From Albugo candida (taxonomy: Eukaryota), in contig JBDOQK010000003.1 in NCBI GenBank assembly GCA_040437565.1, positions 248,001-312,000 of the forward strand: DNA of 64,000 nt, read 5' to 3'. Positions 1-64,000 of this stretch are shown here, piece by piece; positions within the stretch are counted from its first letter, which is position 1, and each line of letters starts with the position of its first letter. The notes under the pieces are model-generated. The model was not told the origin of the DNA, ran no database searches, and was given only the letters and a program-made list of their open reading frames with translations. Made by a program: the position numbers and the translations under genes.

Positions 1-172
1 GATCCAATTAGCTCATTGAGTTTATCATCACTATTATTGAGCCGTGAGTAAGCGTATAGAAACACTGGATAGAGCGCTACAGCACCTCATTTTCCAGTCC
101 AAGAAACGCTGATCCTATTTGATGAATTATTTAGGATTTGGCACACTAAATCACTGCTTTCGATTATGGTAA

Positions 173-1263
173 TTATCGCCCTTCTTGGTATGGAATGAAG
201 CCAACAATGTGTTCTAAATCCTTCAGCTGTTCCTTGACATGATTCATAGTGGATTCAGTGTCATTCCCTTGAAAGCGTAATAGAACGCCACACTTTCCTA
301 GCGGACTAGCGCTAGTAAGGACATTCGGTTGTGTGTACGTTTGTTCGCATTGATTCATCGGTCGTTGCAACGAATAGCTCACTTGTTTTCGGCTGTGCTG
401 CTGTAATAGAGATTCCGTCATGGATGAAAATTGGGGACCAACTACAATTAGATATCCGATAATATGCGTTGTTGCCATTTGGCTCTTCAGTGATATCATT
501 TCGTCATCTGCAGTTAGCAAATGAATTGGATTTGATGCAGAAAATCTATAGAAAAAGACCGACCTGCCAATCTTGTACGATCAATTAATAGCGGTTCACC
601 ATCGATATAAATCTCTGTTCTGGTATCGTACAATTCAAAAGCCCATTGCTCATAATGCTCTTCACGAGTCGAAAAGACTTGGCCTGTGGATAGAAAACTA
701 CGCTTGCGTCCACTTATGAGCCAATCGACAACAATCAAACTAGAGGAAGGGGTCATTCGGAATGCTTGTTTCTGTTCAAATCGTGCGCCTTGAAAGCAAG
801 CTATTGGATCCGGAATGAATACGAGCATAGCATGTTGACCAATTGTAGCGCTTGTGATCTGTATCGACTTGGACGACGTCGCAGCGCTCTTTGATCGAAA
901 TACTTTTGTGGTCGCTTGAGTGCACAGCACAACTAGATGCAAGAACGCTCAAATTCTATCAATGGCGAATGCATACACTTTGACGCACACCAGAGCATTT
1001 TTCTTGGATGCTGCAATCAATCCGCACGCAATCACCACTGACAAGTCCTCCACCATAACCTAACATGTACTGAGGAGAAATGCTATAATTTCGAGTTAGA
1101 TCGCATTGCAATCACAAACCGTTAAGACTGCGTCATAATTGCGTCGGATGGGCCCTTGAGGATGAATGAATTTGAGTGGGTACGTCGCATACGAGTATGT
1201 CACGTTCGTTTTCCCCTCAATCTGCTCGTAAGAAAGCTTTCCTGTTACAGGTGCATGTGTCAT
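173..1263 (-). CDS. ureD: Urease accessory protein UreD (multi-exon)
   Basis: Spliced ORFs give YATYPLKF, YMLGYGGGLVSGD (unlisted exon near 990-1070), LCTQATTKVF, PDPIACF..ARFEQKQ and VVDWLISGR, all eukaryotic UreD motifs. ATG at 1263. Confidence 0.9.
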
Positions 1264-2207
1264 GGCGGCAAGTCGTTTTGTATAGTATAATTTATAAGTC
1301 AACAGGAGAAACTTTTGTGGTTGATACAGGATCAAACCAGTATTCGAATGTACACGTGACCAACGAAATTTGTTGTCTAGCGACCACTCCTATCTGAGCT
1401 CTTTACATACGGTCATCTACCAAAGATTGAGACATTAGTACTTTTATACATACTTTCCTTTACTCCAACTAATCACTTAGGAACAAGGCGCTTGGTAATT
1501 TATACATTGTAAACACGATTATAATAGCATCGTGTCAATATACTTAAGATCTCTCAGAGACTCGCTTCAATGCTAGCTGATACGGCAAGCCATAGAATTG
1601 AGCTTTACCGGTCATCACGCAACGCGTGGTGGATAGCTCCTGACTGCAATAAAACCACATACTTCTTGCAGTTGACCACATACTCCTTGCAGTATGAATA
1701 TCGATGAACTGGAAGGGTATGATACATGTATCAGCGCCCAAGGAGTACCAGCAATGTGGTGTACTTGAGCCAGACAAGGGTCCTGTTTCCGGCACATTCG
1801 ACCATCGTAAATATAGATGAGGGAACGCTTGCTTGGAATAAATCTTGCATGAGATTTCCAAAATATTGAAAACGCGGAATCCATTACCAAGTGACGGTAA
1901 TTTATATGCCTGGCGCCATTTGATAATTGAGAGTGATCGATGAAAAATCCATTTCTAACGGCACAGAACATTGCTCTTCTAAAACCATGACGGGACATTG
2001 TCTGCCGTGAGCGATAATTTCCATCTGATAGACATTTCGCCAGCAACTGCCATAATTAAGGTCATGAGGTAATGGATATGCTAATAGATCCACCGGCGAT
2101 ACAAGTCAGGGTATGATCCACAGACAAGCATTATCTAGAATACTTCCTCAACGTGATGTCCATGAGACGATTACGATGCCAGCCTTAATTCAAACTTTAC
2201 ATCGCGT

Positions 2208-2906
2208 TCACGTGTGAGGATTTAAGGCCATAGATTTGCGTATATCAGCGAGATCTTGCTGCACGTCTACAAAGCTATTTTCCTCCTGAAGTGGTGTGAA
2301 TACATATTCCATACTCAACAGCGCTTCCAAATTTTTCCTCTCCTTTTGTTCGTATTGCTCGGATCTGAATGATATCGACTCTTCTAATTGTTCGAGCATT
2401 GGTTTTGACTCTTCTTCGCCGTAAATACCAATCATTGGATCATTGTTAAACGGTGCGAAATACGCCTCATGAGCAGTTTTAACACTATCAGAGCTCGCAC
2501 TGACATTCTGGGATACTTCTGTACTCGTATCAATGTTATTCTGCATAGACTTGGATAACGTCATCGTACTCGTTCCACCCGTTTGCCTCTTTGTGCGCCT
2601 TCGATCGAGAACGGAGACACCATCACGTGCCTGTTGGAGCCCCTCGATTTCTCTCATAATTTTATTCTTCATCTTTTCTTTGTGCTGCGCGCATTTCGAA
2701 TTATAGGCACGTTGTGTTTGTTCGCACTCGTATTGATACAAATGACGTGCGACTTCCATCCCCCGCTTAAATTTCTCAAAAGCGTGTATAACGGCTTTTT
2801 GTCGGGTAAACAAAATTTGATCATACCCAAATATGAACCCCTCATCCGTTTCTTCTTCGATGCCTCGGCATTTCTCTCTCAGTTGGCAAATATCGTCGGC
2901 ACTCAT
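2208..2906 (-). CDS. Sds3/BRMS1-like coiled-coil protein (Sin3-HDAC subunit-like)
   Basis: Single ORF. The N-terminal helical region (..YQYECEQTQRAYNSKCAQHKEKMKNKIMREIEGLQQARD) and C-terminal DVQQDLADIR resemble the Sds3-like family. First ATG at 2906. Confidence 0.55.
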   Translation of the reverse strand: MSADDICQLREKCRGIEEETDEGFIFGYDQILFTRQKAVIHAFEKFKRGMEVARHLYQYECEQTQRAYNSKCAQHKEKMKNKIMREIEGLQQARDGVSVLDRRRTKRQTGGTSTMTLSKSMQNNIDTSTEVSQNVSASSDSVKTAHEAYFAPFNNDPMIGIYGEEESKPMLEQLEESISFRSEQYEQKERKNLEALLSMEYVFTPLQEENSFVDVQQDLADIRKSMALNPHT

Positions 2907-3009
2907 TTCATGTAATTTTGTAGTTGTCTGACGCACTTCTCGTTAAAGTACGACAATAATATCGGAATTAAGCGAATCAACGCAACAGTTTCTTTCTATT
3001 GTTCTAATC

Positions 3010-3676
3010 CTAGAAAATTCGAATTGGACGCACGCGACGAAAAGTAAGATACACTGGTGATGCGGCTTGTGATAGCATTCGGATATTAGTTTCGAATGAG
3101 GATGAAATGATGCATTTCTTATTGATAGCAACTAATTTGTCGCCGACGGAAATGCACCGTGCTGCTACCGCTGGACTCTCCGTATTGTCATCGAAATCTA
3201 CAAAGCCACCAACGACCAAGTCGCCGCCTTAAATTGAAAGCACGTGAGAGATCCATGGCGAATGAATATTACGAGCACTTACAATACATCCGTAATGACA
3301 TTCCAAGCCCTTCTCGACGTTTTGGTACCACAACATCGTACACATGATCCGTCTGTAAAGGTGTCAGTAATTCGTTCATTGCCGACGCGATAAAGTCTGG
3401 ACGTAGTGATGGTTCCGTAAGAGTGGTTCCGAGTATGATCGCCGCAGCCACTGGCTCTGGAATAAAGTGTCCATACAGTATCAGCATTTCCAGAACTTCA
3501 TCAGGCATGTTGATGTTCCCACCACACTGAGTACATTTGCTTTCCATGACGCGTCGAAGGGACATATCGTAACCATTAATCTGTATCACTATAAGGCATC
3601 GTTCGCAGCATGCTAGAAGTCGAACGGCTTTTTGAGACATAATTGTGGAATCGCCAGGAATCAATTCAAACGACAT
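3010..3676 (-). CDS. PDZ-domain protein with N-terminal CxxC..CxxC pair (2 exons)
   Basis: YDVVVPKRREGLGMSL joined to VVGGF..SPAVAARCISVGDKLVAIN..LTFRR is a PDZ fold. CERC and CTQC lie upstream. Confidence 0.75.
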
Positions 3677-3748
3677 TTTTGTCAAGAATGCAGATCAGTC
3701 ACACTTTCTACCAATAGTTTTCAATACACAATTACATTGGTTAATATT

Positions 3749-4430
3749 CTAACCCTTCGCCTGACTGAATTCCTCCAACAAACGCATCATTGGAATGCCG
3801 CTTCCGAACTGAAAGCTTGTGTCTGTAATCTCAATTCGCTCACGCATTTTTTCCAGGGTTTCTTTCAGCATATCACTGAATTCATGAGCCATATCGTTCA
3901 TTTTACCCTTGAGCTCTTCAATCTCTCCATTTCTAAGCGCAATAATAGCATCTTTTTCCCTTTCCATTGCTTCAAATGTGGCACGCGCGCCTTCTACAAT
4001 ATAAATATTACAGCCTATACCGCTAACAATTTCAATAATTACCTAATTGATCTTGAAGGTCAGCTTTTGCCTTTTCCAATGCGCCCACGCGATGCAACAG
4101 CTCTTCCTGCATGCTTTTATATTGTCGAGTCATATCCTGCGCGATTCCAAACGAATCCTCCCTCTCCTTCTCAAATCCAAGCTGTAAATCCGCAACACGC
4201 GCTTGTAATTCGCGTTTCGCTTCCACCGCTTTCACAGTGATCTCATGCCGCTCTGCAAGTTGCATTTGCAACGATCGATTCGCACACACCAGTAATTTCG
4301 CCTGTTCTTCCGGCGCTAATGTTCCATTACTGTCTGCAGAGAGAGAACACGTCACAACTCTTTACGGCAAACGTATAACGCACTCACCGCCTTTTTCTTT
4401 CGGCTTTTTCGCCACTTTTTTGGGACCCAT
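3749..4430 (-). CDS. CCDC153: Dynein regulatory complex subunit DRC12/CCDC153-like (3 exons)
   Basis: MGPKKVAKKPKEKG start, DMTRQYKSMQEEL motif, and a final exon EKDAIIA..EIEELKGKMNDMAHEFSDMLKETL. Confidence 0.8.
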
Positions 4431-4449
4431 TTCACTCAAACACTTAAAA

Positions 4450-7400
4450 TTAGATTTTGGTTTTGATTTGACGTTTGGCTTTTCCGAGCTCGCACTTGTT
4501 CACTTTGTGCGCAAAGCGCAGGGAGCATAGCGTCTCCTGCACGGAATCGATTGTTGGAGATAAATTGACCATCATGAGCGTCTTCCCGTCTCCAGCCAGG
4601 CAATTTTGAAGGAGATATGTGAGTTTGGAGTCCCGAAATGGAATCTGACGATAAGATGAAGCAGTGAGTTGAGACATTGATAACAGGCATGCAATGTGGA
4701 TTCATACATGAGGTGATTTACTGGCTATGGCCGAGAAGACATTGGTCAAGGAGCTGAGACTCTTATTGATCGCTTGCGTTTCTTTCAGCCGGGTACCCGA
4801 TGCATTTGAGCGCGATAAACGCTCGCTTCCAGCCAAATCAACTAAATGGAGTCGACCATCCAAAGTGATTTTTCTGGAGCTTTGAATGCCATGCAAATAC
4901 ACCGTAAATATGCAATGGGATCTGGAGGATTGAGTATTCATATCGGTTTTTGCAACACTTCGCGCACGACTCGCTCTTTCGATCAGTGATTCCACTTGAT
5001 GGGAAGCTGTGACGGCTTCAAGGGTGAGTTCTGGAACGCTAAAGCTTCCATGAGTGTCTTTTCGGATGGAGAATTTCTTGGATCCGTTTTTGGATGAATC
5101 CAACAGATCCCTGATTGTCTCGTTATATATCTCCATGAACGAGACTTTGGTTGTGTAGGTCCATCCTTCCGCTCGCAACCGATCGCATTCATCAAGTATT
5201 TTGTCGATGGAGCGCGGGATGATGCCTCTCATTTGCCCATTTCCACTGCCAAGCATCTAAATGAAGAGAAAATCAACCCAGATAAACATTTGGACCCTTG
5301 AAATACTCATGATGTACCGTGTGCGTCTTGCCCGAACCAGTCTGACCATAGGAGAACAAACACACGTGATAGCCATCCAGCGATGATTGTACAAATTCCG
5401 ACACGTGGGCAAAAACCGAGTCTTGTCCAACAGATGGTGAAAATACTTTATCGAATCTGAATTCGTATGAATTAAAGTTATCACCACTTTGAGGTTTCAG
5501 AGGTCGTCGAAGCGTCAATGATTCCCCATCGCCATGATGTGAAATCACAACAGTAGATGCAGCCTGAGAATTCTCCACTGGAAGAAATGGTCTCGTGCGT
5601 ACGTACACTCGTACATTCCCTCGAAGTTCTTGGATCAGGTTGTGCAGAGATCGCCGAAGTTTTTCTCCATTCCGAATTTTTTCTTGCAAATCCACGATCA
5701 CCGCATCTTTGTCAGCAAGTGTTTGGCAGCCTTGAGTTGAAAGTTCACGCAAGCGTAGTCGAAGTACTTCTGCTTCTCTTCTCACTATACACAATTCCTC
5801 CAGGTCGGCATCTTGAACGTGTGTGGCTCGATTACGCAAAGATTGGACTTCGCTTTCCAAACTCACTTTTGCTTCTCGTAAACTCTCGACTTCTTCCGTT
5901 GCAAGAGCCTTTTCTTCTCGGATGCGGCTATCAACAGATGCGAGAAGTTCTTCATACAATTTCTGCAAATTGGCTCGATTTAATTCGACTTGCTTCATTT
6001 CGGCTTTGACGGCTTCCATTTGAGCGTTTACCGCCACCTGTTCCGTACGCATTTCTCGTAACTGACTTTGCAAGGATTCACAGACAGCAGCATTCATATC
6101 AACAAGCCGTATGCTTTCATGATACTTTGTCTCCATTTCTTTGCGTTTTTTGTCATTGTCATCAGCGAGGCCCAGCGCTTCATCTTTGATTTGGATTGCG
6201 TCCTACAAAAGCATCGCGTGATACTTGGGAAGCCTCATTGTATGAAATCGGCTCACCTCAACAGCTCGTTCATGTCCTTTGATTTGACTCTGTAATTGCA
6301 ATCCATTTTGCGTGAGTTTCGCTACTTCTTCCGTCAAAGTTGAATTCCTTGCTCTCAGCTCTTCATTTTCAGCCTGAAGCTTGGCGTTCGCTGTTGATGC
6401 GAACTTTTGCGTCTCCGTTAAGCTTTGTATCACGTCTTTCATTTCTTCACTTTTCTGCTTCAATTTCAATTTCCATTCATTTGCTTCCTCTGATACGCTT
6501 TTCAATCGCTCATCAAGCGATTGTTGCAGTGTTTTTACAGCGCACAAGTCGAGTTCTGCTTGAGCTCTTCTTTCCCGCTCACATTTAATGCTTTCTTCAG
6601 CAATGGAAGCTTGATGCTTGGAACTCTCGACTTCTATTTTCAAAATCGCATTCTTCCGCAGTAATTCGTCTACGCGCTTTCTGAGGTTTTCTACCTCGAC
6701 GGATTTTCTGCAATAGCGATTCAGAGGTAACAATGCGGACATTGAAAAGGTATACACTCACTTTTTCTCCTCAGCTTGATCAAATTTCTCGTAGAATTGC
6801 TGCATTTCTTTGTTTTTTTCTGCACGCAAAAAGTCTCTATCGGAAAGTGTGATTTCGAGGCTTTTGAGGTGCAGTCGAAGTTTCTCGCATTCATGATCGC
6901 ATGTTTGCATTTTCGTCTGCAAAAGCTGATTGCTGATTTTCAACTCCTTCTTTTCTTGTTCACTTTTCTTGATACAGGAGTCATACTTTTCAAGCTTTGC
7001 CTCATATTCAGCGACTCTGATTAAGCTGAGCTTTTGCCGGTTTTCATACTCTTGCAGATTTTTCGTGAGCGTAACTGTACGTTCATTCGCATCAATAATT
7101 TCCTTCTCCATCTCGACCAGTCGATGCGTTGATGAAGCCTGCTCTTTCATCAATTTGGAGTTGAGTAGCCTATTCACATTCTCAAAGACGTGGCAGTAAG
7201 TCTTCAATGCTGTTCTCAACTCTCCGATAAGCTTGATCTGTTCCTCTGCGCGTGGCTGTCTGCTATATCGGCTTGTTTTGAGGCGAGTTTTTAGCAGCAT
7301 CGTCATCTTTTCCGTCCATTCTGACCCCAGCGTTTCGTCCAATATATCTCGAATTTGCATTGTGACACATTTCCTCCCTTTCGTGCCTTCCGCTTTGACC

Positions 7401-7810
7401 GCTTCTTCGTTTCCGTTGGATACCATCAATTTTCCCATTGCGTTGTCCTCTCTATTATATCGTGTGTAGTCATTTCTTATGTTGGCTGCTTTTGTATATT
7501 TGATTATTGGCGTTGGTTGTGCGACGCTTTTTATGCTTTTATTCGATGCAGTGAGCGTTTGTGCTCGTTTTGATACAGAATACGTTTCTGACGTATCGCT
7601 TACGAGCTCTCTATTGGCATTTATATCAAAATAGCGTTTCTTCATACTTTCGCTTAACGCAATGCGATGAAATCCGAAACGAAAGCGATCTTCAGACTTT
7701 TGCAATGCATCCGTTTCTCTACTGTCCAATTTACATACTTTAGACGTACTGTCTGTACTTTCCAATAGGGCATTATGCGATCTCTTTGTATTTTCTAGCC
7801 TACGTTTCAT
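4450..7810 (-). CDS. Kinesin-14 (C-terminal motor, KIFC1/Kar3-type), multi-exon
   Basis: N-terminal coiled coil, neck [22 protein letters not shown]-loop [20 protein letters not shown] and IPFRDSKLT at the C-terminus. Confidence 0.95.
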
Positions 7811-7959
7811 TAGATTTAAACGGGTGTTTTAGCGCTGATGGAGTTCGAGACGCATTCACTCGCTTGAGCGGAAGCAATTGCATTGGTTGAATATATAATG
7901 GATTCAAATGATCGATTGGACAAATTGCGCACCTAGAGAGTAATATGCACCAATAAAAC

Positions 7960-9276
7960 CTACACAAGATCCCATCGCCAGACAACGGAATCATCAGCAC
8001 ATGCAATCATTGTGTTTCCTTTGCGGCTAAAACACGTCTGTCGTATCGTACTTTTACATCGAGAGTGACTCAATTTACAGAGAGGACGTTCTGATTCTGA
8101 ATCCACGTCAAAGATACTGATAACGCCTTTTTTATTGCCTACAGCCAGCATTTCCAATTGTGTGTCGAGTCCAAACTTTAGAAACCATAATTCGGCGTCT
8201 TTATGCTGGAATTCTCGTAAAATCGTCACAGAGTCTTTACCACGCGACGGATTCGGTTTCCAAAATATCACTTTGTTTTCTGTCGATTTCGAAAGAATCA
8301 AATCGCCGATCAGACGCACACAGTCGACGTAGTCGGCGTGTATTCGACTCGTTGCAAAGGCTGGGAATTGTATCAGTTTTGTGTCAAAGGGACGATCCTT
8401 TGGGCGTGGCTCCTTGTAAGATCTTTCGATGGCATCTTGGACAACAGAATCTTCAAGATCCCAAATCTTTATCGTGTTATCCATTCCTGAAGATACGAAA
8501 CAAGCGCCAGTTAAATGGACATCCAAACTTAAGACTTCATCGCGGTGACCCAAATGTCCGGCAAATATAGACACACAAACTCCAGTAAGTGTATTCCACA
8601 GCCGAATTGATTCATCTTTGCTGGCTGACAATAATAAACTGGGGTCGACTGGATGGAATTTGAGCTCGTTCACAGAATTTCCATGGCCAGATAAAACAAC
8701 TATGATCGATTGAGTTACACAATCCAGTACTTTGATGTGTCCTCGATATCCTGCTGCTGCAAGAAGTGGAGACCCACCTAACATGTCAATTGTCCAAGCT
8801 ATTGTGAAGAACTGCTCTTCTTGATCTCCATCACAGTATACTTGTAACACATCTAATCCACCATCTGGTAGGCATTCATACACGGTGATCTATAAACAAG
8901 AACACACATACTCCAATGTGAGAAACAAGCCATCACATTGCAGTGAATTTAACGCACACGATTGCCTCCGGCAGCTGCGAAAACTTGATCATACATTTCA
9001 GCGACATGGCAAAAGCTCACACAATAAAGCGCTTTTCCATGATCTTCTTTCACATACGCTAATGGTACCGTAAAACACCAGTTATTTTCAGTGTCATTTC
9101 TCGCAAAATCCCACCGACTTACACGTAAATTTGTACGGCTTCTTACGTACAGTCGGATTATTCGAGCAAGAAGCCTTTTTATGAGCACAATCACCGTTCA
9201 AAGACGGCGTATTTTCTGATATATGTGAAGACTCGATGCAAGACATCGGCACTTGCTGCTGTCCATGGTCAGTCAT
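7960..9276 (-). CDS. EED: Polycomb PRC2 WD40 subunit EED/ESC/FIE
   Basis: KEDHGKALYCVSF, FAAAGGNRV, GHGNSVNELKFHP, LLSASKDESIRLWN, GHRDEVLS, IHADYVDCV, LILSKS and LWFLKF. The start at 9276 is inferred. Confidence 0.93.
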
Positions 9277-9330
9277 ACCAAGTTTTGATTGGATAATACT
9301 ATTCCTGTTGAATAGTGTGGTCCCCACTAC

Positions 9331-12300
9331 TCAAGTCATCCATTCAAAAAAAGCGCATTGCCGCGTTGTTTCCGTCTGACCGCATTTGTAGTACTTCCGC
9401 CCTCGATTTCGTCCAGACTGACACGTTTGCTCACGCGCTTGTTCCTTACAAATACATACTTTCTCACCCGTTCCTTTCATTTCATCAATCCATCCGTTAA
9501 ACCCACAGCTCTGATTGGGAGGCAGACTGCACGCATTAAAAGACCGATTCTCATTGGGTCCGCTTTTACGACAAACACGCAACACACAGGGAATTCGATG
9601 CTGACGACACAGAGGCGTCGAGGGAGAAACATTTTCTTGATCGATTTGCGAGTGCGACGTCAAATTGACGTTTTCCTTCCATTCGAAAAAACCGCAATTG
9701 TCGACGGGAGGACGACCACATGTGTAAAATTGCCGACCGACGTTGGGTCCATTTTTCTTCACAGTTCTTTCAACGCAATTTTCTCCGTGTCCTGCGCACT
9801 TGATACCGTTTGAAATAATCGTTGCAGCTGAATCTTTCCATTCAAAGAAATCGCATTGGTCGGATGCTCCGCATACATAAAAGAATCGATCTTTATTGGG
9901 TCCCTCACGACGTACTTGGCGCAAGACTGCAGGAATGTGATGAGTTGGGCATTGAGGGACACTAACTGTCGGTGAAGCGCGTGAGGACGCATCGTTAGTT
10001 ATTTCTGGTGATGATCTTGGAAGCGCTTGAGTTCTAGAGAGAGGACAGCTTGTGGCTGTACAACGATCGCATGGTGTTGTGAGGGCATCCAACGCCTCAA
10101 TATCGATACATGTGGGATTTGCAGGTTGTTCGGCCGGTTGGAAGCATTTTGGACACAAAAGGCTTTTGTTACCAGAAGCCTTGACAATCTCTATGACCTG
10201 AAAATTGCATATTGGACATTTGTGATTGTAGTCGGAAACTCGTTGGACTGCAGGAAGGAAATAACTTTGACAGCAAGTGTGGCAAGTCAGCTGAGGTAAT
10301 CGACCCTGGACTTGCTGGAAGATCATTTTGCTTCCACACATTCCACATGAGCTCAAGGATGTGGGCTCAGTACTGACACCATTTCTCAGATTTGACTCAG
10401 TTTGGTGGAATACTTGCGTGAAAGCCTGATCAAACACGCTAGCGCTCTGCTGAATACTTGAGAATATTGCTTTCATCTACGATGGAATTCATCAGATCGG
10501 GAATGGACATGTGACGAAAATACTCAACTTGCTCCATACAGGTCTCGATAGCAATTTTGGGATCTTTACATCCACTCGATATTGCTTTGCAGTCGGCTTC
10601 CATCTGAGACTCGCATGGTGAGAAAATGACAGATATAAATGAAGCCTCAAGCGTACTCACCGCCGCACGGAGCCTGGGCTTGGCCAAATCGAATCCCATT
10701 TGCTCGTATGCTTGGACCAGTGCCAATCCAAGTTGAGTTGGTTTGAAGTGCATATTACCATTGACTTTGACAGCATACTCTCTTTTCAAGATTGTTTTGA
10801 TGTGTTCGGCGATCGTGGCATCCGTTCCGATGCCATTTGAGTCCATTTTAGCAATCAAATCTGCTTCCGTGAGTAGCGGTGGAGGCGTGGTCTCACCAGA
10901 TTCCATTCGAATACTTGTTGGAAAGAACTGCTCGTGAAGCGAATAGACCGGAATTGAGGAATTGGACCATTTCTCAAAGCGATAGATATCGAGATAATTA
11001 CGTTCTGTGATCATTAATCCAGACGTTGTGAATTCTTCCGACTTGATTTGCATGGTCACATTTGTTTGGAAGCCTTTGGCATCTTTACTGCAGCAAGCGA
11101 AAAAGTGGAGAACGACCAGCTCGTACACCTTCTTCTCGACCATTTCATTCAACGAATTGAGCTCTGCGGCCTTGGTTGGATGAATCGGTGGATGTGCTTC
11201 ATCGTCCGAAGTACCGTTCCGCGGAAGCTCATATTTATTTCCATGGATTAGCTCCTCGGTCACGTACCTTCCCCAGCTTGAATGGTTCGAATGAAGCTTG
11301 ATGAGATTGACTAAATCGGTTCCTTCTTTGAATTTGCTGGTCTCAGTACGTGGATAGCTGATAAAACCTTTGTTGTAAAGGTGTTCTGCTGCTTTCATCG
11401 TTTCCTCTGATGAGATTCGAAGCCACCTCGAAGCTCGTTTTTGCAATTCCACTGTCGTCAATGGCAACGGCTTACGTTTGCAAGTCGGTTTCTTCTCCAC
11501 GGATGTGATTTTGGCAATTGGATTTTGGACAAGAATCTCATAAATGACCAAACAACATAAGCGATCATACAATCTCTGCCGTTTCCACGTGAATTTAGTA
11601 CTCGCACGCTTGTCCAAAGGCTCCGAAGGAGAATGAACAACGACAATATGGAAAAAGGTTTCTCGCACAAAATTTTCGATCTCGAGATATCGTTCGACAA
11701 CGAATCCAAGCGTTGGAAATTGACACGGTCCATAGCTAATGACGCCTCTGTCTTTCGGAAACTTTTGTTGAAGTCGCATGGTCTGAAATCTCGTAAATGC
11801 CGCTCCAATTCTCAAATCGATTTCTGATCTTGCATCGCATGCTAGTGACAAGTTTTGGTTCAATGTGCCGAGGTTTTGGACAGCATTCTTGATATCGTAT
11901 GGGATCAAAGCGGAGAATTTGGCTCGAAAGATATTAAGACGCGAATTCACATGCTCACAAATGCTTTTCACTTCAAACGCAATGTTCTCACCCTCGCGAT
12001 CACAATCGAGCCATAACACCAGCCACTACATGACGATAGTGTTATCAGCCAATATATTGTGCGCCGGTAAAACCACATCGAACCTGAGCTTTTCGCGCTT
12101 CGATCTGAAGCGTTTTTTCGATTTTTTTCTGATTGGGATCGTTTTTTGTCTGTTTAATAATCGGTGCAGCGAATAGCTCATACGGATCGCAAGAGTGCCA
12201 ACCTCTATGGAGCCACAAATAAGTGCCAAAAGCATTATTCACAGAATGCATTCCAACCGGTAATTCGATGCAAAATTGAGCTCCATCATGTGTCCAATGA

Positions 12301-12525
12301 CGGAAGTAAAAATCATCTGAACACTTTGTTGGCGGATTTCGTACGGGAATTCGAATATCGGATTATATTTGGACTGACCCGCGCGCTGTGGACAGATATT
12401 GAGTAAGAAGAAGACTGTTTTGAATAGAGAAGATGATTACGTACCCTACTGGATGTTCCAGAGGATAGAATAGACGATATTTCCTTCGCAACAGAAGGTT
12501 TTTCAGCGACATTAAGGACGTACAT
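9331..12525 (-). CDS. TOP3A: DNA topoisomerase III alpha with C-terminal zinc ribbons and four zf-GRF repeats
   Basis: VLNVAEKPSVAK (TOPRIM), WLDCDREGENI, ISYGPCQFPTLG, catalytic ISYPRTET, AHPPIHP and GIGTDAT, followed by GRF fingers. Confidence 0.96.
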
Positions 12526-12656
12526 GCCGCTGCTTTTGCGAGCTCAATAAGTTCAGGATGGCGACGTGTGATTGGCTTTATGTTCTCAAAAGCACCAATC
12601 ACTATGCTGTAGCTGAATATAAAGAGTTATGATTGGAGGAATGATATGTCATTTCA
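12526..12656. promoter_or_regulatory. 131-bp bidirectional promoter (TOP3A / TruB) with three CCAAT boxes
   Basis: Divergent ATGs at 12525 and 12657. ATTGG at 12571 and 12632, CCAAT at 12595. Confidence 0.55.
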
Positions 12657-13833
12657 ATGAGAATTCGCGACGCATTTGCTGGCGGCTGTTTTCTCAATTT
12701 GAGGAAGCCTAAAGGGCTCACATCGCACGATTGCGTCGATAAAGTACGCAAAATAATCAAGAATCGTCAAATAGGACATTGTGGCACGCTCGATCCCTTT
12801 GCAGAGGGTGTTTTGCCTCTCGCAGTAGGTCGAGCCACACGATTCATTCAGGTACACTTCCTGTTCGTTTATAGCATATTTACATGACTTTGTAGTACTT
12901 AAACAACCACAAAGAATACGAAGGAAGTATACGCTTTGGTGTAACGACAAGTTCCGACGATATTGACGGGTACGTCATCTTTTCCGCCTGCTATACAATC
13001 AGCAGACTGAGCACAATAACAGAGACATCCTGACAAAGCGTCCGGCTTCGTGGCTCTCGCGAGAAACCATCGCAAAAACCATGCAAACATTTGTGGGGGA
13101 AATCCAACAGGTACCTCCTCGTGTGAGTGCTATCAAAATAAACGGACAGCGCGCTTACGACTTGGCTCGACGGAATGTGGTAAGCTCAGCGTATATGATG
13201 AATTTTAATGCTTTGTATCTCAAGTTGTGAAAGGATGTACAATTACAAGCGCGTCAGGTTGAGATTTATCAGATCCAGCTGCTCAAATTCAGATCCGGAG
13301 ACTTTCCTGAGGCGCTAATTAATGTCAAATGCGGGGCAGGGACTTATATTCGGTCCATTGCCCGTGAATGCGGCGAAGCTATTTTCCATCCAAAGACTCG
13401 AGAGACTATCGATTTGGTTAATTTTGAAGACGAAGGCGATCAAATTGTTGGAGGAACTCTCGCAACTTTATTGCGTAAGAGAAGCAGTAATTTCGATCTC
13501 AAAAGGAGCATCACATTGGAAGCGTTGGAAGCCGACTGGAAACTCAATTCGTATAACGTTGCGGCCGTACACTCCATAGAGAACGCTTTGGAGCATTTGC
13601 ATAGCGTACAGCTACCGTCGACACTTTCAGCGATGTATTTGAAAAATCAAATTGTCAACTTCCCAATTACATTGATTAAAGATACTGGCGTTGTTACAGT
13701 TCACGCGCCGTCAAAATCAGGACGTGCATTACGTATATACGATTCTGCAAAGCCAGCTCAGCTACTTGGAGTCTCACCCATTGAAATGACATCTTCAGGA
13801 AATGTTTGCTTGAGAAAGCGTCTATTTCTATGA
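12657..13833 (+). CDS. truB: tRNA pseudouridine(55) synthase TruB, bacterial type (4 exons)
   Basis: [24 protein letters not shown] (catalytic Asp), [42 protein letters not shown] and [12 protein letters not shown], joined by GT-AG introns. Confidence 0.95.
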
Positions 13834-13891
13834 TCCGTAGAGAAAACTGATCACTGAATAGACTGCTTTGACAAAGATAGATTCATTTGCA

Positions 13892-14983
13892 TTATTCAAA
13901 ATTGGGTCTTTGCATATCTTTCATCATTTGCTGAAGCCCTGTTGCCATGATGGCAGCAAATGCATCCATATTTATGGATGGCTTGGTGCTTTCTCCTTTC
14001 AGATTTTCCGATTCGTAAGAAGATGCTGATACTCCTGTTGGCTGAACCATATGCCGTGCTTCCTTGAAATCAGTGAATGAGAGCGGACGTAATTGCATCT
14101 TATTCTCTTCCGAGTTCTCCCCCTTTGAAAATGTGCTTCCGACTTTTTCCAAACATTCTCGAAGCGGGATCATTAGAGCAGCACGACATAGCTCTTTCAA
14201 ATCACTCCCGCTATAAGAGACTGTATCAAGACTAAGTCGTCGGAAATCGAAATCGATGTCGACGTCTTCATTTTGGAGATGTAATCTTAGAATTTTTTCT
14301 CGCTGCTCTTGATCCGGAAGACCAATCTCAAATGTCCGCGGCATTCGACGCAAAAAAGCAGGATCCTACACAATAATGTCAGCACGCTTCAATCAATCGA
14401 GACAGAGAATCACCCTACCACATCAAAGGGGCGATTTGTTGCTCCCAATACGATCACACCAAATCCTTGACCCGCGCTGGAAATATCTGTGAAGCCATCC
14501 CATAGCGCCAAAAACTCTGTTTTCATTGTTGCATAAGTCGGATCGAGTACGCTACTTCGTTTCCCCATAAAAGCATCGACTTCATCGATAAAGATAATGC
14601 ATGGTGCCAATTTCGAGGCCAACGAAAAAGCTGCGCGCACGAGCTTCTGAGACTCGCCAAACCATTTGCTCATCAAAGTACTGATTTTTAAATCAATAAA
14701 AAAAGCACCCGACTCTTTCGCGATCGCTTTTGCGAGCATTGTTTTCCCGGTTCCCGGTTTTCCATACAGAAGGATACCTTTTGGAATAGAGAGCAATTTC
14801 CCACGAGTATTGAAAAAATGTGGACATTTTAACGGAAGNNNNNNNNNNNNNNNNNNNNNNNNNNNNNNNNNNNNNNNNNNNNNNNNNNNNNNNNNNNNNN
14901 NNNNNNNNNNNNNNNNNNNNNNNNNNNNNNNNNNNNNNGTTTCCTACAGTTGCATCACTACTCGATGAGCTTTGTTTGCCCAT
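13892..14983 (-). CDS. ATAD1: AAA ATPase ATAD1/Msp1-like, interrupted by an assembly gap
   Basis: [46 protein letters not shown] and RRMP. The N-terminal part is mostly lost in gap 14839-14938. Probable ATG at 14983. Confidence 0.85.
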
Positions 14984-15080
14984 TGATTTTATAATACTAC
15001 CATCTTATTGTGCAGCTTACGGTACTACATCAGTAAGTGCGAAATTTAATAAAGCATCGGTGCACACAAATCCGTCGACG

Positions 15081-15889
15081 ATGAAAAAGCCACAAAGCTC
15101 GTATATGCTATTTAGCAACGATCAACGAAATCTGATCAAACAAGAAACACCGGGTTTATCTATTGGAGAAATTGCAAAGATCACAGGACTTAAATGGAAA
15201 GCTTTATCGACGGAAGATCGAGAGGTCTGAGTGATGTAATATCGCACAGAGTTACGACAACGTTGATAATGAGAATATGTAGCGATACGATGCACTAGCT
15301 AAATCAGCGAGAGATGACTACAAAAAGGCGCAAGAAGAAAACGTGGAGGATGTGTCCATGGAAGAGCAAAAAGCTTGCAATCCGGACGCTGTTGTCTATC
15401 CTTTAGGTTGACTTGAGTGGATCTATTCACATAACGAGACACTAACGTTTGATTCTAGCGCGTGTGAAGAGGATCGTCAAGCAAAATCCAAGTATTCACA
15501 AAATATCGAATGAAGCTCTTATCGCAATATCGAAAGCTACGGTATAATGATATCCGCCGGTATGAAACAATTTGTATAGTCACTCCTATTCCAAGGAACT
15601 TTTTGTAGAGTATCTGGGGAAAAAAAGTCACGAGCAAACACTTTATCGGAAACGGCAACAAATTAAGGCCTCTGATGTGATTCAAGCAATCCATTCATGT
15701 AGTATTTTGGAATGGTTACGTGACGATATCGAAATCATGAAAGAAATGGACATGTCAGAGAAAAAGTTATCGCAGAATGACTCGAGCAGGAAGACGATAA
15801 GCGACTTTTTCAAGGGATCAGCTCTCGCAAAAGAAGTCGAAGATCAAGGGGAAGAACAAAAGACTGAAGTAGCAAAGGTTTTAAATTAA
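15081..15889 (+). CDS. HMG-box plus H2A-like histone-fold (DPB3/CHRAC/NF-YC type) fusion protein
   Basis: Exons 15081-15224, 15283-15406, 15459-15541 and 15596-15889 splice in frame. HMG box KKPQSSYMLF..KWKALS..RYDALA is followed by YPLARVKRIVK..ISNEALIAISKATELFVEYL. Confidence 0.85.
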
Positions 15890-16280
15890 AGTGGATTTTA
15901 CAAAAACGAGCAACCAGATCGCCGATATCAAAACTCAAAAGCGCATTCTCATCAAGTCCGGGCAACATAGATTCGAGTTGGTTGTCAGGTTGATTTACTA
16001 TCATTCTATTTGCTCAATAAACCAAAAACACGGTCAGTAAGATGGCGTGCAAAGTGTCGTACCGCCTAGAGCATTTGCACCTATTGCCAATGCTCGGAAG
16101 TACCAAATTTCTTGTGCTCTCCGCTTCTAACATCTAATTAAAAGTGCTCGTGCATAACACACCGATTCATACAATAAGATGTTTTTATAAGTACAAGTCA
16201 ATGCTGACATTATTCGGAGGACTGCTTCTCTTCATTATGGTCCAGAGGAGCGAAATTTGTTGACGGGTTTCTGTAGACAT
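15810..16280 (-). CDS. Hypothetical protein (possible 3-exon gene)
   Basis: Exons 16280-16209, 16133-16081 and 16005-15810 join in frame through two ~75-nt GT-AG introns. No recognisable domain. Confidence 0.3.
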
Positions 16281-16549
16281 GGCATTTTCTTCGCGAAGAT
16301 TCAAACACAGATCTCTATCACGATTAATTTGATGTGTGGTAGCGTGGACTATGTATGCGTTTTCTTCAATATCATTTGTTTCCTACTCTCTTTGATGCAT
16401 ACAACTCATTAATTTACGTCGCTCTCCCAGTTAATGTCGTGACGTACAATGAACGTATACAACTGCTTACTGATTGCTTCCTCATCAACAGAGCATCAGT
16501 GAATTATTTGCATGTGCATTTATTTGCACTATCAATCGAGAGAAAAAGC

Positions 16550-16623
16550 GCTCCTGTAGCTCAGTTGGCTAGAGCGGTGGTCTTATGAGCCGCAGGTCGA
16601 GGGTTCGAACCCCCCCAGGAGCA
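16550..16623 (+). tRNA. tRNA-Ile (anticodon TAT), intronless
   Basis: Cloverleaf: acceptor GCTCCTG/CAGGAGC, D arm GCTC/GAGC, anticodon arm GTGGT-CTTATGA-GCCGC, and T loop TTCGAAC (one A-C mismatch in the T stem). Confidence 0.93.
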
Positions 16624-16905
16624 AACCTACCATTCTTGCTAGCTCGACATTCCAGCCAGCAATATGTTGCTTCCGTTAGATACGATAATCTCCGAGCGAT
16701 TCAATGTAGTCGCTGCGGTCGATTCCATACTTCGTGCATTGTTGACGCAACATGCTAGCATTCTTACTTCTTCTTCTTCTTGCTAGTCAACGTGACCTCA
16801 GTAATTCGCTTTCTTGTCGCCATTTTTGTTTCCTCCGTTGACTACATTTTGCGTGCTTCTAAACGAAAATCAACGGTGCTCTTTCTTGACACCAATCAAT
16901 CGACC

Positions 16906-18817
16906 ATGGAAGAACAGCATAAAGTCACATCTGCCATTAAGAATCACAAACATCGGATGGCTCGATCTACTTCGAAAACAAAACGCGGTGTCAAGCCAAA
17001 TCCCAAATCATCCAAGAAACCAGCTCCTATAATAAAGAATGTTCAAAAATATGCCAGACCGTCTACCTTACCTCTGCATAAAATCAAAGTAAATTGCTGC
17101 ATGAAGAAGGATTCTGTTGCTGAGACTGATGATAAATTCTGCTATAAAAGTAGAGAATCAAAGACAAAAAGCTACGAGGCGTATTAGAATTTGCAAACGA
17201 GAAACATCAGGAAGCAGCAATTGCTGCAGCCAAGTCCGAGATTTTATTGCCCAGCCAAGCCGGGTAACAAACTGCTTATGGTTCTCTTTGTGTGGGTGTT
17301 TGCCCAATGATATTATAACTATTTAGATTTTTGGAAGCTGAGGGTCTCGAAAAAACATTCAAAATGACACAAAACCAACTTGCAAAGCATTTGGACCAAA
17401 ACACAACACGCAAACACTATTCTTTGAATCTGGCCGATTACGGAGCTTATCGGCTCAGATTCACGCGAAATGGTCGATCAGTTTTATTGGGTAGCCAAAA
17501 AGGACATATAGCAATGCTGGATACTCTCCGAATGAGCTTAACGTGTGAATTTTACGCAAATGAGTTGGTCCGAGACGTTTCATTTCTTCAAAATAACTCG
17601 TTATTCTCTGTGGCTCAGAAAAAATACGTCTACATATACGACAGTACCGGTGCTGAAGCGCACTGCATCCGAAGTATACAAGCTCCCCAGCGTCTGGAAT
17701 ACCTACCTTTCCATTTTCTCTTATCAAGTGTCAGTGGTAATGGAGTACTATCGTATCATGATGTCACAAATGGAAAAGAAGTCGCGGTCCATCCAACTAA
17801 ACAGGGGTTTTGCGATTGTATGGCGCAGGTAAGTAATGATAAACAGGCTAATCAGTCATCCTGATTGAATGTATGTCATAGAATGCATGGAATGCCGTCA
17901 TCCACTTGGGCCACGCAAATGGGATCGTTTCTTTATGGACGCCAAACATGCGTGAAGCAGTCGTCAAGATGCAGTGTCATCAAGGACCAAGTAAGCTTTG
18001 GAGCTTTGCATCTAACAGTTTACTTGATTGACTGAATGATTTGTGGTGACTCCGTGTAGTTCGATCTCTGGCAATCGATCCAACAGGAAAATATATGGTA
18101 ACCGCAGGTGCGGATCGTAAAGTAAAGGTGTTTGATTTGCGAAAATACCAACAGATAAATGAAACTTACCTCAATGCGGCTGCTAACAATGTGAGCGTCA
18201 GTCAAAAAGGGTTGATCGCCGCAGGCAATGGTCCTCATGTTCGAGTGTTCAAAAACGCCTTCACCAAAGAGAAACCAGCGTTGTACATGACTCATCTACT
18301 CCCAAGCTCACAGATAACGGGACTAGAATTTCAGCCATATGAAGACATTTTAGCAATTGGCCATTCCAAAGGATATCAGTCTATCATTATTCCTGGAGCT
18401 GGTGAGCCAAACTTTGATACGTTTGCTGCCAATCCTTATGAAAACGCGAAACAGCGAAATGAGAGTGAAGTACACTCTCTTTTGGAGAAAATTCGACCAG
18501 AAATGATTTCGTTACACGCCGGTACCATCGGTTCTATTGATTTAGATCCCGTCGAAGCGCAACAAAGCAAAGTCGATTTGGCAAATCGTGCAAATCATAC
18601 TCGACCAATTAAACAGAAGAATAAAATGCGTGGCCGCAATCGCCCATCTCGGAGAGTGCAAAGAAAGCAACAGAATGTGATCGACGCACAGAAAGTTAGA
18701 CATCGAGAAATGCTAGCAAATAAGGCGAAAGAGCAAAAACGAAAACAACATATAGAGCAAGGGAAAGAAAAATCGCAACAAACGCCAACATCACTAAATA
18801 GATTTTTGAAGCGCTGA
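16906..18817 (+). CDS. WDR46: U3 snoRNP WD40 protein WDR46/Utp7 (BING4CT domain)
   Basis: [48 protein letters not shown] and [20 protein letters not shown]. Confidence 0.95.
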
Positions 18818-19122
18818 TACTTTGCAGTTGCTTTTCATTTGATAAAATAAAGACGGTCATCATTTACTTAAGCGAAAGAAGGAAATTGCCTGCGATAATC
18901 GAGCGAGTTGGAACGTTTAATGGAGAAGAGTAACGATGCAAGCTCCCGACCTTCTGTTCCGCTTGCAGGCTTCGTATCAACTTCAATGCTGATCTCATCA
19001 GATGGCGTATGTGATCTATTGTGATTCTGTGGAAACATTTGCGTGACTCAGACTCGCTGCAGTTTTTTGGAGAAAACACGGAAGAGAAACGAATCACAAA
19101 TGCTCCAATCATCGCCACAACT

Positions 19123-19719
19123 ATGTCTGATGGTGTCTATAAACCGCTATATGAAAGGCTGAAGGAACAGAGAGAGGAAAAAGAGAATGAGTGGAAGGAA
19201 AAGCATAATCCTTTTGGTATGAGTCGTTGAATTTCACAGCAAGCAGAGTACTTACAAAATGTTTGTAAAAGCACCTCCAAAAGCTTTGGATGATGAAGAG
19301 ATATCATTTATAAGGCAGCTCGAGACGAAAAAGCTAGATTCCGATATGCAGCGAAAAAAACAACAGGAGCATGATCGTGCTGCATTCTGTAAGCTGATGC
19401 TCCGTACTCAATTGTCTTGTGATTTTTGACCATTTTGATGCATCCAGTGGTGGCTAGAAATTCCAAAGCAGTTGCCCGTCCGATTTTACCAAATGTTTCC
19501 ATTTCAACTGGCCAGTCCAAAGCTAAAAAGATTCCTGCAGCTCCTTTGGTCCGGGTGCGTAGTAAGAGACCAGTGCCGCAAGAATCCGATGACAGAGATG
19601 GCGAATCGTCCAGAAGGAAGCAGCATAAGGAAAATATTTCGTTAGCACCGCTTTCCTCAAAAGCAAGCGAGCGTATTGTCAAATTGGTCGCCTACGATGG
19701 TGATAGCGATGACGGATGA
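19123..19719 (+). CDS. FAM192A: FAM192A/NIP30 (PSME3IP1)-like protein (3 exons)
   Basis: KPLYERLKEQREEK..EW, then PPKALDDEEISF, with C-terminal LVAYDGDSDDG. Confidence 0.75.
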
Positions 19720-19790
19720 TCTCAGATGCGAGAAGGTACCCAAGCAACAATCAAAATGGCATCACGGCAATGAATTTGAGTGCAAAGATG

Positions 19791-21094
19791 TTATCGCATC
19801 GTTTGGTACATCGATTGATAGTCCGTATAGAAACACTCATATCTTTTTGTGGAAATTGATCTTTTAGATATCGGATTGTTGAGCTTCTTTCTCGCCGACG
19901 AGGGAATCCTCTCAGTACCACGACTGTCGTGCTTATTTGTGGTCAGGCGGTAGCTTAGATTCGCTCAACCTTCGACATACCACATTAACGGGAGGAGAGG
20001 ATTCAATACAAACTCGTCGCTGAAGTCTGCCATGGATTCTTTTTGGTCGCTCCGGAGTTCTCGTCACATAGTGAGTCTTCTTTTTGGCTGATAGATTTCT
20101 ATCGAATTTTACCGAGCTTAGTGCTCCTACATTTCGAAGCCGATCTGCTGCTGCTCTGATGGAAGAACATTTTCCTCCTTCATCACTTTTAGCTTCAAAA
20201 TGGCTTCTATTTTGGATTGATAGATCACTCGCTTTTCTACTGTTTGTGTTGAGTACATCCCCTGGGAGTCTTGTGTGTGTATGGCTAGCATTTAATGTGG
20301 CAAACAGAGGAAGTTTCAGTACATCTTTCCGTTTGGCTACTCTAGGAACGGTAAGTCGATGTAGTTTATCTTCCAGATTTGAGCGTGTTCGCTTGTTGTT
20401 GTTTTTCTCGCTTGATAAACATGTTAAGAGACATGTTTGGGTCCTTTTTGCTGTCTGTAGCTATCACAAATAATCACCGTGAATGTTCGTTCTTTAATGA
20501 TGATGTAATACTTACATCCGTTGTGCATTGAGTAGCAGGCTTTACTGGCTGGGGTCTTGACGGTGGTAAATCTCCTTTAGGACAGTCAGTAAAGTCATCC
20601 ATCTCAATCTCGTAATACTTTAAAAGACGAGAAGCCATCGAAGTTGGAATTCTCGGTACAATCTCGTCCTTGATGAATGAGAGAAACGGAGGTATTTCAT
20701 CGTCTGCTTGTGACATTGAGACCGGTTTGCTCAGATCAAGAAGTAACGCTACCCGATTCAACAAGACAAAAATATCATCAACGTATTCTCCTCCATCATT
20801 CGATGAACTTGTGCACAAAATCAAGCGCAGTATCGCCTGTAATTGCAGCAAACGAATTTTTTCATCAACGCTCATACTCAAAATCAATACATTGATATCC
20901 TCCAAACTTATAATCAGATCCAAGATGTCTTGTGATAATTGTTTCTCTTTCTGCTCAAAAAGCTCGAATCCGTAGGTTTCCTGCAAGAATTTAGTTGGAG
21001 TGTTCCCGTCGATGCCGACTAAGGCGTCATCGTACAATTTCTTCCAAGTGTGGAGCGACATCGATTGGGTAATATACTTTTTAGTAAAATGCAT
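19791..21094 (-). CDS. Treslin/Sld3-like replication initiation factor (STD domain plus CDK sites)
   Basis: EKIRLLQLQAILRLILC..DDIFVLLNRVALLLD..FLSFIKDEIVPR resembles the Sld3/Treslin domain. A downstream exon not in the ORF track carries YVTRTP..CIESSP. Both ends are approximate. Confidence 0.6.
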
Positions 21095-21364
21095 CTAATT
21101 GTAAACCGAACCGATTCCGACTCGAAATAGAAACAGGTCTTTACCGGCTGAGAAGAAGTTCCAACCGTCTTTCAGAACGACACGATCACGAGCGATTGCG
21201 AAAAGCACATATATTTTTATCGTTATATATGGACTATCAGAAGATGAGCTTGACTGACTTGGTTCATAGAAAATGTTGTCAATCTGTAATAGGCGGAGTG
21301 GAAATAAGTAATCCGTCAACTAGGCGGGCGATGACACTTACCGACCGTGCAAAAAGTTACGAGG

Positions 21365-22129
21365 CTATTTGAATTTGTCCGATATTGAACGAGTAAATCT
21401 TTTTGCTCCTTCGTAAGCGTATGTAGCGACCTTAGCTAGTTCACCAGCGATATAATCCTTATTTTTCTCAATGAAATTTTGCAGCATTGATTTGCAAACA
21501 TCCGTGGGATCAACGCAATAATCAACGAGACTTTCAGGTGGATTCGTGCACAATACGGTGAAGATTTCTTCGGATAACGCCTGGTGTCCTAATTGCAAAA
21601 GCTCCGCAACACTTTTCTTGAATCTATTTTTCTTGTACAAGTCTTTGGTTTCTTCGACGACAGCTTTCTGTACCTCCTCAGGAAGTTCAAAAGGCTCGTC
21701 TACTTCTCGACTTGTTCCTGCTCTAGAAGCGTTGGACTTGGGTTTTGATCTTTGCTTCTTCTTTGGAGTCAACGAACGATCGAGCCATGAGATTTTACTT
21801 TTGATACATTCTTGAGCTTCTTCCCCGGATTCCTTACACGACTTGGATAGTTCATAACGAAAAAAGTCTGATTGAGAAAGCGCGTTGTCATTTTTATTCG
21901 CAGCGAGCGGAATATCTTGATGATTTGCCAAAATCGCTCCAAACTTTTCAGGCTGGTAGTCCACTGATTTTGACGCGTGAAGAAGAGGCATTTCAACGAT
22001 ACGCTGATCCGAATCTTGGTCAACTTTATCATGGCTATCATAGTCAGGTGATTTTCTCACATTTTGCGGTTGCGAGGTCCACGCATTTGAGAGAAGCAGA
22101 GCAAAGCTTACGACGAGTGTTTGACGCAT
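21365..22129 (-). CDS. Secreted orphan protein, candidate effector (254 aa, intronless)
   Basis: Signal-peptide-like MRQTLVVSFALLLSNAWTS, five Cys in the mature part, basic patch PKKKQRSKPK, no recognised domain. Confidence 0.7.
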   Translation of the reverse strand: MRQTLVVSFALLLSNAWTSQPQNVRKSPDYDSHDKVDQDSDQRIVEMPLLHASKSVDYQPEKFGAILANHQDIPLAANKNDNALSQSDFFRYELSKSCKESGEEAQECIKSKISWLDRSLTPKKKQRSKPKSNASRAGTSREVDEPFELPEEVQKAVVEETKDLYKKNRFKKSVAELLQLGHQALSEEIFTVLCTNPPESLVDYCVDPTDVCKSMLQNFIEKNKDYIAGELAKVATYAYEGAKRFTRSISDKFK

Positions 22130-22930
22130 CTGATGTTTTGTCGTGAGTAAATTATTGTATGGCCTATATGAATCGGGTCCAACAACAGCGTAAAACTCGA
22201 CGCACTGGCGTACGCTTGGCATACCACTTTTTGTCTCACCGTATCTTTTCTAAATCGCTATCGACTGTGTAGTCCATGTCTCGGTACATATGCGCCACGA
22301 TCGTGCCTGAAAAATTCTTACCATCGAGAGTACTTCGTTGAAGATCATCACGATCAGACGAATCTTACCCTTCCCGATTCGCGCACACGACATACTTTAG
22401 AATCTTATGGATCATTTCTGTTATAATGTTGCTGCTTGTAGCAAAAAAAGGTACATTGGACTTTTTGTGAAGAATCTATGCAACACCCTCACTCGAGTCA
22501 GAGGCTCGAACTGATCACACTAGGGTTGCTTTATATCCAAAACTGTACCTCCATATCCCTATCTCAGCTGTTCGAGTGTGTGAATCATAACCTGTAATCA
22601 ACGACAGGAAATGAGAAGGAGGCTCGGATGTACCTCCTTGTTGCCTCATGATGCGGAAAGGATGATTGCTTTATTGTATAGTAACTGTGTCCTTATAATG
22701 GCATTAGTCTTGGTAAATGCATATAAATAGGATCATCGAGCCATTTGGAGCAGTTAGGTGCACATTATGTTATTAGGATTGTGGTTACGATGCAACATTG
22801 TTACTCGTCGTTTTTGTTGATCAATATCATTATCTACTTTTTAATTAAAATTGCGAGAACTTGGAATACCTGTTGCAACACTTTCAATATTGATATGCTT
22901 CAAGGTATCGTTCGAATACATTTTATGGAG

Positions 22931-23032
22931 TAGGGCTGCATCTACGGATCTGGATCTGGATCTGAGAGTTGGATTCATATCCACTGGATATCCATTTGAG
23001 ATCCAGATCAAGTGGATCCATTTGCAGCCCTA
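22931..23032. mobile_element. 102-bp hAT-like MITE
   Basis: Perfect 10-bp terminal inverted repeats TAGGGCTGCA (22931-22940) and TGCAGCCCTA (23023-23032). The interior is built of GGATCT/GGATAT motifs in both orientations. The 8-bp flanks TTATGGAG and GTAAGGAC match at 5/8. Confidence 0.65.
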
Positions 23033-24733
23033 GTAAGGACAGCACCAAAGGATAAGCGATATCTAACGGATTGGATAAAGCAGATATCGGTGCAACCTTC
23101 GACTGGATTACTTATCGCAAGAAGACGAACATAACGCACATAATAGTCTGCAAAGCACAAGATGGATTTAGATGACTTGTGGCGTTGCATAATAGATTGA
23201 GCAAGAACACGTCTTGTATCTCCACTATAACTGAATATTCATTGGCGCAGCAAAATCCCACCATGAAAAACTGTGAACTTGAACAAATTCTGTCCGTAGG
23301 GTACTTATTCCCCATAATTGTGACACTGATCTGCAGCTTATGAGATGTTAAAGGATTAGATTTTGAGTGCTTGCATGTCACAAATACGGAGCCATTTTCC
23401 CCCTTTGTTCGCAAGTAATTAATTCTTTGTTTAGATGAAATACTTTAGACTTTGTGATCACTAAAACAACATGTTCGTATCCGACCACTATTCCAAATCT
23501 TGAACTCCTCTTTGATAAAGAACAAAATTGCTACATGCTGATCTCGTGCGTCAGCCAAGTAAAACATTCCCCATAAATGCCAAAAGCACGAGCTAACGAC
23601 GCTCAGACATTGACGGGAGGTCATGAGCAAATGATCAAGTACGTGAGAACGATCCTTGTACTTTTCCTTGGGCTGTATACTCGAACTGCATCAACTCGTC
23701 GCATCCTTGCTTCTTCGCCTGACTACAGATCGATAGAATCACTTGTAGAGAGAACCTCTTGTGTGTAAGACTCTGAGATTGAGCATTAATGTCTGATAAT
23801 AAAAATTCTTTATAGTCGAAACTGCTCCTAACTGGGAGCATCCACAGAGTACTCAAGTGCAAATGTGATCGGTAGTGAATACGGCTCAAATGTAGCCATG
23901 GTCCTTCTAAGGTACAACTTCGCATGGTAGCCGGCAGAACGTTATGTGCATTCATCTTTTACTTAAATGACGTGTTGTATGTCTGTAGCACCTGATCAGA
24001 TGAGAGGTTTTCTGCAAAATTAGGGTGAGACTGATGGATCGGTCCATTTACAGTCCTGGAATCATTACTACGGGTAACGTTGGTAGCTTTGGTTGCTAAT
24101 AGCTTCAAACATGTAATTTTGATCAATTTCGCCGTTTTGGAAGTATCATAATGTTGACATCAGATTTGATGGTAGCAGCATCAGGTCCCGATCTGCTCAA
24201 TGGCTCAAAGTATACGCATTCAAGTGATTTCATACTGCCCAGAGTTGTCGCTGTAGACTTTTGGATGTCGCAAAGTGATACGAGCCTCTCACTCAAAAAA
24301 ACTTGATGCGTACAATTGGTCGGATACCGGTGCCTATTCGTGTCTGTGTGTGCAGATGAACGACAGAAAAAAAAATAGATCAAGCAGCTGGGTGTCAACC
24401 TCTCAAGTATTATTGTTTCAAACTCATTGCCCGTGATCATGCACCTAAAATAGAGGTGCTGTTCATAGGAATCTCAATCAATAGCTGTCGATGGCGCCCC
24501 AATGTGTGAATCACCGCATTTATTCTTTCATTTGGAATCTTCCCTATACCAGCACATATTCCTCATACTACCATGACATTCGTTCACCACCAGTAAGATC
24601 TTTGTGCTGATCATCAATATCGCTTAAAGTCACGCCCCAATCGCATGGCCCGCACCAATGAGTCTGTTGAGATTTCCAACCAGCAAACTCTATTCTACAT
24701 CCAAGCTTTCCCATAGAACATCTATTTCAGCAC

Positions 24734-27700
24734 CTATAAGCCCTCAAGACTTTCCTTTTCTTCTTCCGGGCTTTTTGAGATTATTCTTCCAACACGATCA
24801 CCCAGGATCTGGCTTTGGTTCCAAATCGGGCATGGTAGACTTTGACACGTTTGATACCATATAAATTGATTTCCCTCTGTACAAAGAGAGCACAATTGTC
24901 GGAGCTTTCCTAGCTGCATATCGAGTAAAACTTCCCTATGCTTCAATTGGAGTAAGCTCCGCTGTGCGTTCTCTTGACAACATGGACACAAAGCATTTGG
25001 GCGGGTCCAATCCAATGAGATCATGGAAGACGAAGGGATGACGGAACCGCATAAATAGCAACGAACGCTCTTGTAGAAAAATTCGATCGATTTACGATTG
25101 CTCGGGGTAGACCTTCTTGGATGTTGGGGTTTCTCTTGTAGCAAGTCCTCGATATCGATACTGGCGTATCCATTTGCTTTACTATTCACCTTGGAAACGC
25201 TGGCAAACCAATCCCGAATGTTCACGCCTACTAGCAGAAATAAGCGTTCCAGACTTGGAATGATCTGTTTCTCAATGTAGTATTGATAGTTGATTGTGTT
25301 TCCGGACGGATTGGCTACAAAACGGTACGGTGATATCACTAAATCAATCAATCGAGCACCTGGAAAGCCATTGATGACAACGTAAGGAACGCGTTCTGCA
25401 TACCGCGGTTCAGCTCTAGGATCGGATGCCATCGCTTTCAGACTGACAAGAGCTGCAGGCGGCGCGTGAGAGTTATCCGCATAACTTCCTAATCGAACTT
25501 CTTTTGCAAAAACGTAGTCGCGTAAGGGAATCTGATTGCTCAGCATTTGACGGCGTATATGGATCATGACACGTTTGATTCGGGATAAATCGCGGGTCTC
25601 AAACAGGAGCTGAAGTGAAGTACGCATGAGTTTTTGGACAAGTACGCATGAATCGCGACGGACAATCTCAACACCCTTGGCATCCAATTCGCCTTGTACC
25701 TGGTCTAAAGATTCGTACTTGTAGCCTACGTATCGTTTTTTCGAGACCAATATGCAGCCAAAGTACACCTTTTCCATTTTCAGTTCGACAGGTCTACACA
25801 CAAGCGATGAACAGTGCCACATCCGTATGTCGAAAAGATTCTCAGACCTCGGATTCAAAGCTGTGATTTTTTTGGCGATTTCCTGTCCGATGCAAAATGC
25901 TTCATTTTTTGAACGGCCTTCAAGTAGAACAAATAAACTATCGGTATCTCCATAAACAACACGCGCGTTCCACTCGGAATGTGATTCAACCACTCGCACT
26001 GTTGCTTCCAAAGTGCATCGACCAGTCTAAGTAGATATATCTTGAAAAAATCTAGCAAAATAATTTTCAGTGTACCTGAACGATAGCATCAGCAAGCTGG
26101 GCGCATGGCATTCTCCCTGAAAACCCAGCTGCAGTGTACCCGTAGGTAACATTGGCAATCAGCTTGAGAGCAAGTTGACGTGCATCCAGCTTCTTGTATA
26201 AATTCTTTGACAGCGTCGGAGACTGATGTTTCTTCATCGCATGTTTGATCATGATTCGTGTTGCCAAAATCTCTTCCAAGATCGCAGGGACAATGCCCCT
26301 ACGACGTGATTTTGGACAGAACAATGTTCCATTAGGAGCAATGTGAATCTCTTGATCGCAATTTGTAAATCCTTTTTCATCAGGACTGAATGAGGTCACA
26401 CCCATAAAAGTCTCAAGCTCTGGCTTCATCCCGTTTTCTAGGCGCCCAAGATACGTGGAATAGCAGAGATTATATGCGATCACGAGGGAGGGATACAGCG
26501 ACTATTTCACATAGTTAGTGTGTGTTTCAGGAGAGATAGGGAAGGAAGCTTACTTGAAAGTCCAAGACCACGACTGGGTCTGAATAATAACGCGACTGAG
26601 GCTCCATCACCAGAGGAATACACTCCATGGGCGCTTGTGCCGCGACTTGATTACGACTTGGTGATAGCAGCACAAAGTTATTCCGTTTGGTCACGCGGAG
26701 CATCACAGCCTCCACACGAAATTGTGATCCACGCGAAAGAACGGAATAAAAATCGATACCAAAAAGTCGAGCCATTTCACTACTCAACGAGTGTTCAGAT
26801 TGTCTCGAGAATATGCGACACAAACGTTAATGCACCTTGTGCGCGTGATGAATTGCATTCGCGACAAAAGCTTGAGGTTCACAACGGCCTTGTCAAGCAA
26901 ATGATCTAACATCTTCCAACGTCGTAAACCTTCTTCTCTAAAACTCGTTGACATTTCTTGCCAGCTATAAGTCGGCCATGTTTGTTGAAGCACAGATTGC
27001 ACAATGTCTTCGATGCTGTATCGAGCTAATTTGAGTTCGGATCGAGCCACGCGCCATAGATTAATGACATGTCGACCGTGAATCCAAAGTCCAGATGCTT
27101 TTGCCATTCCCCATATCGTGCCGATCGATGTCTTGATCTTACCTGGATCTTTATCGTCTACATTCACGTGAGAAACGGGATTACGGGCGTCAATTGGAGT
27201 CTGGGGAAGTCGTGACATAGTTTGTATAAGGTTGATCTACATGAGCATATGTAGACATCAAAACAAGCTGTAAGTCTCATTCCGCCATAATCAAGTGTAC
27301 ATTCAGATGCATGGCACGATCCACGAGATATCCAATCGAGCTTTTCTGTACTTCAAATCCTGTAAGAAAATCTGGATCCCATGTCTCTACGACCTTGTTG
27401 AAGCATGTAAAGATCTCTTCTTCACTCGAAACAGCGAATATGGCAGCATCATGACGACCAAGACAGAATCTCTTTCCGATCAGCTTTCGTTTGGCTGTGA
27501 TCAATTGCGCAAAATTCGCCTCGAAACGCAAAGTATCTTGAGATTCTTTTACTAGAGTATTTTGAGAGTCGGGAATGGCTTTGTCTTCGGCTGTGTTGAT
27601 AATGACGCCTGTGTGTTTCGTCTTGTTTCGATGGAATCCTTCTTTAGCTGAAATTGCATACGCTATCGCGCCAATAGCATCGATAGCAGGGTCTGGCGAT

Positions 27701-30700
27701 AGACTTCCTCGACAAAATGCACAAACTTCGACGGACAGAGTGGTGATATTGGGTGTCGATGTGGAGTGTACTTGCTCAGTTGCTGACAGCGACGTTGACG
27801 AATTGATTTGATTGCTCGTACTGAGAGCCTCACGTTTCACCTGTAGTCAAGTTTCGGATAGCCATCAGCCACTTGATAAGGAGATGATACATACCTCATT
27901 TTGACGAGAAGAAGCTTCCTTCGATAGCCAGTTACGCACCATACTTTGACTCGGTGGGAGCATAGCTGTTGTATACAGACGATTATGATTCTACGCATGG
28001 AAATTGAATGTTTCGTGATGTATTAAGCCCGCGGGAGTTCTTACCGCATCCCTGCAACCTGAACGTCTGTGTTCGCCTTGTTCTACGGAGATGAGCTCAT
28101 CCAGACCGCGGAATACTCTGCCGATAGTATTACTACTGAGCTCATGTCGTTGCATGAAAGTATCGAAGCGATCGAGTTTCGTGACGTCATTTTGATCAGT
28201 GAATTGAAACTTATAACCACCAAACATTAATGGCTTTTTGGGCAGATCGCCGGGATCAGAGTAAAAGGCTCCAGTATTCTGTACAATACGTCATGAAAGA
28301 TGCTCCGATACTGATTGATCGCAAGTGGACTCACATGATGTGGTAAGATTCCGAGTGATTGAGATGATTCGATCAATTCCTCAAAGGTAGGAGGACGCGT
28401 ACGGTATAGCCACACTTTATTTTCTTGCACTGAGTCTCTTATTATCGATGCCTTTCTTCGCTTCCTTTGCTTTGAAAGGCAAAGAATTGGAGAAGTATCT
28501 GGAGTTGCCTTCAATCTGTTATTGGTATTGCTTTGGTGTATCATTTCTTGAGATGGTTTGATGCATTGTGATTGTGAACAATCGGTTTTGATTCGATTTG
28601 TATCTGCTGCCCAGACTTCCCTGGAATAAGTAATTGTTTCAGAGGCTTGTGAATCCGTAGTCAATTGTGCTTTTCTTGAGTATGATTTTGCGTTCAGGCT
28701 GAAAAAGTCTTGCTTTTGTAGCTTCTTCGTCCGATCGGACGCGCGATTGATGCGTGAGCTTCCAATATCCGCCGCATGTTGTGACTTATCTGTGGATACC
28801 TCCCACCATTTACTCGATCGATTCGCAGTAGCATTCGATTTATAGTTTGGACTCTCGGATGTTGACACTCGTTGCGATTCCAGGATTGCTGTCGCTTCGG
28901 CTGCATCGTTTCGTTTGTCAGATTCGTCAGATCGATCCGATCGATAATCCGCTAATTCATTTTCCAATTCGACTCCAGTTGAGCTGTCTTCCAAAGGATT
29001 TTTCATCCTGAGTAAAAAGTTGAGAATATCGAGATCTTCTTCAGCACGCTAGCGAATGCGAAGCGGTGATGAAAACCGTTGTATAAATGCGCAAAGAACT
29101 CACTTTTGTATCGGACATGCCACTACAGTTTTGGCTAAATGAAAATTGATTTTCAGTGTCCGGAGAATGAATCTGGGAGCTCATGGGAACAAGATCATCG
29201 CCTTCGATCTCACTATGACCTCGTTTTTCCTCTATTCCTTCAGATTTGACTTTTATAATTTTTGTCATAATTTTATTCAAAGAAGTTTTCATTTGATCAT
29301 AAAAGTGCGACTGTGAAAGCAGAGTTTGAGACAGTCGAACATCCGTTTTGGAGCGTGATCCAAAGAAACGCTTTTGCTGTGTGTCTGTTTCCCGAGGGTA
29401 GCTATCTGGTNNNNNNNNNNNNNNNNNNNNNNNNNNNNNNNNNNNNNNNNNNNNNNNNNNNNNNNNNNNNNNNNNNNNNNNNNNNNNNNNNNNNNNNNNN
29501 NNNNNNNNNNTGTCCGGAGAATGAATCTGGGAGCTCATGGGAACAAGATCATCGCCTTCGATCTCACTATGACCTCGTTTTTCCTCTATTCCTTCAGATT
29601 TGACTTTTATAATTTTTGTCATAATTTTATTCAAAGAAGTTTTCATTTGATCATAAAAGTGCGACTGTGAAAGCAGAGTTTGAGACAGTCGAACATCCGT
29701 TTTGGAGCGTGATCCAAAGAAACGCTTTTGCTGTGTGTCTGTTTCCCGAGGGTAGCTATCTGGTAATTCTGGTGATTCATCCAAATGAGCCATTCGTCGT
29801 CTTTCTTTTTCTTCCTAAGAATTTGAATATCAATACAGCTATCAAGCTTTTCGAACACTCAGTTTTGTACCTCCCACAAAACGGCCAGAGATGGAACGTT
29901 ATTGACAATTCCGCGGGTTTCCAGTGAGATCTGATGTTCTCGAAATCGTCTCGAGTTTAGTACTGAGGCTATCGCAACATCCAGCTCCAAGCTACATGAA
30001 GATTGACGACACCCGTTACTTTGTGGAAAGCCAGTGACTAGTACATGACGACCACGGATTTCGACAGATATTTGCTTGGACGACGACGATATCATGTGCT
30101 CGGGTACATTGCCTTGCAGGTAGATTCTTCTACACATTTCTCTGGTATCCACAATTGCTGACATATCATCCATTAAATGATGCTGCGACACTGGAAGTGG
30201 AGCCCGGAACTATACCACTTCCAGTTACAGTTTTAATATCACTATCATCCGTAGTTTCTCGAAAATGTCTCCGTACCTTCACATTGGAGAGATATAAAGG
30301 GTTCATTCCTTCAATGTGATAATCGGCAAACGTCTGGCGACATTGAGACTATTAGCAAACTCTGCATACCACAAAAACCAATCGATTCCGTACCTGCAGC
30401 ATGTACGGAACGTGAGATTCAAAAGTTTGGAAAACACGCTTGGCTATCTGGCCACTTTCTAGCAATTGAACCAAATGATTCGAATGTCGAGGATTATAAT
30501 AAAATAACTGTATGAATAAGCAAGGTTGATCATGATATCCGTAAAATGGGATTCCCTTCACTATCATCAGCTAAGGGTCTCATTAGAAGCGATTGCAGAG
30601 CAAAATTTGTCGATGAAAACCTTTGCAATCACGTTGGAAAACTTTGCATTGGAAGAAATAGTCGAAGAATGATCCAACTTTTTCTGAAAACTTTTCTCAA

Positions 30701-31062
30701 TATCTGTCGCTAGTGCTGGTAAAAGCTTCTGTAGCTCCGACAATTTTCCGAAAATTGGGTCATTCTCGCAACGAAGATAGAAATACGGGAGTACCTACAG
30801 TAGATGTGGCCAAGTAAGAAGATGATTAATATGTTATTAGGCAGCAGCGTACTCCGTGTAGATGCACCAGGGTCTTTTGGCCAGCGGATGTGGATCCAAA
30901 GATGCGAATCACAGGTACACGATGAGCTTTTCGGTAGTAAGGAGATTTTGGAAGATTGAAAAGTTCATTGTCGGGTAATGGTGTATTCATATAGTAATCA
31001 ACATGAACGACATCAACACGGATGAATTCCTCATCGTTAGTGCGCTCGACGACAGAACTCAT
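24734..31062 (-). CDS. REV3: DNA polymerase zeta catalytic subunit REV3 (multi-exon)
   Basis: VPVIRIFGSTSAGQKTLVHLHGV, KGIPFYGYH, FESHVPYMLQ, SRGSQFRVE, LDFQSLYPS, KLIANVTYGY, VYGDTDS and two C-terminal Cys clusters. Confidence 0.96.
29157..29764. repeat. Gap-flanking direct duplication (29157-29410 = 29511-29764), assembly artefact
   Basis: Apparently identical copies either side of exactly 100 N, inside REV3. Confidence 0.85.
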
Positions 31063-31114
31063 AACTATTGCATAATTATTAAAGTGTCAGACACAGTTGT
31101 ATTAGTAACAGCCG

Positions 31115-33259
31115 TTAGCTGCTTGAAATCTCCGATATTAACTGATGCAGATGCTCATCCGTGTAGAGTGAAGCAGCGTGTCCGTCACTCCACGTCACAG
31201 CGTACGCGTAATTGCCCTTCACAAGAGAGCAATTACATCATAAGTAAAAATATACTTTTACTATCTCGCGTCGCTACCTTTCGTTGTATTGTTGTCGGTA
31301 CGATATCTGTTGGAATTTTTGTACCATCGAGCAACTGAAGCGATATTTTTCAAGCGTTAACTTGCCATTCCACGCTCTACTTTGCGTACCTGTTTTCCTG
31401 TAAATTCGTCAATACATTGAGCACATCGGCATCTAAAGAACCCTCTGCTTGAGATCGAATGTGCAGCCTATTTTACAAAAGTCTTACTGCGCGCGAAGAT
31501 GAGCTGCTGATAATGTGACTTCCTTTGCTTCCGTCGATGTATACGATCGAAGAAGAATACCACGCGCAGAATTGAACAGAAGCTCGGGCGCTAAAAGCGC
31601 TTTGTGTCGTAGCCTGACTACCTCACGTGCGATCTGCGCCATACACTCGAGTTGGTCATAAGCACATTACATATCGCTGTAAAGCATTTCTACCGCCGCT
31701 GCTATCTCTTTATATGTCTCAACTGTTTTTGAACATTTCCCACCGAGCACAAGAGGTCTACGTACAGGAGATGCACAACATATTGAAGGATAGTCAAAAA
31801 ATCAAAGATAAATCAACACACCTTCCGTGATCAGCTGCAAACGCGCTTTCCTGAGTCATTGGCAATTGGAACGCGTGCTCGATCAAGTACTTCTCGGCAA
31901 GCTCCTGCATGTGGCTCTCTCCTATGGTACAAATAATGACCAAGTGGATATTCGAAGAAACTGATATGTACCGAATGGATAATGTCGCGTGCCATGTATA
32001 CAATCGAAAAATGCCATGTTCTCCACCACGGCGACCGATGGAACCTAAGGGAAGAAACAAAGTCAGGGCCATGGGCAGATCGACCGACATCACCGCACTT
32101 TTAAGTTTTGAAACATGACGATTCCTTTTTCAACATCTATAGTACTACGATAATCAATGCAGGGCACCATTTGTTGACAAAATGTGAGGAGAATCACACC
32201 TCAAACGTTGTGGTGTAGTTACAATTACTGCGGCAGAAATAGCCATTTGCTGCGTCAAAGACATTTGAATGTCTCCAGTTCCTGGAGGCATATCAACGAT
32301 CAAAAAGTCGAGAGACCCCCACTGCGTCGCGAGTATTAATTGATCAATGAGTTTTGAGACCATTGGACCCCGCATCACTGCCGCACCAACTCCACCAGCA
32401 CCTGGAGCTGCTTTCTGATTAACAAAGCCGAACGACATCAGTTTGACGCCATGAAATTCAAGCGGGAGGACAAATCCTTTATTGGTCGGTGATGGCCGCA
32501 CAACGCGGTCCTCCGGATAGACCATCGTCGGTAAACTTGGACCGTATATATCTGCATCCAATATACCTACACGTGCACCGCGCTGGACGAGACTAAGCTC
32601 ACGTGACTTTATTTGCTGAAAGAAGTAAAGGTAAAAGCATTCCATTCACCTGTAAGCAAGGTTGACGGCAACGGTGGATTTTCCAACACCGCCTTTGCAG
32701 CTCGAAACTGCAATTATCTCAGACACGTTTTCCAGTGCAGAGTATCGCTTGGCATGGAGATTTTTTGGTTTAGGACGCACAGCATCAATATGCAAGGACT
32801 GTATCCAATCAAGCTCCTCCAAGCGCTTCATTGAATCCGTTTTCCACTATGTCGCGTTTTAGAATTTACGAATGCATTTGCAGATGCATGAACCTGCTCC
32901 GCCACATCCAAAAGCGCTCCATTTGGTGCCTCCAACGTCAGCATGACTGACTTTTCTTGCAATGAAACTTTCACATTCTATTCCAACACGATTTCACTAC
33001 GAGAATGTGTTTAGAGTGAAAGGCTCACCTTCACACGGCCTAAAGTTACAATATCACTCTTCAAACCTAACATGTCCGGAACTTGTCGCAACTTTGATAG
33101 AATGTCCATCTCCATCTGCGCATTTTGTCGCGTGGAGAACGAGTAAGATAATAATTTATGGCTGGGGTACAAGTGACTGCTTCGGAAGCTACTTGGCAAG
33201 TGGTTTAAGCTCGAATTGGTCCATCGCGATAATCTCACTGGAGGTAGATGAAGCATCAT
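31115..33259 (-). CDS. HCF101: HCF101-type Fe-S cluster carrier (DUF59 + Mrp/NBP35 P-loop + DUF971), multi-exon
   Basis: [10 protein letters not shown] (DUF59), [50 protein letters not shown] and last exon [13 protein letters not shown] (DUF971). Alternative ATG at 33292. Confidence 0.88.
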
Positions 33260-33321
33260 TTTTATAATCGCAAACACATTATACTGTACCATACCACTAT
33301 TCGAGGCGCTTTTGGCACAAT

Positions 33322-33731
33322 ATGGTAATCAGTCAAGTAAATGGTGTGGTGGCATGTGAGATGATGGATGTTTTCGTTTCCACGGTAAAAAGTGGGAAAT
33401 CTTGGTCAAGTGCAAACGATGCAAGTCACCGAAAGAATCCATCAAGTGTGGCAGATATTATTGATCCTAATTGTTCNNNNNNNNNNNNNNNNNNNNNNNN
33501 NNNNNNNNNNNNNNNNNNNNNNNNNNNNNNNNNNNNNNNNNNNNNNNNNNNNNNNNNNNNNNNNNNNNNNNNNNNNATGGTAATCAGTCAAGTAAATGGT
33601 GTGGTGGCATGTGAGATGATGGATGTTTTCGTTTCCACGGTAAAAAGTGGGAAATCTTGGTCAAGTGCAAACGATGCAAGTCACCGAAAGAATCCATCAA
33701 GTGTGGCAGATATTATTGATCCTAATTGTTC
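33322..33731. repeat. Gap-flanking direct duplication (33322-33476 = 33577-33731), assembly artefact
   Basis: Apparently identical copies around 100 N. Confidence 0.85.
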
Positions 33732-34322
33732 TACAAGATAGGGATGGTGCTGGTGATTTCCACTGCTTATTTTAGGCAGTCGGTGACGACTGTCACAAAC
33801 ATTGGAAATCTCACATGAAGCATTTTATAATCTAGTCGTTCTGTATAGGATCTCGAAGTACTCTCAATCGGCCTTGAGGATATACTTTACATCGGTGGCC
33901 TTAGTGTGACAAGCGACTGTAAAAGCATCTCTTATGTAAGATTTCGGTCGTTCTCGTAGTAAGGAGCTCAGTTGGGTCAATCGAATTTGTTTATATCACT
34001 GACTGCGTTCCCGATTTATTGTATGGCCCAAGAGCGTTTCCTCACTATTGTAGTCAACAACCAAACATCATTCACCTCAGAGAGATTGCGATATATGGTT
34101 GATAAGCAATCGTAGTCGGCGCATTGTTAATCAAAGGAGGTAGGTTCAAACGCTCTTACTCACTCATAAAAATGGAAAGAAGATCGTCTCAATATGGGAA
34201 TTCCTCAGCAGAACATTACAATACCATCTCCATTTTGCTTATAAGAAATGAAAAAATCATATTCGCAATACATTGCATCACAGGTGCTATTTCTTGTGCA
34301 GATATTCCTAAGGTATCACAAA

Positions 34323-35291
34323 TCAAAATCGATATGTCATGCCACGATCAATGACACGTACATCTGCAGCATCTTGTCCGCACTGAATAAAAGCGTCGGC
34401 GATTTGTTTGCAGCGAAGCACATTTTGTGGATTTCCTTTGTAGCATTCCAAGCATGCGCGGCGCTCTTCTGTACATTGAACTGGTTTGATCGGCGCATTG
34501 TACTTTTTATGGCTAATCTCCTCCACTAACTGCCTGACACGAGCATTGGCTTCATCCTCCAGCTTCTTCGCCTCTTTTGCTTGATGAGAAGTACTCGATT
34601 GCAATTCCTGNNNNNNNNNNNNNNNNNNNNNNNNNNNNNNNNNNNNNNNNNNNNNNNNNNNNNNNNNNNNNNNNNNNNNNNNNNNNNNNNNNNNNNNNNN
34701 NNNNNNNNNNCGCTCTTCTGTACATTGAACTGGTTTGATCGGCGCATTGTACTTTTTATGGCTAATCTCCTCCACTAACTGCCTGACACGAGCATTGGCT
34801 TCATCCTCCAGCTTCTTCGCCTCTTTTGCTTGATGAGAAGTACTCGATTGCAATTCCTGAGATTGTTTTTCAAGTCGAAGTCGACCATTTTCCTCTCCCT
34901 TCAACGACAAAAGTATAAGCCTCCAATTAGCTTTTAGTGAGTACCTTTTGGATTCGTAAAGATCCAGAAGTTCTCATTCTACAAACCTTTCTATAAGCGT
35001 TTTCTAATTGCTTTCGGTATATTTCTTCTTTACTACGTTGAAAAAGAAAACCTGTAAGCTTTGACACGTTGAGCATTGCAAGGGTTTGTACATTTGTATG
35101 ATTCTTTCATTGTGACTTGCATCAGCTGATTGTTCAGGTTTCTTTGCCTTTTCGAGATCATTAAGATGCTTAATGAGATCGGGTGTGAGATCTATAGTGC
35201 ACTTCGTCACAGAATCACTATCAAATGCATCTTCCTGATTCAAATTTGTGGCATGCTCTGAGCTTTGAATGCGCGATGGCTTGTTGCCCAT
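34323..35291 (-). CDS. MIC19: MICOS subunit Mic19/CHCHD3-like
   Basis: MGNKPS myristoylation-type start, coiled coil, and C-terminal twin CX9C (CTEERRACLEC..CKQIADAFIQC). Contains a gap-associated duplication, and the 3' end is approximate. Confidence 0.7.
34462..34859. repeat. Gap-flanking direct duplication (34462-34610 = 34711-34859), assembly artefact
   Basis: Apparently identical copies around 100 N, inside Mic19. Confidence 0.85.
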
Positions 35292-36379
35292 AATGTTGCA
35301 GGGATATGTGGTACAAAACCGGTATGCATAACGGGCCACGGGATACTGAGATAAACAATCGAAGCATTTCTTTACCGGTGCTCTGTCAATGTATCATTTC
35401 GTTTTCCTTCCTCTCTAAGCGACAAATGATAGTTCAAATATTTGATAGGAACAGTGCGAAGGTCTTTTATGTCAATCAGATTTGCCATCGATAAAAAATA
35501 CATGCGTTAAAGTATCACATTGATATGAATTTAAGCTGCGCAACAAGCAAATATACTTCAATTACTCAAAAAGTGTCGTTAGTGAAATAGTCCTTGCATT
35601 TACAAAGCCTTCGATCTTGTTCTGCATCTACCACAAAATTGATAGCAGGTACATCGGAAGATATAGTGTAGATCTGTTTNNNNNNNNNNNNNNNNNNNNN
35701 NNNNNNNNNNNNNNNNNNNNNNNNNNNNNNNNNNNNNNNNNNNNNNNNNNNNNNNNNNNNNNNNNNNNNNNNNNNNNNNAAGGGTTTGTACATTTGTATG
35801 ATTCTTTCATTGTGACTTGCATCAGCTGATTGTTCAGGTTTCTTTGCCTTTTCGAGATCATTAAGATGCTTAATGAGATCGGGTGTGAGATCTATAGTGC
35901 ACTTCGTCACAGAATCACTATCAAATGCATCTTCCTGATTCAAATTTGTGGCATGCTCTGAGCTTTGAATGCGCGATGGCTTGTTGCCCATAATGTTGCA
36001 GGGATATGTGGTACAAAACCGGTATGCATAACGGGCCACGGGATACTGAGATAAACAATCGAAGCATTTCTTTACCGGTGCTCTGTCAATGTATCATTTC
36101 GTTTTCCTTCCTCTCTAAGCGACAAATGATAGTTCAAATATTTGATAGGAACAGTGCGAAGGTCTTTTATGTCAATCAGATTTGCCATCGATAAAAAATA
36201 CATGCGTTAAAGTATCACATTGATATGAATTTAAGCTGCGCAACAAGCAAATATACTTCAATTACTCAAAAAGTGTCGTTAGTGAAATAGTCCTTGCATT
36301 TACAAAGCCTTCGATCTTGTTCTGCATCTACCACAAAATTGATAGCAGGTACATCGGAAGATATAGTGTAGATCTGTTT
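35080..36379. repeat. Gap-flanking direct duplication (35080-35679 = 35780-36379), assembly artefact
   Basis: 600-bp apparently identical copies around 100 N. They duplicate Mic19 exon 1 and the neighbouring gene's last exon. Confidence 0.85.
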
Positions 36380-37511
36380 TAGGCAGACAATATGTTAGAT
36401 ACACTGCAGCAGAATGCGTCGGAATGAGAGTTATACCTTGTATTTTCCATACGTGATGGTACCACGAATTGTGCCATTAATTAAAAATACCAGCTTATCT
36501 CGTTGAAAGTCAGACCACATTGCAAGACCTTCCAAATAGCCCGGTCTGATGTTGATGGGCATGATCACATCGCTAATGGCTCCTGCAGCTGCAGTCCACG
36601 TTTGATTCAATTCCCAGCTACCAACATGTAATCCTCTGTGATGAAAGTACAATTTCCCTTCTTCCAGTAAAAAACCGAATCTGTTTTCGTTAATCACACT
36701 CAAAAGGACTTGATACTCGACCACTGGCTGGAGGTTAAGTATACTGTGAAGAACTGACTCCCACTGAAATTCGCGATTGCAGACGTTATAGTCCGGAAAT
36801 CTCGGATAGAACATAAGACCCAGTATCTATCAGTCATAGTGATCTTGAGGTTCAACATTGATATCTGCTGGATGAGTATTTCAAATCTCTTTACCGTGAC
36901 AGCACTCAAAAAGCCAACAAATATGATCCGCCTACATACTTTTCTCCAGCTTGAATTGTTATCACTGTAATACAAATCGACTTGTGATCATGCGCGTCAG
37001 AAGAGGTAATAACTTACGATAAAGATGTTCTAGAAGCTGAAAGAGCTTCATGTACTGCTAGTAAGGGCTCACGAGACTCTGATGTAGAATCAGCAAGTCC
37101 CTCCTCATCTTCAGCTCTTGTCTCTGAAACAGATATTCGAGTTGTTTCAACCGAGTTGACTTGAGACCGTCTCAAAATCGAATAAAGGGATGCAAGGCCA
37201 AATAGACAGCATGCGCCTATGATCATAAGAGCAAACACCGTAATCACCACTGAAGTCGGAGGTCCATAACCGACGTGCTGTGGTTCATTCCGCTCACAAT
37301 CTTCAAGGTGATGACACACAGACATGCCTTTGATACATCCCATCGGAGAACCAATTGCATGACACTGATAATCAAACTGACAGAAATGGCAAGTTATGCT
37401 CGCATTTAAACAAGAATCGCAGCTTTTGTATTTAGCGCAAGGTTTTCCCAGAATCTCTTCTACGTGATGAAAACCTTTGCTTGATTGCAATGATTCGTCA
37501 CGCATTTTCAT
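36266..37511 (-). CDS. Membrane protein with PSI-like Cys-rich N-terminus and LEA_2-like C-terminal domain
   Basis: CAKYKSCDSCL..CHFC..C Cys pattern, two hydrophobic segments, then YPRFPDY..LSVINENRFG. The last exon ends DYFTNDTF*. Confidence 0.65.
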
Positions 37512-37698
37512 CAAATGTTCTGACTTATCAGATTTTATATTTTCAATCTATCCAATATTCAAGGCAACTGCTGCTTCTAAATTGCTTCAAATCGATACAA
37601 TGAAACTAACGGAAACACCATAGAAAACATGACTTCATTTCTAATCTTATTAAGTGAGCGTAATGACAAAAATTATTCGTATGATGACAAATCGGTCA

Positions 37699-40600
37699 TC
37701 ATGATGCATCCGAGTAGTTTTCAACATCCAGTGAAAATCGATCGAAAAAAGATAATGAGCCTCGCTGGAAGGTAGGCGGTAGTGTCCGACTTGTAAAGCT
37801 CCCTGCGTACGACAATCGCATCTGGTCCGTGCCAAGGGCGGAGGAATTACTTGAGCTCCCACTACACCGAGATGATGTTCCGAATGGACGATCGCGTGGA
37901 CTACTGCGAGATACACTGCCGGCAATACTACCCGCATCACTTGCTTTTCGCTGTAAATAAGCAACAACATGTGCTCGATCTCTCAAAATCTCCAAATTAT
38001 CAGATTTTCCTCGATACGATATTCTTTCGGTCGTTATGATGGAGCGATCCGCCACTGCTGAATTTTGATCGGATGGAGAGCCATACTTTGAGGAGAAGGT
38101 TGACTCTTGGTGTCGTCTTTCTTGGAAAGCTGACCTCGGCTCATCGTCTTGCGATCGAGCGCCAATGAGACTTGTATTGAGTTTCGCGCTATGTTGGAGT
38201 GGCAAAATATCGACTGTTTCTGATGCTCCTGAAGTCAATGTCGGAGAATATGTTTCAGCATGGCTAAGAGGCAGATCTCCTAGAGGCAGATCTCCGATTG
38301 ATTTGGATTGTGCATCGTACATGTTGGCTCCAACATCAGCAACAGTCTTCTCTACGGCGCAATCTTTTTCCAAGTCGACTGCCGTGCGGTCTTCGTATAG
38401 AGCTTGCAATTGATATTCTGATACAGAACGTGAAGAGAACGACCCTTCGGCTCGACCATAATCTCTCTTGGAGACGAAAGAAGAGCATCGAGGCAGCAAA
38501 CGGATTTGGTTGGATTGTCCGCTCAGATGTTCATCACTGTACCTGATACCATCAAAGGTATGATTCAGGGCATGTTTTGACCTCCGGTGATCATCAGAGC
38601 CAGGATATTCAGCAGCAGTTGTCAAGTCTACCATTCCGGACGAGTGTGTCCCATGCATCGACCTCTCAGCTTTACATCGGGCTTTTTTAGCTTTCTTCTT
38701 TTCCTTCTGTTCTCTCAGTTCCTTTTGCCAATATTCTAGCTTTTGTATCCAGCTAGCAGGTGGTCTATGGTGTGAAAAGTCGGTGTTCATAGATCCAAAA
38801 GAAGCCTGAGTCGCTGGTGATTGTGCGGTCTGTGTCCTATGATGAAAAGTCGCAGTCTGCTGTGATTATGAGGCAGATCAGCTCCAAAGTCCATTGTCAG
38901 GTGTCCACGAAAGCTGATAGCTTCATTGGCTTTGTCATGTGATGCCATTCTATTTTTCCGAAACTCCGACTCGGCTATCAATGATTGCGGTCCCCCAAGT
39001 TCAGCCTCAGATATATTATTAGCGTTGACTTGAGCACCACCCGAGTGATCTGGATCCCATGCTTCATTGGTGTAATCTTGATCTGGAAGCACAATGTGAC
39101 GAACATTTTGTGCGCCCCACTGGCTATAGCTTTCCGCTGTTCCCCAATATTCATCAATCACCTAGAAGGAGCGTATCACTTAACAAAATTCGATTGAAAG
39201 GACATATGCAATAAGACGAACGTTCAGAGCATCCCCGCCACCATAGTATGAAGCATTGTACAAATTGGACTGACTTTGTTGGATATGAGCGATACATTCA
39301 GTAGATAAATGCCTATCAAAAGTACTGAATCACAGGGAGATCAAATGAGCAACCATACCACTCGAAATGCCTGTAAGAGAGATTACCGTGCGTTTCTGGT
39401 CGCATAATGCGAGTGTCTATCCACAAATTTTGGAATGCTTTGTTTTCTTCGACCAAAAATTTTCTGCCGTAAATCGACTTTGTCACTGTGTGGTGACGTA
39501 CACAATGCATCCGATTGTTGTGGATCATCATCGTCAAGTGATGATATAGCGATTCCGGACGCCAGTTGGATGCGATGATGGGCTCGAAAATCCTCAATAC
39601 GAGATCGAATGACACAATTCTGCGATCGTGATACTTGTGAGATAAGATGCGGATTGATACTCGAGCGACCAAGCTAACAAGTGATTCAGAGCGTCTCTTA
39701 TTGCGCAAAGTGGACGATAGCATACGATGATCCATTACCTTGTTCAGCTCATTCAGTATATTTCCATAGCTGTCACATCGCACAAGCTTTTCTTGAGAGT
39801 GATGCAAGAGCGCTAATGACATTTGGAAGAGAATCTACAGAAAGTGATTCATTGGTAAGGACAAGAGCTAATTCCACAGCTTGATACATGCCTTGTCACC
39901 GAGGAAGAACATAGAATCCCAAACTCTAGCGGTGATTTCTTTTGAACATGGGCTTGCAAAAAGTGTCAAAAACCACTCCGTACAAGCTAACGAAAGCTCC
40001 ACGCCAGAGCCTCCAAGCTTTGTTAGACAATTTACGATATCGGGTAATTGTAGACGAACAAAGTCGGCAAAAACGTGTTGATCCACTGCTAATCCAAGCT
40101 ATGCATCCAAAGCTCGATTAATGCCAATTTTTCCACGCGTACGTAGAACCTTGACATACCATTGTGGTGTAGTAATCCTCTGGTACAACATCAATCATTT
40201 TGATGAGGAGGAAAAATACTTCTTCTTCATAGGGAAGAAATTGCAGCAGTCTTGAGACAATGAAATTGAGTCCCTGACAATACCCCAGTTTTGCGTTGTG
40301 TAATGAGTATGCAATCAGAATCCGCTGCATCATTGCTGTTTTCTCTTCATTCCACGTTTCTTCTGTTGGAGATACTGTTCTTCGTAAATCCGCTTCAATC
40401 TGTCGAAGGGCTTCTGTCCTACATCACAACGGTGACTATCTAGAGAGCTGCTTGTGTCGCTACAATACAAACCTATCTGGTTGGATTGTAAGAAGATGCT
40501 GGTAGTATCCTTGACGCCTTTGCATTTCGATTGCTGCACCAGAAGCCAATAGCCAAAGTTTTCCATGCATCTGCTCGGGTACGTAAGACCCCTGAAGATC

Positions 40601-41743
40601 GTCCGACAGTAGCAAAGACCGAATCTGTTCCTCCATGATCCAAACTTCATGCGCTAGTTCGGCAAGTCCTTCTGTTCTGGTACACTCCATATACGAATCC
40701 AAGTCATTTTTTGGGTGAGCTTGATCTATTTCATCAATCTTTTCACTTCCTATATTAAGCGCTGCCCAACGAGACTGCTTTTCCTCGTAAGCATTGAGTA
40801 AGGATTCCCATATATCATGTGTGACCCCCATGGCATCAGGCACTCGTTTGCTTTCGGATGAATGACTCGGATTTGTCACTTTTAGAAGCTGAGATAAATG
40901 CATACATGAGATATTGATAAATCGGCAAATATACGACAAATTTACCTCTTTAGTGTCGGGTCTGTCCTCAATAGAATGACGCCAGCATTTCTCCTCCAGT
41001 GTGCGGCGATTCGAAAGCGCAAGGGCACACGACTGTAGTGCCAAAATATTACGAAACACTTTCTCAAGAGCACGGAACTCATATAAATCCTCGGGTTCAA
41101 AACAATTCTGTACTGCTACTCCCAGAACTAAACAACATCTAATCACACCCACTGTAAGTTCTTGACTACCTCAGCATCCTCTATGGAAAAAATGCGAGTA
41201 TGCCTACTTTGTGTAATGAGTGATTTTATGAAAAGCTTGTCGTCTTGCTACGTCGTTCTGGAGCATGATGGAGCGGGCTTCTTGACGCAATTGATCCGTT
41301 TTCTTCTTCCCCTGAAAATTTCGCCCAAGCTTTGTTTCGAGCATCATGGCCTTACTTCGAAGAGATTGAGACGAACTTGGTTCGTACAAGTTACGTAAAA
41401 GCGGTGAGTGTTGCTGCAGCGACGGTGAAAACTCCATCAAACAAGACGATTTCTTCCAATCTTCCTCCGATTGGTATTCTCTGTACGCCAGTCCTAATGC
41501 AGCGAAAATGCACTTCATCAACTCACATAAGACTTGTCCATTCCGCGCAACGAGTGCAAAATCGTCCGAGAATTTCTCGTTCAGAATCAACTCAACCCAT
41601 CTTTGGGCTATTTTAGCTGCATTTGCATCTGATATAGTGGGTAGGGAGACTTGCTGCTCCAACGACGCAAGTGAGCGTGCTTTTGGTACCATTTTATTTG
41701 ATGCACTCGACATGAGTTCCTTAATTCTCAACAATGACACCAA
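37699..41743 (-). CDS. Rab-GAP TBC-domain protein with N-terminal partial CH-like domain (multi-exon)
   Basis: QIEADLRRT (R finger), GYCQGLNF (Q finger), DQHVF, EWFLTLF and RVWD. The N-terminal AQRWVELIL..RNGQVLCELM is CH-like. The start is approximate. Confidence 0.85.
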
Positions 41744-41963
41744 TGAGCGTCAATCAATTATGGATTCTCTAAAGGAGAAATGTGTAGTGAGCGTAATTGC
41801 TGCTGTGATGAGGCATGCGCCAAGTCGACCGGCTCACGCAATGACGTTTTGGGCGAAATTCCGAACAAGTTTGCTTCTCGCTTAAATTTAGCGAATAAAA
41901 AGGCAGATAAGTAATTATTAGGTATATGATTGGTTAAAACAATCGGAACTCGAAGGTATCACA

Positions 41964-42905
41964 TCAAATTCCACCGTCAAAATCCTTTTGTGCGTCTGAA
42001 GACGACTCAAATGTTCGAGGATGGTGACGTGCGATGAGATATTGGTAAGTTTCAGCTCCCAAAAGTCCTCCAACAATTGGAGCGAAAAGTGGGACCCAAA
42101 AATACGCGTTATTGGCTGTGAATACTTTAAATCCCCAACCAGCTAGTGCAGTGAATAAACGTGGACTGAAATCACGTGCAGGATTTAACGCAAAACCAGT
42201 ATTATACCCAAAAGATAATGCGATTCCTGATAGTAATAAACCAATTGCTAGTGGCTTCATACCCTTTTCGGCTTCGTTATTTGCTTTGTCTGTGATGGCG
42301 AAAATACCGAGCAAGAGCAAAAATGTTCCAATAATTTCGTCAAAGAAACCAGCAAATAATCCCTCGTGATCCTTAGGGTACGTAGCAAAAATACCGGCTG
42401 TTCCAATTTCCCAGTTATCCAAGTAAGCAAGTCCTGGATAGTACCCTATGTACACAATGAATGCTCCGACGAAAGCACCAGCAAACTGAGCCATTACATA
42501 AAATGGAAGCTTCTTCCAAGGTAAGCGACCGTGACGGCACATTGCGACAGAAACTGCCGGATTGAGGTGTCCACCGCTAACTCCTGCGGAGACAAATAGA
42601 CCCAACATCAGACCAATTCCGTAGCCGAAAGAAATAGTCGACCAATCTCCTGCCATGTTGGTGAAGTCAGGATGTTGCTGATTCTTGACTGCATTTTTTG
42701 CTTCGATTCCCTGAGATACGACTGTTTGACAAACAACGCCGTCTCCGACGAGAACGAGAATCATTGTGCCAAGGAATTCTGCAAACATCTCCCGTGTGCA
42801 TGACTTTCGATCGACAGTATCTTCAGTTGTCAAAGATGCATCTTCAGAGTACTCGATTGAGATTGAAGAGTTTTGCATAGGATAAATACTTTGTCTAGTC
42901 GACAT
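41964..42905 (-). CDS. Aquaglyceroporin (MIP family, GlpF-type), intronless
   Basis: AEFLGT, SGGHLNPAVS, GIFATYP, ALNPARDFSPR (Asp after the second NPA marks a glyceroporin) and YFWVP. Confidence 0.96.
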   Translation of the reverse strand: MSTRQSIYPMQNSSISIEYSEDASLTTEDTVDRKSCTREMFAEFLGTMILVLVGDGVVCQTVVSQGIEAKNAVKNQQHPDFTNMAGDWSTISFGYGIGLMLGLFVSAGVSGGHLNPAVSVAMCRHGRLPWKKLPFYVMAQFAGAFVGAFIVYIGYYPGLAYLDNWEIGTAGIFATYPKDHEGLFAGFFDEIIGTFLLLLGIFAITDKANNEAEKGMKPLAIGLLLSGIALSFGYNTGFALNPARDFSPRLFTALAGWGFKVFTANNAYFWVPLFAPIVGGLLGAETYQYLIARHHPRTFESSSDAQKDFDGGI

Positions 42906-43798
42906 TGCTTGCAAATGACCGGTACTTGTAGATTGCGGACAAGCTCAGTCGTGAAATGAGGTTCCCATTTTGCCATTTTGTCATCAAAGTGCTCGAGCAG
43001 ATTCCAAAAATACTGCTTCAATTCGACTCGAACTATTTCAGGAAGGCTATTTTCATCTTGTGGCGCGTAATCAAGCTTCGACTCAAACTGGATTGCCGCT
43101 TTGCTGACGCCATATCAAACCGTCGGGAAAAAGGCGTTACACTCTTTGGCTGCAGACTTGCAGAGAATTTTGAGGGCTCGACAATTCTCATGATTGTAAT
43201 ACATATCAATGAAAGAATCGATNNNNNNNNNNNNNNNNNNNNNNNNNNNNNNNNNNNNNNNNNNNNNNNNNNNNNNNNNNNNNNNNNNNNNNNNNNNNNN
43301 NNNNNNNNNNNNNNNNNNNNNNGACGAGAACGAGAATCATTGTGCCAAGGAATTCTGCAAACATCTCCCGTGTGCATGACTTTCGATCAACAGTATCTTC
43401 AGTTGTCAAAGATGCATCTTCAGAGTACTCGATTGAGATTGAAGAGTTTTGCACAGGATAAATACTTTGTCTAGTCGACATTGCTTGCAAATGACCGGTA
43501 CTTGTAGATTGCGGACAAGCTCAGTCGTGAAATGACGTTCCCATTTTGCCATTTTGTCATCAAAGTGCTTGAGCAGATTCCAAAAATACTGCTTCATTTC
43601 GACTCGAACTATTTCAGGAAGGCTATTTTCATCTTGTGGTGCGAAATCAAGCTTCGACTCAAATTGGATTGCCGCTTTGCTGACGCCATATCAAACCGTC
43701 GGGAAAAAGGCGTTACATTCTTTGGCTGCAGACTTACAGAGAATTTCAAGGGCTCGACAATTCTCATGATTGTAACACATATCGATGAAAGAATCGAT
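42747..43798. repeat. Gap-flanking diverged duplication (42747-43222 vs 43323-43798)
   Basis: 476-bp copies around 100 N, with about 14 substitutions counted by eye. Confidence 0.85.
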
Positions 43799-46700
43799 TA
43801 GAATCCCTTCAACGATGAATTCATTACGAATAGGAAGGCCTGACACAAGAAAATATCAACTGCGTACAATTGGCACTCTAGACCCATCTGGCTCCGAGAC
43901 TTTGAGCAATTTCGATAAGCGCAAGGATATGAATCCTATTACCTCTTATCAGGAGCTCAGACGACCATATTTTGCCACCCGTGTTCTTGAGCAAGATCGA
44001 ACGCAGAGTATAATTCAAAGTCGATCGAGAGGCATCTGTCCCGAGGGAATGTACGGGGATAGTATCGACTCGTCCGATCGTCATTCAAATGATCGTGATG
44101 AGATAGATAGTAGAACGAGCACGTTATCACGATCACATTATTTATCAAGGGATGCACACGACCGGGAATCCAGAAAACGTCCATCGTCCAGTGGGATTTC
44201 TAACAGCTATGGTGGCAATATTATCACGGCTGTCCGAGTACGCCCTCTGTTTGCATCTGAGCGTCGTGCTGGATGCCAGCGTATCATCGAAATGTCTCCT
44301 GGCAGTGGAGAAGATGACTGTGCGCCCAACTCCTTCATTCGCATATTGAATCCTGTTGTGCTGCCAAACAGGTCACATTCTCTAGCAAATACGAAGTCAA
44401 ACATGAAACTGGATGACTGTTTGAAATCGTATCAAAGTAAAGTAGCAGCAAGCAAGTCCGGCGCGATGAATTACATGCATGAATTCCACTTTGATTATCA
44501 TTTCTGGTCATTCGATCATGAGCAAGGACAAAAAGATGCAGCGCAAGAGTCTATCTACGACACAGTTGGATCATATATGGTAAAGTCAGCGTTTGAAGGC
44601 TTTAATTGCTCTATATTTGCATATGGGCAAACCTCTGCTGGCAAAACATACACCATGATGGGAGATGACCGGCCTACCAAAATGGCTGACTCTACTTCTT
44701 TGAGCTCAAAAAGCGGCCTTATACCTCGCGTCTGTTTTGGCATGTTTGAGTTTGGAAATTCGCAAACCGGAGTCAAGTTGTCGACATTCCATGTGAGCTA
44801 TATAGAGATTTACCACGAGCACGTCTATGATCTCCTAAAGACCGAAGGAATTCTCAAAGTACGTGATTGACATTGATTCCCTCAAGCTCGACTGATTGAG
44901 CTCTTTTTCAGCACTCTCTGAAAATACGTGAACATCCCGATGCTGGCGTGTTTGTTCAAAACGCTCAAAAGGTGTCAGTAAAGAATTACGCAGAAGTCAA
45001 ATCTCTCATTACTGAAGGTAATCGAAGGCGTTCAGTGGCAACGACAAAGAGTAACGCGAGATCTTCTCGCTCACATGCTATCCTTACCATTTACATCAGT
45101 CAAACTGATCTGAAGATAGAGGCAGATATGTCTGAGAAAGACGTGCCGATAATTTCCAAGATCACGCTAGTGGATTTGGCTGGAAGTGAACGCGCTGAGA
45201 AACTTGGCGCCTCCGGTGCACAATTGCGAGAATCCGTCGCGATCAATCGTTCCTTGTCGACGCTTGCTGATGTCATTCATGTTCTGTCCAAAGGCGGAAA
45301 GCATAATCAGCATATTCCGTATAGGAACTCGGTACTGACTCGACTACTGAAGGAAAGTCTTGGAGGTAATACAATAACAGTCATGCTGGCAGCGATTTCC
45401 CCCTGTTGCATACATTATGAGGAAACACTGGGGACACTCAAATACCTTGATCGAGCCAAACGGGTTACAAATTGCCCGCATGTGAATTCGAGCAGTTGTA
45501 TTGGAACACGACCTGACTTTTCTAACGAGATTTCAGATCTAAAAGCTAAATTACAATCCACGCAAAGACTTGAGAATATAAGGACACTGATTCCAGCGTG
45601 CGGTGGAAGCTCTCGGGATGGGTCGGAGATGAGCCAGCACTTACTCGATAAGGCTGCTAATAGTGCAACAGAAGAGCCTACAAACTTAACTAAAGTGAAT
45701 GACCAGCTGACACGAACCATACGTTCAGTGGATACGCGAATTGAACAGAAAAGTACGCAAACAATAGAGGGAGAGAGTGAATCTATTTGGCCCATCAATT
45801 GGAAGCTACGCGTAAGGCTTATCGAATTGCTTAATGGTCGAAGGCGCTTACGCTACTTGGAGAAGTATCGTGCTTTCAAAGTCCTTTATGGATTAAGGAA
45901 TCAGGTTGATGAGCTTTCAAAACCCAAAAAGAGTAGATCCGTCACTCGATTCCGACTTCCCAGTGCGTCGCCGGAAGAGGACGAAGAAACTTCCGTAGAA
46001 TTTAAATCTTCTGAGTTCGAAAACGTGTATGAGACTCTTGACTCTCTATCTATACACACTGAAAAAAATGAGTCAGCGCGATCGAATATGGTCGACGAGC
46101 GGAAGAAAGAAAGCTCACTGGAACTGCTGGAAGAGATAGCGACTTGCTGTTGCAGTGCGATATCGTCAAAGCACAGGTCGATTTGTAAAGTGAAACTGCA
46201 GCAGTGGCGTAAAAACGAGTCTGATTTTGGCAAATCTGATGATCAGCCAACATCCGCTATAGACCCGAGTACCAAAGACGATGAACGTATTTCTGATGAT
46301 AACAACGCAGAATCTAATTTTCTTCTGCAAAAATCGACTAGGAAAGATATGTCAATTGGCGACTTCGCGGTCATTCAAGCATATAGAGCATCTACTGGTC
46401 TCACACCGGGAANNNNNNNNNNNNNNNNNNNNNNNNNNNNNNNNNNNNNNNNNNNNNNNNNNNNNNNNNNNNNNNNNNNNNNNNNNNNNNNNNNNNNNNN
46501 NNNNNNNNNNNNAGAAAGCTCACTGGAACTGCTGGAAGAGATAGCGACTTGCTGTTGCAGTGCGATATCGTCAAAGCACAGGTCGATTTGTAAAGTGAAA
46601 CTGCAGCAGTGGCGTAAAAACGAGTCTGATTTTGGCAAATCTGATGATCAGCCAACATCCGCTATAGACCCGAGTACCAAAGACGATGAACGTATTTCTG

Positions 46701-49700
46701 ATGATAACAACGCAGAATCTAATTTTCTTCTGCAAAAATCGACTAGGAAAGATATGTCAATTGGCGACTTCGCGGTCATTCAAGCATATAGAGCATCTAC
46801 TGGTCTCACACCGGGAATAAAACACAAGCCAAACCCCCAGAAATATATGGAGGAGCGATTACTCCTTCATGAGGAGGAAGTGTATTCAAGCAGATTTGAA
46901 ACAATCACAGCAAAAGAAGAATTACTTCAAGTCACTAATCAACTGTTTGAAAGTGAGAAAGCTAATAGAACTTTAGCGGAAGTGCATCTTACAGCTTTTG
47001 AAAAAGTGCATAATCGGCTTTTGCTACTTTCAGAAACAGTAGGAGCTTATCCAGCGGCTAAAGAAGACGTGGATTCTCCTGAAACTTTAGTGCCTGAGCC
47101 TACGGACGTAAATGCACCGATGAATAAAGTTGCTGAAAACCAGGAGAGTCTATCAAAAAGACCCGACAATGAGAAGTTGCTGGATACAAACGCTCGATGT
47201 ACGGAGGTCCATTTTGTTATAGACGCTATAAGTTCTTCGGTGGAGAGTTATATGTCGAGCTTTAACAAAGTACGAAATGAGCTCTCCGCTGCCTCAGCAA
47301 ATGCACGTATTTCGGGGGACAAGTTGGCAAAAATGATGAAAGAGCAAAAGGAAGCTTCAAAGAAGATTAAGAACGAAAATGCGACGGCAATGAATCGAAT
47401 GGAAAAAGATTTACTTCATGCCTCCATCAAAATACAAAAAACCGAGCAAGATCTCCGTGATGCAGAGTCGCAGCTGCTTNNNNNNNNNNNNNNNNNNNNN
47501 NNNNNNNNNNNNNNNNNNNNNNNNNNNNNNNNNNNNNNNNNNNNNNNNNNNNNNNNNNNNNNNNNNNNNNNNNNNNNNNTCGAGCTTTAACAAAGTACGA
47601 AATGAGCTCTCCGCTGCCTCAGCAAATGCACGTATTTCGGGGGACAAGTTGGCAAAAATGATGAAAGAGCAAAAGGAAGCTTCAAAGAAGATTAAGAACG
47701 AAAATGCGACGGCAATGAATCGAATGGAAAAAGATTTACTTCATGCCTCCATCAAAATACAAAAAACCGAGCAAGATCTCCGTGATGCAGAGTCGCAGCT
47801 GCTTGAAAAAGCAAAAGCATTAGAGGCTCTGGAGAATATCTACACAAGAACGACAGCCAAATCAAAAGCTGAATTGTGTCAGAGTTTGAAGGGTATTTTA
47901 AAAGCGGAGAAGGAACTAGAGCAAGCAAATGATCGAATAGCCGAATACGAGACCTTACTCAAAGTATCAGATAAGATGCGTGCTCTTCCACTTTCTCGAC
48001 TTCGAGAAGAAGTAGCTCTCAACTTGATCAAGATCACCGAAAGTGAAAAAATCAAATCTCTAGAGGACCAGCTGGCTGCATGCAAGATTTCTAAAGAATC
48101 TTCTATGATTATAATCACACAAATCAAAGAAAGATTATGCAATGGGCAAGCACAAGAACTATTAGCGAAGAATGAAGAGGTGTGCTTACCGGTAGTTGGG
48201 AATACAATAACAAGCGCGGAGACTGACCCCATGATAGGCCAGCTTCATGATCTTTCATCAACGCTAATTGAATATCAAAAAGCTCACATCTTGGCTTTTA
48301 CTCACCTAGAGGAAGAACTGAGGCTCACTTTGGCCAAAGTCGTGGAAAAAGACGAACAGCTTGGTCTCGTTAGCGACAAACTTGCCGAAACTCAGGCAAT
48401 TTGTAAGACTGTAAAGCATGCAAAAAACGCAGAAATTGATCTTTTAAGGAATGAGCTGAAGCGCAGTGCTTTGGTTATAACGGAACTCGATGGTCACCTT
48501 GGTTTATCAAAGGAGCGGGTAGTGGAACTACAGAGCGAATTAGGGATCTCACACGAGGATCATGCATCCGCTATCGCTGAAGTACAGAATAAATTATACG
48601 TCAAGACTACTGAGAACGCTAAGAATGAAGAAGATCTCATCCTCACACGGGATCAGCTGGCTACAAGTACGGCACGCTTGGCTTCACAAAAAGATATTGA
48701 AGCTGAAATGATTGCTTGTTTGAAAGAAGAACTCGCTAATATCACATCTGCGCTAATGAAAACAAAGCAGGAGCAAGTTTTCTTGAACAACCAACTAAAG
48801 GCGAGTGAAGCGCTAAATGAAAACTTTCAAGAGACCAATGCAAAACTGGAAGAAGAACTATCACTGAGTTCGAGAAAGTTAAACATACTGAAGGATGAAC
48901 TACTACACGTACAAAGCTTACTCACCAGGGCTGAAGCCAGTTACGAGGAAGCGAGCCATGTTCAAACAACAAAATTTGATAAAGTAGAGAAAGAGCTATC
49001 TTTGGCTAAAGTCAAATTGAAGAGAGCCGAAGAGGATCTTCAGTTTGCAAATAAGCAATCGAGCGAGAAAGAGACATTGTATGACTCCTCCGATTTGACG
49101 CCCCTGTTGAACATTCATGGACGCAAAGATGAGATTCCTGCAGGTTTGTCGACTGCAGCTAACATAGAAATAGAGACAGTAGATCAAGAGTGTCGGCGGA
49201 ACGAGCTTCATCGTGGATCATTGACAAACAAGGAAAGTCCAAGTACCGCATTTTCGAAATTCAGCAAGGCGTGGCCTTGTAATGCTGAAACGCAGAGCAC
49301 AAACGGGAGGCAGAAGAAAGAAGAGGCTGATCAATCTCATACAGCTGCAATTCTGTTTCCACAAAAAGAGTTGCTTTCGAGCATTATTAGCAGGAAAAGG
49401 ATGAAGGAAGACTATCGGCATATTCAGGATCAATCAATCGAGAGTGGGATTGCTGATGGAGCACTTCATGACGCTCATACTGTGGAATTTGCACGCTTGA
49501 AGGAGGATCTAGCTATCAGTTTATCGCAGACAGAGAAAGCACAGGAGGAATTGATATTGTTCAGAAAGAAGCTCGCGAAAAGTGAGTCTATTTACAAGGC
49601 TTCTGTTGAAATTCATCGAGGATCATTGACACAAGTGCAAAAGAAAATGGGCATTCTTACTTCCGAGATCAACAAAACAAGGGAAGAGCTTATTCTTACA

Positions 49701-52700
49701 CAAGGTCAGCTTACCGATAGCCAGGCGCTGGCTGAGCACTATCGGCAGCATATGGAGCGACTTGAAAAAGAATTAGTGAGATCTTTAACGAAAGCAGCTG
49801 AATGTGAAAGGGAACTTATTGAAACCAGAGAGGAACGTTTCCACCAGGAGGCTATGATTACGAAATTTGATGAATCTCACAGCGTTGATGTCGCAGCCGA
49901 AACAATGAGAAAAAATTTCCAGGACGTTAAAAATCAAGAGACGAATAGTTCAATTGATAATGAAGCGCTTAGCGGAGTTGTCCGTACGGAAGCCATGCGC
50001 ATTGAAGAAGTGGTGTCTCTCAGTAATGAGAAAGGATCAAGAGAAGAAGGATCCATTTGTTGGAAAAGTTGTCAGCCGTTGGAGAGTCAGTCTTTTTCAA
50101 ACTCGCCGGATGTGGTGCATTTCTTGACAACATGTAAATCTCGATCCCCGTACTTTTTGAAAGCAGACAATCCAAAGATTTCAAATGAAAATTTGTACGG
50201 CACCGATACGCTAGAAAAAGAACGCATACAAATACGACTAGCTGATTATGAGTCGATCATTATGAATAAAACTTATTCGACAGTAACGAGACGGCTCGAA
50301 GAAGATGCGTTTTGTTGGCGGAGGGAGGTTAAAAGGATGAACGAGGAGCTTTATGCTGCAAATGGACGTATTGTTGATTTTTGGGTTTCATTTGAAGCAC
50401 TCATGAAGACTAATAATGCTTCTATTGCACAACTCCAGGAAAAAATTTCGCTCTCCTACACGGATACGTCGACGAAAAATGACGAGCTCGCCCGCATTAT
50501 AGAAGAGCTCGAAGCTTTCAATGCACCGTTTGATCGTTTGAAAGAGATTTGTGAGTCAATATGGATCCAACCACGCAAGTATACACCCGCTCAAAGTTGG
50601 AGTAGCGGAACGGAGAACGAAAGTGTCTGCATGGAAGACGGATCCGAAGAAACTTACTCATTCAGTGTACCTGCAAAACATCGTCATATCTTAGCGACAG
50701 CTGCGTTGAAATTCCGCAAATTTGGTGGCACGAGTGAGCCGTGGGAAGAAACTCATGGTACTAGTTTAGATCTTATGACGAAGAGATACGAGAAAGAGGA
50801 ATCACGTAAATCAGGCTGTGATTCTGCTACACCAACGACACACGTCAAAGCAGCGGAGAAAGAGTCATTAGGATTTAAGGCAGCATTCAAAGGAACGAAT
50901 GTATCCACCATAAGGAATGCGCAGGTCGAAATTCAGGCCCAAGCGAACGTTCCGGACGTAAGTCCAACTCACAATATTGTGGCGGCATGCAAGGAACATT
51001 GTAGGGATATATACGAACAGATTTTGCTTTTAGACGGAGAGTACAACAAGTATAGTTACAACCATGTTGCACGTATCGAGCAGAACAAAAGTCGACTGAA
51101 GAAACATCGAGACCATCTCGTATCTTTCTCAGCATGGCTACCGTCGTTAAGGCATAAAGTTGATAAAACGATGCAGATTCATTTGAGTGCTGAAGCACGC
51201 CTGCTACTCCACAAAGAGCTGATATTCGCTCGAGTAAATCGACTGGAACAAGAAGTAGCCACGAACACAAAAAAACTGATTGAAGCAAAGAAGAAATTCG
51301 ACATGATGCAAAAGAGTAGTGGTAACAAAAGTACGCAACTGGAGAAGCAGGTGGCCGAAGTGTCAGCGGAACTTGATATACCACAAAGAGAATTCACACG
51401 GCAAAGTGCATGTTTGGCGGTAGTTGCAGAGAAAGTAATCGCAAAAAAACGCAGCCTCCGGGATTCGGAGCTCAAAGCAGAAGTAGAGATAGAGCGAAGA
51501 GAATTTTATCACGCTTCAATTGCGTCTATCAACACCGTTCCAATGGTACAGACTGATGAGCTGGTACGAAAAGTGTCTCCACTTGAAAGAGAATGTGAGA
51601 ATTCAAGGGAACAGTGCACTATCCGACAGAGAAATGAAGCAGTTGTCACGGAAAAAGTGGCATCACAAATGTACGATTTAGAGGAAGAGGAGGGCAAGCT
51701 TGTCAGGGACGAAGATTTTCAGGCTGCTGGACAACCTCGTGCTGCAATCAATTCCACGTTCGGAACAGAGACATTAGTGCAAGACTTGCAATTGCATTCG
51801 GAGTCACTGCCAAAACTTGCGAACGAAACATGGCTACAATTTTACGAGTGCCATCTCATGCAAAAGGACGAACTGACGTCTCGTCATGCCTTGGAATTTG
51901 AGCATCTCCATCATGCTTATCAAAAGAAGATCGAGGAACAACTTGTAGCAGTGAGTGAATGGAAAGAGAAGCTTGAACATCAAACCTCAGCTTTGTGGCA
52001 ATTAGAGAAGGATTTTCGTGAATATATGACATCAAGCGCGCAGGAACATGAACACTTGCATACAATGTCTGAAGGACAAGCCACTTGTATCAAGAGTCTG
52101 CAGCTTGAATTGAACCGCTACCTCATGTGCATAGAAGACATGAGAGTTTATCTATACAAGACTGATTTTGAATCTCCAAAAGTCAGTGTGATATCTCCGC
52201 GTAAAGAGGAGATATCGAGGCGTATTACTTCGTATCATCTTCAGAACTTGGATGACTGGTTCGAACAGAACATATCTACAAATGAAGATAGTGTGAGCAA
52301 AGTCGCGATAGATCAAGAGGGTACGTTAGTGAGCAGCTTTGATCATCAATGTATTGTAACGTGTGGCGAGGTACGGTACAACATGACGTCTTCTATAGCG
52401 AGATGTTAAGCTGTGTGTATGTTTAGGTGCAAGAAGCTTTAACAGAGCCCGAAGGCCATTGTTCATCGGTTTTTGAGAAAGATCGAGAGCTTGCGGGTTC
52501 TTTAAAAGAAGCTCAGATAGAAATCAATCAACTGAAGTATGTACTCTTCGGAACGGAACACAATCGTGTGCTGAGATTGGTTTTTGTAGATCTACTGTGC
52601 AATATCTGAAGGAAGTGCTTGATCTACGTGATGAGATGATTGCTTTTCTAGACGAACGGATGGTTCAGTTTGAGTTACAAGCCTCTTCGTATGAAAAGTC

Positions 52701-52707
52701 CAACTGA
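43785..52707 (+). CDS. Kinesin-3-like N-terminal motor with very long coiled-coil stalk
   Basis: AVRVRP, FHFDYHFWSFD, GQTSAGKT, SSRSH, DLAGSER and IPYRNSVLT. The frame continues once the two gap overlaps are merged. The last exon ends YEKSN* at 52707. Confidence 0.88.
46108..46817. repeat. Gap-flanking direct duplication (46108-46412 = 46513-46817), assembly artefact
   Basis: Apparently identical copies around 100 N, inside kinesin-3. Confidence 0.85.
47255..47804. repeat. Gap-flanking direct duplication (47255-47479 = 47580-47804), assembly artefact
   Basis: Apparently identical copies around 100 N. This explains the apparent frameshift in kinesin-3. Confidence 0.85.
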
Positions 52708-53044
52708 TGAGCGCTATCTCGATCAAGCATTGACGACCTGCTATACTAGATTGTGATGGTGGAAGCAATCGGAAAACAACAAAACCATAGCACTGCCGTG
52801 ATTACACGCAGCTGATGTCTGCCAATTTCTTATATCTTCGTGTAGCGAAAGCAGAAATAAGTTCGTTGAGAAAGCAATCGCTCCTTTTCACTTGATAAAG
52901 AAAATAGCAATCGTTGCGCATCCTCGCATTCAATGAGCTTTAAGCACAACTTTGCGTCATCAATTAGCCGATGTGAGGTAGCCAGCATCATCTCTATAAA
53001 TACATGCTTTCACTGGAACTGTCCGTGCATCGCGTGCTTTCGTG

Positions 53045-55023
53045 ATGGCATCGAGCGGTGAAGAAAGCAGAAATCTAATCAGAAAGAAGACCGCTGGAAA
53101 CAGACTGCAAGAGCGCAACGATTTTAATTATCGGCAAGAGAGACGACCGAAGCAAAGCGTTTTAGCAGCATCGTCGATTGTCCTTGAAGGAGCCTCAAAT
53201 GAAGCAGCTTCGTCGAAAGCGGGTACCACTGCGAAAAAGACATCGAAAGAAGGACGCGTACTTGATGGGTTTCTGCTGCTCGATACCTGTAAAGGTATTC
53301 ATGTTTGCATTCAGATCACTTAGCTCGTACTTTTACACTCGTCACTATGCAGTTGAGTTTCCGGAGGAAGTCAATGAGGTCATTTTGGTTGGACTTTGTA
53401 TTAAAAAAATTGTGGGCGACGATTTATTCTTTTTCAGCAATCTTACCCGAATGGATATCAGTGACAATGAGGTGCTACATTCTACAGCCAGAAGGATCCT
53501 TTTTGAATGAGTTACCTGTATCTGGCATTAAGGCATCGTTGGAACCGCTGCAAAATCTACCTGCGTTGGTTGAGTTAATTTTCCAATGTAATGCTTTGCA
53601 ACAGTTATCGATTGTAGAAGGCGGATTCCCAAAACTTGAGGTATGATCGATTCCCATCAATCTCTGCCATTTGATTGTGAAGAAATTCGGTAGGTATTGA
53701 ACCTATCTCATAATTGCTTGACATGCAGAGATTTCGCGCAACTGGCCAAGATAAAACGCTTACGCGAATTATATCTTGGAAACAATCGAATCCGTTCAGT
53801 TCCTCGTAACTTTGGAGATTTTGCACAACTGGAGCTTTTGTTTTTGGAATACAATAGCTTACACGATCCCAATTGCTTTTCCATGCTCAGTTTGGCTCCT
53901 AATTTGCGCTCTTTGAACGTCAGTCACAATCGACTTGCAGGTGTCCCTGAAGTAAGTTAGTAAGTTGGTCGAACTCGGCATTGCTGTTGGATTCTTGGTC
54001 AGCAGTGAAACGTGTAGACCGGAAACAATGGATTTTTGCGACTGGAAGATTTGGATTTGACGTACAACAAAATAATGAAAGAAACGCAAGTGTATCCGCT
54101 GCTATACATCCGAACACTGCGGAGACTGGATTTGCATGGAAACCCGCTCACAGATGCTGCATGCCATGTCCACGACCAAACCAAGCTTTTGTATGACCCA
54201 GTACCAGCCATGACCTACTTCCTCAATGAAAACGCACAAGCCGGAAAAGTACTGACCATATTGCTAGCGTATCCGGAATATAAAAGCAAGCGTTTACAGC
54301 AAAGCTCGTACGAGCATACGCATATCTACAAAATGATGCCTAATGACATTCCGCTTTCTACTCCATTTCACTCCCGAGCGACGCAACTATTGATACAACA
54401 AGGTCGCAGCGATAAGGTAAAGCTAGTCCACCCTACTGTTTGGATAATTTACATGCAACTGCTATAGAGCATCTCGCCGAAGAAATCATCTTATGTGACT
54501 AAACCAGTTCGTGAGTGACGCATTTGACGAGTGAGCTTACTTCCATGCTGATCAAGTTGCTCAGAAAGGAGGATGGAGCATGAATTGGATGACTTCACAA
54601 TCGCCACATCTGCAGGCAACAAGACTTTGACTAATTTTTTTACGAGCATACAACCAGGTGTGATGGTCGCTGCAAACAACCAAACTTTTTTGTCATCTTT
54701 GACTTCGGTACAATCAGGCGAACAATCGGTAGGGGAGCGTCACACTATGAAAATGAAATCTTAATCAAACACATTGATAGAGATTGCAAAGTTTACGAGG
54801 AGAAAATGCCGCCAAGGCGCTACAGTATTATTTAAAGAACCCGCTGACAGCTCATGACGACGCCGATCTCATTCCTCGTCATTCACAAAAGCCAACATTG
54901 GCACACTTGGTAAGGGTAGCCACGTCACCATTATAATTCTCATATTCAACATCACCTTAGCAACAACGTCGGTCAAAGAAAGTGCACCAGCCATCGCAGA
55001 TAATCGATAATTCTGAAAAGTAG
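53045..55023 (+). CDS. XRRA1: Leucine-rich-repeat protein, XRRA1-like (multi-exon)
   Basis: VLDGFLLL, LTRMDISDN, GGFPKLEVLNLSHN, LRELYLGNN, LRSLNVSHN and LRRLDLHGNPL. The 3' end is approximate. Confidence 0.7.
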
Positions 55024-55120
55024 ACTGACAGAATGATCAGCGCACACATAAATCGTGACTTTAGTTGCAACAATATCATCGAGACACTGTTCTAACACTT
55101 CAGATCCTACAATGCTATTT

Positions 55121-55200
55121 CATTTTAGCCAATCAAAAAAACCGTCACATTCCTCGATGCTGATTGGTCACTGATCTGGCTGGTAGACCTCTATTGGTTA
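55121..55200. promoter_or_regulatory. Cluster of CCAAT boxes upstream of the DUF3605 gene
   Basis: TTTTAGCCAATCAAA, CTGATTGGTCA and CTATTGGTTA within 80 bp, plus an Inr-like TCATT near 55307. Confidence 0.5.
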
Positions 55201-55336
55201 TTCATTCTTATTTTCTTTTTTACCTTGGAGTGAAGAAGTGCGGGACGCGACGTCGAAAAGCTTACAATTTGGGTGAAATTTACAATTTTTGCGCGCAGCG
55301 ATCAAGTCATTTCTTATGACCTTAGTAAAAAGTTCT

Positions 55337-56329
55337 ATGAGTATGCATGAAACTAAAGCCACATCTGAAGAGTTGGCCCATTTTTCGCCGTCTTTGATCA
55401 ATGAAGTAGATTGGAGTTGTGAACAAGAAGAGGTGGAGAGTATTGCGTATATTTTCAAAATGCACTTGATTGATTTTTTACTGTTATGTAATTAGGAAAC
55501 CATCCAAGCTCAAAAGAATCAGTACCTTGAAATAACAGGTGATAACGCCTACTCTAAGGCTGTTGATCAAAATGATCTTTCAGAAACACTAAATGGACAT
55601 TTTTCTGACACTACTGAGGATGTTCCTACGTCTCCTTCTATTAGCCGACGCTGCAACCGACAGAAGCGAACGTTTGACGACAATGATTCGAATTCGAAGG
55701 ATCCAACGAAAAAGATGAAACTAAATGAAGATTATACCGTAACGAGCCCAAAGTGTGCGTCCACCTTTGCAGATGCCGGACGGTGCTCTAATGTAGATGT
55801 TTGCTCAGTTGATAAATTTTCTTCTGAACATCGTAGTCCGCGAAAGATCAAGCAAGACGGTGAGGGGTCGAACCTCTATTTGGATTCTCCTGCTCAGTAT
55901 TATCGTGGTGAAAGTCGCTGCACGCTGTACATCGAATATTGGAAGCGCTCAGATGAGTGTAATTTGAAGAAGTGGGATCACATTGACCGATTAAGGGAAA
56001 AGTATGATTATGTCGAGGATCATATATATGACACCTCCTTGAAGGGTAGGACAGCGTATCTGGAACCAAACATGTTTCCTTACATGACCCCAGCAGGAAT
56101 CGAGCACTGGACATTGTGGCACATACAAGAATTATCTCACGAACAGATAAAACAATATGTTGAGAATTGGATTGATGCTAATGCACCACATGTTGAGTCT
56201 TGGAATTATGATGACAATGCAAAACGTTCCATAGAGATTTTTCATGTGCATGTATACCTCCAGTGTGCATTGAATGATTGTGTCCTCCGAGACCGCAAGG
56301 TTGAAGATCTGATGCACGAGCTTGACTGA
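55337..56329 (+). CDS. DUF3605 / Gig1-like protein (2 exons)
   Basis: PNMFPY..GIEHWTLW and RSIEIFHVHVY motifs. The first exon splices GAG|GT..AG|GAA. Alternative ATG at 55316. Confidence 0.7.
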
Positions 56330-56487
56330 CTACCATTTTCTATTATTTTTGCGCGTTTATATTATTATGAGTTAGTGATCCACGATTAGAACACCCAGCA
56401 AACCACGTTCTGATGATTATTCACAATACAGCTTCACATGGCAGTCTATTCGAGTGTTTGTAACCGAGCTTCTCTCCTCTGACTATG

Positions 56488-59400
56488 TCAACCGTACGTT
56501 CCTTCAGGACACCGATATTCTTCAGGTAAAATCGATCGCTGCAATGAATTGAATGCGTAATGAGACTTTTGGGTATTTTTCATCACGTTGACCAATCGAA
56601 CTCCATTACTTCGCATCGTAGACACGACCCGCATCAGCTCTTGCTTGGCCAGATTATGATGATGCATTAGAACATGTCCTTGCTCAAGAGTGACGGACAT
56701 GGAAGCTCGATCAGTTGCGTTTTTACTTGCTGTAATTCGTCCTGCGCCTAGCAAACGACAAAGCCTCGCGCTTAGTTGCAGTATTTTCGGATCTTTTGCT
56801 CGCACTACACGCTTCGTGGTTTGCACAATTCGAGCATCTAACTCGAATTGTAAGCTTCGAACAAGTGCAAGACGAGCGTTCATTCGAGTAGCACACTACA
56901 ATACCATAATCAAGCTCATGCCAATTTCGAGTGTCTACAGCATACCTGGGAATTGACGACCAATTTATACTGCTCCACGTACGCATTAAGCTCAATTAAA
57001 CTTTTCTGGTTGATTGTGTTCTGGACTAAAGTCTTTTTTAAGCTAGTATTGTTGGTCAACGTTTGAATCTCGCTTATCCCTTGCGTAAAAATCACTGGGA
57101 TCACCCGTATCACCTTACCGTCAATAAGATCCTGTGGAAGCATTGAGAGGGCATGCGGATCGACCCCGATCCGGACAAGTACTACATACTTCAATCCTGT
57201 GCTGCTTTGCATCTTTGAGCTTGACTGAACATGAACACCAACGATCGAAACCACATCCGCTTGTTGCACCTGTACATTACAAATGGATGAAATCGGAAAC
57301 AAAGAAGGATCAATAATTTCGAGCTGAAATCCAACATGTTTAAGCATATCCACAGCCGCAGCAAAATCCTGTAAAATCCCGATCTCCTTCCCGTGTGTCG
57401 AGAGCAAACTTTCCACATGCAATAAAAATCCCATTTGAGACCACAGAGCCAATTGTAAGGGGTATTGTTCTTGCTTCTGCATAGAAAACTCTAATGAACG
57501 ACAAAATGACGCCACACACGTTGTTATCGCTTGACTGAAGCAAATGTCCATCCGCGTTGTAATTTGCCATGTAAGCTCATCTTGTTGCTGTCGCTCCGGT
57601 TGACGCCAATCGATTTGCAAGGCTGTTGTGTTGAGTTGCTGAGAGGAATACAATGATGAAGGTAACACCGAGGGTAGATCTCGTGGGGGTAGATCTCCCT
57701 CATTGTTTGTAGAGCCTGCATTCATTTTGTTAAGTTTTCCTTCCAAGCCCAGAATTCCAATACCATGTCGAAATCGAAGGGAATGAGCCGCAAAAGCGCC
57801 GACTGTTATCGTGGAATAGGAATTCACCTGATTGGAGAGCCGTCGACTTCTTTGTGAGCGCAGCTGCTCCATTGGACCAACCCACAAATCTTGAACATGC
57901 TACGTATGATTAAAGAGCTTTATCAAAATCATCATGTGTGAAATAAAAAGCATCTTACCAAGTTGGTCGGAAGAAATTGAAATAACACGTTTCGTTTCTC
58001 CGTGCTGGATTTAAAGTATTGTCCTTTTCGTGCACGATCCATACAGGCTTGATAACATTGTCGCAATAATTGTACGTATGCACTTCGTTTTCTTACACGC
58101 TCCTCCAGCCACGTCTGGATCACAAACTGATCGTTTTCATCTTGAATCTGCTCAATCACATTATCATAAAAGCTGCTCACAACTTCTTTGCGACATCGTT
58201 CAATGTATTTTTGCAAATCTTCCTGCACCAGTTCAAGATCTCTTTCTCTCTCTTGACATAAGCAATTTAAAAAATGCATCGGAATCTCGCTGGTTAGGAC
58301 ACTTTCCAGTAAGTCTTCTACAACAAATTCTTTTATGGTTGTGAACTGAAAACATTTACTGGCGTAAAAGCTTTTGACGTCGGGTAGCGGGCGAGCCGAT
58401 ACAATCATAGACTTGACATGTAATTGTGCGGATTCGATTTTTGGATTCCGCAAGTCGCAAACGTCTTTGCTGGGAAAANNNNNNNNNNNNNNNNNNNNNN
58501 NNNNNNNNNNNNNNNNNNNNNNNNNNNNNNNNNNNNNNNNNNNNNNNNNNNNNNNNNNNNNNNNNNNNNNNNNNNNNNTGCATCGGAATCTCGCTGGTTA
58601 GGACACTTTCCAGTAAGTCTTCTACAACAAATTCTTTTATGGTTGTGAACTGAAAACATTTACTGGCGTAAAAGCTTTTGACGTCGGGTAGCGGGCGAGC
58701 CGATACAATCATAGACTTGACATGTAATTGTGCGGATTCGATTTTTGGATTCCGCAAGTCGCAAACGTCTTTGCTGGGAAAAAGGCACAAGTTCTTGCAC
58801 TTCAAGTCGATTACGTCTGTTTTCAAGCATGAAAATTCGTACAAAACTTTTTTCCTGGACGGCTGAGAGACTACGATAGAGCTTTTCTGTGCCCAACTGC
58901 TATCATAGCCATGAGAGGATGTTTCATATGGCAAGGAACACGATGGAGATGGAATTTGTCGGCCATTGCGGGTAGTTCTTTCGTCCGAAGCTGTCAGTGA
59001 GTAGCTGCTTCGATGTAAAGATTTTCTCCCTTCCTCAACGCAAGTATCGTCTTGATTAGTATCATTCTCCCGAATAAGCTCATACACCAAAAAACGCAAT
59101 TCCACGTCGCTTCCTTCGACAAGGGGAAGCTGTAGGACGGAAGAGAATGAAGCCATCAAACTCGCAGATGTAATATCTTCGATTGAAGGAACGACTGTCT
59201 CTGTGATCCCTACGCGCTTCCAGTTATGTGCGTTGCTACAAGAGCGACCACGCATGTTATCAGTCTGCGGCCTGACACCAAAGGTAGAACGTGGTGGTAT
59301 GATACCCCATTGGCCGTGCTGTAAACTACTCTGGACGAGCGTACTGATGCTTGTCTGAGAAAGAAACCGTGTCGATGTTGAATCATTTTTTTCAACCTTC

Positions 59401-61643
59401 TCTTTTTCCTCTGTTTTCTGCATCTCACCTGCGTATAATTCCACAAAGCAACGCGAAGGTTTACTCCCTTTCCTGTACATTATATGTGGTAACCTGAGCT
59501 GGAGAGCAATTGTAAGCACGTTTTGTGATCCTTCCATTGAGAGAATTGATTTTCGAACGTTCTCATTCTTGATACTTTCGGTTTCTTTACTTTCTTCCTC
59601 AAAGCTCTCAATTAGTGAATTCGCAAGATGCAAACCATCCTCTTCGCCTGGATTTAATGATAATGACTTGCGCTTTAAAACTGCCGAATTCCGCCTACCA
59701 GTAAGCGACTTTATCACCTGAAAGTGGCTTTCATTCGATTCTTTCCAACTGAGTTGCTGAAGTCGGGAATTCCACTGCAATAGTAATAATGCACAGGGAG
59801 GGACAATCATTGGCATCCAAATGACAAAGAAATACCATGGCACAGCTGGAATTTGAATCTCAAAAAAATAAAGTGATAGGGAAATGGATACTCCGATGCT
59901 CGAAGTCAGCCAAATAGCGGCTAGTACGATAACAAATTTGACCAGAGAATTCTTCATGACCTTCATAAGATTTACATGTTGCTCCTCCGTGGTGTATCTT
60001 TGATAGAAATCTCCGTGTTGACAGTAAAGGATTCGAAAGCCTCTTTGAACTATATGGACACCGAGAATCAATAGGCCCAATGTACTTCCAAAGATCAATA
60101 ACATCTGGCTCCAAAGCGCTGGAAAAAACCAATTCGAGTAGGGAACATCGCGGCACACATGTGTCACCGCATACTTCCACTGCAAGGGCTGGAGATCGGG
60201 ACAGAAATCCAACCCACACATGCTTTTGTCGTATAAAGGATTGTAAAGATAGTCATTATAAGCGCATTTGAAAAACGTTGTAAAGTTGATGATCATGGAA
60301 ATGCCACCTGAATAGAATAGACAATTTACAACTATAAAGCCCATTATGATTTTGATTCGAGAGACCGTAGCGAGTACGATATCAGCCCAATGGAAACACA
60401 CTGATGTCATCATCGTCCATTTGATGCAAACCTCGATTTGGGTCAGCAAAAAGTAGAGATGTGTCGATGAAGACGTCATTTGTACTTTGGAAGACTCAGA
60501 GATCCTGTCATGTTATTCTCTAAGAAACACGATATGCCACAAAAGCTGAGCTTACCAGAGTGCATTTGCGATGATACCCAAAGCAAACATTAGAATTATA
60601 GAGATAGCGGTCACGTCATTGAAGAACGTTTGGATTGAGAATGAGATTCCATTCTACATTTTCATTCTTAGTGCATCAGAGTACAGCTGAATAAACGAAA
60701 GAATTGCGTAAATAGCGGACCATTCGGGTGATCAAAATGGCACCAGCCAGAACGATTGCATAAATAACGATGGACATAACACTGAATACACTAAGCCCGT
60801 GACGAAGCGCTAAATAGAACGTTAGTAGGTATTGAGTTCCACAGTACACACTAGCATGCAAGTCGACGTACAAGCACGTCGATGCAGTAAGACTTGACTA
60901 CAGTCAGAGCCCAATACACGATCTCGATCGCGTATCTCGATATATCCAAGCGCAGGAAGCTGTCGACGTTGGCGCGGATGATCCGTCAAAGCTTTTTCTT
61001 TCGAAACCACATAGATTCCATGTAATTGTATCTGGAATGAGAACAAGTCGTTATCAGCAGCGTCTGCCCATGTGTATGACCGAGTATATTGAGACTTGAG
61101 AAAAAAGAGGTGAGGAATGAAATTTGTGATGCAAAAATACGTCAAACTGATTGCATCAATTGACAACCTCAGCTCATTACTGTTATCGAAAGTTGCAAAT
61201 GACGCCTGGAATTGGAAAAAAGGATTTCTATCCCAGATGAATACAGCTGTGGCGGTCGAAGGAATTGTCATCGAAACCGAGGCATCTCTTCCTTTATAGA
61301 GGCACTGGGAGGCATCGAAATTTACACATAATTCAATCGGATCTGTGTGATTGAATCCATCCACAAGAATCGCTGTCGACAGTGATACCGAGATGGTCAT
61401 TCTGTTCTGTTCACTCTCAATCCACAGCAAAGACGAATGAATGGGATTCATCCGGCGATACGGCACGGGCGCATAGGTCAATAGATCTGCAGCGTCAGGC
61501 TCGATTTGTATTTCTTGCACATCCTCAAGTGTCCGAAGATGAGTGAATGCGTCAAGAGAAAGTGAGCTCTTTGTCAGAGTGTGTGGAATGTAGGCAACTC
61601 TGGCAAGTAGAATGTAGCAAATGCGGCACAATAGCTTCCGCAT
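56488..61643 (-). CDS. 7TM (GPCR-like) / inositol polyphosphate 4-phosphatase (INPP4) fusion with degenerate catalytic motif
   Basis: Exons join to give a signal peptide, an extracellular domain, seven hydrophobic helices and a C2-like region. INPP4 motifs follow: FKSSTEK, FLPTNLHVQ, TITVGAFAAH, ESLLSTHGKE, VIFTQGI, DRASMSVTLEQ, MRSNGVRLVNVMKN and YAFNSLQ..LPEEYRCPEGTYG. Confidence 0.9.
58275..58782. repeat. Gap-flanking direct duplication (58275-58478 = 58579-58782), assembly artefact
   Basis: Apparently identical copies around 100 N, inside the 7TM-INPP4 gene. Confidence 0.85.
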
Positions 61644-62130
61644 GGCCCACTTGTAAACAACAGATAAGCAATAATGAGTGAACAGAGTTTCAATTGAAGT
61701 TATCGAAAGTGAATTACGCTAGTATCTTAATTGACTTTGATCAAGAAAGCATTCCAGTCGCTCTGTGAAGCAACTGACTGATTCATGATGCGACCCGCGT
61801 TTCACAGTAATTCTGTTCTCAATATAAGTCGCTGTGACTGAACGAAATTGTGGTCAGAAATAATGTGCCAAGTGTTTCTCTGGCATCGAGTGTACAGTCA
61901 CACAGGTAGACTAAAGTTTCTCACATGATTTGACACGGTCGATCGGAGGGTTACTTAATTTCGATGCAACGCTTTCCCGTGGGTAGAAAGCTCATCTGTT
62001 GCTTTGATAGGCAGCTTTTTACCTACTGCCCACGATAATAATAAATGTAACAAACTTTGCCAAGTATTTATTCCTCAAAAATAGTAGCCAGCAGTAGAAC
62101 GAATTCGTTCTCCAATCAAATAGTTGATAA

Positions 62131-64000
62131 ATGACGGAAATCACAGCGATCAGTGACATTGCGACTGCTATAATACACGATGCAGTCACTGAGCTAGTAG
62201 AATCGATTGTTCAAGATGTGAGTGTCACGAACGATTTTAAAGACGCATCATTGATAACACAAAGCGATGAAAAGCTTTTTGGCTTTGAGTCTGACCAGAA
62301 AGTGGTACTTCTAACGTCCCTGTATTCATACGACAAATTTGTGGACGTGACGGTAGAAGAGGTTATGAGCACAATAGTGTCGTCAATTTTGAGAAACTCG
62401 GAAAATTGGACTTCCGCTTTAGTAACAAGTGAGCATGGCACAGAAGGCGAATACTTGAAAGATTCGAGGCAGTGTGATGTTTCATTTGTTAAGAAAGTAC
62501 GCTCAGAGACGAAGAGATATGAAGTAGCTCAAAAAGCGAGTCTAAATGATACGTGGCAGGAAGGTACCACCACAAATCAACGTCTCATTAAAGGACAAGT
62601 GGATAGCGACGATATGTGTGACCCAATTGAAGATACACAATGTCCGGCTGAAACGATGGAAGTAAATTTGCCCAAAGTCACGCTATACGAGAAATCTTCG
62701 TCTTTACTGGTTGATATCTCACTCAGCTCAACAGATTCCGACGATTCTGACTCATATGACGACGCAAATGCGAGTGATAATGCGTCAGCATCACCGATTT
62801 CCATTTCCCCGCGTTCATGTTACTCCGACGATTCATTCCCTTATTCAGACTTCATAGATGATAAAGTACAATATCAAGCAAGTTCATATCTTCCTGGAAT
62901 CCCTGAAATCAGTTCCAAGGCGCTTCATATTGCTGTGAGCACAAAATTGGGTAAATATACAACATTTGATAGTCGCTACACTCCCAGCGATTCAGACACA
63001 AATGATTCCGTTTTAACGTCAAGTGATGGATCATTTTGTGTCTCTTGTGGCAGTAGATCGAATATCGAAGAATTCGAGGTCGAAGCATTATCGGAGATGG
63101 TACCAGGTATCATACCTCATGAAGTGGGTGATGAAATCAAATTAGTAGAGCCCATGGAGTATACTGAGCGCAGACCAACCATTAAATCAAGTTCGGATTC
63201 AGTCAGTGCTGATTCTATCTTTCCGGATCTTGGAAACTTGCATATCACCAGATATCTGCGGTCAAAAAGCTATGCTCCTACCTCTGCTCCTGTTTCTAAT
63301 TTTCAAAGGAAGGAGGAAACCAATACATCTATCACCGAAACGATAACTGGAGAACAACAGTCCAAACTCACACCCGGGTGTTGTGTTTCAACAAGATATG
63401 GGCTAGGAACTGTGGTAGCATGCGGCCAGGAACAGGGTACTTCCGTCATTCGACTACAATGCAGCACCTTGCCGATGTTGATGTACTGTCGAGACACCAG
63501 CAATATTCACGTGATTCCCGCTATCCGAAATGATTTGGTCATAACGCCGGTCGGAGAAGGTCACGTCATTGATTACATGAGCCGACAAAGGACGTATCTG
63601 GTACAAATTGGCAACGACGCTAATGTATCGGGCAAGAAAAGACTGGAGCGAATTTTTTTCGAGACGGAGATAAGGCGTCAAGAATCAGGGCGACGCAATA
63701 TTATGCCGTCTCGATTCGTGCCGACAACATTCAGACAAAAAGCAAGCGATTGTAAAAGCATCGAAGCAAGAAATCGTTCTCAAACGTGTGTGCAAAAGCC
63801 GAAAGCTACAGTTGATGATCGGTCTCATTCTGGGGACAAAGCGTACGACGAGTCGATCCAATCGAATTTCCTGTCGGGTGCATTCCGACGTGCTGTGGCA
63901 GCATCGTCGGAATTATCCAACTCCACTATAAACTATGTGTCAAAATGGAATCTAGTTGGCCAATACGTGCAAACAAAGTACGGCCAGGGCACCATCAAAA
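62131..64000 (+). CDS. Long hypothetical protein, partial (runs off window), with V-x-T-x-[YV]-G-x-G SH3/KOW-like repeats
   Basis: Open frame from ATG 62131 to the window end, absent from the ORF track because it has no stop. An acidic Ser-rich N-half precedes CVSTRYGLGTV, VITPVGEGHV and VQTKYGQGTI. Confidence 0.75.
   Translation, partial: MTEITAISDIATAIIHDAVTELVESIVQDVSVTNDFKDASLITQSDEKLFGFESDQKVVLLTSLYSYDKFVDVTVEEVMSTIVSSILRNSENWTSALVTSEHGTEGEYLKDSRQCDVSFVKKVRSETKRYEVAQKASLNDTWQEGTTTNQRLIKGQVDSDDMCDPIEDTQCPAETMEVNLPKVTLYEKSSSLLVDISLSSTDSDDSDSYDDANASDNASASPISISPRSCYSDDSFPYSDFIDDKVQYQASSYLPGIPEISSKALHIAVSTKLGKYTTFDSRYTPSDSDTNDSVLTSSDGSFCVSCGSRSNIEEFEVEALSEMVPGIIPHEVGDEIKLVEPMEYTERRPTIKSSSDSVSADSIFPDLGNLHITRYLRSKSYAPTSAPVSNFQRKEETNTSITETITGEQQSKLTPGCCVSTRYGLGTVVACGQEQGTSVIRLQCSTLPMLMYCRDTSNIHVIPAIRNDLVITPVGEGHVIDYMSRQRTYLVQIGNDANVSGKKRLERIFFETEIRRQESGRRNIMPSRFVPTTFRQKASDCKSIEARNRSQTCVQKPKATVDDRSHSGDKAYDESIQSNFLSGAFRRAVAASSELSNSTINYVSKWNLVGQYVQTKYGQGTIK

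Follow-up and report, generated by a model that had tools for sequence, protein, structure and literature searches.

We have established the structure of an Albugo candida gene encoding, in this order, a beta-sandwich ectodomain, seven transmembrane (TM) helices and an INPP4 domain, together with the fixed changes in its catalytic loop, its duplication and its conservation. The catalytic cysteine of the INPP4 domain is replaced by serine. As judged from trees and introns, the gene arose by duplication of an Albugo GPCR-INPP3-type gene and then diverged, and its INPP4 domain is now as conserved between two Albugo species as that of the Cys-type sister. On balance, we favor the view that the product is a functional receptor-pseudophosphatase, whose dead INPP4 domain would act as a docking or regulatory module by analogy with the IP4P domain of P-Rex or the inactive myotubularins. 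Considering that the catalytic cysteine is lost, signaling would probably proceed through such a module rather than through an enzyme.

The window is the whole 64,000-nt stretch analyzed (A. candida assembly GCA_040437565.1, contig JBDOQK010000003.1, 248,001-312,000, forward strand), and all positions are window positions. It contains a single gene on the minus strand from 61643 to 56488, with six exons, five GT-AG introns (50-67 nt) and a product of 1520 aa without stops. A sequence-only reading had joined open reading frame (ORF) fragments and one unlisted exon into one protein, and the model bears this out, as 1258/1505 aligned residues (84%) are identical to the A. laibachii orthologue (P0001/F0WIP8, coding sequence CCA21139.1), which has the same SKNATDR loop. 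The features of the gene model are as follows.

60872..61643, minus strand: exon 1 (aa 1-257), a low-confidence first 64 aa and then an extracellular-type beta-sandwich; 75% identical to P0001
60810..60871, minus strand: intron 1, 62 nt, phase 1; position and phase as in the paralogue
60721..60809, minus strand: exon 2, TM1
60654..60720, minus strand: intron 2, 67 nt, phase 0; common to the paralogue
60556..60653, minus strand: exon 3, TM2
60505..60555, minus strand: intron 3, 51 nt, phase 2; common to the paralogue
57959..60504, minus strand: exon 4, TM3-TM7 (to about 59769), putative C2-like/linker region and INPP4 start; crosses the scaffold gap
58275..58578, no strand: assembly artefact, 100 N and one copy of an exact 204-bp duplicate (58275-58478 = 58579-58782)
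57900..57958, minus strand: intron 4, 59 nt, spliced out in the run X13 contig
56946..57899, minus strand: exon 5, INPP4 core, from the gene model and the run X13 contig
56896..56945, minus strand: intron 5, 50 nt, spliced out in the run X13 contig
56488..56895, minus strand: exon 6, catalytic-site exon and stop; C-terminus PEGTYG

The 100-N gap at 58479-58578, inside the gene and bordered by the duplicate, is an assembly artefact, and the gene model without it is colinear with P0001. At base 58274, beside the gap, the two runs that cover it carry another letter, probably because the assembly is wrong there. When the exons were scanned separately against Pfam at E 0.1, no family rose above the cut-off for any exon; the segment of exon 4 between the 7TM region and the INPP4 domain, also without a Pfam match, may be a C2-like region or linker.

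Reads had been proposed as a check of the serine codon and of a single transcript. Run X13, a spliced contig presumed to be RNA whose exon joints show splicing, and run X7, a DNA contig, both cover the loop codon and give AGT only, with no other letter, the same residue as in the A. laibachii orthologue. The X13 contig joins exons 4-5-6, and so the ORF containing TM3-7 and the INPP4 start is linked to exons 5 and 6; the spliced 3' half of the gene is expressed, and the single transcript is confirmed to that extent. Runs X19 and X20 are 99% alike and partial, with the loop codon outside their coverage, and the four coding differences among runs (three replacement, one silent) are too small a number to be informative. 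An artefact, in which the serine codon is a sequencing error or two genes were joined, or a decaying pseudogene could draw on the scaffold gap that the gene crosses and on base 58274. On the other hand, independent runs and a second species all show this loop, the reading frame is uninterrupted, splicing is seen in the transcript and the gene is constrained as much as its active sister. We regard this explanation as refuted, with next to no probability left to it.

Among the stored proteins covering the loop, 308/312 have cysteine, and the remaining four, with serine, are the Albugo Ser-type orthologue; SKNATDR also occurs in three Logan variants, and all nine paralogues in the A. candida genome keep the cysteine. 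This alignment, which had been suggested earlier, leaves the present domain as the sole INPP4 domain without this Cys in the relatives sampled. A metagenome scan of 222 candidates gave one weak locus and no further Ser-type gene; the Ser-type gene was found only in Albugo. The protein is 45% identical to the Cys-type paralogue of the same genome, with which all five introns share position and phase. In the INPP4 tree, the Ser pair is sister to Albugo P0002 (SH-aLRT 99), with a stem of 0.9 and tips of 0.07 and 0.10, while in the 7TM tree, where the paralogue tip is inflated by intron read-through, the grouping with the Albugo sister is weak (84/68). Both trees and the shared introns support descent within the oomycete GPCR-INPP family.

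The protein shares the layout of the oomycete GPCR-INPP bigrams (PMC5784254, PMC6033456), namely an ectodomain followed by an N-terminal 7TM region and a C-terminal INPP domain in the same polypeptide; the closest known group is the P0004 orthogroup, called 'GPCR-INPP 3' by its source. It differs from the bigrams in having SKNATDR rather than CKSAKDR, a shorter ectodomain, a doubtful signal peptide and no GRGNVS tail; its C-terminus lacks the GRG(N/Q)VS tail present in 27/27 Cys-type orthologues checked. In the supplements of the bigram paper, a search for the accession and for the N-terminus of the orthologue found neither, and the GPCR-INPP sheet shows one other entry per Albugo species. Literature searches on GPCR-INPP, Albugo pseudophosphatases and oomycete pseudophosphatase GPCRs returned no description of this protein among the matches listed.

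The extracellular part comprises two features.

60873..61451, minus strand: beta-sandwich ectodomain (about aa 65-257) in the structure model, with four Cys kept in both Ser-type proteins
61593..61643, minus strand: possible weak signal peptide (aa 1-17) by hydropathy, unlike the A. laibachii model

The earlier claim of a signal peptide fared poorly. Its maximal KD9 value is 2.18, vs 1.02 in P0001 and 2.26-3.29 in four Cys-type relatives, and the corresponding positions of P0001 are occupied by charged residues, so that the segment is a doubtful candidate only. The ectodomain, described earlier as about 250 aa and sizeable, does contain a folded beta-sandwich, but the folded part is about 190 aa and aa 1-64 are of low confidence in the structure model. 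Its homologue in Cys-type GPCR-INPP3 proteins is the ectodomain part next to the membrane, and TM1 lies at about aa 445 in P0002 and about aa 990 in P0008, vs a TM region at aa 258-565 here. By this comparison, the ectodomain is a shortened form of that inherited from the Cys-type parent, and its ligand-binding role is putative. A search upstream of the gene showed no trace of the distal ectodomain of the parent, and a divergent ORF starts about 490 nt away from the start codon. The structure search that had been proposed matched only generic beta-sandwiches (adhesin, cohesin, carbohydrate-binding and alpha-2-macroglobulin domains), with a best Foldseek match at E 2.7e-4 and TMq 0.30. VIA-align reached Z 6.5 at best and none at Z 8, and no GAIN domain before TM1 was among these listed matches; the ESM Atlas gave no usable match to the ectodomain. 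The modeled fold thus points to no ligand class. A hydropathy peak at aa 164-182 was rejected as a TM helix, as it sits in beta-strands of the model.

The seven helices claimed earlier are recovered as six hydropathy peaks within aa 258-565 plus TM3, which is below the threshold in the window protein, above it in P0003, P0004 and P0008, and counted by homology to orthologues. Between the two Albugo species, no part of the Ser pair is better conserved than the 7TM region (285/298, vs 269/298 or 90% in the Cys pair), although this excess (p=0.016) would fail correction over eight regions. Such conservation, together with an intact G-beta gene in the genome, would fit a vestigial domain, where the 7TM region alone signals via heterotrimeric G proteins and the INPP4 fold has no role beyond folding, traffic or membrane attachment, a case foreseen as model E (PMC6033456). 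However, the INPP4 identity of the Ser pair is 487/553, vs 496/553 in the Cys pair (88% vs 90%), and a dead domain conserved like an active one over 553 columns is above expectation for a passive vestige. In addition, the 7TM region, split across separately scanned exons, matched no Pfam GPCR family at E 0.1, and G-protein coupling is putative across the family (PMC5784254). Accordingly, we consider a vestigial domain improbable. Modeling of the INPP4 domain in complex with the G-beta of this genome scored 0.00 in two runs, with the alignment unused and the controls unfolded, and it counts neither for nor against binding.

The INPP4 domain covers about aa 945-1520, and its catalytic loop lies in exon 6.

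56707..56727, minus strand: P-loop S-K-N-A-T-D-R (aa 1442-1448), with the first Lys, Asp and Arg kept

The nucleophile position is Ser, encoded by AGT at 56725-56727 in the context RITA-S-KNATDR-ASMSVTLEQ, and the window, the runs and the orthologue agree on the serine reported earlier in place of the catalytic cysteine. The position of the second loop lysine is Thr (56713-56715), and the loop SKNATDR is to be compared with CKSAKDR of active INPP4 enzymes. The drift noted before (K to T, T to A) is real, but a fourth change, Ser to Asn, had been overlooked, and the description of the remaining domain as intact holds only approximately. Of 131 near-invariant columns, 22 are altered in at least one of the two Ser-type proteins, including the Arg at aa 1061 and aa 1496 and several acidic residues, and 17 changed columns have the identical new residue in both species. 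The changes are concentrated in the loop (4/8 vs 15/123 other invariant columns, p=0.016). Since the active Cys-type sister also departs from 13/136 invariant columns, part of the drift is lineage-wide.

Human INPP4A and INPP4B, which are soluble and active, belong to the same catalytic domain family (about 38% over the core), and their loop aligns at C842-R848. In INPP4B, C842S abolishes phosphatase activity and K846M abolishes lipid phosphatase activity (PMC4908438), and the window loop is altered at both of these positions. By extension from these mutants, the protein very probably has no 4-phosphatase activity. A serine- or water-based mechanism, or another substrate, might draw on the kept Asp and Arg, the strong conservation of the domain and the structure model (pLDDT 91.2, pTM 0.92), made from the P0001 domain with a Cys-type alignment, in which fold and loop geometry with a strand-loop-helix P-loop are intact. 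However, Cys-to-Ser kills INPP4B, and the sole other C-x5-R of the cytosolic part (aa 1195) was rejected as an active site, as the model places it within a long helix and not in a P-loop. We consider retained catalysis very unlikely. The changed motif, the fold kept in the model, and the expression and conservation of the gene are those of a pseudophosphatase.

What the dead domain would do is a further question. The sequence-only reading had proposed an inactive receptor that binds phosphoinositides or acts as a scaffold; its first half, a conserved and expressed receptor with a predicted inactive phosphatase, has good support, whereas lipid binding is the weaker part. A dead pocket might bind PI(3,4)P2 or an inositol phosphate, either shielding it from active paralogues or reading it to control the receptor. 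The phosphate-binding Arg, the first Lys and the Asp are kept, conservation of the cytosolic part peaks in the catalytic exon (125/134, vs 121/134 in the Cys pair), and pseudophosphatases often retain the fold and bind phosphorylated ligands (PMC8269279). On the other side, the second lysine (K846 in INPP4B, required for lipid activity) and the near-invariant Arg at both sites are gone, as are several acidic residues, and the basic pocket of INPP4A is linked to both loop lysines (PMC6795519). A simple lipid trap is disfavored by the missing basic residues, and the domain would not be a clean Cys-to-Ser substrate trap. We therefore hold a sensor or trap to be possible, but rather unlikely.

A docking or regulatory module, which we prefer, has its closest parallel in the IP4P domain of P-Rex1 and P-Rex2 (PDB 6PCV, 7SYF, 8TUA, 9ZQ7; PMC6795519), an INPP4 fold without detectable activity that is used in GPCR signaling. 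It is the best PDB match by sequence (E 3e-8) and for the modeled structure (Foldseek E 6e-17, TMq 0.58), where SopB also matches. In P-Rex IP4P, Cys and Arg remain and the lysines are gone, while the window protein lost the Cys; P-Rex is a soluble RhoGEF, whereas here the domain is fused to a receptor, and the origins are independent. The sequence match is confined to the IP4P part and there is no DEP or PDZ Pfam match, so the protein is not a P-Rex, though it may work like P-Rex IP4P. INPP4A does not conserve the residues through which P-Rex1 binds G-beta-gamma (PMC6795519), a point against the docking reading. Inactive myotubularins and MK-STYX (PMC8269279, PMC2873733) are CX5R-family pseudophosphatases that stand beside active paralogues and act by binding. 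They belong to other families and are not receptor-fused, and myotubularin pairs interact via a coiled coil (PMC8269279); the sister pairing here is hypothetical.

We propose that a GPCR-INPP3-type gene was duplicated in the Albugo lineage, and that the duplicate first shed its distal ectodomain and the catalytic function of its phosphatase and afterwards came back under strong constraint. The beta-sandwich and 7TM region may sense an outside cue, which the folded but dead INPP4 domain, docking or regulating at the membrane side, would pass on by protein binding and not by lipid hydrolysis; the kept first Lys, Asp and Arg would also fit residual phosphate or lipid binding, which counts against docking. 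The most plausible partner would be the Cys-type sister receptor or a G-protein pathway. More speculatively, and with a low probability in our view, the dead receptor and its Cys-type sister might form an obligate heterodimer, placing a phosphoinositide 4-phosphatase under two different ectodomains.

Reviews of oomycete GPCR bigrams do not decide whether the signaling output comes from the fused enzyme or the receptor can also work without it (model E, PMC6033456). The present gene is a natural case of this question, with active and dead sisters in one genome that are equally conserved between two species, and the pair makes the output question directly testable in heterologous systems. Pseudophosphatases are common, at about 14% of phosphatases (PMC8269279). 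After P-Rex, this gene may be a second and independent case of an INPP4 fold that has come to serve GPCR signaling without catalysis. If the heterodimer were true, it would be a pseudoenzyme-enzyme pair, myotubularin-like but within 7TM receptors, and one with its origin in an obligate biotroph.

The protein encoded in the window is real, expressed and conserved, a receptor-pseudophosphatase known to date from Albugo alone. The features concerned are as follows.

61643-56488, minus strand: six-exon gene whose five introns (50-67 nt) are all GT-AG
58479-58578: 100-N scaffold gap spanned by exon 4 and flanked by an exact 204-bp duplicate
56725-56727, minus strand: serine codon AGT of the active-site loop
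55496-56329, plus strand: convergent ORF of 277 aa with no Pfam match

When one 204-bp copy is omitted, the frame is open over 1520 aa with no stops, and the product is colinear with the A. laibachii orthologue P0001 (F0WIP8; 1258 of 1505 aligned residues identical). Two other loci of this genome share 99% identity with named A. candida proteins, which puts the window in A. candida or very close to it. The ORF fragments and unlisted exon that the sequence-only reading had joined do form one protein. We compared four of the 24 listed sequencing runs (X7, X13, X19 and X20) with region 56300-58478 only. X13, which is RNA by guess only, gives a single 5284-nt contig lacking introns 4 and 5, and therefore the TM3-TM7 exon is spliced to the catalytic-site exon. 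Its overhang past the compared stretch is 2723 nt, whereas splicing of introns 1-3 and a spurious gap would predict 2681 nt up to the start codon; this length fits one transcript with a short 5' UTR, although it does not prove introns 1-3. The proposed single transcript is thus confirmed at the exon 4-5-6 joints and compatible by length upstream.

The gap in this gene conceals an unmerged 204-bp overlap, and others among the nine 100-N scaffold gaps in 14839-58578 may likewise divide single genes. At 58274, both covering runs carry a different base, which gives Gln as in A. laibachii; this is probably an assembly error at a contig edge. The X13 contig also reaches 491 nt below 56300 into the convergent ORF, as overlapping 3' ends or merged transcripts would.

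The active-site loop reads RITA-SKNATDR-ASMSVTLEQ here and RVTA-SKNATDR-AAMSVTLEQ in P0001. X13 and X7 span the serine codon with no alternative letter and agree with AGT, as the sequence-only reading expected, while X19 and X20 stop short of it. The loop serine is real; an artefact is hardly conceivable when the same loop occurs in P0001, in both runs and in three Logan variants (on 4, 9 and 1 contigs). In each of the nine further INPP4 loci identified in the genome, the loop is CKSAKDR or CKSGKDR. From 322 sampled proteins, 316 match the last exon and 312 include the loop, with Cys in 308 and Ser in four, all four being the orthologue of the window protein. Judging from these sequences, the Cys-to-Ser change is rare in INPP4. 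The set consists of the top matches per search (best 150 of 786; best 120 of 1706) and draws heavily on vertebrate INPP4A and cluster members that are nearly identical, which leaves room for further Cys-less INPP4 proteins; among the relatives sampled, including the best 120 of 1706 matches, no Ser-type copy was found outside Albugo.

Human INPP4B is reported to be phosphatase-dead as C842S and to lack lipid phosphatase activity as K846M (PMC4908438, the latter citing another study). Considering that the loop is altered at both equivalent positions, 4-phosphatase activity has very probably been lost, in line with the inactive domain proposed earlier. Two further loop residues are altered, the Ser that follows the first Lys and the Thr that follows the Arg. 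Residual catalysis is improbable. The one alternative C-x5-R pattern of the cytosolic portion is located in a helix. Among the sampled proteins, the loop of P0010 from Phytophthora fragariae, an orthologue of the Cys-type parent, is the one example of CKSANDR, without the second lysine. P0043 from Aphanomyces stellatus (7TM-INPP4, 1353 aa) reads CKDGINR, retaining Cys and Arg without the second Lys and Asp; it is sister to A. euteiches P0038 (CKSGKDR) and may be another degenerate GPCR-INPP of separate origin.

In a tree of 75 INPP4 domains (quick method), the pair formed by the window protein and P0001 has the Cys-type A. laibachii protein P0002 as its sister (SH-aLRT 99), and this group adjoins orthologues from Pythium, Phytophthora and downy mildews, including one that its source names GPCR-INPP 3. 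The stem of the Ser pair is long (0.9) and its tips are short (0.07, 0.10). A tree of the 7TM region recovers this grouping, though weakly (84/68). All five introns are shared in alignment column and phase with the Cys-type paralogue on contig C18 of this genome, which shows DNA-level duplication. The P0002 model continues about 590 aa further with a PF16200 match, while the paralogue in this genome (locus L012, 4381-9736) ends at GRGNVS; the extension of P0002 probably reflects fusion in the gene model.

The Ser pair is conserved between the two species to the same degree as the Cys pair (P0002 and the C18 paralogue): 1163/1372 versus 1154/1372 over all columns, 487/553 versus 496/553 in the INPP4 domain, 125/134 versus 121/134 in the catalytic exon, 136/171 versus 145/171 in the ectodomain and 285/298 versus 269/298 in the 7TM region (p=0.016, uncorrected, one of eight regions). 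Across 46 Cys-type proteins, 131 columns are near-invariant; 22 of these are altered in at least one Ser-type protein, and 17 altered columns carry an identical new residue in both species. Columns altered in both proteins concentrate in the loop (4/8 versus 15/123 elsewhere, p=0.016). The Cys-type active sister itself departs from 13/136 invariant columns, so part of the drift is lineage-wide. The history therein appears to be duplication, divergence and renewed constraint as opposed to decay. Together with the spliced contig and the serine in two species, this conservation bears out the receptor-pseudophosphatase first proposed.

The P0001 INPP4 model (pLDDT 91.2) places the serine at a strand end, followed by a loop and helix; it was built on a Cys-type alignment, and its intact fold is partly inherited from those proteins. 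Among known structures it best matches P-Rex1 (E 6e-17, TMq 0.58), followed by SopB, SidF and SidP, and a PDB sequence search with the domain gave P-Rex1 and P-Rex2 only. The loop retains its first Lys, Asp and Arg, and some phosphate binding is possible. On this basis the protein could be a lipid sensor, which we regard as a minority reading: both loop lysines reportedly render the INPP4A site basic (PMC6795519), and here one of them is gone along with two further near-invariant arginines, which may or may not belong to the pocket. The phosphoinositide binding suggested earlier thus keeps some of its residues, but a clean substrate trap would retain the lysine and arginines, and their loss favours a docking or regulatory role. 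Such a role, like that of P-Rex1 IP4P or inactive myotubularins (an analogue described in PMC8269279), is somewhat favoured by analogy; the dead domain would be a docking or regulatory module, with the Cys-type sister and the G-protein pathway as likeliest candidate partners. That the receptor signals through G protein only and carries a vestigial INPP4 domain is rather unlikely. Locus L014 (1501-2529) holds an intronless G-beta gene whose final codons lie inside a scaffold gap.

The ectodomain, earlier put at about 250 aa, is modelled as a folded beta-sandwich of only about 190 aa (65-256), with aa 1-64 at low confidence; the proposed structure search returned generic sandwiches only (best Z 6.5). 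Cys-type relatives have a homologous domain next to the membrane (35% identity to P0002, 30% to P0008). Since their ectodomains extend much further, the present one is a truncation rather than a novelty. All four of its cysteines are retained in both species, which suggests that it still lies outside the cell. The supposed signal peptide is doubtful: the A. laibachii model has none, although the hydropathy of the window protein's N-terminus is close to that of P0002.

GPCR-INPP fusions, with catalytic activity unknown, were already described (PMC5784254), and an inactive catalytic domain is one hypothetical mode in a later review (PMC6033456). Neither the accession nor the N-terminus of P0001 had a match in the supplements of PMC5784254 (cells to 400 characters; one PDF outside the search), whose GPCR-INPP sheet lists a single other entry for each Albugo species. 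The literature searched, with most subscription journals outside reach, yielded no description of a Cys-less GPCR-INPP. The window protein belongs to the GPCR-INPP family but lacks what defines an active INPP4, and it perhaps works like P-Rex IP4P but is no P-Rex. Pseudophosphatases are common, which tempers its significance; with its Cys-type sister, it forms a naturally occurring active/dead pair that bears on an open GPCR-bigram question.
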